The notes: generated by a model not told the origin, from the letters alone. 64,000 bases of DNA from Leidyana gryllorum EB-2025a (GCA_048772705.1 JBLWGC010000180.1:62001-126000), one strand, 5' to 3'. Positions 1 to 64,000 are shown, counted from the stretch's first letter. Made by a program: numbers and translations.

Positions 1-591
1 TGTTTAGCGAATTACCTTCTGGATGGAGGTTGGGGCGGAGTGGGTCCAGGATTGGATGTTGAGGCTGCTCGGCCTCTGAGCTCGCAGGATGCCTTCATGT
101 TGAACTATCTATTGATGGAATTCCGGACAGAGAAGTTTGTTGGAGATGGTAGAGACGTGTTCCCTGGTGCAGTCTTGACTATTGTGCAACGGCTGCAGTC
201 CAAGCGCACTCCGCTGTGCGAAGCCATCTTGGTGGGGAACCGTCAAAACTTGAAGGAACTTTATTGTCGCTGGTTGCTCGCTGTTGGGCTGCCCGGTCAA
301 GGGGTCAGAAGTTGTGCCCTGCGGGAAAGATTGAAGAGTGATCTGGAGATTCACGGCTCCGGTCTCGTGATGGATCTGACCGACGAAGAGCGAATGAAAA
401 TGAAACAATATATCGGACAGAGGTGAGTAAAGTCAGATTTCTGTGGAGTTGTGCTCAGGCGCCACGATGCGAAAGAGGGAGACCCTAGTATATGCCTGGC
501 TATCTACTTCTTGCGATATGGCACTTTCAAGTCTCCAAGCTCTGGTTTGGATCGATTATCGGTTCTATTTTTAGGCTGCACCAATTCCTGA
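1..591 (+). CDS. Hypothetical protein, 3' part only (gene begins before the window)
   Basis: ORF 40-426 ends at an AG|GTGAG donor. A short intron ending TGCTCAG would carry the frame to a TGA at 589-591. No family recognised. Confidence 0.35.
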
Positions 592-1708
592 CTCCTCGTT
601 CCACTGACGAATAATATATGAATGATTATGCAATTGACCCGGGTGAACCAAACCACTCACCTGAGCGATCATGGCTCTCCGCTCCTCAGAATCTGTCCTC
701 TCATGTCTCCTTGGGGGAGGAGGTGGGCCGTCGTCTTCATAAACTCGATCCTCTGACCGTCGTCGGTCATCTCGCCCCCCCCGATCTGCAGACCGCCGGT
801 ACCCTCCACTGTTACCACTCCACTCACAGTTGTTATCACGGGGACGCTTTCGTACTCGTTCGTAATCATTGCTCCTCCATCGATCTCGCGGGGGTGCGTC
901 ACGTGTCGACCTATGGGTAGTATCGTCGTACATAAACACCCGATGAGAAGAGAGAGTTCCTTACCGCCCCTCCAACTCCTTGACTCTATTCACGTTGTAG
1001 TTAGGATGCGTTTCGTACATCCGACGCATCAACTTCCGACGCAGTGATCGCGGAATGTGCTTCAGATGCATGAAATTGCAGTAACCACCACCTGAAGAAG
1101 TAGTCTCACATTTGCTGAGTAGTGAGCTTACGCGTGCATTGACCATCAACAAACTGTCGGCAACGAGCTTCCCGAAAGTCAGTCACAGGAGAGAACTCGG
1201 CCTCAATGAGCCGTCCCGAGTAGAATCGGCCGCTCAAGCGCCGTATAGCCACCTCAGCGTCTTCCTCGTTACAATACTTGACATAAGTATTTCCTATCAT
1301 GTGGTCGCCTGAACGGACATTACACCACCGAACGGCGACTGCATTTCTTTTACCTATGTTGTCTACAACCACAGCCTCTTCAATTTCACCGAACTTTGCC
1401 AACTCATCGAATACCTCCTCAAAGAAGGCTTCGAAATGGTCTTGCGCTCCGTCCGCAACTTCATCGTCCACGTCTTGCCCTTCAGCAATTGCCAGCGCCA
1501 CCGGAGGATTTTGATACAAGTGACGCAATATCAGCGTTTGGCCGCTAGTAGGCTTATAGTGAGTTCTTGAGCATTGGTCTCCATGCCGGCAGGCACCAAT
1601 CTTCCAGTAGAAAGGACAATTTACCCTGAACGCAGCATTATAGTACCTCCCTGTTGTTACCTACCTGTCCTCTTCAGTACCGATGATGCGAGCGAAGTGC
1701 TCAGCCAT
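571..1708 (-). CDS. U2AF1: U2 snRNP auxiliary factor small subunit (U2AF35), 5 introns
   Basis: The spliced product reads [37 protein letters not shown] (CCCH1), then an RRM/UHM (..DNIGDHMIGNTYVKY..), CCCH2 (DFREARCRQF..CTRGGYCNFMH) and an RS/RD-rich tail ending RRAMIAQWNEE. Introns include 1626-1664, 1309-1353 and 604-660. Confidence 0.96.
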
Positions 1709-1752
1709 TCCCAAAAGGTAAAAAAATCCGCTCACTGCATGCTCCTTGTACA

Positions 1753-4204
1753 ATGACGGTGTTGGATGCTTCCACATATGGAGATGTCATTCGCTCAGCA
1801 GACTCTCTTATAACCCTTATCACGCACCAGAATACGTTCCTGCGGGAAACACAATTAGAGGCCCATCCAATAGCCTTACGTACCGAATTACCGATTGCCA
1901 TTCACGCGACTAATCAGCATGTACCCATCCTGGCTCCTCAGGTGTGAGCTCAGAACTTTCTTGTGACCCTCTGTACTCTGCAGGCCTTCTTGCGACCTCA
2001 CTGCGGTTGTCGTCTCAAGACAGCGTACAACGGGGAAAGCCAGGCAGTCGGCGCCGCTGTCGCTGAATTCGAGTCGAACCTGAGAGAGAAAGAGGTGGAG
2101 ATTGCTTCTCTTCGCTCTGGATGTGAGGCTCTGGAAAGAGAGTTGTCGCTCGTAAGTGGAAGACTTGGTGACAGTGACATGAACCTAGGCGAATAAACGT
2201 ATGGAGACGACTGCTGCCGAGCTCCGCCTTGCTGATTTGAAGCGACAACAACTGGAGAGCCAGGCTCCGCCGGGTGTTGAGGTGCACAAATACGAAGAGG
2301 CGCTTGACACAATCAAAAAGTTGCAATCTGAATTGAAGTTGATCACTGCGAAGGCGGAACAGCCACCCAAGTCGACTACCCCCCATGTGGAGGCGAAGAG
2401 CACTAAAGCATCTCCACCTCCGCCAAACTTGAAACTGCAAGAGAACAATAACCAGCCAGAGCTATCTCGCTTAAGGGACGACTTGAGACAGGCGCAGGCT
2501 GAGCTGGCGGCTATGGATGAGATCAGGATGCAGGAGAAGCAGTTGTATACCGCAGCATTGGAAGAGAAAGAGGCCATGCTGGATGCCCGAATATTTGGTA
2601 CAAGAAATGAATTAATTGAGCTGGAGCAGCAATTAATGAAAGCAAAGGAAATATGTCATCGTATATATAATGACATGCCGACGGACCTTCGCAAAAACTT
2701 GAGCATATCAGATAATCTCCGAGACATCGAACATGACCTGATGAGTATTGAAACCTTGATCCAAAGATTGGCTCGTCGCACTTTTATTCCTACCCCGTCT
2801 GCAGAGCTAAAGTGCTTCTCCTCTCCCCAACCCATCACTCCTCCACCAGACCGGTCGGGTGAGGATCTTACGAAGAAGTCTTCACCACCTCCCACATCCA
2901 CTAGTCAACCAAAAACATCAGCCTCTAGCCTGAAAGAAAGCTCTCCTAAGAAGATCCGTACCAACTCAACATCAGAGTCCACCCGTACCATCAAGAAGGC
3001 AAACTCATCAAAATCAGTCAATGCCGTCTCCAAGAGGAAATCAAGCCTGAAAACTTCGAATGGTGAATCGTCTTCTGCCCCTCCTCTAAAGAGGAAAGTG
3101 GGGACTCCTCCGGAAAAAGCAAATCCTGGCGTGGTCAAAGAACCAGGCGACAGTAGCGATGCCAAGCCCAAGACCAAAAAGAAGTCGTCTGCTGGCAAAC
3201 AACTTACAGACCATCCTGCCGACAAGACAATCGAAGATGTTACAGGTGATCAAGCGGTCAAAGGTGATAGTTGGTTAGCTATGATAAGCGACATGTTGAT
3301 CCCTTCCGCTCTATCACGACCATCGCAACCCAACACTGACCTTCCACAAGACACGAGTAGTACTTCTCAGATCGCACCCCATGTTTCACCTCGGGCACAT
3401 CATCAGCTAGTCAATGAGATCCCAAGGGCTCCGCTGCCCTCACCACAGGTTGACGTAGCTGCCAAGCCATTGACACCGGAATCGAGAAGTCAGAAATCGA
3501 CCAACGGTAGTGTGGCCATCAAGAAGTCGACCAAAGCGCCTCTCAAGAAAGTGAAGACCCCCAAAACGAAGCGTCCGGTGGGGCCCGCAGATAGCCAACC
3601 ATCATCGAAGTCGATAGCGGATGAGCAAGAAGGTTCCTTGGCGCAACCTCTACTGGAACAGGATGCCCAAGGAACTGAATCAGCAGTTAATCAGACACTG
3701 ATACACTCTGAAAAGAAGGTACGGGACACGGCGGTGCCGTCGCCCGAAGGGAAACTTGATCCCAAAGGACGAAAGGACCAGGCTGTAGCTCCACAGCCTC
3801 ACGTGGCTGACGAAATTCCCGAGCGGAGTATGAGTGGGACGCAAGGGGGATCTCCTCCCAAATCTACTGCCGTCGAGGAAGGTGCCTCAAGTGCTCAACA
3901 AGCACCTGAAGCGTCGTCTCAGGACGCCCCACCAGGCGCAGAACCGAACAAGCAGCTGGTGAAACACCGAAGGAGTGTCTCAGGCAAGCCCTTGGCGAAG
4001 TCCAGCCTAGAGTCATCCAAAGTGCCATCTGCCTCCCCGAAAGTCAAGCAAAAAATGGGCAGAACGGATGACACCTTCAGCACAAATGACACCACAACAC
4101 CAATAGTCCAGAAAGCATCTCCAAGCCCGCCCCCCAAACAACGGGGACCAAAGTCATTCGAAGACGAGCAAAACCTGGACTACGTCCTCGATTGGCTTTG
4201 GTGA
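1753..4204 (+). CDS. Hypothetical protein: N-terminal coiled coil followed by a long K/S/P-rich disordered region
   Basis: ORFs 1753-1947, 1963-2196 and 2201-4204 can be joined through short GT-AG introns (e.g. GTAAGT..CCTAG near 2152-2188). Heptad-like segments; C-terminus LDYVLDWLW. Confidence 0.6.
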
Positions 4205-4477
4205 GGGGCAGTGAGGTAGGAGTCCTTGGAACAAAGTCACGTACAGTTGGGACAATAGCCATATTCCACGTCTGTGTTAGTCGTATCACGATCCCAACTC
4301 AACCAAAAAGGGGCAATTGCTCAATGAGGAGATGGTTTGGCTGTGTTTGAGATCAAGTTATAGAGTCATTGAACAATGCCTTGAGTGGTCTGACACAACA
4401 AAGGAGGCAATGTTCAGATTAAAAGGGAACATCATTGAAGTAACACACAAATTCTATCTTGAAAGTCACGTAATCTC

Positions 4478-7400
4478 TCAAACAGAGGCCGTCGTGGCCA
4501 TCGTCATCGTTGCTTGCCGACTCGGGCCAGCGGTGGATGTGCGGGATGTACTCGAAGCAGTGGTGGTCGGTGTCATCTCGCCAGTGGAGGTCTTCTCACT
4601 CATGGAAAATGTGGGTTGACGAGTGGGGATGTAAGTGGTGGATTGAGTTATAGTGGTGTCTTCCGTAGTCTCTGCACCACTGTATTCCGTTTCATCCGTT
4701 GAAACAGTACGGGTGTTCTGGGTGCTACCAGCCCCCGTTATGGTAACCTCTGGGTCCGTTACAACAGTCTCCGTTCCTTGCGGTTGTAGAGTGGTAGCCT
4801 CCAAGACTGTAGTCTCAGTCACCGAGATCTGAGTACTGTCAGCATCCGTAACCGACACTTCTGGCTCTGTCACTGTTGTCTCGCTCGCCTGAGGCTCAGC
4901 TGTAGTCTTTTCCTCCGAGGCGATGGTAGTGTCAGCGGCACTTGTACTCTCGATGGGGCTGGATACCGCTGTCGTCTCACCAAATAGGGTAGTTTCCGTC
5001 GCTGCTGTCGATCCAAGTTCTGCGGTAGTCTCGGGGAAGCTGGTGGCCTCAGGTTCGGTCACCACAGTCTCAGTGCCTTGGGGCTCGACTGTTGTCGTCT
5101 CGCCGTTGGTGATTGTTCCTGACATCGTGGCATCAGACGGAGAAAGAGTCTCGGGAGCAGTGGTTTCGCCAGCTGAAGTTGTCTCGGCAGCTGAAGTTGA
5201 TTCACCAGGAGCAGTAGTCTCGGCAGCGGGAGTTGATTCAGCCGGAGCGGTGGTCTCGGCAGCTGAAGTTGATTCAGCCGGAGCGGTGGTCTCGGCAGCT
5301 GGAGTTGATTCACCAGGAGCGGTAGTTTCGGCAGCTGAAGTTGATTCACCAGGAGCTGTGGTTTCGCCCGCGGAGGTGGTTTCACCCGGACCAGTGGTCT
5401 CGCCAGCGGAAGTGGATTCACCAGGAGCAGTGGTCTCGCCAGCGGAGGTCGATTCACCCGGAGCAGTGGTTTCAGCAGCTGAAGTTGATTCACCAGGAGC
5501 TGTGGTTTCGCCCGCGGAGGTGGCTTCACCCGGACCAGTCGTCTCGCCAGCTGAGGTTGATTCACCAGGAGCAGTGGTCTCGGGCTCGGTCAAGGCACTT
5601 TCACTTCCTTGAGGCTCAACGGTGGTCGTCTCCCCCTCTGTACTGCCGTTCGACATGGTAGAGTCACCAGGAGCCGTGGTCTCGCCTCCCGAGGTTGATT
5701 CAGCAGGACCAGTGGTCTCGCCTGCCGAGGTAGATTCACCAGAAGCACTGGTTTCGCCCACAGTGGTTTCTGGTTGAGTCACTACGCTTTCAGTTCCTTG
5801 AGGCTCCACAGTTGTCGTCTCAGGCTCTGTAGTCTGGCCCGAAATGGTTGTCTCGCCAGGAACGGTAGATTCACCAGGAGGAGTGGTTTCGCCTTCCGAA
5901 GTTGATTCAGCAGGACCAGTGGTTTCGCCTGCCGAGGTAGATTCACCAGGAGCAGTGGTCTCGCCTTCCGAAGTCGATTCACCAGGAGCAGTGGTCTCGC
6001 CTCCCGAGGTTGATTCACCAGGAGCAGTGGTCTCGCCTTCCGAGGTAGATTCACCAGGAGCAGTGGTCTCGCCTTCCGAAGTCGATTCACCAGGAGCAGT
6101 GGTCTCGCCCACAGTGGTCTCTGGTTGAGTCACTACGCTTTCAGTTCCTTGAGGCTCCACAGTTGTCGTCTCAGGCTCTGTAGTCGGGCCCGACATGGTT
6201 GTCTCGCCAGAAACGGTAGATTCACCAGGAGCGGTGGTCTCTCCACCTGAGGTTGATTCACCAAGAGCAGTAGTCTCGCCGGCCATGGTGGTCTCACCAG
6301 GAGCAGTGGTCTCGCCTGCCGAGGTTGATTCACCAAGAGCAGTAGTCTCGCCGGACATGGTGGTCTCACCAGGAGCAGTGGTCTCTGGTTCAGTCACCAC
6401 GCTTTCAGTTCCTTGAGGCTCCACAGTGGTTGTCTCGTGCTCTGTAGTCTCGCCGGAAATGGTGGTTTCACCCGGAGCGCTGGTCTCGCCGGAAATGGTA
6501 GATTCACCAGGAGCAGTGGTTTCGCCCACAGTGGTCTCTGGTTGAGTCCCTACGCTTTCAGTTCCTTGAGGCTCCACAGTTGTCGTCTCAGGCTCTGTAG
6601 TCGGGCCCGACATGGTTGTCTCGCCAGAAACGGTAGATTCACCAGGAGCGGTGGTCTCTCCAGCTGAGGTTGATTCACCAAGAGCAGTAGTCTCGCCGGA
6701 CATGGTGGTCTCACCAGGAGCAGTGGTCTCTGGTTCAGTCACCACGCTTTCAGTTCCTTGAGGCTCCACAGTGGTTGTCTCGTGCTCTGTAGTCTCGCCG
6801 GACATGGTGGTTTCACCCGGAGCGCTGGTCTCGCCGGAAATGGTAGATTCACCAGGAGCGGTGGTCTCGCCGGAGATGGTAGATTCACCAGGAGCAGTGC
6901 TCTCGCCCGGCATAGTGGTCTCACCAGGAGCAGTGGTCTCTGGTTCAGTCATCACGCTTTCAGTTCCTTGAGGCTCTACAGTGGTTGTCTCGGGCTCTGT
7001 CGTCTCACCCAACATGGTAGATTCACCAGGAGCGGTGATCTCGCCGGAGATGGTAGATTCACCAGGAGCAGTGGTCTCGCCCGACATGGTGGTCTCGCCC
7101 GACATGGTGGTCTCGCCCGACATGGTGGTCTCGCCCGACATGGTGGTCTCACCAGGAGCAGTTGTCTCACCAGGAGCAGTGGTCTCTGGTTCAGTCACTA
7201 CGCTCTCTGTTCCTTGAGGCTCCACAGTGGTCGTCGCGGCCTCTGTAGTCTCGCCGGAGATGGTAGACTCACCAGGAGCGGTGGTCTCGCCGGAGATGGT
7301 AGATTCACCAGGAGCAGTGGTGTCGCCCGACATGGTGGTCTCACCAGGAGCAGTGGTCTCACCGGAAACAGTGGTCTCACCCACAGTCGTCTCTGGTTCA

Positions 7401-10400
7401 GTCACTACGCTGTCAGTTCCTTGAGGCTCCACAGTGGTCGTCTCGGGCTCTGTAGTCTCGCCCGACATGGTAGATTCACCAGGAGCGGTGGTCTCGCCGG
7501 AGATGGTAGACTCACCAGGAGCAGTGTTCTCGCCCGACATGGTAGATTCACCAGGAGCGGTGGTCTCGCCGGAGATGGTAGATTCACCAGGAGCAGTGGT
7601 CTCGCCGGAGATGGTAGACTCACCAGGAGCAGTGTTCTCGCCGGAGATGGTCGACTCACCAGGAGCAGTGGTCTCGCCGGAGATGGTAGACTCACCAGGA
7701 GTAGTGGTCTCACCGGAAACGGTAGATTCACCAGGAGCAGTGGTCTCATCCACAGTGGTCTCTGGTTCAGTCACTACGCTCTCTGTCCCTTGAGGCTCTA
7801 CAGTGGTCGTCTCAGGCTCCGTAGTCTCGCCCGATATGGTAGATTCACCAGGAGCGGTGGTCTCGCCGGAGAGTGTTGATTCACCAGGAGCAGTGGTCTC
7901 GCCCGACACGGTGGTCTCACCAGGAGCAGTGGTCTCACCGGAAACGGTAGATTCACCAGGAGCAGTGGTCTCGCCCGACACGGTGGTCTCACCAGGAGCA
8001 GTGGTCTCACCCACAGTGGTCTCTGGTTCAGTCACTACGCTCTCTGTTCCCTGAGGCTCCACAGTGGTCGTCTCGAGCTCCGTAGTCTCGCCCGACATGG
8101 TAGATTCACCAGGAGCGGTGGTCTCGCCAGAGACTGTAGATTCACCAGGAGCAGTGGTGTCGCCGGAGATGGTAGATTCACCAGGAGCGGTGGTCTCGCC
8201 AGAGACGGTAGATTCACCAGGAGCAGTGGTGTCGCCGGAGATGGTAGATTCACCAGGAGCAGTGGTGTCGCCGGAGATGGTAGATTCACCAGGAGCGGTG
8301 GTCTCGCCGGAGACGGTAGACTCACCAGGAGCAGTGGTCTCGCCCACAGTGGTCTCTGGTTCAGTCACTACGCTGTCAGTTCCTTGAGGCTCCACAGTGG
8401 TTGTCTCGGGCTCAGTAGTATCGCCCGACATAGTAGATTCACCAGGAGCAGTGGTCTCGCCTGAGATGGTAGATTCACCAGGAGCAGTGGTCTCGCCGGA
8501 GAGGGTAGATTCACCAGGAGCAGTGGTCTCGCCCGACACGGTGGTCTCTCCAGGAGCAGTGGTCTCATCGGAAACGGTAGATTCACCAGGAGCAGTGGTC
8601 TCAGCCACAGTGGTCTCAGCCACAGTGGTCTCTGGTTCAGTCACTACGCTCTCTGTCCCTTGAGGCTCTACAGTGGTCGTCTCGGGCTCCGTAGTCTCGC
8701 CCGATATGGTAGATTCACCAGGAGCGGTGGTCTCGCCGGAGAGTGTTGATTCACCAGGAGCAGTGGTCTCGCCCGACACGGTGGTCTCACCAGGAGCGGT
8801 GGTCTCGCCGGAGAGTGTTGATTCACCAGGAGCAGTGGTCTCGCCCGACACGGTGGTCTCACCAGGAGCAGTGGTCTCACCGGAAACGGTAGATTCACCA
8901 GGAGCAGTGGTCTCGCCCGAAACGTTGGTCTCACCAGGAGCAGTGGTCTCACCCACAGTGGTCTCTGGTTCAGTCACTACGCTCTCTGTTCCCTGAGGCT
9001 CCACAGTGGTCGTCTCGGGCTCCGTAGTCTCGCCCGACATGGTAGATTCACCAGGAGCGGTGGTCTCGCCAGAGACTGTAGATTCACCAGGAGCAGTGGT
9101 GTCGCCGGAGATGGTAGATTCACCAGGAGCGGTGGTCTCGCCAGAGACGGTAGATTCGCCAGGAGCAGTGGTGTCGCCGGAGATGGTAGATTCACCAGGA
9201 GCGGTGGTCTCGCCAGAGACGGTAGATTCACCAGGAGCAGTGGTGTCGCCGGAGATGGTAGATTCACCAGGAGCGGTGGTCTCGCCGGAGACGGTAGACT
9301 CACCAGGAGCAGTGGTCTCGCCCACAGTGGTCTCTGGTTCAGTCACTACGCTGTCAGTTCCTTGAGGCTCCACAGTGGTTGTCTCGGGCTCAGTAGTATC
9401 GCCCGACATAGTAGATTCACCAGGAGCAGTGGTCTCGCCTGAGATGGTAGATTCACCAGGAGCAGTGGTCTCGCCGGAGAGGGTAGATTCACCAGGAGCA
9501 GTGGTCTCGCCCGACACGGTGGTCTCTCCAGGAGCAGTGGTCTCATCGGAAACGGTAGATTCACCAGAAGCAGTGGTCTCATCCACAGTGGTCTCTGGTT
9601 CAGTCACTACGCTCTCTGTCCCTTGAGGCTCTACAGTGGTCGTCTCGGGCTCCGTAGTCTCGCCCGATATGGTAGATTCACCAGGAGCCGTGGTCTCGCC
9701 GGAGAGTGTTGATTCACCAGGAGCAGTGGTCTCGCCCGACACGGTGGTCTCACCAGGAGCAGTGGTCTCACCGGAAACGGTAGATTCACCAGGAGCAGTG
9801 GTCTCGCCCGACACGGTGGTCTCACCAGGAGCAGTGGTCTCACCCACAGTGGTCTCTGGTTCAGTCACTACGCTCTCTGTTCCCTGAGGCTCCACAGTGG
9901 TCGTCTCGGGCTCCGTAGTCTCGCCCGACATGGTAGATTCACCAGGAGCGGTGGTCTCGCCAGAGACGGTAGATTCACCAGGAGCAGTGGTGTCGCCGGA
10001 GATGGTAGATTCACCAGGAGCGGTGGTCTCGCCAGAGACGGTAGATTCACCAGGAGCAGTGGTGTCGCCGGAGATGGTAGATTCACCAGGAGCGGTGGTC
10101 TCGCCGGAGACGGTAGACTCACCAGGAGCAGTGGTCTCGCCCACAGTGGTCTCTGGTTCAGTCACTACGCTGTCAGTTCCTTGAGGCTCCACAGTGGTCG
10201 TCTCGGGCTCCGTAGTCTCGCCCGACATGGTAGATTCACCAGGAGCGGTGGTCTCGCCAGAGATGGTAGATTCACCAGGAGCGGTGGTGTCGCCGGAGAT
10301 GGTAGATTCACCAGGAGCGGTGGTCTCGCCAGAGACGGTAGATTCACCAGGAGCAGTGGTGTCGCCGGAGATGGTAGATTCACCAGGAGCGGTGGTCTCG

Positions 10401-13400
10401 CCGGAGACGGTAGACTCACCAGGAGCAGTGGTCTCGCCCACAGTGGTCTCTGGTTCAGTCACTACGCTGTCAGTTCCTTGAGGCTCCACAGTGGTCGTCT
10501 CGGGCTCCGTAGTCTCGCCCGACATGGTAGATTCACCAGGAGCGGTGGTCTCGCCAGAGACGGTAGATTCACCAGGAGCAGTGGTCTCGCCTGAGATGGT
10601 AGACTCACCAGGAGCAGTGGTCTCGCCGGAGAGGGTAGATTCACCAGGAGCAGTGGTCTCGCCCGACACGGTGGTCTCTCCAGGAGCAGTGGTCTCATCG
10701 GAAACGGTAGATTCACCAGGAGCAGTGGTCTCAGCCACAGTGGTCTCTGGTTCAGTCACTACGCTCTCTGTCCCTTGAGGCTCTACAGTGGTCGTCTCGG
10801 GCTCCGTAGTCTCGCCCGATATGGTAGATTCACCAGGAGCGGTGGTCTCGCCGGAGAGTGTTGATTCACCAGGAGCAGTGGTCTCGCCCGACACGGTGGT
10901 CTCACAAGGAGCAGTGGTCTCACCGGAAACGGTAGATTCACCAGGAGCAGTGGTCTCGCCCGACACGGTGGTCTCACCAGGAGCAGTGGTCTCACCCACA
11001 GTGGTCTCTGGTTCAGTCACTACGCTCTCTGTTCCCTGAGGCTCCACAGTGGTCGTCTCGGGCTCCGTAGTCTCGCCCGACATGGTAGATTCACCAGGAG
11101 CGGTGGTCTCGCCAGAGACGGTAGATTCACCAGGAGCAGTGGTGTCGCCGGAGATGGTAGATTCACCAGGAGCGGTGGTCTCGCCAGAGACGGTAGATTC
11201 ACCAGGAGCAGTGGTGTCGCCGGAGATGGTGGATTCACCAGGAGCGGTGGTCTCGCCGGAGACGGTAGACTCACCAGGAGCAGTGGTCTCGCCCACAGTG
11301 GTCTCTGGTTCAGTCACTACGCTGTCAGTTCCTTGAGGCTCCACAGTGGTTGTCTCGGGCTCTGTAGTATCGCCCGACATGGTAGATTCACCAGGAGCGG
11401 TGGTCTCGCCGGAGATGGTAGATTCACCAGGAGCAGTGGTCTCGCCGGAGAGGGTAGACTCACCAGGAGCAGTGGTCTCGCCCGACACGGTGGTCTCACC
11501 AGGAGCAGTGGTCTCACCGGAAACGGTAGATTCACCAGGAGCAGTGGTCTCAGCCACAGTGGTCTCTGGTTCAGTCACTACGCTCTCTGTTCCTTGAGGC
11601 TCCACAGTGGTCGTCTCGGGCTCCGTAGTCTCGCCCGACATGGTAGATTCACCAGGAGCGGTGGTTTCACCCGGCATAGTGGTCTCACCAGAAGCAGTGG
11701 TCTCACCAGAGATGGTGGATTCACCAGGAGCAGTGGTCTCTGGTTCACTCACTACGCTGTCGGTTCCTTGAGGCTCCACAGTGGTGGTGCCAGGCTCGGT
11801 ACTCTCGCCCGACAGGGTGGTCTCACCAGGAGCAGTGGTCTCACCCGAGATGGTGGATTCACCAGGAGCGGTGGTCTCGCCGGAGACGGTAGATTCACCA
11901 GGAGCAGTGGTCTCGCCGGAGAGGGTAGACTCACCAGGAGCAGTGGTCTCAGCCACAGTGGTCTCTGGTTCAGTCACTACGCTCTCTGTTCCTTGAGGCT
12001 CCACAGTGGTCGTCTCGGGCTCCGTAGTCTCGCCCGACATGGTAGATTCACCAGGAGCAGTGGTCTCACCCGAGATGGTGGATTCACCAGGAGCAGTGGT
12101 CTCGCTCGGCATAGTGGTCTCACCAGGAGCAGTGGTCTCTGGTTCAGTCACTACGCTGTCGGTTCCTTGAGGTTCCACAGTGGTGGTGCCAGGCTCGGTA
12201 CTCTCGCCCGACAGGGTGGTCTCACCAGGAGCAGTGGTCTCGCCCGAGATGGTGGATTCACCGGGAGCAGTGGTCTCGCTCGGCATAGTGGTCTCACCAG
12301 GAGCAGTGGTCTCTGGTTCAGTCACTACGCTGTCGGTTCCTTGAGGCTCCACAGTGGTGGTGCCAGGCTCGGTACTCTCGCCCGACAGGGTGGTCTCACC
12401 AGGAGCAGTGGTCTCGCCCGAGATGGTGGTTTCACCAGGAGCAGTGATTTCACCGGAGATGGTAGACTCACCAGGAGCAGTGGTCTCAGGATCAGTCAAT
12501 ACGCTTTCGGTTCCTTGAGGCTCGACGGTTGTCGTCTCAGGCTCTGTAGTCTGGCCCGACATGGTGGTCTCACCAAGCCCTGTGGATTCACCCGGAGCAG
12601 TGGTTTCGCCGGAGATGGTGGATTCCACAGGAGCGGTGATTTCGCCGGAGATGGTAGACTCACCAGGAGCTGTCGTCTCGCCAGCCGAGGTGGATTCACT
12701 AGGAGAAGTGGTTTCGCCCACAGTGGTCTCCGGCTCAGTCACTACGCTTTCAGTCCCTTGAGGCTCGACAGTCGTCGTCTCAGGCTCTGTAGTCGGGCCC
12801 GAAATGGTTGTCTCGCCAGGAGCTGTTGTCTCGCTTGCCGAGGTAGATTCAACAGGAGCAGTGGTTTCGCCGGAAATGCTGGATTCACCGGGAGCAGTGC
12901 TTTCGCCGGGAACGGTAAGCTCGCTAGAGATTGTTGATTCGGTGGCAGCAGTAATCCCGCCAGATATGGTCGATTCGCCAAGACCAGTGGTCTCATCAGA
13001 GATGGTCGACTCCACCGAAGCAGTTGTCTCCGCAGAGCTGGTCGATGCACTCGGCGCGGTGGTTTCGCCCACGGTCGATTCTGGTGTAGTAAGAACACTC
13101 TCAGTTCCCTGAGGCTCCACCGTTGTCGTTTCGGGCTCGATGGAGCCGGTCGAGAGGGTAGATTCCAACGAAGTGGTGGTTTCGTCCGGCATGGCGGAGG
13201 CACCAGAAGCAGTGGTTTCGATGGCAGTGGTTTCGATGGACGTGATTTCCTCCGACAAAGTTGACTCAACAGCCACTGTGGTCTCGATGGAGCGGGTAGC
13301 TTCACCAGACGCGGTGGTCTCGCCAAAAGTGGTAGATCCACCAGGGACGGTAGTCTCCCCCGGCGTCGTAGCTTCCGGTTCCGTTAAGACGCTTTCGGTT

Positions 13401-15079
13401 CCTTGCGGTTCCACTGTTGTCGATTCAGCCTCGGTTGTTTCGGATGAACCGGTAGCGTCAACAGAAATGGTGCTGTCGCCAGGCCCGGTGCCAGCGGCGG
13501 TGGTTTCCGGAACCGTAAGGACGGATTCAGTTCCTTGAGCCTCGACAGTTGTACTCACAGGATGAGTTGACTCAGAACCGCTCAAAGTAGCTGTGGTCTC
13601 GTCGCCTGTGACAGTGCTGACCATAGTGCTTTCCGACTGGGACAGAGTTGTGTCTGTGCCCATGAGTGGCGTCGTCGTTACGACTGCACTAGACGCAGTG
13701 GTGTCGGTAGGAGCGGTTTCGCTGGCAATGGTCGGAGTTGTATCCAGTGCGCTATCACTCGCAGGGGTTGAAGCTTCCGCGATCGTTGTCTCACTACTTT
13801 CACCGGATGATGCAGTCGTTTCGGCACCTGTTGCTGCTCCGAAACTCGTGCTGATAGGCTCCGTGAGTACAGTTTCAGTGCCCTGAGGCTGTACGGTTGT
13901 AGTTTGTGTTTCAGTGGATGGCATGGTGGTATCCACAAAGCCAGTCGAGTGCCAGGACAGGGTGGTACTCTCCGAGGGGGTACTTTCGAGAGAGGCGGTA
14001 CTTCCGGTCTCAGTGATCGGAGTGCTCGATGCTTCAGGCACAGTGGTACCGTCCGTCCCAGTGGCTTGAGTGGTCGGGGCAGGAGTGCTCAACAAGCCAC
14101 ATTCATTCTGTCTCATTGCATCAATGATCAATCCAAGTTCTCGGAACCACCCCTCAGCCTCATCAGCTGCTGCTAACACAAAATCGGAAGATTGACCGAA
14201 CAACTCGTTCATCCACTGCGCAGCTCCCAATGCTTGACCTTCGAGATATTCGGGACGAATTATGATCTGCGCGTAGTAGACTTGAGCATCCGCAAGCGCA
14301 TCGCGCACAGTGAAGGGGTCAGGGTAATACCTTTGGGAGCAGTAAGTATCAGCCATGTCCTCGTCGAATCCAGCACCCCACGCACTCAGTTGCGGATAAT
14401 CGGCTTGATCATAGTCGCCTTCAAAATGAGGGGGGGCGTCCGTGACCATTACCAACAGACGACTAGAAATGGTTCCCTGGTGCCAGTTGAAAGACTTCGG
14501 ACTCTGCAGCACTTCCATAACAGCGCCATACTGATTCTCCGGCCAGTCCCATCCACCGCCGACTGCTTCTGCCCCCAAAGGCCCCAAGAAGTCATTGGGG
14601 TCATCGGCGTTCAGAACATGTTTGCGCAAGCAGTAATCGTCCAGCTCTCCCAAGGTATTGATAGGTTTGTCTTTGAAAGTCGCCAGACTGAATTTGGAGC
14701 CTGGATGCTCGATAGGGATAGTGTTTGCTAATGCGGGGATTGTTTTCTCAATGGTGATCGCGAAATCTTGCTCAAACGATCCGGTAGAATCGTACAACAA
14801 AACCATGTCGATTGGGAAAGTACAATTGGACGGTTGCCTGACTGCCCAGTAGTCCGCAGCTAAGGCAGGGCTTGCGCTCTTAGACAAAGTTACTGGCACG
14901 CGGTGAGCGGGAATTCCATCCGCGAGTCCCGATCGAGCACCAGCAATGATGGAGCCCGCACTGCCATAGACTTCATAAGGCCCTTTATACTCGGCAAAAG
15001 ATGCTCGACCTTGGTGGCGATGCACACGACGACTTTCCACCAACGATGCAACAAGAAATACGTTCAGAAACGAAATCAT
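4478..15079 (-). CDS. Giant secreted adhesin/mucin: signal peptide, integrin-beta-like vWA domain, ~3200-aa Thr/Ser/Glu/Gly/Pro repeat stalk
   Basis: Uninterrupted 3533-aa ORF with a hydrophobic N-terminus (MISFLNVFLVASLVES). It has a MIDAS-like DSTGS and FKDKP / GGWDWPEN / VMVTDAPPH motifs typical of beta-I-like vWA domains. No C-terminal TM segment is visible. Confidence 0.85.
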   Translation of the reverse strand: MISFLNVFLVASLVESRRVHRHQGRASFAEYKGPYEVYGSAGSIIAGARSGLADGIPAHRVPVTLSKSASPALAADYWAVRQPSNCTFPIDMVLLYDSTGSFEQDFAITIEKTIPALANTIPIEHPGSKFSLATFKDKPINTLGELDDYCLRKHVLNADDPNDFLGPLGAEAVGGGWDWPENQYGAVMEVLQSPKSFNWHQGTISSRLLVMVTDAPPHFEGDYDQADYPQLSAWGAGFDEDMADTYCSQRYYPDPFTVRDALADAQVYYAQIIIRPEYLEGQALGAAQWMNELFGQSSDFVLAAADEAEGWFRELGLIIDAMRQNECGLLSTPAPTTQATGTDGTTVPEASSTPITETGSTASLESTPSESTTLSWHSTGFVDTTMPSTETQTTTVQPQGTETVLTEPISTSFGAATGAETTASSGESSETTIAEASTPASDSALDTTPTIASETAPTDTTASSAVVTTTPLMGTDTTLSQSESTMVSTVTGDETTATLSGSESTHPVSTTVEAQGTESVLTVPETTAAGTGPGDSTISVDATGSSETTEAESTTVEPQGTESVLTEPEATTPGETTVPGGSTTFGETTASGEATRSIETTVAVESTLSEEITSIETTAIETTASGASAMPDETTTSLESTLSTGSIEPETTTVEPQGTESVLTTPESTVGETTAPSASTSSAETTASVESTISDETTGLGESTISGGITAATESTISSELTVPGESTAPGESSISGETTAPVESTSASETTAPGETTISGPTTEPETTTVEPQGTESVVTEPETTVGETTSPSESTSAGETTAPGESTISGEITAPVESTISGETTAPGESTGLGETTMSGQTTEPETTTVEPQGTESVLTDPETTAPGESTISGEITAPGETTISGETTAPGETTLSGESTEPGTTTVEPQGTDSVVTEPETTAPGETTMPSETTAPGESTISGETTAPGETTLSGESTEPGTTTVEPQGTDSVVTEPETTAPGETTMPSETTAPGESTISGETTAPGESTMSGETTEPETTTVEPQGTESVVTEPETTVAETTAPGESTLSGETTAPGESTVSGETTAPGESTISGETTAPGETTLSGESTEPGTTTVEPQGTDSVVSEPETTAPGESTISGETTASGETTMPGETTAPGESTMSGETTEPETTTVEPQGTESVVTEPETTVAETTAPGESTVSGETTAPGETTVSGETTAPGESTLSGETTAPGESTISGETTAPGESTMSGDTTEPETTTVEPQGTDSVVTEPETTVGETTAPGESTVSGETTAPGESTISGDTTAPGESTVSGETTAPGESTISGDTTAPGESTVSGETTAPGESTMSGETTEPETTTVEPQGTESVVTEPETTVGETTAPGETTVSGETTAPGESTVSGETTAPCETTVSGETTAPGESTLSGETTAPGESTISGETTEPETTTVEPQGTESVVTEPETTVAETTAPGESTVSDETTAPGETTVSGETTAPGESTLSGETTAPGESTISGETTAPGESTVSGETTAPGESTMSGETTEPETTTVEPQGTDSVVTEPETTVGETTAPGESTVSGETTAPGESTISGDTTAPGESTVSGETTAPGESTISGDTTAPGESTISGETTAPGESTMSGETTEPETTTVEPQGTDSVVTEPETTVGETTAPGESTVSGETTAPGESTISGDTTAPGESTVSGETTAPGESTISGDTTAPGESTVSGETTAPGESTMSGETTEPETTTVEPQGTESVVTEPETTVGETTAPGETTVSGETTAPGESTVSGETTAPGETTVSGETTAPGESTLSGETTAPGESTISGETTEPETTTVEPQGTESVVTEPETTVDETTASGESTVSDETTAPGETTVSGETTAPGESTLSGETTAPGESTISGETTAPGESTMSGDTTEPETTTVEPQGTDSVVTEPETTVGETTAPGESTVSGETTAPGESTISGDTTAPGESTVSGETTAPGESTISGDTTAPGESTVSGETTAPGESTISGDTTAPGESTVSGETTAPGESTMSGETTEPETTTVEPQGTESVVTEPETTVGETTAPGETNVSGETTAPGESTVSGETTAPGETTVSGETTAPGESTLSGETTAPGETTVSGETTAPGESTLSGETTAPGESTISGETTEPETTTVEPQGTESVVTEPETTVAETTVAETTAPGESTVSDETTAPGETTVSGETTAPGESTLSGETTAPGESTISGETTAPGESTMSGDTTEPETTTVEPQGTDSVVTEPETTVGETTAPGESTVSGETTAPGESTISGDTTAPGESTISGDTTAPGESTVSGETTAPGESTISGDTTAPGESTVSGETTAPGESTMSGETTELETTTVEPQGTESVVTEPETTVGETTAPGETTVSGETTAPGESTVSGETTAPGETTVSGETTAPGESTLSGETTAPGESTISGETTEPETTTVEPQGTESVVTEPETTVDETTAPGESTVSGETTTPGESTISGETTAPGESTISGENTAPGESTISGETTAPGESTISGETTAPGESTMSGENTAPGESTISGETTAPGESTMSGETTEPETTTVEPQGTDSVVTEPETTVGETTVSGETTAPGETTMSGDTTAPGESTISGETTAPGESTISGETTEAATTTVEPQGTESVVTEPETTAPGETTAPGETTMSGETTMSGETTMSGETTMSGETTAPGESTISGEITAPGESTMLGETTEPETTTVEPQGTESVMTEPETTAPGETTMPGESTAPGESTISGETTAPGESTISGETSAPGETTMSGETTEHETTTVEPQGTESVVTEPETTAPGETTMSGETTALGESTSAGETTAPGESTVSGETTMSGPTTEPETTTVEPQGTESVGTQPETTVGETTAPGESTISGETSAPGETTISGETTEHETTTVEPQGTESVVTEPETTAPGETTMSGETTALGESTSAGETTAPGETTMAGETTALGESTSGGETTAPGESTVSGETTMSGPTTEPETTTVEPQGTESVVTQPETTVGETTAPGESTSEGETTAPGESTSEGETTAPGESTSGGETTAPGESTSEGETTAPGESTSAGETTGPAESTSEGETTPPGESTVPGETTISGQTTEPETTTVEPQGTESVVTQPETTVGETSASGESTSAGETTGPAESTSGGETTAPGDSTMSNGSTEGETTTVEPQGSESALTEPETTAPGESTSAGETTGPGEATSAGETTAPGESTSAAETTAPGESTSAGETTAPGESTSAGETTGPGETTSAGETTAPGESTSAAETTAPGESTPAAETTAPAESTSAAETTAPAESTPAAETTAPGESTSAAETTSAGETTAPETLSPSDATMSGTITNGETTTVEPQGTETVVTEPEATSFPETTAELGSTAATETTLFGETTAVSSPIESTSAADTTIASEEKTTAEPQASETTVTEPEVSVTDADSTQISVTETTVLEATTLQPQGTETVVTDPEVTITGAGSTQNTRTVSTDETEYSGAETTEDTTITQSTTYIPTRQPTFSMSEKTSTGEMTPTTTASSTSRTSTAGPSRQATMTMATTASV
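5080..13420 (-). repeat. Coding hierarchical tandem repeat: 18/36-bp units (GETTAP-GESTxS) punctuated by an 81-bp spacer (GETTEPETTTVEPQGTESVVTEPETTV)
   Basis: Directly visible. Spacer-to-spacer distances in the core are mostly 261, 297, 333 or 369 bp (81+36n). Confidence 0.97.
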
Positions 15080-15224
15080 TGAACTGAAGGAATCAGGAAG
15101 TTTTAAAAGAGGAGTTCCTTCGATAGAGAAGGAAGGTAGAGAGGGAAGGTAGAGAAGAGTACAATTATTTCAGATCAGAAGTACCATTACATGGAGACGT
15201 GTCTCGCGCACACACTCTGTCACA
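15080..15224. promoter_or_regulatory. Putative bidirectional promoter between the vWA mucin and the LCCL protein
   Basis: 145-bp head-to-head spacer containing the direct repeat GGAAGGTAGAGA (15131-15142, 15144-15155), the inverted GAGAC-gt-GTCTC (15194-15205) and GCACACAC. Confidence 0.45.
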
Positions 15225-18200
15225 ATGTTATGGCTCTATCTTCTCCTTCTTCGGAATGCAAGCCGAGCCACTCACCTCTCGTTCTCTTTCAAACAACTGT
15301 CCTCCGGATTGCTGGATTCCAGATCAGGTAAGATGACAGACGTTTGCCCCGAAACAAACAGTAGTACTGTCTGAGGTACAAGCCTTGACGTTGACGATCA
15401 AGACCAAATTGGAGGAACAAAACTCTTTGTTGCGGGAGGTTGGAGTGATGATGGAAAATGTGGACGTATCGCTGAAGACTGAGCATCCACTGATTGGTAC
15501 CGGTGTGCTTGTTGAATTATTCGAGCAAGGCGCGAGTCACCCCTTCTCGCGTTCCTTGTTGCCTTCGTTGAATGTGAACAGCTCAGTTCTCGCGGCAAAT
15601 GGTTTGAATACTCGGCAAGGACTCGGAATGCGTGTGTCTGGACGACTTATTCCCCCTCTGGTAAGTGGTAGGCTTCCCACTCCTTACCGTGTCTTGTAGA
15701 TTGGAAAAGCTTCCTTTCGGGTGCACGATCTCGAAACTGATCTGCGTGCCACACTTGATGATGAACAGATTGTGTCACTGCCAAGCCCTCCTGTGGAGAG
15801 TAGAGAGGTGGAGTCAGATCAGTTTGAGTTGAAAAGGGATGTTGAGACGGTATCGTTTGCCTTTTTGAGCGAAGGACTGAAAGGACAACCAGGTTTCCAT
15901 GTCACCATAGGACCTGCTGGCAAATCTGACGAGAGAGAGCTGCCGTCAGACCATCTACTGCCTAGTCGGCTTGGGCTCCCGATTTGTACCTCAACTGGAC
16001 CACTGGCTCCTGTCATTGACTGTGATACAACGTTTGAACAGTTCATGGCCATGTATAACACAAATCTTGAGAAAGCTCAGGAGGTGATGTGTCCTTCAAA
16101 GTGTTCTCAAACATCGAATAAGGAGGCCAAGGTGGCCGGAGATCAGTCGTGCTTCCATCCCAGCAGCTCGATATGTGAAGCCAGCAAAATTGCAGGCTTC
16201 CGAGGTCGTGGACGCATACAAATCGCGGCTCATCCCACTGACATCGGTCACTACTCTGGTAGGTGTTAGGCATGAGGGAGTTTGAGCTCTTGATCAGGCA
16301 AAACGAGTCCAAAACTGGCAGAAGCCTCGGCCTCCAATGGTGAGAAGTATTTACCGACCATAACATCCAGTTTAGAGTGCGCGAGCATCAGCGCTACGGA
16401 GTCTCGAGCCGCCCCTTATATCTTGTCTGATCTAATAACCCTGGACTCGAGCCAGCAATACACGACCCTTTCGTCTGATTATAACTCCCTAACCGACGGG
16501 CTGATCGGCAGGCCGCTAGACCCACTCGGAATACTGCTACCCGTCTTCGCTTATGATGGGCAAAGCTTCAACGACATACGTCTCATATGTGGCACGGCCT
16601 TCGACGGAACGGGGTGGCGAATCTATGCGATTACTCCGGAAGTGCAAGTTGCTCTGAAACCGCAGCCAGCAGCACACGACATCGCTTATCCTGTAATAGG
16701 GAATATTTTCTTAGCCAGTGAAGATAAAGGGGACATTATGACCCCAGCCCTTGGACTGCATGATCATGGCACGAGGCGGAGTCCTGGTGGCGCTTGGAAT
16801 CGGATGACTTGTCAACAGAATGGCCCACACATGTTGTATTATCAGGTGAGTAGGACGTTGTCGCCATGTGTAAACGCTCTCATCAGGTCCTAACAGAGCC
16901 CGTTGTGATGCAATTCGCCGACCTCTCGATCAATTGTGATACCACTTTTGCAGATCTCGCCGCCCGAGCTGACCTCGAAAATGAGTATGTAGCCAGATGC
17001 TCTGCAGATTGCGTAAGCTTGACACATTGGCTTCTCAAACCTGGAAATAGGCGTCCGAAAATCCTGTCAAAGGATTATTCGTGTACTCCGTGAGTCCCGG
17101 CTGTTTTCCCAGATACTAGATTCTGACCAGGGCGACTCCTCGGTATGCAAAGCTGCTATTCATGGTAAGCGAGCGACTTTCGTTCGGCTATCAAAGGTCT
17201 TCAGCCGGCGTTATCGGTCCGTCCGGAGGTGATGTTTCAATCACCCAGCTTTCCCAGATTGCGAATGTAACTCAGTCGACAGCAAGACATGGTGAGTGCT
17301 GATGCAGGAAATAAGAGTGCCGGTAGGAGTCACGAGTGAGCCTTTCTTCAACGGCCAGGAGGGATGGGCGTATGCGGTCGACGAACCCCGTGGCTTGTAT
17401 TGTACAGAAATGGACAAGAGAAAGTTGTCCACCGGAGATACAACTGAGGTCATGGAGGAAACTCCGAGCGGTCGGCAAGTCCCAGTGGATATCAGCAAGC
17501 CGATCACCCTCTCTTCTTTTGTTGAGCTCGGCTCAAATGAGCTTGGTTTCACCGGCTCAAATTTCTTGACCTCTCTCTCGTCCCTCTTCGACCGAGATCG
17601 CGCAGCCTTCAGTGACTTGCGAGGGGAGTTGAATGAGCTGGTTGCCAAGAACGAACAATTAGCCAGTCGTGTGCACAGGTACGGGAGCTACCCTTTGTGT
17701 CCTTGTGATATAATTGATCAGAATTGCGAAAGAGGCAACCGCCGCCATCAGCCAGCAGGTGAGATATGTCATCGTTTCGAGCGCGATACTGGGCCTCAGG
17801 AAGAAGGACTGATAAATTTGAGGAAGGTCTTGGACACTGCCCCCTCGCCGGTTGACAACCATTTGGTCACAAGTAAGAATCATAACTTCCTTCTGAGGCC
17901 GCTTTGTTCCATAGACGCTGCTCAAGCAAAGAATCTTTATGAGGAGTGGTCGATCTGGGACTCCAATGTCGCCGTCATGGGACCCTCACAGTGGACCATC
18001 AACTCTCAAGAGGACAGCATAGAACATCAGTCGTCTATTTTGTCTCCCAACGACACCAGCTTGGCCACAGTACTACTTTACGAAGCATCATTATACAACG
18101 AGGGTTTTGTGAGTGTGGCTCTCAGCTTTCAAGGAGGAGCTGAGCACGGAAAGGCGGGCATCGTGTACAATTACCGCGACCCTCGGAATTACATGGTACT

Positions 18201-19506
18201 AGAAATCGCGCGGCCACCAAGCTCTGCATCTCAGCTGTTGCTCGCATTCAGAGAAGTGTTGTAAGTGCAATATAGCAACATACAGGAATGAATAGGCTTT
18301 CGGTTGCAGTGAAGGCTCCGCTCACACCCTCGCCTCGAGGTCCTGTGAGATAGACAGTAGGGGAGAGACCAGTCTTCTGGTGGGCTTGGACTTCGGCCGA
18401 CTGAGTTCACGGTAAGATGAATTTACTTCGCCCCAAACAAATCGCTCAGAGTTATGATCAATGCAGACAGGCTTTGTGCCACGGGTTTCCTCATGGAACA
18501 GGTCCAACGGTCCCCTCAAGAGAGGTTCGGAAAAATTGGACTGACAACGAATGCCCTCTCCACCGACACCAAAGCAGTTTTCGCCAATCTTCTCTTCGGC
18601 CCGCTGGACGCGGAGGCCGAGCTTGCAATGACCTCTCTCGGCCCGAGTAGGTTCAAAGATTACATCGCCGTCATCTTTTCCGTCAGTTATATCTCATGGT
18701 CTCGAGCTACCTGTGGCAGCAAATTTGGTGTCCATCGGGAACGGCAGGGATGTTGCAGCAGGCTCTCGATCCGAGCTCAAGGCAGCAGACCGCGCAGCAG
18801 AACAGGTGCTGAGCAAGCAAACCATTGAGGTGCTAGGGGTAGACGGAACCGCGAGTGAACAAGAAGAATGTGTGAGGCAGTTCAACCACCCAATGCAAGA
18901 CGCCGAGGCCTTCCAAAAGTACTGGACGGCCCCACCACTCGGGACCCGGGATATATGGCTTGGTACAGGTGGTCGTATCTCAGCATCACGACCACTTGCG
19001 AGTCCTGATGCACCTCTTTCAATTTCCGTGGCCCTCTTGCGAAACGTTATATGCTCGGAAGCTGATATCTTGACGATCGAGAGTCAGATCAAGCTAGAGC
19101 AGAAATCAGCTGGCGGAATTGTTTTCCGAGTGCTTGGATCTGATATGATGCAGGCTCTCGTCATTGATAGTGACACCGTACGCTCAGATTCCCTGCTGAT
19201 TAGGCATCTTCGCATAGCAAACGCTGATGTTGAAGTCGTTGACGAGGTAGGCTGGAAATGTTGTCATGTATATGTTTTCAGCTGCTTGTGGATTTCGCTG
19301 AGTCCCATGCGAACCTTCGTTCTAGAAATATGACTTTGTTGGATAGAGGCACATCGATCCAACTGCTAGTGGACTCGGTTCCGTTGATGTATTTAGACGA
19401 GAGGCCCCTCGTCAGACCTCAACAAATCGGTCTGGCGACGATGTCGGGTCACGTCAGCTGGTCCAAAGTCCACATAGATCAGCTTCAAGACTCAGGAGCC
19501 GAGTAA
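15225..19506 (+). CDS. Secreted multidomain LCCL-type adhesive protein (CCp/LAP-like) with C-terminal lectin/levanase-like beta domains, multi-intron
   Basis: Signal-like start MLWLYLLLLR. Two LCCL-like modules (CDTTF..CPSKC..SSICEAS; CDTTF..CSADC..SSVCKAAIH). Later segments (GKAGIVYNYRDPRNYMVLEI, AGGIVFRV) resemble concanavalin/levanase-like folds. Exons link through ~36-40-nt GT-AG introns. Confidence 0.55.
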
Positions 19507-19521
19507 CGGATCGACACTTAT

Positions 19522-22500
19522 TTACTCACTTTCCTTCTGTACATCAGATCCACGGGCACAAATGTTGCCGTGGAGCTGCTCAAAGAAGACAAAGACATCC
19601 TGGAGGATCCGAAGCAGTGGAACCATCTCTCTTCTTGAAGACGGGAAGTCCCTCCCTGTGGCAGAATCCAGCTGTGAAGAACTCAAAGCTCGGCACCGTT
19701 GATGATGAACATACCACTTCAGGAGCGTGATTGAACCATGAAACATCGAGATCGTCCGGAACCCATCGGCTGACCACACGTTTAGTTGGGCGACCACCAA
19801 GATCAAGGCTACAGATCCATTGATGAAGGAATGAGATACATACTCCAGCGATCAGCTGAGGAAAGGATGAAAATGAGTCCACCAGCAAATACATTCCTAC
19901 TTGATTCTCACGGTCCGCTGTCAATGGTATGTGGAGTTGGTTCGAACGCTCCAATTCTGCACAGCGATTACGGAAGGTGTTGCCGATACACTGAGATGCT
20001 TCGGTCCATGCGAAATTCTGTACCCTAGTCGAAAGCAGGGACACAGGCCAACTCACTATGATCTCTATGTGCGATGTACAAAGAATGCTGTCGGGCTCCA
20101 GAAGCACACTCCGAGAGAATTCCAGGTCCCACAAATCTTTCACTGAGCTGTGATATTCTTTTGCTCCATTTTCAGCATCGATCTTGTGTAAGTGGTCCAT
20201 TAGCTTTTTAATAGGACAAATGGCAATAGATACATTGCTCGTCGATGAGTCAGGGTCGGACCTTTCTGTCTCAGGTTCTGAGCCGACCAGGAGTCTCTTG
20301 TCGTTGAGAATCGAAACAGCTTTTTTGAGGAAATCCGTTGGCGGGAGAGGTGAAAGAACACTGATGACGCCACCTCGCGGCGATGGGATCGTTGTTCTCC
20401 ATGTCACCGAGGAATCCTGTTGCGGCCTGTCGACCTCGTTGCTGAAGTGGGCCTCCCAAGTGAGGGGAGGTATGTGAGGCGAGACGCAAACACCATTGTT
20501 GTTTTTCGAGCCGTTACTCTCGTCAACATGGTGTTCATCTGAGGAGGTCCAGTCGGTATCGACATCTGGTATTGGATGTACCGCTGCAGAGGTCGTTCCG
20601 TCAACATTGGCATTTGGTATTGAATGTACCACTGCAGATCATATTGTGGAGACGCAAGAATACTCACCTCCGTACACCGCTATGCGGAAGAGCGCACGAA
20701 CGAAAGCCTCCCGGTAGGATTGGTCCATTGGCTGAACTATCGGCAGGAGACGTCTGGCTAAGTCTTTCACTATGGTTGCCTCGTACTCCTCCCGCAGATT
20801 TGGGGGCGCGAAATCAATCTCCTCTCGACACCACGACAGATATCCCAGCACCACCGGTGCAAAGCTTTGGTCATTGGTCGGCTTCCTAAAGGGTGGGATC
20901 ATACGATGTGGAGCCGCCACTCGGTTCAATAAATTGGAGCATTCCTGGGGGGTGGGAACGATGAGGAGCTGTGGTAACCATTTTGGCCAAGGTTGTTCGT
21001 GAAAAAGACGAGTTATCAACTCGCAGATGCCGTGAGGACAGATCTCGCCCAAGGTACCGCCACGGAAGCGGAAGGACAGCAGTGGATAGCCGGCTGCGAT
21101 GGTACTGTGGAGCATCAAGTACACTGCCTCAATGATCTCGTTGTTGACGAAGCGAGAACCCCTCAAAAAATCTTCGAAGCTCTCTTCCCGACCTTGATGC
21201 TTGAAGATGGGCCACCATACATCGTAGTCATATATTGCACGAAGCAGTGCAGAAGCCTGAGAATGATGCATGAGAAGCCAGGATTGAGAACGTGGTATCT
21301 CACCACTGCCCGTGTCTGACGAGGGGCGAAGCTCGTGGTATGAATGGGCATAATGACGTACTCCGGGAAGGGGAATTTGGAAAATAGCGAATGCGACGCG
21401 AAAGGGACGACTCGAGATGGGGAGGCACTTCCGCCTCGGTCCAGATAATCCAAAGGAGGTCGAATCTCCTGTTCCGCTCGCACCAGACCCTGAAACGGAA
21501 TACTCAGTCACCCACTTTCAATCTCACCCCTGCCTCGTCTTCTGTGTGTAACACCCATTTGTCAAAATACAACGATGTTAATCTCCACGTTTGGGGGCGG
21601 TGATTGCTACAGGATCTCTTGTACACGGCATAGATGGACGGCAGGAGAGAGTGGCAGTACAGAATCCGCAGAATACTCGCCATGAGCTCCCCGAAATGGA
21701 CTGCGGTATTGAAACATTGTATCAATCTACGGACCTTTCTCACCTCCTCGACCCCCTTGTACCAGTGGGAGTAAAGCCGTTTGCAAAGCGGGAGATTTCT
21801 TTCGCCGACTCTGCAGGTCTTCCAAAACGGGGCTATCCCCAATCCGTCGATGAATATCCACCCCATGTACGAAGACATACGACAAGATCTGAGTCATGAA
21901 GTAGCTAATGTATGCGACAATGTCCTCGTGGCTTTTGAGGAAACAGGGCAAGTCGTTCTCGTCAGAAGGGTAAGCCGGGGGTCGCAACATGGTTGGCAGG
22001 GACGGAGACCGCGGCTTGAGAGGACACCCGACGAAAGGGGAGAGTAGTTGTTCAGAGTAACCTCTTCTGCTATATAGATCGATCGACGACGGGATCCAGA
22101 TGCTGCGGTTGAGCCGCCACCAATCCACCGTTGTGGCTATACGAACGGGCTGCCGCTGAGAACACAATTGTGACTGACTGAAGATACGGGATGCACTGCT
22201 ACTAACCAGGAAAAGGAGGTATCCTGTTCCTTGCTGTGTCTCGGAGATGAAAGTGTTACAGGTGGCTCCCCCCGAGCGACAAATGTCGATGGCAGGGGTT
22301 GAGATGGTCACTGGCTGTACCATCACTGGAGTGGAGGTGTCAAATTGCTGAACCATTTGAGTGTCAGCGGACTCTTCGATGAACTTATTCTCGCGAGTTC
22401 CAACGTCCATCAGGTTTGCGGGCAGCGGCCCAACGATTGTGGCATCGAGAGGAGTATTGGTCTGTCATCAGCCATATGATTGGTGGTTGTTACTTCCTAC

Positions 22501-24255
22501 CAGCACTGCCCTTTGTGAAAGAGCTAACTCCAGATCCTTCTCTCGCTCCTCTTCGGAGTCAATGGATAAGTCTATGGAAGGCGAAAAGACCATCAGAGAA
22601 GCATCAGACAGTGATGTTGGTGGTACCTGGGTAGAATGCCTCCGCCGAGATGTTGAAAACCTCGATGGTACCATATAAATTGGCGTCTCGCCGAAGTTCC
22701 GGATCGTAAGCTGCCTTGAAAAGCGGTAGATCTCGTTTGAAGATGCGGCGTGTAACACTACGGACTCTTGAAGCGGGTGAGTACCACTGTAACTACCTTG
22801 TAGCCTGACGCGGCGAGGTTGGAGAGCCCACAGGGGAGCCAATTTTTCCCGGTGTGACCAAACCAACGGAGGTCAACAGTCCTTTCGGCCTCTGGAAGGA
22901 ACGTTTGCTGTCTGGAGCAGCAGCGACACTACTCACTGCGAAAGCGTGTGAGCTGTTGTTTATCTCTCTCATGAGAACAATGTCAGCGAGTGTGGGGCGG
23001 AAGTGTTTGATGAGATCTAGTGGCAAGCTCGGCCTAAGTTGGTGTTTAGGCTGCCACCGATTGGCCAAACACTTGGGCTGGACGATTGGCACAATATATG
23101 GCTCTACCTGCGCATAAGATTGCAGCTGCAGAGGAAGGCCATCAGAGAACTCACGCAAGAATGCAAAAACTCGTCTAGCTCCTCGCGCATATGCTTTTCC
23201 ATGATGATGTCGTGCCCTTGCCTCTCAAGGAGCGTCAACTGATCTGATATACTCAAGAAATCTGGGATACCTACCTTCTTTGGGCCACCATCGTAGTGTG
23301 AATACATCGAGTAACTGCCCTTCCAATGAAACATTTCGTCAAGTAAACCTGGGGAAGGATGCACCATGCCTTCCTTAGCCTCTCTAACTTACCGTGTATA
23401 ATCAGAAGTGGGCATTTACAGTCCCTAAGGTCCCGTGCATTGTCATAGGATTTCGGCACAAGCATTCGAGTCACTGCGCCACCCAGCATCCCCTGAGCCA
23501 CACCACTGATTGATTTGAATGGACATTGCAATATAAGGGCGCCGATGCGGGACGATGGGCGAACGAGACTTGTGAGTTTCTCTTCATCCACCTCAGTGTA
23601 ATCGTCAGTGGGTTGACTCCAAGGACAAAATATCATGTGTTGCTGGGCAGAGAGGTTGGGTAGAGGGGGTGGCCAGCCTACAATCCCCCTCTCAATGCCC
23701 TTCGCCAAGTTCCGGCAGTATTGCACACATGGACCAGATCCAATGGAGGCACTGAACCCGGCCAGCAATTGCAAAACCAGATCCATCAAGAACTCACCCC
23801 CATAAGACTATGTTCTCTATTGGCCAATACAAGCGGTTCTGTACAAATTTGACCACCCCGCTCAATGTTTGGTACACAGCCACGTCACTCGGCGGCCCTG
23901 CGTATTTGCCGTAACCTGAATGGAGGGTGAGAATGACGGCCGTGTTACGATAGATCACCAGGATATTCAAATGCGCAAACGTGCACTCCAAGCTCATTGG
24001 AGACGTTGAGTAAATTGACTGCTGCCATCCCCAAGTCGATGGCATTTTGGTGGGCAAAGATCAGAAGGATATAACTACCCTTGGGATGACTGCGGAAATA
24101 GACAGGCACTGTGGTCACATGTATGTTTGTGGCCGCAAGAGCTGACCTCGAGGTTCAATATCAGGGAGATGAATGTAGAAAACATTGGGTTCCTCTACAT
24201 CGTGGGAGGCCTCCGAGCCCGGAAACATGACCGCATCAAGTATATGTTTGAACAT
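19522..24255 (-). CDS. ABHD17/ABHD13-like alpha/beta hydrolase with a very long C-terminal extension (many introns; 3' end uncertain, 19522-19580)
   Basis: The spliced N-terminus gives FAHQNAIDLG..FEYPGYG..IVLWGASIGSGP (nucleophile elbow)..CPLLIIHGLLDE..QGHD. Downstream ORFs join in frame through canonical introns. Confidence 0.7.
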
Positions 24256-24299
24256 GATGTGCACCTCTGCTAGGATCGCACCACCTCATGCAGGCGCTA

Positions 24300-27200
24300 T
24301 CAATCTGGAGGTGCTAATTGAGATGAGTCCCCGCTCTTGACGCGATGGAAGATGTTAAAAGGCCTTTTCGCTGCAGACTTCAGCTTGCGATGAAGCTTTC
24401 GCGCCCGTTGGCGCGTTTTGGAAGCCCGGTCGTGACTGAACTTAGAATCGTTGTCGCCCTTCCGACCGGAAATTGAGCTCCCCGCACTTTGATCTTTGAG
24501 GGTCACTGCCAATCCGTACAACTCCGTCAAACGCGCACAGTCTTCACACCAAGAGCAGACCGAGCAAACCTCTTCCGCACTACCGCTGCGCCCCATCCGC
24601 TTGCTCCCCTCGTCACTACTATAACTGCGAGAAGAGAAGCTAGAAGGTGAGGAAGGCGGTGAGCTCGCTCTCAGGAGAGCTGTGCTGCTCGGAGTACTTG
24701 CGGCCGACGGGTGCTCAGCCTGTCCCTCCAACCTTCGCACCTGAACAAGTACCGATTCTCCAAGAGTGCCAGTCGGGCATGCATTCTGCTTGGGATGAGA
24801 CACAGCAGCACTTACTTCGCAAATACGCTGGAAACGTCGGAGAATCTTTTTGCTCTCTTCGCATCGCATGGTGTCCGTTGACTGAAGTCTTTCGTTGACA
24901 ATGGCCAGAGTGGATTTGACCAGATCCTCATGTGCGATCAGCTCTTCCACTGCACCGGGCATTTTCATCAAGATTCTGGCAACCTCATATCTGCCATAGA
25001 ATATAGCATATCCCAGAGCAGCTTGTTTAGGGCCCAGCTCGACTTGAGCGTCCTTGAGTTCGTCTGGCTCGGGTTCTACATAGCCATTCTCCTCTCGTCT
25101 CCATATTTCTCGCAAAATTACTTTGGCCAGTTCGTCGTTACGAGTGCGAATACAGACCATCAGGGGCGACTCAGAGTTGTCAGAGTCTCTCAATTTTAGT
25201 TTGCACCCATGACGCATGAGGAATTCGCAGACATCGCGCCTGCAACCATCGCTCCCAACGATTCGCCACCATCCGCTGCTCACCTATTCTCATTGCAAGC
25301 ACTATGAATTGGAGTCTGATTGGAACCATTCAGTACATCAACGTCTCCTCCATATGCAAGGAGCACCCTGATGCAATCCAGTCGGTCATCCTCCGCCGCA
25401 TAATGCATTGCGGTGTTGCCAGTTTGAGCATCTTGACGTGACAAAAGATCAGACATCTGGAGAAGGATGTCGTCACCTCCGCAATCTGCTGTCAAAGTCG
25501 ATTGTCTCGACACCATGATGGGCAATGCTACAGTGCCTCGATTATCTGTGAAATCACGAAACCATTCACCAGCGAGCACTTGGCCAACCCCACCTGTGTG
25601 GCACTTCTCGGATCCTTTGGACCCTCCTGCCCGGCTTGTTGCCCCCAGCGTCCCCGAAGACCTGCGGGTCCAGAAGCGTAGCTTCGAAGAGCTGCGGGTG
25701 TTTGAACTCAGATGCAAACCGGTGGTCTGAGGCCCTGCCAGCCCAGGCTGTGAGCTGGCGGATGGGGGGACTGAACCTTGAACAGGCAATAACGCCAGAG
25801 AAGGTTCGTCAACCGCTAGCGGTTCCATCACCAGGGGGTGTTTGGAAACAGGATTCGAGGCTATCTCAGTGTTCGTTCTCACACGGATGGCATCGGTGGG
25901 TGTGGGTTGAGTAGATGCTTGCGTGGAATGCCCGGGTGGAACAGGGATTGCGGGCGCTGGGGCGAGCATTGAACCATCTTTGCTGGAGCCACGCGAATAG
26001 GCCAGGAGAGAGGCTTGAGTAGGTTTGGAGGGAAGGGTGCTGTTGAGTTCAGGGGGAGAGGTTTGGGGGAGGACGGGACGAACTCTGGACCCACGGCGCG
26101 CCATATCTCTTTTCTTGTTATGGCGACATCGACCACGCGCCACATTAGCCAGAGCCGCATGTCTCGAACAGAAGTGTCGACTGTTTGACGGCATCGCGGC
26201 CTCAGAGAGGAGATGACGGTAAAGATTGTCGCCAGATGACACGACTTGATTGTTACCGTGGTGCTTCGAAGATAGTTGGAATAAACGGTATGCTGACAGG
26301 AGAGCTTCTAAACATTCCCTTTTACCCATTTTGGCGGCTTGAATGTGGGGAAGGGACCACGTTGAGTGAGGTCGTGTCATCAACTAGTCAGCGATCAATG
26401 ATGCATGAAAGCCGGCGGCTGCGCTTACCTCGGGAAAGAGAGCAACCAATAGCTCCACACTTTTTACATCGTTCTTGGCTATAGCGGCTGTGAGTATTTC
26501 TCCAGCGAGAGGTAAGGAGTGGAAAGGACCCCCAGGGCCGCCTTGCAGAAAAACGGGAAGGAAGCGAGGGTTGGCCCTGTAGGCGAGCATCACTGGAGAG
26601 TTCTTGTGGGTCCCAGAAAAGGTGTTTGGATCTGCTCCCCAATCCAACAAAGAGTGAATCAGTGCCTCGTCGCCAGTCTCGCACGCCACATGGAGGGGAG
26701 ACTTCCAACCCTTAACTGCGGGGCAGCGTACGTTCAAAGGATAACACCGCTCCAGAAGGAGCTGTAAGATCAAAGTATAAAAGAGGGGGTAGAGTGTCAC
26801 TTACCCTAGTCATCCTAACATTTCGTCGTTCAATAGCACAATTCAGAGCAGACGGACCAGTCACCATGTGAGGCATCATCTGTACCCCGGCATCCAGGAG
26901 ATACTCAGCCATCTCGTAATCATCGGACTGACCATACGTCATGACAATACCAATAGAGTAAGTCATTTGACTCACCATCACTGCTCGGACTAACGGAGAC
27001 TTGCCCAAGTGGTCAACCACGTCGAGATCTGCTCCGGCATCGCGGAGCGCTTGTACCACTGCTCGATTTCCATTCTGTACTGCTACCGAGACGGGTAAGG
27101 TCCACACATTGACCCCTCCTTCTTCAGAGGTCGGACAAGTGACAGGAATGTTCACCAATAGGCGGGAACCCTGACCAAGTGTGAAGAGTGCAAGTGGGTC

Positions 27201-28283
27201 AGCATTCAGACGAGGCTTCAATAGTACATCGACCGTCTCCAGGGCAGTGCGAGCCACGGATGCCACTTGAGTAGCATCCGCGTTATTCAAGGCTACAGCC
27301 AAGGCTTTGATGAGGTGCTTGGCCCCTATTTGTTCCAGATATATCTTTGAGGCCCAGGAGCCAACGAAGGAAATTCGGGGTCGAGGATCGAGAGGAATCG
27401 CTGAGACCCGAGCAGGCTCAGAGTGCGGACTGCGGACGGATGATTTCGTCTCGGGGCTGCGGGGAGGTTGTTCTGAGACGGGTGACGGCATGGGAACAGC
27501 AGGCATTTGCTCATTGTCGGAATCAGGGAGGGTGACAAATCGGGCAACTGAAGACAATGCTTCTAGAGAAATGGAAGTGTAGTCCACGCTCAACTCGCGG
27601 AAACGAGGCCAAACCGCCTTACTGAAGCCGCTTTTGAACGAAACTCCGGTAAACTGTTCAGATCGATCGCATCGCACGCTCACGTGAACCAGATGCGGCA
27701 AGTGAGCGGACAACAGGGCGCTCATTCCGCGGTCAGTGATGAGCGGACAGAAGTCCAAGCGCAAAGAGCACAATTTTGTGAACAAAGCCCTTTTCTCCGG
27801 TTGCGGCGAGGGTACAAAGAAGGGAGCGGTGGATGTCAGCCAAGCCAGCTGTGCATCTTTGAGTAGGACGCAGTGTGAGAAGTCCAGCTCGATTCCTTCC
27901 GAGCGTGTGGTGCACGATAGACTAGCCAAACACAGCTTTAGCAATTTCTCGACGACCATCTGGGCATCATATCCTCGGAGACTGCTGAAGCGAAGGGTAC
28001 GACTAGGTCCCCCAAGCCGATACTTGTGTGTTCGGAAAGCTCTCGCCGTGCTTCGCAGCAGCAAGATACCTTCGGCATCCAGAAAGACTTCTAAATGCGG
28101 TAGTATCTCCTGAAGCCTTTCATTCCACGATTGGCTGGACGCTAAAGGAATCGGTGAGCTCTCCGAGATTTTCCAGCTTGTGTAACTTTCTTCACCGTCC
28201 GGAAACCCGACGGAAGAAGGTGGAGAGGGACTCAGTTTCCTACAGCTCATGGGGCTCAACCGTGCCAGGCCCTCGGGCCGCAT
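24300..28283 (-). CDS. F-box-like / LRR / ankyrin-repeat protein
   Basis: F-box-like EILPHLEVFLD..LLLRST; AMN1-type LRRs (LDFSHCVLLKD, LRLDFCPLITDRG); several ankyrin repeats (GKSPLVRAV, SPLHVAC, GNTAMHYAA, SPLMVC). Confidence 0.7.
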
Positions 28284-28340
28284 ACCCTTGAAGTCGTCAC
28301 TACCAAACACACAGTACCGCGGCGACCAAAACAAAAATCC

Positions 28341-28943
28341 ATGCTACTCCCTATGGCCATTTTGGCAGGGGCTGCTGGGCCTGCCGCCTTGAGAAGGATG
28401 CACCGGGCGATATCATTGGCCAACGATGACCGCGAAGATCGGGACGACATGGAAACATCATTTGATATCAATCTGCCTCCAATATTCGGTTTCTGGTCCG
28501 GCTTGGCGATGGGCTTCGTTGCTGGAGCTTGGCTTGGGCTACGTCTGGCTGGTCCGTTGGGTCGTTGGGCCTCTTACTTCCGATGGTTCTCGCCAAGTCG
28601 CCAAGAACTGGCCGCGTCTCTACCAGGTCCCGCTCGTTCACTGTCCCACGAGACGCCAGTGCCCACTTACCGACCAGTGCAGCCCACCTCCGCCGAACAA
28701 CAGCATCTGCCCTTCACTCCCCCCCTTGACATGCGAATCAACGCCACAATTGGCGAGGCCGGTAGAGGAGGAAATACCCCCAACAAGGTACCAGCCTCAT
28801 CACAATCTTTCCCTCCAATGTTTCCTCTACCGTGCCTTCCAGCCTACTTCCCTACAGTTAATTATGGAGAACGCCAGAATCCCTATGCAATCCAGCCACC
28901 GTTGCCATACTTTGGCCAACCTATGTCCCCACCTGCACAATGA
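28341..28943 (+). CDS. Hypothetical protein with one hydrophobic segment and a Pro-rich C-terminus
   Basis: 200-aa ATG-initiated ORF; candidate TM segment FWSGLAMGFVAGAWLGL. Confidence 0.55.
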   Translation: MLLPMAILAGAAGPAALRRMHRAISLANDDREDRDDMETSFDINLPPIFGFWSGLAMGFVAGAWLGLRLAGPLGRWASYFRWFSPSRQELAASLPGPARSLSHETPVPTYRPVQPTSAEQQHLPFTPPLDMRINATIGEAGRGGNTPNKVPASSQSFPPMFPLPCLPAYFPTVNYGERQNPYAIQPPLPYFGQPMSPPAQ

Positions 28944-29098
28944 CCGTAGTTCCAAGTAATAAGACTGACTAGCTAGCTAGCTGTCTCCGTTAGCAACATC
29001 CATGTCGAGTTGCCATCTGTCAATACACCGTTAACTTAGCCTAAGATGGGGAGCGCGGTTGATTGGCACATTGCGAAAAAAGTGAGCCCCCTCGCCTG

Positions 29099-32068
29099 CT
29101 AAGGATCTGATATTACAATTGTCGTCGGGGTGGACGCATAGTCTGTGTTCTCAAAATCTTCTTCGCCTGGAGTTGGTCGCCACAACAACATACTGTCCCC
29201 AATGAATTCTCCATCTTCGCCTCTGGCCGTTACAAAGGCGTAGATCCAACCATCCAATCTCCTCAGAGAATGAACCAGGTACTGCCAAATCATGATGTGA
29301 CGGGCAGACCGATCTCGGAACTCGAAAGATTTGGTTGGGGTGGTAGGTGAAAGGTGCGAGGGCCTGTCTTCAATTCCGAGAGCTTTGAATGCTCGAGGTA
29401 AACAGGGGCCGACAACGAGGATGGTGAAAAGTACGTAAACCAAAGTGGTGCTCACAATGATCGACCCCATAGATCCTCCAATGTCCGACTTGGCTTTCAG
29501 TGCAAGAGCAACAGCTGAGTAGAGTGATGTTGCTGGCCACCTGTAATCCGCTTACCGACGGCACCGCGGAGCCCCGAGAGGGACACAATCCATTGAATTT
29601 TCTGTGGCAGACGACCACCTTCTGCAGTCTTAAGAAGCAAGTTGACGATCCCCGCCGTAAAAGCGATAGACACCAGTCGTCCAGCCGACACAAAAGCGAT
29701 AGTGAATAGATGCAAGACAATCATCGGGCCATAGCCATTCAAGAATGGGACCGCCACAGACGATGATCCCCCATTGATATCATTGACTGCTGGGACCCAC
29801 AAGGCGCGGAAAGCGAAAGCTGAGAGCCCCAATAGGACAAAAGCCAGAGTTTCAGCCAGTTGACTGAAACCGGCATATACATACTTCGCCACTGTAGTAC
29901 CCGATTCAGAGAAGTTAGGGATAGCATAACGAGCGATTGCTATCCCGCAGAACAGTACAGCTACCACCCCAGATAGCTCCAGAGTCTGCAAGAACAATTT
30001 GAGGATACATGGCATTACTACTCACCTCAGCTATGAGATATGAAAACCACGGCGAGACGAGAATGATAGCAGTTTCAATGGCTGTCACTCTTTCTTCGTG
30101 AGTCATTTTCCAACGGTAGCTGGCTATTTTAATCAGCAAAGATATGCCGAGACCAACGCCCAAGCCAACCGCCATGGAGAGAGCAAACATGTATCCAAAC
30201 CACAGAACGTCGGATGCCATTGTCATGCTGGGTCCGCTGCGGATAACCATCCGATATAGTAGAATGGCGACTGCATCATTGAGGAGGGACTCTCCCAGTA
30301 CAACAGTCTCGATGACGGGATCGACAGCAACTTCGCGGAACAGAGACAATACAGTCACGGGGTCCGTGGGAGACAAAAGGGCACCCAAAGCCATCGCTTG
30401 CTGCATAGAAAACTTGATCGAGAACTGGTTGTTGAATCCTGCGAGGTAGAACCCTCCTGTGTTGAGGACGAAGGCCACCAAGGTGGCGAAGAGAGCAAAC
30501 CACAGGATAGTCCCAAATCTCGTGAAGAACATCTTTCCTTTGCGACCTGTCAACTCGAAGCCGCTGTTGGGCAATGAGCACTGACGCTGATGTAGACACA
30601 CTTACCTGGCGAAGATAATCGGAGGCAGAATGAAGACGAAAAAGACACTCTCATTGAAATTGGTGATGCGCTCAAGCACGAAAGACTCATTCACACCTCC
30701 AAGCCAAAAGCAGAATGCTGTGGCACAGCCCAATAAGATTGCCACCACGGAGACATTCATTCCTTTGTGGATATACTTCGACGACAGGTGCCCAGCAACG
30801 ATGCTTGACAGGACAAGAAGCAACAAAATCAGAAGCCCATAGTTCATGATGCCGTCCCGTTCCTGACTGGACATGAGCGTATGAGAGCTGGACGTGAGGA
30901 CGGAGCTCTTAGACATTCCAGAGTTGTAGTCACCCACATCGGGGGTACGAGATCTGCCACCAAAAAGCCCAGATCCGCCTAGGCTATAATGATGTCGGTT
31001 GGCGTGTATGTGGTGTCCCTTCGCGTCCACACTCCCCTCGCCAGGCAATGACACTGAACCGGTCACGAATGAACCCGGTGGTTCGTCGTAAGGATGATAT
31101 CCGGCAGCTCTCCAATGTTCCTCTGGATGGGGGATTGATGGATCATACAATCCCGGCTCGGGGGCCAGATGGACGGCACCCTCAACAGCCTGCAGAGTGC
31201 TAACGGCTTGATAGTCTCTCCCAAATGGCCACCACATTTGCCAATCTTTCCATGACTTCTTCTGCTCGTTGTCAAGGGAGACATCGTCTCGCACTTCGAT
31301 ATCCGTGCGATGGATCTCAACGTCATCTTGGTCGTCCACCGGATCTCTCGAGATCATTGAGTGACGTTTGGTCTTGCGATTTGTGCGGGCGGAATGTACT
31401 TCATTGTGGTCGACTGTGTATGGAAGTCGATCATGAGGGTAACAGCAGTGATTGAGCTTACCATCGTCAACTGAGTTGTGCAAACCTTTGTCTCTTGGGC
31501 TGCGTTTATGACTATCCGCCCTGTTGTGGTAATATCGACCGTACGGCTCATGCAGACCTGCAGTGTCGCCATGACGCTGTTCATGGTCATCGTCATCATC
31601 GATCATCACATGACCGTGTGACTCATGGCCATCTCCTGCATGATGATCAGTAGGCGTTCGAGCTCCCAGTCCAACAACCCCATCGGCCTGGTTTGCTTCG
31701 CCCATTCCACTTCTCGATGCCACCTCGTCAAGGGGCCTACTGTCTCGATGATATCCTCGGCCCCTGCGGGATCCGTCGAGACCGAAGGGGTAGTGAAGAT
31801 GAGGATCACCCTCTGAATCCACTATGCTGTCATACTCCTCCCTCCTATTACGGGGTGCATCTTCTTGTGAGCCGTCTCCAAAACTTTCTTCGACGACCTT
31901 CCTTGAGAATTCAGGTCGACCATGACGAGGGTACACACGGTCGTCGATTAGATCGGGCGGATGATTCTGGGTATGATGATGATGATGTTTTCTCTCCCCC
32001 CAGAGTCGACTTGGTCTATCAGAGAGATGCAGTGGAGGATGATGTTCCGAAAGAGTGGCGTGTGACAT
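29099..32068 (-). CDS. Na+/H+ exchanger (CPA1/NHE family) with a long His/Asp-rich N-terminal extension
   Basis: FFVFILPPIIF, LSPTDPVTVL, GESLLNDAVAI, LSGVVAVLFCG and GLRGAV motifs; multiple TM segments across 4 or more exons. Confidence 0.9.
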
Positions 32069-32133
32069 CGCTAATGTGGGAATTCCAAGGTATAGGAAAG
32101 GCCCATAGAGTTTTGTGTGGCACAAAAAAAAGA

Positions 32134-33532
32134 TCAACCTTGAGAGCGCTGTACATGAAGGAACGTGGCGATGCCGGGGGGGGGCATGGAATGGGTCAAT
32201 GACATAGTGGGACGGGAAAGGCCACGTGGGAAGTAAACTGGTCTGGTTGAGGCCAGGACCTCTTCACGAACGGCTGATACGCGCTGCCAAGCAAATCCTC
32301 GACGGAGCAAAGCTTGAGCACCCGCGACCCCCGAGGGCTGCTCATGCGATTGAGGGGAGACGGTGGTGTTATGGGTAAAGACAGAGTCGCGACGGGCAGC
32401 GACAACCTGCCTTTCGACTCTCTGCAACATTCTGTAAACCAATCGGGATGAGGGGGAGCTGAACTGGCCCTCCGAGGGCGCTTGGGTGGCCACCGATGGC
32501 GTTGGAGGAGATAAGGTCGACTCCGAAATTCGGAAGGTCCGCATCACCACATCTAGTACTGTCTCAATATCCTGTAATGCCTTCTGTGCTATCGAGTCTT
32601 CTACACTCTTGCCAGACAACGGATCTTCGGGCACACTCTGCTGTTGTCGCAATCTCCATAAATCACGTCTCCGCTGTGAGCACACGTGTGTAGATCAGAA
32701 TCATCGCGCGAACACACCCGAGCGCGAGCAGTATCGGCTCCGCGTGGTTCCATACAGAGGAACAGGTTTACCTGAATGTTGCGAGAATGGTTCCGACGCC
32801 TATGAGACGGGCTCTCTTCCTGATCCACAGTTGCGACAAGCTGCTCAGCCGTGGCCAAATGATTCTGAGCGGCGAGCGCTAAAGACCTAAGCGAAGTCAA
32901 CCGACTTCGGTAACCAAGCAGCAGGTGTTCTACCTTCCGCCGCTTGACTTCTTCATTGATTCGCGCGTGTCGCTCATTCGCTGTCTTGCGCCGTTCCTCA
33001 GCTATCTCTTTTTTCACACTCTCGAGCTCCATCGCCTGCTGACCCACACATTGCCGTAGGATATGCTCAAACCGGAAATTGTTGCGAGCGACGGACTCCT
33101 GCAGCAGCAGCAAATGTTAATTACTCGGACTCCATATGAGGGTCTCCACTGCTCAGTGGCAGGGAGGCGGACGAGCACTTTGTACACATAATCCCAAACC
33201 GACCTGTTCGTCTTTCAGTTCTGCTATTTTGTTGCGGAGGGCGCGCTCGGAGGTGATCACTTGTTTGAGAAACAGGATGACCTCTTCTTTGCGACTGGCC
33301 TGTAATCGATCGGTTGAAGGTGTAGGAGGGCAGCTTGAGATAGACCCGCTGCGTTGAACTCGAGCTCCTAAAACATCAACTTTAGGTACCATCTAAAACC
33401 ATTATCAGCTTGTGCGGGACAACGTACCATATTGGGCATGCTGGGAATTGAGTCATCATCCTCAGTACTCTCGCTACTGACGGTAAATGACACTCTTGCA
33501 TCATCTCCACTGCTGACGAGGACGGAGTGCAT
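32134..33532 (-). CDS. Hypothetical coiled-coil protein (multi-exon; 3' end uncertain)
   Basis: Chain of ORFs 33368-33697, 33153-33392, 32601-33113 and 32134-32685 with heptad-like charged segments; ATG at 33532. Confidence 0.45.
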
Positions 33533-33574
33533 CCCCACCTCCAAACTTCTTTTACAATCGCCTTTTTGGGCGCA

Positions 33575-35797
33575 ATGCAAGCAGGAGAGGGTGATCCAGC
33601 TCGCTCTCCAGTGATATGCAGTGTTCCATTCGTTGCCGAAGAGCCCCCACCTCGCACTCCGAGGTCGGAGATTGACTACATGGATCCCCATCGCCAACTG
33701 CGCCCGTCAATTCTAGCCGCAGCGTCCCAATTCCGACAAGCCCGACCCAACTCCTTTGATGAACACCTACCACCCCTACGAGCTCAGGATGTTTATTACC
33801 CCCTCCCTGACTTCGAGCTCACCGAGGATTTACGGAGCTCCTCGGCGGCCACCAAAAGCGTTGACACCGTCACTACACATACTACGTCGCTAGGGGCTCA
33901 ATTACCAAGTTTGTACTCTACTGGAGGAGGCGTAACGCCTAGCGCCGCTTACTCTGCCTCCTTCTCGTTTCCCCCTGAAGCGGCTCCGCATCTCCTCCCG
34001 GTACTGCCACCGCCGGTGGTTGTTCCCAATGTACCAAATATACCACTAATCAGCACGCCTGCCCTCAACCCCCGTACGGAGGCATCGAACAGACTCGTGC
34101 AGCGAGTTCTGGAACAGCGAACTCACCTTCCCCCCAATTCGACAGGGCCTTCGAGCACATCAAAGCCCACCATCGTTGCAAACAACCACATAAATGTCTC
34201 CCCAACTGCAATTCCTGCCCCGCTGGGGCTTCAGCCTGTACAGCGAGCATCGCAGGTGTACAAGCCTGCGGTACCTCAACAAGTCCCATCGGAATCGATA
34301 CTGACATCGCAGGAAGGCCCCAAGCCCGGACTCGCTGCAACAATTTCCCAGCGCAATGCAACCTCGCAATTCTGCCCTTCAGAAAGTGTGTCAAATATCA
34401 AACGAGTTCAATCTGAGAGTGTGCCAAGCGTCACAGATGACATCATCAGTCTTGCTGACCTCGACCGTCACTTGAGCTCTCATCTCTCCTTATCGCAAGC
34501 AGGTGAGCCCAATCTCGTCCATGTTAGTGATAGCTGGGTGGGTGCGGTGGGGTCTCACGATCGCAGCTTTGCACATGACATGGGGTCAAAATATGTCTTG
34601 CAGAGAAATCCAGTACTGTTACTCCCCGGAAAGCTCGAGGGATTCGACGACAAGGGTGAGTTGTTTTGAGCGATTTGACGTCTTTTCAGCCGTGGTCGGA
34701 ACACTGCTGAGAAAGACGAGACCCGTAAGCGCCGGTCTCGCACCGTGAGCGACCGCAAGTCTCCCAAACCCGAGCCTCGAAAGCGTATGGGCCATTCTGC
34801 CAAACCCTCAAAAGACCGAAAACGTCGAGCACGGCGTGACAGCGATGAAGTCCAATCAAGCGGTTGGTCCACCGTCCTGAGCAGTGATGTTGGGTCATCA
34901 GTTTCAGACGCTCGGCCATACAAGTACCTACCCCCACAGCCATATGCTACGGCCAACCAACTAGCCAGTGAGTCTTAAAGTTGTTCTTACATATCATTTT
35001 GCATTGCAGCGATGTACCCACCGATGCTGCCCTATGTGGGACCGTCCGTAGAGACATTGGCCATCACACCTGTGGCGTCTCGTTCAATGCTGACGTGCAA
35101 TTCTGAGTTCCGAAAGCAGTTCCCGTTCGTATATCAAGGTCTTTGCAAGGGCATCATCGACATACAGCGTCTGATTGCACACGAAATCGTCATTCCTATC
35201 AAAGAAGAAGTCAGTCTCAAACGTTCAACAATTCGGTGGGTGTAACCTGGTTCCGTCCTCACCGTGAACATTTCTTCCCTCTTTCAGATCCCGCAAGGCT
35301 GTGACTGGGGCGATATGTGACTCGCTTTGGCGGAGTCTGCAAGGACGGTTCCCTGATCCCCTTGTGGCCCCTAAATTGATCCGCAAAATGGCTGATTACT
35401 TTTACGACAAGATAGAGTTTGGTATACAGGATGCAGAAGATGAGCGCAACTTCTTGCAGTGGCTGTTTAGATTCGATGTTGACAATGCTATTGACCTTCG
35501 GCAGAACGTCACGCTGGTGTGTGGGAAGAACACTATCATCACCAACGTCGAAGGGAGTGGACGGCTGAAGCGGAGAAAAGGAGATTTCTTCGCGATGATG
35601 TCCCCCGACAGTGTTACTCTCAACATCGAATGTGTCGTAAAGGTGGGCTCCCTGCTGGAAATCGTCGTGATATTATTCATTTACAGGCCCTATTCTTGAA
35701 TGGAGGACATCTGTGTGAAATTAACAGTGATTCTATCTTCATCGATCGCGTCTCCGCTGGCACCAACCGCTTTGCTCGCCAATTCTTGGGTTTCTGA
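33575..35797 (+). CDS. Hypothetical protein: Pro/Ser-rich N-terminus plus a globular C-terminal domain
   Basis: ORFs 33527-34669, 34745-34978, 35012-35245, 35301-35699 and 35519-35797 are separated by intron-sized gaps with GT/AG ends. No family recognised. Confidence 0.55.
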
Positions 35798-35837
35798 TCA
35801 CCTTTTTGGGTAGTGAGTGGCAAAAAAATCTAGTGCG

Positions 35838-38800
35838 ATGATGAGTCGGGTGAGGAATCGGTCCATTGGTGGCTCTTCGGACAGCGAAGCCCCACCCACT
35901 GATACCTACGAAGTTGAGGAGTTGCGGGATTACCGCCGTCGTAATGGAGAAGTGAGTTATTCAATGTCTGCTGGTCAATCATGGACCACAGGATTTTTTT
36001 CTCATCAAATGGAAAGGATATGGGGAGGAAGAATGTACTTGGGAACCGAGGGTGAGATTAAGGAGTGTCTTCAGTTGTGTATACAGAGATTCGCAGAGCA
36101 ATCTTGGTTCCGATTTGAACGGGCAGATAGAAAAAGTAATTGAAGCTAAGCGGGCGACCAAGGCTGGCCGAAGTCCTAAACGCTCTCGTCTCGTACTCTC
36201 CAGTGATGAAGCTTCGGGTTCGGAAACACCTCAAGATCGCAAAGTCCGCCGTACAGATAGCGCAGAAGGTGACGTGTCGACAATCGATGAGGGCAATCTC
36301 TTACCGAGGCTGCTCAACAACAAGGTTGCTCGCACCGAGGGAGTGGAATTAAGCAGGTCGATCAGTGATGATGAAACTAATGAAATCACGACTAATTCGC
36401 CGAAACGCATCACTCTCTTTGACATCAACCGGTGCGCAACACCTTCGTCGCCGGACGGAACCGGTGGAGGAGGATATGAGGCTGCAACGCAAGACGACGG
36501 GCAACACGACAAGCCCTCCGACGAGCAATTACCTGATGGAGCTTTGTCTCCCAGTGGTTCTGCCCTACCAGATGTCAGCCCACTCAGCCCGTCTCAGATC
36601 ACTGTTGACAAAGCGGATCCCACCTCACCATCTACCTCCACGAATCCCGGCGGCGCAACACCGGTTGGAAGTGACGCACAGACAAGCACCGCGCCCCACT
36701 CTGCCCGCACAGTCGACACTGTGGACACAGGAATCATGTCCGACACTTCGACAAGCGATCAGAGGTCACACCAGCAGCATGTCTCTGGACCGATGGAGAC
36801 ATCGGTAATGTCCGATGGCGAGCAAAGTAAAGAAAACGGAGACAAGATAAATGTGCTAGACATCGACTCCTCTAACCCCCCATCTGACATAGAAGTGTCA
36901 CGTGTAGTCCTCAAGGTCTCCTCAAGCTCGATGGACATGACCGGCCCTGGAGTGCAGGCTGGTCTCGAAGAGGTTGATCTTCAACCTCAATCATCTTTGC
37001 CAAGTGTCACGGGCGACAGCGTTGATCTTCCCACTCCCGCCCAGTCGTGTGCAGAGCAGCCAGATCGCGTGGAGGCCCGGCCGCCGAGTAGAGGAAGAGG
37101 GAGTAAGACTGCAGCAGCCAAAACAAGGCCTAGTGCGGGATCAGCACGTGGCCAACCTAGGTCTAGAAACGCGGCATCCAAATCTGGCCCTCGGACCACC
37201 AAGTCCGCCAAATCAGCAAGCACAAAGGATGACACGCTTGCCCCGTCACCGCCACCGCCACCCCAAAGGTCGGGGAACGACACCTCTGACATCTCCGTCG
37301 GCTTGTCACACGAAGTTCCATTTGTGTCCCCCCCTACCTCTACTGGAATGATGCGAACACCATCTCGATTCCTGCCAAGTGGGGCTGGGGTCTTACCCGC
37401 CCTCTCTACTCCCATCGGCTACCCACCAGCCATCGATTGTTCCATCAACGGATTGTATCCTCCTGGACAATGGCCCCAGCGGTACTCCTCACCCCCCTTG
37501 ACGGCTGCCTCGCAGCTGCCCCCAGCCGGACCCTTCCGAGTTGAATATATTGGGGAGCCTCCTCAACGCGGCTCGACTGGTCTGTGGGTTTTGCTAAGAT
37601 CCAACGAGTAAGCATTTTAGTTTGAAGAAGACACTTCACAATCCTTTGTTTCAGCGGTTCGGAACGTTACATACCCATTCACGAGGCCAGAAGAGATTTT
37701 CCTCGCGAGCTGTGCGATTATTTCATTCCTCGCATTCGGTTGCCTTAGTTATAGTTCTAAAGGACCAAAAAATGATCTCGTTTGATCATGAGGGACTTCA
37801 GGTGTCCCAAGTACCCAGATTGCTGATTGATGAGCGTGCTCTTAACCTGCGTGACCAAGAGCGCCGTCATGAGGCTCGAGTTGACCATTGTGTGCTGTGC
37901 AATACACTCGGCGGCTTAACTGTGAGGTGTGATTTATGTCTTGATCGGGCTCATGTTTTCTGCCTGTGCATTTTCGCACTTGGAAACCCCGAGGTGCGTA
38001 CAATTTCGAAGTTGCTTGTACATCCTCTTACTGTTTCGCATTAAGTTGAACCATTTTCCTCCCTTCGGCTAACAGGACTTAGATTGGATTGGAGCACGAT
38101 GCCCGCAAGTGGCGGACTGCAAAGATCGATTCAGCGACGACCCAGTCGCGCGCCAAATGTTCAGCGACCTCTATAAGGCTGCTAGAGCTCAAGGAACGGC
38201 AATGGTCACCGGGAGTATGCAGACACCCACCTTTCTTTGCCCGGCCTGTGAAGCATCTCGACTGTCAGTGAGCGAGCGTGTGCAGGCGCATCAGCGTGTC
38301 TCATCCTTAATCAGCGGGACTTGGTTGAATGTGTTTATTGTGGCAGCGATCGATATCAAGGATCCATAGTGCGATGTCGCTCGCCTCGCTGCAGTCGAGG
38401 CATTCATGCTTTTTGTGCAACGATCCTGGATCGAAGAATGTATGGTGCCACTTTAGATGACGTAGTGTGGGTACGCGACGACAATGATCTCGAGAAAGAG
38501 TACCCTCTCCGAACATTGGCTGAGTGCTTCGGGGATCCGTCTGTCAATAATGCTGTCGTCTCAAATAACGTCGACTTGGCCTTCGACAGATGCAATCGGT
38601 CGGGCCGATCTCTCGAGGAACAAGGGGGATACTATTGCCCAGAGTGTTGCACAGTGAGTATCACCCGCTATTTTGGCACTCTGACAATGTAGTCTCGAGT
38701 CGTCGACCTGAAATATAAGAGAGACGTCGAAACTATATTTCCCAACAAATGTTTCTACGTGCAAGACGAACTGTCGGACGAGGAACTGGCGCGCTTGCGG

Positions 38801-40952
38801 ATCTGCATGAGAAGTGAGAAAGATCGGATTCGAAGTGATGCATGGGCTGAGCAGTGGATTTGTGGCGACCGTTTCGCAGTTGACGAGGACACAGTGAAGT
38901 GGCAAACGGCGTCAGATCTCAGCCCCACACAAACTCATTCGAATGTTCCCGCGGAAGCGTACCCTTCTCCAGAGCAAAGCAGCGGACTGTCAGCACAGAC
39001 CTTTGCTGTCTGTAGCTTGTGGTTTCGGAGAACCAAACTAAGTGTCAAAGACCGGGAAGAAGTCGATCAGTGGGCGAGAGATGGTGTCTTCCGACCGGAC
39101 GAGGAGGCCCTTGTTCGATGCAACCTATTGCAGTCGGTGGTGCAAGACATTCTTAAGAGGCCTCCCGACCTCCCTTATCGTGAGAATGGTTCCCCCTCGC
39201 AGGGTCTCCCCCTTCAAACTGCGCGGAATGGTCGAGTGCCACGATCGAAACGACGAAAGATGGCGATGCCGGCTCCAAAGAAAGCGTCCCCAACTCTTCC
39301 TTACAACTTCACGCTACCGGGTGTGGGTCTCTTTGCCGCCTCAGCGGGGCCAAGTGAGCCTTCGTGGATGTACGAGACAGACATCGATGCGACTCCTGAG
39401 GTCCTCACCGACACCAGCGAGCAAGATTCCGACGATGTGTATCAAAAGGGTCCTCCCGTTGTCGTAATCAAGCAGTCGAAACGCAGTGGTGCCAGAGCCA
39501 AGGGGCGTTGGAAGGAAAAAGTGGGAATCGGGAAATCGAGCACCACGTCACAGACTCCACCGCTCGAGAATATCACGTCGGTGGCAGACCAATGCAATCA
39601 GTTTCGAAGTAATCGCTCATACGTCAAATGGTTACAAGAGCATCTCAACTTTGAGCTTCTCCAGCGCTATGTGTTCAGCGCGCTCGCTCTCGAGTATGAC
39701 CGAATTGCGTCCTCGGATTTAGCACCAGAGTTCCGAAGTTTATTCGTCGAACACTATGATCCCAAGAGTGTGATGCATCCGCTGTCGCCAAGTTGTCTTG
39801 CGCCTTTGGAGGAAGTGGTCCTCAGCGAGATTGGGTCGTGTGAAGTTCCTGCAAATCGGGGGGCTCGCGCGGGATGGTGTCGTCACGAGAGATTGCGAGA
39901 GATCATGTTGACAGGACGCCATATGCATTATGGAACGCCGCTGAGCCCGCCCGGCATGATGCGAGCTCTATTGCTGTTATATGAGAGGATGGAAGAGTTG
40001 TTTGGACGACATCGATACCGATTACTGGCAAAGAAACCAGAGATGAGTCCGAAAGATGTCGGGCTGCCGACCAGCTGGCTTGACTTGTATGATCTGCACA
40101 AGTGCTGCATCAAAGTGTGGAATGGTCGAGGCCATTTGGCCGAGATAGTGGACGGGGCACGGTGTGGTGTGCGCACTGTAAGTCACATTACATTGCCCTA
40201 TCATCGTATCTCCTTCCGTTTCAGTTGACTGATGCTGTGGTAGTATTGGAAGACGAGCACCGGGTGTTCTGCGACGACCTCGTTTACCATCCGCTTGTGG
40301 ACTCCACTTTCAATACTACCGAGGACACACTCCGCTTCCAGAAGGACGAGATTACCTTTCGTATATACAAAGTGTTCGCCAGATTTGGATTCCTACCCCC
40401 CATCACGTTGGACAATAATCCCAGGTTTGGCCTCCCAGATACACTTTCTTCATCAGAGAGTTTCAGATTGGGGGTGTATGTGCGAGCGTCTCGGCCCATT
40501 CCTCCCTTCACCATCATTGGGGAATATGTCGGGGTGGTGGAGCCCCAGCGGTGGCATATTTCGAGAAACCTTCAAATCAGCGACTCCGTCTATGTAAGGA
40601 AGCGGGTGGACGTTTCTCTGTCGTCGACGGTGTTCTACAGGATATTGACACAAAGCATAACAGTCGCCACTCTTTATGTATCGTACCCGAGCCGTACACT
40701 AACTTTGGTGAGTCCTTTCCTATCGATATATTTGCGACGTTCACTTCTATTGAAGTGCGCTATATCGCGGGCATCAACAATACACGACAAAGCGATCTGG
40801 AAAAACGCAATGTGGACGCGGCTGCTTTTGTAATCGGGAGGGAGGTGAGGCTCTTTGTTTCAACACTGAAGCATATCAAACAAAATGATATTCTGTATTT
40901 GAACTACAATGCCGGTTCGGAACCACTGTACCCCACAGAAGATTTTGAATAG
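35838..40952 (+). CDS. Chromodomain + two PHD fingers + ATXR5/6/TXR1-type SET domain protein (putative histone lysine methyltransferase)
   Basis: Spliced chromodomain [38 protein letters not shown]. PHD patterns CVLC..CDLC..HVFC..CPAC and CVYC..CRSPRC..HAFC..CPEC. SET: FTIIGEYVGVV..SLCIVPEPYTNFVRYIAGINN..ILYLNYNAG..YPTEDF. Confidence 0.85.
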
Positions 40953-40972
40953 CTATGAAATGTTTTTTGGAC

Positions 40973-41836
40973 ATGAAGTGGGGCTGGCTGGCAGTAAGTT
41001 GTGCGTCGGCAGTACCACTCAGGAGTATTCTGTCATTGGTCAGCTTTCCATGTGAGTCGCCCACGGTAGAGTGTAAGGAACGGTGTCGAAACTGCGAGAT
41101 ACCGGAAGGGTATCACCATCAAGTAGATCGTGTCTGGGAATGTCTCGCCAGGTTCAATATGACGGATTTCGGACATTGTCAGTTCCTGATCGATGCCGTA
41201 GATCATCTGTACGGCAGTTTGTGTTTGGGAATACCGCCTCATGATGGTCGCAGCAAAGCTGGTGGCGAGGACAGCATTCTGTTAGCAGACTCAGGTCAAT
41301 CGCGGGTGGATCTCAATTCAGCTGACGATGTTATCTACCGACTGGACTATCCTCCCTTTATCGAGACTGAGGTGAGAATGACTACGCGGATTGGTGTGGT
41401 GCACGAGACAAAAATTACATTGAACTGGGAATGTGAAGATGAAGACTCTGGAATCGACTTAGAATGGTCCGAGGGGATCACAAAAAGCATATTCGAACCT
41501 TCACCGTCGTGTGAGGTGGCAATTGATGATGTCCAGTGGCACCCACTCCCATCGCTTCCGTCGGAGACGCACTTTCAGGAGGAGACCGAACATGTTCACA
41601 ATGATCTTTTCAACTTGACCGATTGGGCGGCCGGGAAAGCTGCTTTTATCGGGGTACAAGCACTTGCGCTGCAAATCAGAGTCAAGAACCCCGATAAATG
41701 TCACGTTGTCTCTGTCGGTAGTATCATGTCAATATATCATCAGTCGGTGGTAGATCCCAAGAGCCTAAATGGCTTCGTGGGCGACCGACATTTTTCCTCT
41801 TTCGGTTTACTTTTGCTCTTGAACCTACTTTGGTGA
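40973..41836 (+). CDS. Cys-rich secreted, probably GPI-anchored surface protein, paralog A (alternative start 40955)
   Basis: Signal-like MKWGWLAVSCASA, 10 spaced Cys in the mature region, hydrophobic C-terminus FGLLLLLNLLW; intronless. Confidence 0.65.
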   Translation: MKWGWLAVSCASAVPLRSILSLVSFPCESPTVECKERCRNCEIPEGYHHQVDRVWECLARFNMTDFGHCQFLIDAVDHLYGSLCLGIPPHDGRSKAGGEDSILLADSGQSRVDLNSADDVIYRLDYPPFIETEVRMTTRIGVVHETKITLNWECEDEDSGIDLEWSEGITKSIFEPSPSCEVAIDDVQWHPLPSLPSETHFQEETEHVHNDLFNLTDWAAGKAAFIGVQALALQIRVKNPDKCHVVSVGSIMSIYHQSVVDPKSLNGFVGDRHFSSFGLLLLLNLLW

Positions 41837-42768
41837 TGTTCTCGCGTATTGTGACCCTCAGATTATTGGCTTCTTGTGCGGCTCTTCTCGTCACCCGAGA
41901 TGACACTATTTCATTTTCCTGCAAATCTCCGTCTGCAAGGTGCCAGCAGGCCTGCGAAGTAGAATGTGGCATGCGATCTCGCGGAATGACAACTCTGGAC
42001 GGCCTTGTTGAATGCCTCGAGGCCATGTCCCGGGCTCCGTTTTACGGATGTGAATTCGCTGTTGAGGCGACAATGACGTACAAACTTCTGATGTGTCCAG
42101 GGAATCGTGACGGATCTCTACGTCTTAAAATACGGAGTGAGACCTATTCTGAAGTGGACTATGTCATTCCTGACCGCAATGAACTGCACTCATTCCTGGT
42201 GTGGGTTGAAACAGGATATTGCAGCAAAGATGTTTCACCCGTTATCGATCTTGCCGTTGAGAAGGGAAACCAGGTTACTCAAGAAACGCTACCTGTATGG
42301 CAGCGGAGGGCACCTCAACATCTGGCGTCGTTCAGTGGAGAGGCGACAGAGCTTGAGGCGAAATACTCGACCTCGCTGGAGTTAGGACCTTCTCCTCTCG
42401 TGATTGGAAGTACCGGGATGGCTAGTATTCAAGGGACAGACGATCCACCACTAAACGATGCGCTGGAGGCTGGGTGTTCTGCCGCCACTGTGACTCCGTT
42501 CAACAAAGTGGAGCCGGAAGACCTCATATTCACCTACCCGACAGGGATGGTGCTCAATGTCACTTCATGGGCTCAATCACTCACAGAGCCGCGAGTGGCC
42601 ATCCCCACACTGTGGGAAATAAGTTCGAGTACTTGCTCCTTCCCCTTAAGAAATCAGTTTTACATCACTGCGGACCAAACCGCTTATATACGTATGGGCG
42701 CGACCGACAGCGCCCCCGCAGCTCTCGCATTGGGGGTCACGGCACTGCTGGTGTCCGCTTTATATTAG
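41836..42768 (+). CDS. Cys-rich secreted, probably GPI-anchored surface protein, paralog B
   Basis: Signal-like MFSRIVTLRLLASCAA, the same Cys spacing as paralog A, C-terminus DSAPAALALGVTALLVSALY. Confidence 0.7.
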   Translation: MFSRIVTLRLLASCAALLVTRDDTISFSCKSPSARCQQACEVECGMRSRGMTTLDGLVECLEAMSRAPFYGCEFAVEATMTYKLLMCPGNRDGSLRLKIRSETYSEVDYVIPDRNELHSFLVWVETGYCSKDVSPVIDLAVEKGNQVTQETLPVWQRRAPQHLASFSGEATELEAKYSTSLELGPSPLVIGSTGMASIQGTDDPPLNDALEAGCSAATVTPFNKVEPEDLIFTYPTGMVLNVTSWAQSLTEPRVAIPTLWEISSSTCSFPLRNQFYITADQTAYIRMGATDSAPAALALGVTALLVSALY

Positions 42769-43677
42769 AAGAAGCAACGTCATTATTATTAGGCTCAGAC
42801 TCAAATATAGCACCTGCTTGAGCTGTCGTCGATCTGCGGCACCTGTCAAGAAAGTGGTGCGAGACTCACTGTTTGTTTTCAGTACGAGAGCCATGCGACG
42901 CATTACTCCCCCCAAGGCCGCTCCGGTCTCGTCCACTCCAGCCTCGAAACCTTCCAACATCCTAAAAGGACTGATGAACCGTGAATTGAGCAACACTCAC
43001 ACGTGATGAGTGATTAGCTCCTCGTTCATCGCTCTTGCAGTTGCATTCAGGCGGTTGGCCGAAACTGCTATTTCGGTCAACATTTTGTCCTGCATACGTT
43101 CGACCTCCTGTTGTATTCCTCATCTGTATCCAAAGATTCAAGAGACTTCTACCTGTTGGTGCTCGCGCTCATTTTTAACGAACTCTGTATTCACTGTAGT
43201 CCGTTCGAACAACGCCGCTCGGGCTATGTCAGGCGAATGAATGTGACAACGTCGTTTAGCGTCCGCCTGCGCCGAAGATCATTCAAGTGGTGTGTGCGTT
43301 GTGATCAACTCATACCCTAGCATAGGTCAAACGCTTCTGGAACTCCTCCGCGAAAGTCTCACAGGCCTTAACGAAAGCTTTCCGGAGATCAACTTGGGCA
43401 GCTGTCAGAGCGAAACGTGCGGGGTTCATGGAGGCCACTTCGACAGTCTGCTCATGTTCCTAACAACACCAGGGGTATGTGCTAGCCTCACTTGGGAGAG
43501 CATTTTCACTTTCTCCTTAAAGTCACCAACGCCACGATTCAATTCAATCCCTCGCGATACGTCACATATGCACCTCTGCTTCGACGTCATTTCAGCCATC
43601 AGTATATTGAGATCATTCCTCATTCTGACCATCTCGGCCTCCAGCTGGGCCTTGGCCGTGTCATAGGGGTCTTCCAT
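42760..43677 (-). CDS. Syntaxin-6/10-like Qc-SNARE
   Basis: N-terminal MEDPY helical bundle, SNARE motif (QDKMLTEIAVSANRLNATARAMNEEL..MLEGFEAGVDET) and a C-terminal TM anchor; multi-exon. Confidence 0.75.
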
Positions 43678-43705
43678 CCACAAAAGATGGCACAAAAATC
43701 ACTAT
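43678..43705. promoter_or_regulatory. 28-bp head-to-head spacer with T-tract motif (GATTTTTGTGCCATCTTTTGTGG on the minus strand)
   Basis: Lies between the syntaxin ATG (43677) and the PRP16 ATG (43706); related motifs recur at other gene starts. Confidence 0.55.
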
Positions 43706-46700
43706 ATGGGTCACACGGAAGAACGCAAGCGGCGTCGTCACCAGGATGCACAAGGCTTTCCTCTACCCAAGAAACTGAGCAGACAACGCTCAGAGTCCGG
43801 TGAACACGATAGTTCGCCAGCGAGCGGAGGCGCCCGGGATGAAACAGCGTCTCAAGCTTCTTCCCACGCTTCCTCATGGAGGTCTCTGGCCTCTTCGCGG
43901 TTAACGCGAGACCGTATGACTGGTGGCCATATCGTTCCCAAACTCGAGGACGCGCTCAAGACGGGGAGTGTGGTGTTCTTCCAAGGCCAGAAGCCTTCTC
44001 CGAGTAGCACCAGTGCAATCCCAACCAGGAAAACGAGTAATGTTGTAGCTCGAGTGACCGGTCTGACTGACACCAATAATAAGGGCAGTGGCAGAAACTC
44101 TGCGCTGGAAGCAACTGAATTGGAGGAACCGAAAGAGGTTCTGGAGGAGCTGTTCGAGGGCCCCACGGAAGGGGATAAAGACATCGAAGCGGATTTTGTT
44201 ACTCGACTTGCCAAACAGATAGAGGAGCGGAACAATCGGGATGTTGACCGGTAAGTCCAATATCTTCATTCAACGACTGCATCTTTGCAGCCATTGGTAC
44301 AACCACGAGGATACGGGCGACGTGATGGATATGGGACGAGAGTCGCTTTTCGATGGATCGGTTTTGGAGATCAAGGGAAAGGAGCAACGTTATCGGAGAG
44401 ACCACGCCCGCATTCTGGCGAAGAAGAAAGCTGGTACTTGGAGCCAAGAACAAGACCGGTGGGAAGCTAATAGACTCAAAGCCGTGGGCCTTCGTCAAGA
44501 AGGACCTGATCTCAGTGTTTTAGAAGGGTTGGATAATGACTCAAGAGCAGTTATCATCGTCAAGGACACTGCCCCTCCCTTCCTCGAAGGTCGCCACATT
44601 GCCCAAATCACAAACGAAGAGGTATCAGTGGTCAGAGACTCGACATCTGATCTCGCTATGTGTGCGAGAAAGGGCAGTGCAGTATTGAATCGATTGCGCG
44701 AGGAGACCGAGAGGTCGAAGATGCGAGAGCGTTTCTGGGAGCTGGCTGGAACGACACTCGGGAAGGTTCTGGGGATCCAAAACGAACAAGACATCGAGGA
44801 AGAGCGAGCAGCCGACGAGGCCGCCACCTCACGGCCTCTCTCAAATTTGGGTGCTTCGTTGATACAGTCATCTCAAGGTCTACCGAGTCGCGAGACGATT
44901 AGAAAGCAGCAAGAGAATCTACCTATTAGCCGCTGCCGCGAGGACCTCATGCGAGTGATACGAGATCATCCGGTCACGATCGTAGTGGGCGAGACCGGTA
45001 GTGGCAAAACCACACAACTCACCCAGTATCTGTACCAAGAAGGGTACGGACGACGGAAACGGCCGATGGATCGCAAGGAATACATCGACGACGCTCCTTC
45101 GCGCCGACGGTCTCTGAACGACGACTCGGATACGTCATCATCTTCGTCAGACCGAGAGGTGTCAGAGACCCGACGCCCGCACCAAAACAACCCTCCCAAT
45201 CGCGTTGTGCAAAGGAATGTGATGATCGGCTGTACCCAACCGAGACGAGTTGCTGCGGTATCGGTAGCGAAAAGGGTTGCGGACGAGTTTGGTTGTGCTC
45301 TTGGCCGCGAAGTGGGATATAGCATCCGTTTTGAAGATTGCACGACACCGGGGGTCACTCGCATCAAATATATGACAGATGCATTTCTGCTCAGAGAGAT
45401 CTTGAGCGACCCGGATTTGGAGAAGTATGACGCAATTGTCATGGATGAGGCGCACGAGCGATCACTGTCGACCGATGTGCTGTTTGGACTTCTGAAGACG
45501 CTGATCTCTCGCCGTTTCGATCTGAAGCTCATCGTAACATCGGCCACGATGAATGCAGAACGGTTCAGTGAGTTTTTCGGCCAAGCCCCCATATATAATA
45601 TTCCTGGACGAACCTATCCAGTGACCACTGAGCACATGCGGTCGGTGTGTACCGACTATGTGGATGCTGCGGTGCAGAAGTGCTTACAGATTCACTTGTC
45701 TTTCCCATTTGACCCCGAGTCGCCGTCAGATGTGCTGATTTTCATGACCGGACAAGAGGATATTGAGGGTCTGTGCATTCTGCTCAGTGAACGAGCCGCC
45801 AGTTTGAAGGAGAAGATGTCGCCACTGTCCGTTCTACCGATATACTCTCAACTTCCGGCCGACCTGCAAGCCAAAGTGTTCGAACGATCCAAATATCGGA
45901 AAGTCATCGTCGCAACAAACATTGCGGAGACATCCTTGACTCTCGAAGGGATCAAGTTTGTGATAGACTGTGGGTTCTGCAAGTTGAAGGTGTTCTCTCC
46001 TCGGATTGGGATGGACACGCTGCAGCTGACACCCATCAGTCGTGCGAATGCCAACCAGCGGAGTGGACGTGCCGGACGTACAGCTCCTGGCATCTGTTAC
46101 AGACTTTACACCGAGAGGGCGTATGTGTCCGAAATGTTTGCCACCCAGGTGCCGGAGATTCAACGGACTAATCTGGCCCACGTTGTCCTCCTGTTGAAGT
46201 CTTTACATGTCAAGGATCTCTTGGCATTCGATTACATGGATGCGCCCCCAAGCGAAACTATTTTGAATGCAATGACACAGCTCTGGATGCTGGGAGCGTT
46301 AGATAATGAAGGTGACCTTACCCCACTCGGAGCCAAAATGGCTCATCTGCCCGTTGACCCAAGTCTCGCAAAGATGATTCTGCTCAGCAGCAAACTGCAG
46401 TGCTCCAGCGAACTTCTAACCGTCGTGGCCATGTTGTCGGTATCGAGCATATTTTACCGACCCAAAGGTCGCGCAGAGGAGGCGGACGCCAGTAGAGAGA
46501 AGTTCGCTGTGCCGGAATCTGATCATTTGACATTGTTGAACGTGTTTCAACAATGGACAAATAATAGAAATAGTCCAGTATGGGCAGCCAAACACTTCAT
46601 TCATCAAAAAGCCTTAACGAAAGTGCGGTCGGTGCGAGAGCAGTTACACGAAATCATCCGAGCACAGCGAATTGAGCCGGTCTCATGCGGGCAAGAGTGG

Positions 46701-47033
46701 ACTGTGATACGGAAAGCCGTTAGTTCTGGTTACTTCCATCACGCAGCCAAATTGAGGGGTTTGGGAGAATACATCAATCTTCAGACCTCGCTACCCTGCC
46801 ATCTGCATCCATCCAGCTCCCTCTTCCTCAGTGGTTTGGCCCCCGAGTATGTGGTCTATCACGAAGTTATGATGACAACAAAAGAGTACATGCAGAACGT
46901 AAGGTCATCATATTGTCAATGTGTCGCAATATTCTTCTGGTAGGTGACTGCAATCGAACCGCAGTGGCTCGCTGATCTGGGACCCATGGTATTCGCCATC
47001 AAACAAGCCGGAGGAGGCGCAGGCCGGCAATAG
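43706..47033 (+). CDS. PRP16: Pre-mRNA splicing DEAH-box helicase Prp16/DHX38, 2 introns
   Basis: DRHWY and FWELAGT Prp16 signatures; GETGSGKTTQ, TQPRRVAA, DEAH, SAT and QRSGRAGR motifs; HA2/OB region; last exon VTAIEPQWLADLGP. Confidence 0.93.
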
Positions 47034-47211
47034 CGACAGCCGCAAATCTTGCGATTTCAACATCGCTTTCAACGGCTGCGGCTGTTATATACCTGGGGGC
47101 ACAGAGGGAGAAATTTCGATCACCGAGATGACCGTCCGTAAGTCATAGATACTACGAGAAGCAAAGTGCGGTACTTTGTCAAACAAACCTCACTCCATCG
47201 TGCGTGGGCAG

Positions 47212-50200
47212 TCAAGTTGGAAGTGTCCAATGATGGAAAGTCGGTCCTTCAACCTTGTTGCTGCTGTGGCATTCTGAGCTCTTTAGCTCCTCCAAAAGCT
47301 CGCTGATAGATTTCTCCACCTCACTGAACGACCTCTTCACATCGTCAGTCATCATGCTTCCTTCCATTTTCCCACGGAAGCTGAGGAAGAGACCTGCAAC
47401 AGCAAATCTGTAGCGCGGATCGTGCAGTCCGAGCTTGCACATGTCCGCAAAGGCCAAGACGCATCGCGTCGCTCCATCTGCTGGCATCCTCGTACCAATC
47501 GAGTCCTGAAAGTCCTCCAAACTGTGTGGTTGAAGAAAGTGACACTCGCCGCTTCTCGGAGGCCGCTTACCTGCGGAGGAAGACGTTTGAGTCAGTTTCA
47601 GAGATTCGCCGGCAGCACGCGGTGCAGTACGCCGCCCAATTCTCTGATTGGGTCGCAGTATCGGTGTCAAGCCCAATAGGTCGCAGTCGGATCATAGAAC
47701 ATCTCAGCAAGTCTGCCACATCAGAGATAGACTCGATGTCTGCTTTCTCGACCAAGGCTGTGCAGACTCGCCAAACTTCTCCAGCGTCCAAGTCGCTACT
47801 CGGTGGTGTCGTGAGACGCCATAGAATACTGCTCCATTCGCGGAACTGTTCCATAGGCAATGAGGGGGAGAAGTGTTCGGAGACTTACCGACATCGCAGA
47901 CTCCCACTCGGATGTACGACAGAAACCCAGTAGCTTCCTCACCAATTCAGTGTCCATAGTGTCCGTTCCGCCATCAGCAACAATACCCTCAGCCATCCGT
48001 TTTGGGAATCCCTGGAGATCCAATTTGGTATGCAGGTAACGGACGAGACTCAACGCTCGCGGCACCGTTGCTAACAGCCGAATCAATGAGGGGTAGTCCA
48101 CCCTCGTGTGACTCAGTCTCTCCCCCACCAGAGGATAGAACAGATGGCTAGCATTGAGCAGATCCTCCCAATGATCATCAGTGCCACAGAGATAATCGTC
48201 CATAGCCGTCAACTAAGATGGATTCCAGCGCACTACCACCTTCATACTCACAATCATGTCGCCGATGGTATTACCAAAAGCATCTGTGGATTGGAGTGCA
48301 GCCCACGATTTGGTGGAGAGAAGGCTGTTGACCGAAGCTACAAACATGGGATGTGACGCGAGTTCAAAAAGGGTATATGTCTTTTTAACTTGTTTAATGC
48401 GAGTTCACGAGCTTGGAGTCTGGTTTCCTGCGAACAGAGAGAGGTTAGGAATAATTGTGTTAGACTTACTCGACTCTCCACTGCCAGCCACTGAGCATTA
48501 ATCTCGTACAACTCCACGGTATACAGTCTGTAGAGTGAGTCGCTCTGCAAGAGCAGTTGTGGCAGTATTCCGGTGTCGAATATTCTGGCAATCCCATTAG
48601 CTTCCTTCTTCGCTTCTGTGCGCTCTAAATCTGACATCGCGCTCTCCTCTTTGCAAATTGACATGCAGTCGTTATATCGAGAGATTTGTGTTCTGATAGA
48701 TCAATTGTGACCGAGCTATCCTGCAGGCACGGCTCACCTTATCAGGTGCAAGAAAGCTTCAGCAACATTTTCCCACAGCAGTTGTAGCAGCGGCCAATCT
48801 TCTTGGGTTCGAAAGTCGCGCAATGCCCGACTATCCCCATCGCTGGCGAACATGCTCCGCAGATTTCTCATCCGGTCTTGAACCGATCGTACATCGTCCT
48901 CACTGGGTGTTGGACTGACCCGTTGAAGATTATACTGGATCTTCCCAGCCACGTCTCCCGTGTGACGTAGCACTTGCCCGAGCATACGAGTTAGGATGAA
49001 CAGAGACTCTCTCTCTTGACGAGTCAGTCCAGGAAGGGTTGGGAGATTAGTCATAAACCCACGCAACTGGAGATCCTTCCGCTTCTCGACACTGGCGTTG
49101 AATCCCCGTGCAAACTCGAAAGACTCATCCAATGCCACGACAAATTCCATCCATGCCCCGCACGGCATATTGAGCAGATGGTCTTCTAAACAAGCGTCGA
49201 CCTGCGGTTTCAAAGATTGAACACCTCCCGGCGGTTCGCAGAACTTCTTCTTATAGGCTGCAGATGTTGCTTCCAATAAATACAATTGCACAATTGCTTT
49301 CGACACGACTTCGTTTTCGACCACAGCTGTCTCGCTTAGAGCGCCGTCGACCTCAGTCAAAGAGAGAAGATCGACCGGGCGGGATGTTGTCCACATATGC
49401 TACACAGAAGGTAAAGTCAACATGTCTCTCGCGGCGACCTTACCATGATCAGATCTTTCAATATGATCCATTGAGACGCACTCATCTTCTCACCCAGATG
49501 CTCCAGCATGTACGACATCATGGACTGTCCGAGGTGGGATAACTTCTCGCTCGACGATGTGAAGTAATACCCCAACACATAGAGATACCCACAAAGCAAC
49601 TCGTTACTGGTGGCTATAGAATTGCGATCCACGAATTACTCTCAAAATAGGGTCGCTTACCAACACCTGTGACGTTCACGAACAGCTGCGTCAGTGATCT
49701 GAAGACCAGTGATGCGGTAGTGGAGGCCCACTCGCAGGGCGGCGCCTTCTGACCATCGCGTTCTGCCATTATCACTTCGGTGGTCCTCACGGCACCTGGC
49801 TTCTCGGACAAGTTTTCCAAGTCGATCTCCAACTCTGCCTGCGTGAGCAGATGGCCGAGAGGGACCACAGGAGTAGCTTCCTGATCCAGAAACTTCGCTA
49901 GGAGGAGGCATAATGGAACGAGGATTTGCTCAAAGACCATTTTCCAGTTCCGTCGTCTCAAAAGGGTGGGACCACAAGTGGTCAATAGGGCGAAGAGTAT
50001 ATCGACACACTGATATCTCAATTGATAACTCAACGAAGGGGCGCAGATGGTTTGAGAGAAACTTCGTATGAGCGGCCAGACGAAGAGATTGAGGTAAGCC
50101 TCCCTCTCCGGCAGTTGATGTAACGCTTCTCGTTTGCTCAGTATACCACTTTGCGATCTCAAGATCTCGTTTACCTTCCAATACACTTTTTGTGATGGAT

Positions 50201-53200
50201 GATCCTGACCGGAGATCCGAGCTTGAGACACATCCTCTAAGCTGCATAAGCCACATGGGTACCCCAACTCCTTCAGGGGCTTCACACTGGGTGATGCAGC
50301 TTCCATGGCTGTTACCGCACGGCTCATAGTCATGATGGCAGGAGTCGTGGTGGGCTGAGGTGCAGTAGGGACTTGAGGGGAGACCTGGGTGAGTGCACGG
50401 GCTCGGATGGGGGGGCTCCCCTCCGGGTCTGTCTGGACAGCCCCGAGAGTGTCTCCAGCGACTAAACAGCCCAGTGCATCAAGAATGGTCAATGCCGCAC
50501 TTGGAAGACTCTCCACGGTGAGTTCATGAGAGAAGACACCGGTGTCGTCGCTCATTAACCCATGATCTTTGACCGCCTTATCATTGGTCACCCGGGCAAA
50601 AGGTACGACCAAGAGAACATAGCGATTGAGACAATAAACCAAGTTGGCGAAAGTCATTAACAAAGCTGGACTGAACAGATCCAAGGCGATTTCAAGACAC
50701 TGAAAGGGCAGCGAGCATACTTCGGGCATTTACTCTGCTGAGCTCACCCGGAAACTGATCATCATTCGCTCTTGGGTAATTGTACTTGTCTCCAACAGAT
50801 CATATTCCTTGACATCAGAGCCCGTGGGGATCTTTGCACTCAGAGTGTTGAGGATGGGCAGCCAGCCTTCCACCAAAAGATGACCCCTGGTTTTGACAAC
50901 GTTGGAGCAGATTCGAACTATGAACTCTCGTGTAGGTTCTGGCGCTCGGTCGAATACGGTCTGCCCGATATCGGAGGAAGCGTACACAGGACGGTCGACT
51001 CACCGGCAAGCTATTGAAGAAGAGCTCTTGACCCAATGACCGGTGCGTGTCGAGAACTGCCATACAAATCTGTTTCAATACATCACAAGCGTAGAGGGCG
51101 ACACTTGGGTCCGGATGCAATGCGACTGAGATCAGATGTGGCAATATCATCTCTTTCATGAGCTGGGTGGTCTCCTTCACAGGTCGTGTCGACATGAGCA
51201 GATCCGTGAGGTCCAAGAGGGGTCGCAGGGATCCCACACGAATGGATTTGTCATGATGAGTGAACTCGACCTCCAGATTGGAGGGCACACGCACTTTCGG
51301 CGCCCGGGGCACCCAGCACCCCAAACCATACTGATTACTCCACGCCGCTCGTAGTTCCGCTCTGCTAGACAATGGCAATGTGTACGATTGAGCTTACACG
51401 CAAATCTGAATGTATGAGTGAACAAAAGTGTGAGTTGATGGGTAACTCAAGTGAGGAATCACTGCCAACACTGCCTCAGTTTCGAGAACGTTCATGTGAG
51501 AGGCGAAACTTTCAGCCGCTTTCAACTCTTCGACCCAATAGCGTGACAAGTCCGCTTGAGAGGGCCGCGGTTTTTCCACACTCCCCACTCGCCACACCGA
51601 AGTTAAAGACTTAGTGTCATGCCCAGGTATACTTTCGAAAGTAGCAGCATCTTGTTCCATCGATTTGGATGCGTGAGTGGACTGTACATTCCTACTCATA
51701 CTACTCGACTTCCGATATCCGTTGGGTGTGGCAGTACCACTTTCAGAACGAATTGTATCTCCGGTGACATTTCGCAGCGACAATTGCGAATTCCGCCACC
51801 ATAAAAGCACCCGATTTACTGCAATCAGGTATTCGTGCTAGGACATTAGTGGTCTTACCAAAAGTCAGATTCTCCCAAGAAGGCGGCAGAAGGCCATTGA
51901 AAGCAGCCAGAGGAACCGTTGGTCCGCTCGTGACCTGTCCCTGGGCATTCGCCAGACTGGCTCGTATCAGGTTGGCTTTATTGAATATCGCACTGAGGCG
52001 CTCGACTTCAGAGAGACAGATCAATATGACAGGCCACGCCTCGCCCACGGCATCGGACTTCTGGACAGCGAAATCCAGTAGTCTCTGATGAAGGGAGCCT
52101 ACAACTCCAAAATTCAATGACTCACCTTGACAGCTTCCGCATGTCTCATACCCAATGGGCCTTTGCGCCTCATTAGACCCGTGAGGATGCCAAGTGTTCC
52201 AATGGCTTCATATAGCTCAGGTCCCAAGTTCAAGGAAGAACAGAGGAAACCCAATGTACACAATCCGCTCAGAGCGTTCCCCAAGGCTGGACTCAACAAA
52301 GTGGCCTCGACCGGAGATTGGTCGACATACGCGCTCAATCCGACCCTGAGCGGTCGGCTCAGAGACTTGACAAAATACGGTAACAGAGCCATTTTGTGAG
52401 ACACAGGAGCTTCCTTCCACCCGTCTTTCTCCGGGGGCGGTGGGTTCCGTGCCTTGCCCGAACCAGAAAACAAAGTATCATATCGCAGCATTATCCACTT
52501 GCATTCGAGAGCGTGAGCGGTGGCTCTCCGTTGCTTGGAAGAGTTGACGCCAACACTTCCTCCTAAGCTCAAAGCTTCCCGCGCGGCAACATCACTCGCC
52601 AATCCACTCCATTCTTCCACTAAAGGAACATAAGCAGCGCGCAATGGGGGAGGGCTCACGAGTGATGTCGAAAGTTGCGTTTTCTGTGCACCATTCCTCT
52701 GCTACAATACGGTCATATAAATTCTCCAAGAATTCTTGAGTCAGTCGACTCCCGCCGTCGATTGAGCTGGTATTTCGGACGAATTGTTCCTTCGTCATCT
52801 TATTCTCGGGCTTGATCTCGCGGCTGTGTGCATCAGTATGGAGCATCATGAGAGAGAAGACAATGACGAAGGCCAGATCTGCTGGAGACATCTGCTCCTT
52901 CTCAGCTGCATACGTTGAGACAGCATTCCCTTCACTCAGTTGCGGTTCAGTGTGGCCCTGCTGGTCGGCTACAGTCTCGCCGCTTTTATTGAGGGGTCCC
53001 GGGGGAGCACTCGTGACCGGCGCGGTTGCCTCAGGGATCACTTCTGATACACTTTCACGGCCGAAAACGGGGTGTTTCGGGTTGTCCCGGATGTACGCGT
53101 GAGCGAAGGCTTCCAAGACTCGGTCGATTTTTTGTGCCTCCCCTGGCAGTCGAAAGACTTGTAGAAACTTGCGAAGGGCAATGTCAATCTCGAGATTCTG

Positions 53201-55529
53201 CTCCAACAGACCACTTCAAGTCGGAACGGCTACGAAAGAGAACTCACACTCAGATCTTGCACTTCGAGAATTTCATTGAGCACAGCTTTGGGCAACTCAG
53301 TGGGTCCGCCCAGCCAATTTCCAATGCCATTCTTGTCATGAGGAGCTTCGGCAGTGAGGATGAAAGCGGCAACTGATTTGGAGTCTTTCTGCAGATCACA
53401 TTCTTAAGCAACACATGGAGGATCGGACTGTACCTGAAGCAGCTTTTTGCTCCAAAGGTCTTCAAATGCCTGTTCAGGACTTTCCCCCATTTGTACCATG
53501 ATACGGCTCAGCGCCAGCCGACATAACAATCGGCGTTCCAAAGCAGCTTCCATTCCAAGGTTACTGGATTGGTTAGGATTGCTGTCGACGAGCAAACCTG
53601 TAGAGTCTTCGCGTTGAATATTCGAGCTCTGGCTCGAGGTCTCAGTCAAAATTCGTCCAATCTCGATGTCATCATCCGTTATGTAAGTCTTTAATCCTTG
53701 CGTCGTCCAAGAGGGAGTATCGAGCTGGAGAACACGAGTATTCCGAGAGCTTTCCTCCGAGCTTCGAGGGAAGGCCACATCTCGACACCACTCCCAGATG
53801 CCTTGACAAAGAGAGTAGAGGACCTGAACCATCTCGTCTTTTAACTTGGCAGTTGACGGCTGTTGCTGCATTGGAATGAGCTTGGCCAGGGTGGCCGCGA
53901 GGTGCCGTAGTACAGCGGCCCGGTGGTAGCTCAGGTCATAATGCAGAAAGATTCTCATCGAGAGCTGTGGGTCACCGCATAATTTGACCAGACCTAAGAG
54001 CAGTCGAGACTTGAGCTCTTGGGAGGTATGTGGACTGATGATCAGGCGGACCGAGAGTATATCCAAGGTGAAGGCTACCTCTGCGGTCGCATTTTTCTGT
54101 GTGGAGTGAAGGGGAGCTCCTAAGCATTGCTTACCCACCCGGAATTCACAAAGTAGTTGAAGCAGAAGGTGTGTTGCTACCAATGCAATCCTGTGGCCAC
54201 GTCAGAGATCACCGTACGCCCACTTACGGTTCCAAAGATGAGATAACTAGGCGTATCAAAGCTCTGAAGAGATGTTCTTTGAGGTGGTCAACGAATGAAC
54301 TTGTCGCTTTGAGCAAAACTCCCTCTTTCGTCAACAACTTGGAAAGCAATTCTGCAGAAGCTTTCACTGCTTTCAAGTTGTCGTCACTGGTTAAAGGTCG
54401 ATTCATGTTTGCGGTGAAGAAGCGGACGGCTTGCATAGCATCTTGAATAGCCTCGATGAACGCTGAAGATGATCCCAGCGCCAGCGAGAGATTTCTAGTG
54501 TTGATGGAAGGTATACTAGGTGAGTTTGGGGATTGCTCGGAATTAGCTGTAGGGCTCGCCAAACTCAGCATATGACTGATTTGGGCCAGTTCAATTGGTT
54601 ATACACCCTCGTTGGACTCACCTCTCTCGTTCTGGAGTGGTTGCATTTTCTTGAACGTGCATCAAAGCTGTCTTGTATGCATGATGGAGGTTGTGCAGTA
54701 GGGCACCGATGATGGCGTTGAGAGCATCCTGAGATTTTCTACTGACGTTGGGTGTACGACTCTCCGCTGATTGTTTGCTGATGAATTGTATGACGGTTGT
54801 GAGGGTACTTCCATGACAGCAGTTTCCCTGTGGGTTAGCCACAAATTGGCGGAGTGTTTTGATCAACTCTGCTTGTACAGTGGCATCATCAGAGACTCCG
54901 ACTTTCTCCATCAGATCGCGCACGACCACATCGGCGAGAACGCCAAAGTGAGCGTTTGGGCTGGCCTGCCCTTCGCTCATAGCCGAAGAGTTCAATCGTA
55001 TACGAATACTGAAGAAGTTTGCAGAAGCCAGTTGCTGCAAGCCTTCCAGAGTCGCCAGTAACACCCGTTGCGACAGCAAACTCATCGCCTTTTCAAAGGG
55101 TGAGTATAGATCTCCCGCCAGTGACTCGCATTGATCTCGCAGGGCCTCCTCCAACCGGTCCTCAACCTCGGCTGGTGGTGGTGCGGCTGCTGGTCCAGCA
55201 GGATGTAGTAGTGTCGAACCGAACTTTGTAGACTTACCCGACGGCTTACGAGACTTGAGCGGCTCCATCGAATTGCTATGTTGCCGTCGGAAGTGACTCC
55301 TCAACTCTGCGCGCAGATTCGCCAGTCGCGTAAGGCATTCTATGCATTCTTGTTTCAGCTCTTTGTGACGAGTCTTGCTGAGACTGCTGCTCAGATTGGA
55401 CAGTGACTGATCAGCGGCCTCCCAAAGGGTTTGCGAGAAGGATATATTGACATTATCCTGTGGCACCTCCGATATACTCTCCACAGGGGCAGTGTTCACA
55501 GACCCACGGAAAAACCTGCGCACGGGCAT
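47212..55529 (-). CDS. Large Sec7-domain ARF guanine nucleotide exchange factor (BIG/GBF type; many introns; 3' end may extend to ~46999)
   Basis: Sec7 motifs [25 protein letters not shown] and [18 protein letters not shown]; N-terminal DCB-like helices and C-terminal HDS-like segments ([14 protein letters not shown]). Confidence 0.88.
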
Positions 55530-55707
55530 TCCTAAAGGCCATGTCGTATAATAAAATATGGTCTCTGGGGATACAACTGTTCCAACTAACTGTGTTATGC
55601 GACTAGTTACTACCTAATTGTGGAAAGAAGTGTACCAAGCGGCTAAATACTGCACAGGGTGTGCGCTACAACGGCCACCATTTTGTGAAGCTAGGCGAAA
55701 ATTTGAG

Positions 55708-56237
55708 ATGGCAGGCCCCTGTGAATTGGAAACACGCGCCAAGTACTATGTGCTGAAGCAGGGAGGGGCTCCGCCTCCGCGAACCGAGGTTCCAGCGCCC
55801 GCTGCGAAGCCTGTCGCTAAGAAGCCAAAGGCTGTAAGTTCGGCATTCGGGAAGATGTTCAAATTGGTGCGCAGCCGGTTATTGCCAAGAGCAGCGTTAC
55901 TTTGAAAGTGTGGCCTGAAGACCCCGAGAAGCCTATCACGGATATCTACGAGTCTAAGGTGAAGACTATCGATATCAAAGGCCTGGTTTGGGGCAAGCCA
56001 TTTTCGGTGGTGAATGGACCCTACGGTCTGAAAGGACTCCAATTCGGCTGTGTCATTGAGGACGAGCTCGTCAAGTTGGATGACATAGAAGAGGCTATCG
56101 AAACCATTGATTTGTCACCAGAGCACGTGACCAAGTATCTCGAGATGCGAAGAAATGGCACTCTCGATGAGGTTGAGGAGGAGTGGCCTAACAAGATTGT
56201 TGGCAGTGTTGAAATTGTGTCATTCCAAAAGATTTGA
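55708..56237 (+). CDS. Translation elongation factor 1-beta/delta (short apicomplexan type), one 41-nt intron
   Basis: The spliced product reads KYYVL..KKPKAPVIAKSSVTLKVWP..IKGLVWG..YGLKGLQFGCVIEDELV..VGSVEIVSFQKI. Confidence 0.9.
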
Positions 56238-56325
56238 TTCCGCGGACCACCTTTCCTAGTAAAACTGCATTTCGCAATATCGCAGTAGTCTGATCATGAA
56301 GCCTTAAGGGCTAAGCTAGCAATCA

Positions 56326-57487
56326 TCATCGGCGGGTTGAGCCGCTGAGCGTCGCCGCTCGTCTAGCTTGGCGGCAGGGAGACACAGATAGTACTTCTTT
56401 GTATGCAAACGATTTGAGGCGACTTCCGAAGTTCAGGGGTCGTTCACAGCGACCCCCGTCCTTCGTCGGATCGTCGCAATACGAAGAAGTAGTGGTATAC
56501 TCCCGTACGGACATTGATCCCCGAGCGGGCACAGAAGACTCTCCATCACTTTCGCCGGCCTTGTAGTCCTCTGTTAACAAAACCTCCATGGAGTCCTTGC
56601 GGGGCACCAAGAAGAACGCAGAAATGCCCAGCACGGTCTTCCATTCCTCTCGCAGACGTGCCCAATTGTGTATTAAATAAAACTGGTGGGTGATGCACAA
56701 TGATCGTACGCCTTACCAACTTGTGTGTGGTGACAATTGTAGTTAGGCCAGCTAAGAAGATTACGAAAGAGTATACATTACGGAAATCCAAGCCCGGGTA
56801 TATGGGCTCTCCCGAAGCTAAAACAGTAGAGACGTGCAGCACCCTGGCGGTATACGTCATTGGGATAACGGTCACAGCTTACGTATAAAAGGACGCGAAA
56901 CCATAGACGAACTTCAGGTTCCGAAGTTGGAAACCTGCAAATCTATAGAGGTAGTCGAACACCATCAGGACCAAACCCATGCCGTGCATATTGATTTCCC
57001 ACGTAATCCGGCGCCACGGCTCTGCAGGATAGACACAAAACCAGAAGAAGAGGCTCACGACCACTTGCGTGGCGAAGCTTAGTTCAGATAGAGCTTGTGC
57101 GATCGTGGTCGCAACTTCGCTGACTGGCTGCTTCTGCCAGCGAGCCAAAGAATCTAGATAGAGAGTATAAAGGAAGTACACATGGACCATCGACCATCCC
57201 CAAGCCGTTAAATACTTGAAGTAGGTGTACCAAGGATCACAAGTGATGAAGAGAAGGTATGCAATGACTAACATGTATATGTTAACTAGAACTTTAGCCG
57301 TCAGCGACTTCCAATGATGGTTCACCATATACACTCGCACTAGCCGCCTATGTCTGGCGATCAGACGGGGTGGAACAGGATCATGCTGTACGGGAACGTC
57401 ATGATCATAAGACAGCACCGAGCTGCTCCGTCGTCCTCGGTATCTCTCGCGCCCACGTGATGTCGGAGCAGAGTTGGATAAGGTCAT
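56326..57487 (-). CDS. Multi-pass membrane protein, FAR-17a/AIG1/ADTRP-like
   Basis: About 6 TM segments with FKYLTAW, NMHG and PIYPGL motifs; 2 canonical introns. Confidence 0.6.
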
Positions 57488-57497
57488 AATTTTAGAT

Positions 57498-59381
57498 CTA
57501 CCACTCAAGTTCTTCGTCGGCAGCACAGAGGCCTCCACCACGAGTGGCACCTTGGCCCTCCTCGGCCATCTTCCGCAATGCCTCAAACGCGATCAAAGAA
57601 TTATGGTTGTCAGACCTACCAAACTTCTTTGCTACAATACCACTGCTACTACCTACCATTCAACTCGCAAGGCGTAGTTATTCGCCAAGTCCATTTTGAT
57701 GGCATGCACATCCAAAGGCACCAGCCTAGGTGATTGGGAATCAAGAATTTCTCAATGGCTCACCTCGCGTTGAGCTTCGGGACCCCACTGAACTCGTCCA
57801 CACATTCTGCGCACTTGCAGGCCAACCGCGCTTTGCGCCCTTCCACCATCGTCACATCATTGTTAGGCCACACCAGTTGAATCATTCCATCGGGAGTTGT
57901 GGAGACATCCGGAGTACTGAGAGAGAGAGCTTAGCAGTAAGGAGATTTGGCGACTCACCGGTCGCCTCCGAATGCAATCGAACTGAGCTCTCTTGCCACA
58001 CCTTCCGTCATTTCGCGGAAACTTCGCCACAAGTCTAATTTCTCATCGAAGACGAGAGAGAAGGGAAAGCGAGTGGTGTTCGAGGAATCTATGAAACGGA
58101 CCGCTGACAGATATGGCGAGAGAGGTAGTCGGAAGTGGTATCCAACACCATAGAGCTCCAGCAAGCGACCCAACGGTTTCTGCTGCATATTGCTGGCATC
58201 TCCGCCTTCGAGAGGAACAAGTATACCCGCTGTTCCACTCCTACCCAGCAAAGTGTTGGTCTGTTTGGAAGTTTTATGGCATCCGCACTGGTCGGTGGCC
58301 TCGGAAGGGGCCGTCGTCGGCGAAGATTCTGGCACATCGAAAGGCAGCGCCATGCTGGATCGGAAGAGTTCCGTTTCTTTGCCACACTCCGGGCACATCA
58401 TGTATGCCATGTTTTCAACAATAGCCAGAGTTGGAATGTTGAGTTTATTGAAGAAGTTGATCCCTTTCTCCACGTCAATTAGGCTCAGTCTCTGGGGAGT
58501 CGTCACCACGATGGCTCCAGTGACCTTGATTGACTGACTGATTGTCAGGTGGATGTCTCCTGTGCCGGGGGGCAGATCCAGCAGAAGGTAGTCCAGGTCC
58601 CCCCATGCGGTTTGGGTGACCATCTGATAAACAAGCCCAGAGGCGAGTGGGCCGCGCACCGCTGCGTATGCCTCAGCTCCTGGACGGAAGTAGCTGTAGC
58701 TCATTAATTTAACGCCTTGGTGTTCACACGGCACCAGAGACCCTTCCCCTTTCGACAAACTTTCCTTGATCGAATCGGTGGATTCTGGTGGACGGAAGTA
58801 AACCTGTGGCTCCTCGATGGGGATGAGAGAGTGCATAGACGGGCCGTACACGTCACAATCACATATTCCGACTTTAGCACCCATGCGGCTCAACATGAAA
58901 CCGAGGTTGACCGCTATTGAGCTCTTCCCTACACCTCCTTTGCAACTCGACACAGCGAGAATGAAAGACACTTTGCTCAAGTTCTTCGCTGCATCGCCCG
59001 GAAACTGGAGACACCTCAATAGTGTTGTATTAAACTCAAGATTACCTGCTTTGACTGAGAGGCTTGAGCAGAAAGTGTGATATCAACTTTCTGCACCCAG
59101 TCCAATTCCTTCAAGAGTGCTGTACATTGATTCACAAACTCCTCCTTCATAGGGCAGGCAGGAGTTGTCAACTCCAGGGTGAACTCAACATGACCCTTAT
59201 CATAGTCAAACTTGAGTGCTTTGATGAAGTTGCAGCTAACTATGTCCTTGTGCAAATCTGGATCAATTACTCGCCTCAATTGCATGAGGATTTGCTCCCT
59301 GAGCACCATGGGATCCTTATAGAGGGGCACAGCTGGCCCTGCTTCCTCGAAGACGCCATCTGCACCATGGGGCCCCAGCAT
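57498..59381 (-). CDS. HCF101: HCF101-type Mrp/NBP35 Fe-S cluster carrier ATPase (DUF59 + P-loop + DUF971)
   Basis: VIDPDL..LELTTPACP; VSSCKGGVGKS; DLPPGTGD; the spliced C-terminal domain RLACKCAECVDEFSG..NYALRVEWSDNH ends in ADEELEW*. The start could instead be 59309. Confidence 0.9.
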
Positions 59382-59397
59382 TTCCCGCTTTTTTTGG
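59381..59397. promoter_or_regulatory. Minimal head-to-head spacer with an E2F-consensus site TTTCCCGC followed by T7GG
   Basis: TTTCCCGCTTTTTTTGG lies between the HCF101 and PRCC-like start codons. Confidence 0.4.
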
Positions 59398-60188
59398 ATG
59401 TCTAAGTTGTTCGCCACACTCCAACCGGAAGAAGATATTGAGGAAGACGAGTATCAGCCACCCCCTATAAACGCAGCAGAGCTCCTCAAACGTCGACTGA
59501 GAGATGAGGAGTCAGAGGACGACTTTAGTTTGTCAGAGCATCACGTGAATCAGACAACCACCAACAGCTGGCTGCCACCCCCACAGAAAAAGATGAGGAG
59601 GCTGGAGGGATCGGAGCAGCTACGAGAGGGAGTGACCGTTAGCAAGGCTTCTCCCGCCGTCCCAGACTCAGCCCCAGATGAACAGCAAAATATATCATCT
59701 CCACCCGACTCTGATGAGGAAAGGTCGGATGAGTCGAGAAAAGGAGACAACACCGCTCTTGTTGAGGGTTACTCAGACGATGACAGTGAGTCTGAGAAGA
59801 CGCCTGGGGATCAAGAGAAAGAAGCACTATCCCACTCTGTGAGAAGACAACTGGGTCTCAAAGGTGCGGAGGAAATACAGTTGACCACGCTCTCTGCTGC
59901 CTCTCTGCGCGATTCCGACTGGTGAGAGATTTCAAGTGTATTTCGGTCATTGTCATGCCATAGGCAACATTCATCCGAGAGTTGGTCTGCCACCCAGACA
60001 GCCGTAGATTCAGGCCGACTGCAGAAGCAGAAACACCAGGTAAATGCGGATTTGGTCTCTCAAGTAAGATAACCTCTCAGATAACGTGGTTGGCCGGAAA
60101 AGTGATTGAGGATGAGAAAGAGATCGAAGCTAAGGCAGCCAGAATGCGTGACGCTAAAAGACAAACTCGTCGTCGTTATGGCTGGTAG
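59398..60188 (+). CDS. PRCC-like protein (PRCC C-terminal domain)
   Basis: Acidic/Pro-rich body; C-terminus QITWLAGKVIEDEKEIEAKAARMRDAKRQTRRRYGW resembles the PRCC family end. Confidence 0.75.
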
Positions 60189-60210
60189 ACACGACCGAGA
60201 AGTGAGCATC

Positions 60211-60495
60211 TCACTCCCATCTCATAGGCTCGTGCGTGGGAGCCGACGAACAACCGGGGTTCGTTGAGTCCGCCTCGCCGCAGCAGTCCCTAGAATGGAG
60301 TTAAGCAGCAGACTTGGCTCGCCAGACTGACCAGTAGCGTCCGTCGAATCCTCGACAGGCTGGCACTTCCTCAGTAGCTGCATAGTATTTCTCACCCTCA
60401 GGATGGTAGCGCCAAACGTATGGCTGAGGGTGATATATGCAGGGCCCCTCCCTCTCGCATGGGAGTTGAGCTGCACAACGCCTGCAGAATGTCAT
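60211..60495 (-). CDS. Small spliced CHORD/Btk-like zinc-binding protein (80 aa)
   Basis: Exons 60495-60332 and 60289-60211 around a 42-nt GTCAGT..CTTAAC..TAG intron give MTFCRRC..CIYHP..YWDCCGEADSTNPGCSSAPTHEPMRWE. Confidence 0.75.
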
Positions 60496-60631
60496 TTGGG
60501 CGCTAGGTGGCGGTTTTGTGGGTAGAGTCGCACACACGGATGTCTCGTAGGGGCCTCGAAAAGACAATATCACTGTAACTCACTCATCTCACTCTTTCTT
60601 CTTCGTCGCCTTTTTGAACTTCTTGGCAGCA

Positions 60632-61522
60632 ATGTCTCGCGAGGGTGTGAAGCCGGATGTGCTGACTTCCGAGTCTACTCCCTTGGAACGTGCTCTGTTC
60701 AAGTGTCGCATGGCCGAGAATGCCGAACGCTTCGACGACATGGTCTTGAGCGTGAAAGAGGTGTGCAAGTTAACTGACGGTGCGCTTGGCGCAAATGAGC
60801 GCAACTACCTGTCCGTCGCCTACAAGAACTCAGTTGCTACCCGGCGTGCTGCTCTGCGATGCGTTGCCTCCATGAAGACGCGGTATGAGGCGCGTGGGGC
60901 GACAGTCAACGTTGAGGCTGTGACCGAATACTACAACTTCCTCGTTGAGGAGCTGGAGAAAATCTGTAAGGATGTGATCGACTTGGTCAACAACGAAGTG
61001 ATGCCCGAGCGGATCCTCAGCCAGCTGCCGGATGACCGCAGCACACGGGAATTTAAGGTGTTCTTCATCAAAATCAACGCCGACTACTACCGCTATCTAG
61101 CCGAGTTTGCCGAAGGGAAGAAGAGGGACGAAGCAATTGCCAACGCCGCGAAGTACTATGAGGAAGCTGTCAAGGTTGCTTGTGAACCCAAAGACGGTGG
61201 TGATGATAGCGTGGTACTTCCGCCTCCCCATCCTATTCGACTTGGTCTCTTCCTTAACTATTCTGTTTTCCTGTACGAAATCCAGGAGAAGCCGGATGAG
61301 GCGAAAAAGATTGCTAAGCAAGCTTTCGATGATGCCCTGGACAAGCTCGACACGGCTGGAGAAATGGAGTACAAAGACTCGACCCTCATTCTGCAACTTC
61401 TCCGGGACAATAGCACTCTGTGGAGCGCTCAAGACGGACTGGCGGCAGACAATGGCGCAGAAGGTGCTCCTCCGGCCGCAGCTAACGGCCAAGCACCTCA
61501 TGTTGGAGCCCCCGCCTCGTAG
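60632..61522 (+). CDS. 14-3-3 protein (intronless)
   Basis: AENAERFDDM, ERNYLSVAYKN, DYYRYLAE, HPIRLGLFLNYSVF and YKDSTLILQLLRDN motifs. Confidence 0.97.
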   Translation: MSREGVKPDVLTSESTPLERALFKCRMAENAERFDDMVLSVKEVCKLTDGALGANERNYLSVAYKNSVATRRAALRCVASMKTRYEARGATVNVEAVTEYYNFLVEELEKICKDVIDLVNNEVMPERILSQLPDDRSTREFKVFFIKINADYYRYLAEFAEGKKRDEAIANAAKYYEEAVKVACEPKDGGDDSVVLPPPHPIRLGLFLNYSVFLYEIQEKPDEAKKIAKQAFDDALDKLDTAGEMEYKDSTLILQLLRDNSTLWSAQDGLAADNGAEGAPPAAANGQAPHVGAPAS

Positions 61523-61753
61523 ATACATTTTGCCACACGAGTGTAGCCAACAGAGCCGGACGCGGGGCTTCAAGTTAATATGATCTCCGCACCACCTAGA
61601 CTGAGTCGCCTATTTGACTCATGCGACCAACCTCCAACTTTTACATTGCTCGTTCGCTAATACTTCCTTCCTTGACCTAGATCTCTAACTATTCATCTGC
61701 CGTAGAAGACTTAGAATAAATCTGTTTTGTTCATTCCTTCCTAAACTCAGTTA

Positions 61754-63893
61754 TTACAGTTCTCGCATTATCATCAGGATCTCATCGATATGTGCAAGAG
61801 AGCTTTCCAATATGTCCTCGGCTATCTCGCGCTGTGTTTGTTGGCGACTTTCTGACTCTGACAGATTGTGTGCTTGTAGTGCGAGGGCCTGCAGCTTTTC
61901 GACCTCCACGGACTTCCTCTCCATCAAGTTGAGGATGGTGTGACAAAGAAAGTTCAAAACTGCGTCCCAAGCTGTTTCTTCTCGAGCACCGTACACCCAG
62001 CAATGTTTAGCGGGGGTTTGACCAGCCGAAGGAGGAACAGCACCAACAACGTCAGCTGCATGAGCTCTCAAGAATCCCGATTCAGCCAATTCAGCCAAAT
62101 GGCGACGTGCGTCTGGTGGAGAGACCAAAGCTATGTCGCTCACTTCTTGATCATTCCAGAATCTGCCGTAGCGAAGGAAAGTTGCAGTCTCATTCGCCCC
62201 AGTGTTCGGCATTCCCGCGTCCTTGAGGATCTGTGAGCCTTTCATGTCGTTGTCCAACACCAATGTGTAGACGCGAGCTGCATTCTCCCCGAATCGACTC
62301 ACGATACATCTGTGCTTGACAATGGAAAACTCTGCTGATACCCCCGACTTACTGTCGCACGATTCTCCTTTTCAAGATCGCTGTCACTTGTTTCCAGTCG
62401 AGCTCATATGCGTTGCCACTGTCTGTGAAGGGAAGGACGACGAGAGAGAGTGAGCCGCGGCCACACTTTACTCACCTCTTTGAATGGAGCGCACGAAACG
62501 GTCGGAATTGGTGCAGAGCCCATCGAGCTGCTTGTAAAACCTGTCGCTGTCCGGAAGCTCAATGCGGACGTCGGATCCATTCTTCTGATACTCTTTATTT
62601 TGAGCCTCAATCAATTGAATAGTGGTACCGGCCAATTGCTCGAATCCCATTCCCTCTGTTCATGAGTTTATGAGTACAGCTCAGAAGTTTCATTCTCACG
62701 AGTGTCAAGGTGACTGTCACGCCATCTCAGAGACTGTAACAGCGCTCTGATGATCATTCTTCTTTCCAATCGTTCTCCCGATCGGAATGCCACGAAGTTC
62801 TCAGCAGTCTGCAGAGACATTCGACTTCTGACAGTGGTCAACTCGCTCACCCTTTTGTATAGCTCCACATTCAGCCTCATCAAATTGACCTGGAAGACGT
62901 GCTTGGGGTCGACACTCGCAAAGCTCTCATCTGCCGGTTGGGAGTTCTTTGCTTTCGACTCCCCTGCCCCCGCGGGCTTCTTCTCATCATCGACTCGGGG
63001 CATCTTTCGTGACGCCGCGGCATCGATGGCAGCCCCGAATATGCCCTCCTCCTCGTCGAACCGATGGGAGGTTGATATAGATGACAATGAGACTGCTTCA
63101 TGATCCCGTTTGCGTCCTGCTCTTTTCTTCACTGGTGGCCCAGTTTGTTGGCGGGCAGATGCGCTGCTCTCTGCTTCTTCTCGCCCCCGACGAAATCGAG
63201 ATATGGTCTTGGGGACAGCCTTCGGAGCAGTCTCCACAGCTTTGGAGAGCCGAAGCTGGTCATCGATGGTGGAGACACGGGCGATCAACATAGATTCGAG
63301 CATTTGTGCAAAAACCTCCTTCAGCCGAGTGAGGTGAATATCCGCTGAAGATTGAGGTTTTTCACCACCTTCAAATATCTCCTCTAGTTGTTGGACTGTC
63401 AAATCATACTTTGATCACCGGAAACATGAATCTCACTTACAGTCTTGAGATGCCCCGCGTAAGATATCTTCCTGTTTCATCATCCCGTTCTTCAAGAGCT
63501 GAAGGAGAAGCAGTCTCCCGGCGCGTCCAAACCTCCCTTCGGCATATAAAAGGTATCGACCAAAGCGTAAGCGGTTAAGCACTGCATCCTTGTTTAGAGA
63601 GTATTTGGTTAAGGCCGTAACAGAGTCGTCTTCGCTTCCAGCGGTTCTCTCGAATTGCAGATTGACCACTATCGGGTCGTATATGATGAGATGCGAGTGA
63701 CAGCACACTCACCTCCGTGACGGTATAGGACCAATAAGCAGTTTTGGAGTGTGGGCCAATCAAGTTTGGATACATATAATAAATCGCCGATGAAACTTGA
63801 GCCTTTTTGTTGTAACAAACACACTACTAAGCTTGCCGTGGGTCCGAATGCTTCCTTGACTAGCCTTTGAACCAGGACCGTCTCGAATGACAT
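61754..63893 (-). CDS. RPC3: RNA polymerase III subunit RPC3 (RPC82/RPC62), multi-exon
   Basis: N-terminal winged helix (LVKEAFGPTASLVV..KG..QNCLLVLYRHG), LNRLRFGRY..RFG..LLKNG, SRFGENAARV and a C-terminal coiled coil. Confidence 0.8.
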
Positions 63894-64000
63894 GAAAATA
63901 ATTTATATACCCTGCAGCCTCCGCGCTTCAGCTTTGAGAGATTTCAGCTCCAGCCATAATTCACGTTTCCGCGTCTCGTCAGCAGGAGTTGCTGCAGAGG

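Follow-up and report, generated by a model that had tools for sequence, protein, structure and literature searches.

An ATXR5/6-class PHD-PHD-SET gene next to an HP1-like chromodomain gene in the gregarine Leidyana gryllorum

The window analyzed here, a 64,000-nucleotide stretch of the Leidyana gryllorum genome to which all positions refer, contains between positions 35838 and 40952 what are probably two neighboring genes in the same orientation: a gene for an HP1-like chromodomain protein (gene 1) followed by a gene for a PHD-PHD-SET protein (gene 2), to judge from the sequence with separate transcripts. The original prediction had read this interval as one coding unit for a single polypeptide that both reads and writes H3K27 methylation. 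The sequence features it named and the class it gave to the SET domain stand, while the fusion with the chromodomain does not. Taken jointly, it is quite probable that two tightly packed genes are present, one HP1-like and the other of the ATXR5/ATXR6/TXR1 class, and that the latter most likely encodes an H3 lysine methyltransferase. Gene 2 is a single-copy gene with an established structure and domain class, and it is conserved in three other gregarine sequences. The coordinates of all features are collected in Table 1.

Table 1. Features of the two genes and of the spacer between them, in window positions.
Feature	Position	Strand	Remark
Gene 1, HP1-like chromodomain protein, 592 aa model	35838..37748	+	spliced model without internal stop, ends with TAG 37746-37748
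Gene 1 exons	35838-35951, 35992-36051, 36097-37607, 37655-37748	+	
Gene 1 introns	35952-35991, 36052-36096 (in frame, optional), 37608-37654	+	
Chromodomain	about 35904..36150	+	split by 40-nt intron; Pfam Chromo and translation
Gene 1 C-terminal domain, chromoshadow-like by eye	37528..37748	+	split by 47-nt intron 37608-37654 (GTAAGC ... TTTGTTTCAG), ends with TAG
Spacer, gene 1 stop to gene 2 start	37749..37771	+	23 nt, from sequence
Gene 2, PHD-PHD-SET protein, 942 aa model	37772..40952	+	spliced model without internal stop
Gene 2 exons	37772-37993, 38076-38267, 38315-38653, 38693-40177, 40225-40424, 40467-40593, 40641-40707, 40756-40952	+	
PHD-type finger 1	37886..38249	+	long insert, spans 82-nt intron 37994-38075; C4HC3: CVLC ... 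RCDLC ... H..C ... CPAC
PHD-type finger 2	38327..38650	+	long insert; CVYC ... C....C ... H..C ... CPEC
Conserved middle region, ~130 aa	39629..40000	+	WLQEHLNF ... LLLLYERMEEL; kept in P0004, P0002, P0003
ATXR5/6-type nSET+SET	40225..40952	+	four exons; GEYVGVV, SLCIVPEPYTNF, RYIAGINNT, LNYNAG....LYPTEDFE, then stop

Gene 2 and the class of its SET domain

Pfam and PDB were searched with the exons taken singly, and the spliced models, built by coordinates, served for frame checks and for alignment with the orthologs and with contig L001. Gene 2 aligns end to end with a transcript-derived protein of Blabericola migrator (P0004, 919 aa), with 35% identity over 846 columns, and the two are colinear across every exon junction. 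This protein matches the gene 2 locus exon by exon and nothing else in the 15.5-Mb genome, which indicates that the gene is present in a single copy. The ortholog in Gregarina sp. Poly1 (P0002) is 829 aa long. Both PHD-type fingers, which were already part of the original prediction, give weak Pfam matches below the gathering score (zf-HC5HC2H_2 2.3e-4 and PHD 0.15 for the first, PHD 1.7e-4 and zf-HC5HC2H 1.6e-4 for the second), and the C4HC3 pattern of both is kept in P0004 and P0002 in the alignment of these three sequences. A comparison of the 492-aa exon with 1.84 billion representatives recovered three relatives only, all at the conserved middle region. Word-index protein searches with this exon and with the SET region of P0004, limited by the length window and by shared 5-mers, were blank, and no relative turned up when metagenomes were scanned with the alignment of the conserved C-terminus.

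The assignment of the SET domain to the ATXR5/6 class is well supported by sequence comparison. The three introns which interrupt it (40425-40466, 40594-40640 and 40708-40755) have GT..AG ends, and the product spliced in this way is colinear with P0004. The last exon alone matched only ATXR5/6 in the PDB (E 8.5e-5), as did residues 700-919 of P0004 (E 6.6e-17) and a profile built from the window exons and two orthologs (A1; E 1.3e-24), for which no other SET chain appeared up to E 1. In the ESM Atlas, plant H3K27 methyltransferases form the nearest cluster (score 0.96). All of the motifs from which the class had been proposed were found, namely RYIAGINN, LCIVPEPYTNF and, with no post-SET cysteines behind it, the terminal LYPTEDFE; RYIAGINN and LYPTEDFE align with RFISGINNH and EYPTQHF of ATXR5. 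Three gregarine sequences all have NN, the Tyr of NYN and YPT..F unchanged, and in the same three the His after GINN is replaced, by Thr in L. gryllorum, which is seen in the translation as had been predicted, and by Ser and Ala in its relatives. A catalytic subunit of E(z)/PRC2 would have a CXC pre-SET domain beside an EZH-type SET domain; gene 2 has no CXC domain, its SET domain matched no EZH2 chain in the PDB, and the only preSET_CXC match of the genome lies elsewhere (C102:59858-59923) and under the cut-off (22.9 bits). An AlphaFold2 model of the SET region made from an 8-row alignment was unusable (pLDDT 41).

Homology makes it most likely that gene 2 encodes a SAM-dependent methyltransferase for lysine in histone H3, with PHD fingers that would probably bind the H3 tail. 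Enzymes of this family monomethylate K27, and the same substrate and product are presumed for gene 2; the H3 genes of the genome carry KAARKS, in which the ARKS motif is a candidate K27 substrate. The canonical PIP box, taken as the pattern Q..[ILMV]..[FYWH][FYWL], is absent from the gene 2 model, P0004 and P0002, in agreement with the original prediction. Since the His is replaced and a PIP box was not found, the activity, the product state and the coupling to replication may differ from those of ATXR5/6.

The same two features, the His lost in all three sequences and the missing PIP box, would also fit a protein that has the ATXR5/6-type fold and is not an H3K27 monomethyltransferase, i.e. 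a gregarine member of the KMTox family, which is reported to methylate H4/H2A in Toxoplasma, or a reader or scaffold with altered catalysis. KMTox proteins are nuclear and form a SET clade confined to Apicomplexa, with distinct and unusual residues in motif III (Sawant et al. 2022, PMC9487757), a likeness to gene 2 which is drawn by description. The tree of that paper places them together with an H3K27-methylating KMT of Tetrahymena, and according to work cited there TgKMTox methylates H4/H2A in vitro (PMC9487757). We consider this alternative unlikely, although it has to be kept in view: the SAM-binding NN, the Tyr of NYN and the YPT..F at the C-terminus do not vary, the gregarine sequences align end to end with ATXR5, and gene 2 has two PHD fingers, as compared, by description only, with an HMG domain in TgKMTox and no accessory domain in CpKMTox (cgd5_2340) (PMC9487757). 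Gene 2 and KMTox, set side by side in this way by description, may belong to the same family. A wider reading can be put forward tentatively, with less than an even chance: gregarines would have kept a single-copy H3K27 monomethyltransferase of the ATXR5/6/TXR1 type, with two PHD fingers and without a PIP box or the His of motif III, which would be the first writer of this kind to be recognized in Apicomplexa and would supply H3K27 methylation independently of PRC2 in a lineage that has lost Su(z)12.

The chromodomain gene

In the predicted product of gene 1 the chromodomain, whose aromatic cage is intact, stands at the N-terminus and is followed by an extended basic hinge and, at the extreme C-terminus, by a small domain, features in which it resembles the HP1 family. 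The original prediction of a chromodomain with a Y/W/Y cage agrees with the Pfam Chromo match on exon 2 (E 9.9e-7) and with the translation, in which Y (YEVEE), W and Y (IKWKGY) are followed by TWEP; a Chromo scan of the whole L. gryllorum genome gave the match at 35995-36063 (E 6.4e-7). Models with the in-frame 45-nt intron 36052-36096 spliced or retained differ little (pairwise scores 99 versus 96), and a frameshift in the chromodomain was rejected, no change of frame being needed with or without this intron. An alternative frame at 36055-36100 also resembles a chromodomain helix. A word-index protein search with the chromodomain end, limited by the length window and by shared 5-mers, was blank, and an ESM Atlas search for look-alikes of gene 1 reached no more than 0.78, a score that gives a lead only.

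The C-terminus of gene 1 looks like a chromoshadow domain by eye. Its two exon halves, searched singly, matched nothing in Pfam, nor PF01393, nor HP1 structures in the PDB, and a scan of the genome with PF01393 gave no match. Gene 1 differs from the HP1 family in its low-complexity hinge of ~450 residues, HP1 hinges being much shorter, and its putative chromoshadow domain has no profile match.

The genome contains ~119 chromodomain matches, most of them in ~1200-aa ORFs typical of chromoviral elements, and gene 1 could be imagined as a decayed or retroelement-derived ORF that is non-functional as an HP1-type protein and whose position next to gene 2 is meaningless. The by-eye likeness on which the chromoshadow domain rests, the alternative frame in the chromodomain and the different neighborhood of the ortholog on L001 are all compatible with such an origin. 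It is improbable, however, for an ORF whose 592 codons, once its three short introns of consensus type are removed, follow one another without a frameshift, and which includes 519 uninterrupted codons in DNA of ~50% G+C, and is flanked by ORFs with no evident integrase or reverse transcriptase context. We continue to regard gene 1 as an HP1-like gene, and gene 2, which begins 23 nt past it, could be co-expressed with this putative reader or could contribute to a minor fused isoform.

The probable boundary between the two genes

The frame of gene 1 is closed by its in-frame TAG, past the consensus 47-nt intron, and the frame of gene 2 has a stop at 37619-37621, downstream of which the first ATG is that at 37772. 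The residues directly after this ATG, ISFDHEGLQVSQVPRLLIDER, align with the orthologs, whose own starts lie at the homologous position or shortly upstream. Because ISFDHEGLQVSQVPRLLIDER is conserved, the DNA after ATG 37772 must be coding, which rules out 37739-37818 as an in-frame intron; as a fusing splice it was rejected, as it would delete these residues. Close packing of genes is normal at this locus, and the next junction downstream has similar or tighter spacing, with TAG 40950-40952 followed by ATG 40955.

No chromodomain was found in the three orthologs (P0004, P0002 and contig L001), and in P0004 and P0002 PHD-like Pfam matches are present and a Chromo match is absent. On the genomic contig L001 the ortholog begins with ATG 5490, an in-frame stop precedes it, and an ORF of 425 aa on the minus strand ends at 5483, which leaves no space for a chromodomain. 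Gene 1 gave no match to L001, and its adjacency to gene 2 is not conserved there. Residues 1-57 of P0004 matched nothing upstream of gene 2 in the L. gryllorum genome. The stop and new ATG between the parts, the orthologs without a chromodomain and the minus-strand gene on L001 argue against the proposed single-polypeptide read-write system, and the chromodomain and the SET domain probably lie on separate transcripts.

One chromodomain-PHD-PHD-SET polypeptide made by splicing across 37608-37772, whether as the principal product or as one isoform among others, is very improbable. Both ORFs lie on the same strand 23 nt apart, and two splices would join them in frame, one between the good donor 37608 (GTAAGC) and the AG of 37695, the other from 37739 to 37818. 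However, the 37695 acceptor is weak, purine-rich and without a pyrimidine tract and has a competitor in the strong acceptor TTTGTTTCAG, which lies 41 nt before it, the second splice would remove residues conserved in orthologs, and the frames of TAG 37746 and ATG 37772 differ, which makes fusion by stop-codon readthrough impossible.

Gene 2 among known methyltransferases

The chromodomain-SET read-write fusion, which was the more striking claim, does not stand, and one lesson is that in this very compact genome neighbors on the same strand ~20 nt apart should not be merged without evidence. What gene 2 adds concerns the distribution of its class. Enzymes of the ATXR5/6 type have been placed in land plants and Tetrahymena only, TXR1 being the only non-plant ortholog reported (review, PMC9409234), and the conserved gregarine ortholog therefore widens the range of the family within alveolates. 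The published SET inventories of piroplasms and Cryptosporidium do not list this class, and none of the papers searched mentions ATXR5 in company with falciparum or Toxoplasma. Gene 2 is also a candidate for the enzyme that methylates H3K27 in a group from which Su(z)12, a subunit of PRC2, has been reported lost (bioRxiv 10.1101/2021.07.16.452543).

Among known systems, the plant H3.1K27 monomethyltransferases ATXR5/ATXR6 (structures 5VA6, 5VAC, 5VBC, 4O30) are close to gene 2, and the nSET+SET of the gene 2 type aligns with ATXR5 over residues 43-228 of 229, as far as the C-terminus. ATXR5/ATXR6 and gene 2 have in common R[FY]I.GINN, L.I.P, NYN/DYN, YPT..F, the lack of a Cys-rich post-SET and the presence of PHD-type finger(s) N-terminal of the SET domain. 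Plant ATXR5/ATXR6 are about 350-380 aa long, whereas the product of gene 2 is larger (~940 aa), with two PHD-type fingers bearing long inserts in place of one, an extra conserved middle region of ~130 aa, no canonical PIP box, and Thr (Ser or Ala in relatives) in place of the His after NN. TXR1 of Tetrahymena thermophila, which has a PIP box and a link to replication, is an ATXR5/6 ortholog in an alveolate and so shares the SET class of gene 2, which is likened to it by description.

Gene models at the locus

The region 35838-40952 is read on the plus strand and its DNA has about 50% G+C. Models were built by coordinates from sequence reading and translated pieces, which resulted in two open units (see the table): unit 1, an HP1-like chromodomain gene of 592 aa with no internal stops, and unit 2, a PHD-PHD-SET gene of 942 aa with seven introns, all GT..AG and 39-82 nt long. 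Within the chromodomain of unit 1 the 45-nt in-frame intron is possible either way, spliced or retained. Database searches used single exons, while the joined models served for frame checks and local alignment with fetched sequences.

Features of the two gene models in the window and histone H3 loci of the same genome (G000)
Feature	Position	Strand	Remarks
Unit 1, start	ATG 35838	+	
Unit 1, intron splitting the chromodomain	35952-35991	+	40 nt; GTGAGT..CACAG
Unit 1, possible intron	36052-36096	+	45 nt, in-frame
Unit 1, long open frame	up to 37607	+	
Unit 1, intron	37608-37654	+	47 nt; GTAAGC..TTTGTTTCAG
Unit 1, last exon	TAG 37746-37748	+	30 codons, TAG at end
Unit 2, start	ATG 37772	+	earliest ATG in frame downstream of stop 37619-37621
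Unit 2, end	TAG 40950-40952	+	
Histone H3 locus L010	G000:C104:529801-530160		
Histone H3 locus L011	G000:C230:313710-314075		
Histone H3 locus L013	G000:C2:267016-267267		

Orthologs and class of the SET gene

The 492-aa exon of unit 2 had no relative in a word-index protein search, and three when 1.84 billion representatives were searched exhaustively. Cluster look-up traced these to Blabericola migrator (P0001 and P0004, EukProt transcriptome), to Gregarina sp. Poly1 (P0002) and to an ORF on L001, a 26.9-kb Logan contig (P0003). By these relatives, the window belongs to a eugregarine-like apicomplexan. The full-length ortholog P0004 (919 aa), derived from a transcript, could be aligned with unit 2 from one end to the other, at an identity of 35% in total and of 47-64% across the SET exons. 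In the window's own genome (15.5 Mb, 237 contigs) it matches exon by exon at the window locus and nowhere else. Its alignment is continuous across all seven junctions, which confirms the SET splicing of the original prediction, whose three introns (40425-40466, 40594-40640 and 40708-40755) are among the seven. At L001 7829-8310 the ortholog does without two introns that follow NNPR and TNF in the SET domain of the window, so intron positions of this gene vary between related species.

The SET domain had been assigned to the ATXR5/6 class, and the structure searches agree. The last exon alone (64 aa) matched only ATXR5/ATXR6 chains in PDB (8.5e-5), aligned through their C-termini, as did P0004 residues 700-919 (6.6e-17, covering ATXR5 residues 42-228 of 229). 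A profile of the window's four SET exons, the L001 exons and P0004 matched ATXR5/6 only (1.3e-24), with no other SET structures up to E 1. In the ESM Atlas, the plant [histone H3]-lysine(27) N-methyltransferase cluster lies nearest (score 0.96, 177 shared features). Pfam, scanned exon by exon, gave a weak SET match on one SET exon (0.028), and the AlphaFold model of the region has low confidence (pLDDT 41). Judged by sequence, the domain is convincingly of ATXR5/6 type. In the genome the profile matched the window locus only, which indicates that the gene is single copy.

Among the residues invariant across the three gregarine sequences are RYI.GINN, the Tyr of NYN and LYPT..F. The noted Thr in place of His after GINN is borne out; Blabericola carries Ser at this position and L001 carries Ala, which makes the replacement a lineage-wide substitution and no local defect. 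The canonical PIP-box pattern, already noted as not obvious, was found neither in the unit 2 model nor in the two transcript orthologs, P0004 and P0002. The two PHD-type fingers also stand: both are complete C4HC3 with long inserts and their patterns are kept in orthologs, with Pfam PHD or PHD-like matches on two exons that are weak (1.6e-4 to 0.15) and under gathering scores. Apart from the PHD and SET domains, the best-conserved part of unit 2 is a helical-looking middle region of about 130 aa (window 39629-40000, P0004 524-665, L001 7044-7800; WL.EH.NF ... LLLLYER.EEL.GR), for which there was no Pfam match.

One gene or two

The original prediction placed chromodomain, PHD fingers and SET domain on one polypeptide. 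This is contradicted by the in-frame TAG that ends unit 1 and by the orthologs P0004, P0002 and L001, which have no chromodomain; the fusion is most likely an artefact from merging two closely packed genes. The TAG lies past a 47-nt intron of typical length with a consensus donor and a pyrimidine-rich acceptor. P0004 and P0002 gave no Pfam Chromo match, and their N-termini upstream of the conserved LLIDER motif are only about 60 and 130 residues long, respectively. The L001 ortholog starts at ATG 5490 with an in-frame stop upstream, and the unit 1 model had no local tblastn match on this contig. Only 26 nt separate TAG 37746 from ATG 37772, hence the frames are not joinable by readthrough.

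A minor fused isoform of units 1 and 2 may exist beside the two separate genes, whose transcript boundaries we infer. When all in-frame GT-AG pairs were enumerated, one join with a consensus donor remained, from 37608 to AG 37695, an acceptor without pyrimidine tract 41 nt downstream of the strong one. The in-frame candidate intron 37739-37818 was ruled out: residues directly past ATG 37772 align with orthologs, so the DNA there is coding, and the candidate overlaps it.

Same-strand packing at the locus is normally very tight, the next ATG (40955) lying 2 nt past the stop of the SET gene. It opens an ORF of 293 aa whose start resembles a signal peptide and which overlaps the beginning of a similar one of 312 aa (41830-42768); the two (within 40950-42768) look like paralogous secreted or surface proteins, head to tail. 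The adjacency of unit 2 and HP1-like unit 1 is not kept in L001. There (L001 4206-5490) a 425-aa minus-strand ORF, whose start also resembles a signal peptide, begins at a distance of 6 nt from the PHD-PHD-SET ortholog's ATG, the two being divergent genes with almost no spacer.

Chromatin context and known families

Exon 2 of unit 1 has a Pfam Chromo match (9.9e-7), and an Atlas look-alike search for unit 1 scored only 0.78. The last 55 or so residues appear chromoshadow-like by eye, which is a lead only; if true, unit 1 would be of HP1 type and have a very long hinge. Pfam, PDB and the genome scan gave this no support, the intron-split halves, searched separately, being too short to score. 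A second frame at 36055-36100 (EGEIKECLQLCIQRF...) also resembles a chromodomain C-terminal helix. It is reachable only through a 1-nt frame change, meets a stop at about 36141, and may reflect chance, a past frameshift or faulty assembly. Chromodomain matches in the genome number about 119 over many contigs (e.g. C201, C96, C55, C108, C230). Most belong to open frames about 1100-1270 aa long that cluster on a few contigs, the pattern expected for chromovirus-type LTR retroelements.

The H3 genes read KAARKS around K27, so the substrate motif of the ATXR5/6 family is present; residues beyond S28 are divergent. The two intact genes differ right past K27-S28 (KSATGN and KSVSTA), and a third H3-like copy has four in-frame TGA codons. 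The genome scan found no clear E(z) and no Pre-SET matches, by which absence is not shown. Of E(z)-type features the genome offers a single hint, a preSET_CXC match (C102:59858-59923, minus strand; 22.9 bits, slightly under the cut-off) within a 1470-aa open frame, with no adjacent SET match. Su(z)12 was lost at the root of Myzozoa according to a preprint (bioRxiv 10.1101/2021.07.16.452543).

ATXR5/6 are found in every land plant and in Tetrahymena and not in animals (PMC9409234), and the class is missing from the SET inventories of piroplasms (PMC11346185) and Cryptosporidium (PMC9487757). In the literature searched we found no description of an apicomplexan ATXR5 homolog, nor ATXR5 mentioned together with falciparum or Toxoplasma. 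The main caveat on the novelty of unit 2 is KMTox, a clade specific to Apicomplexa whose motif III residues are unusual and which groups with an H3K27-methylating Tetrahymena KMT in a published tree (PMC9487757); by its published description it could be the same family. On sequence grounds unit 2, conserved and present once in the genome, is a gregarine member of the ATXR5/6/TXR1 kind, from which it differs in being without a PIP box, in the replaced His of motif III and in carrying two PHD fingers.
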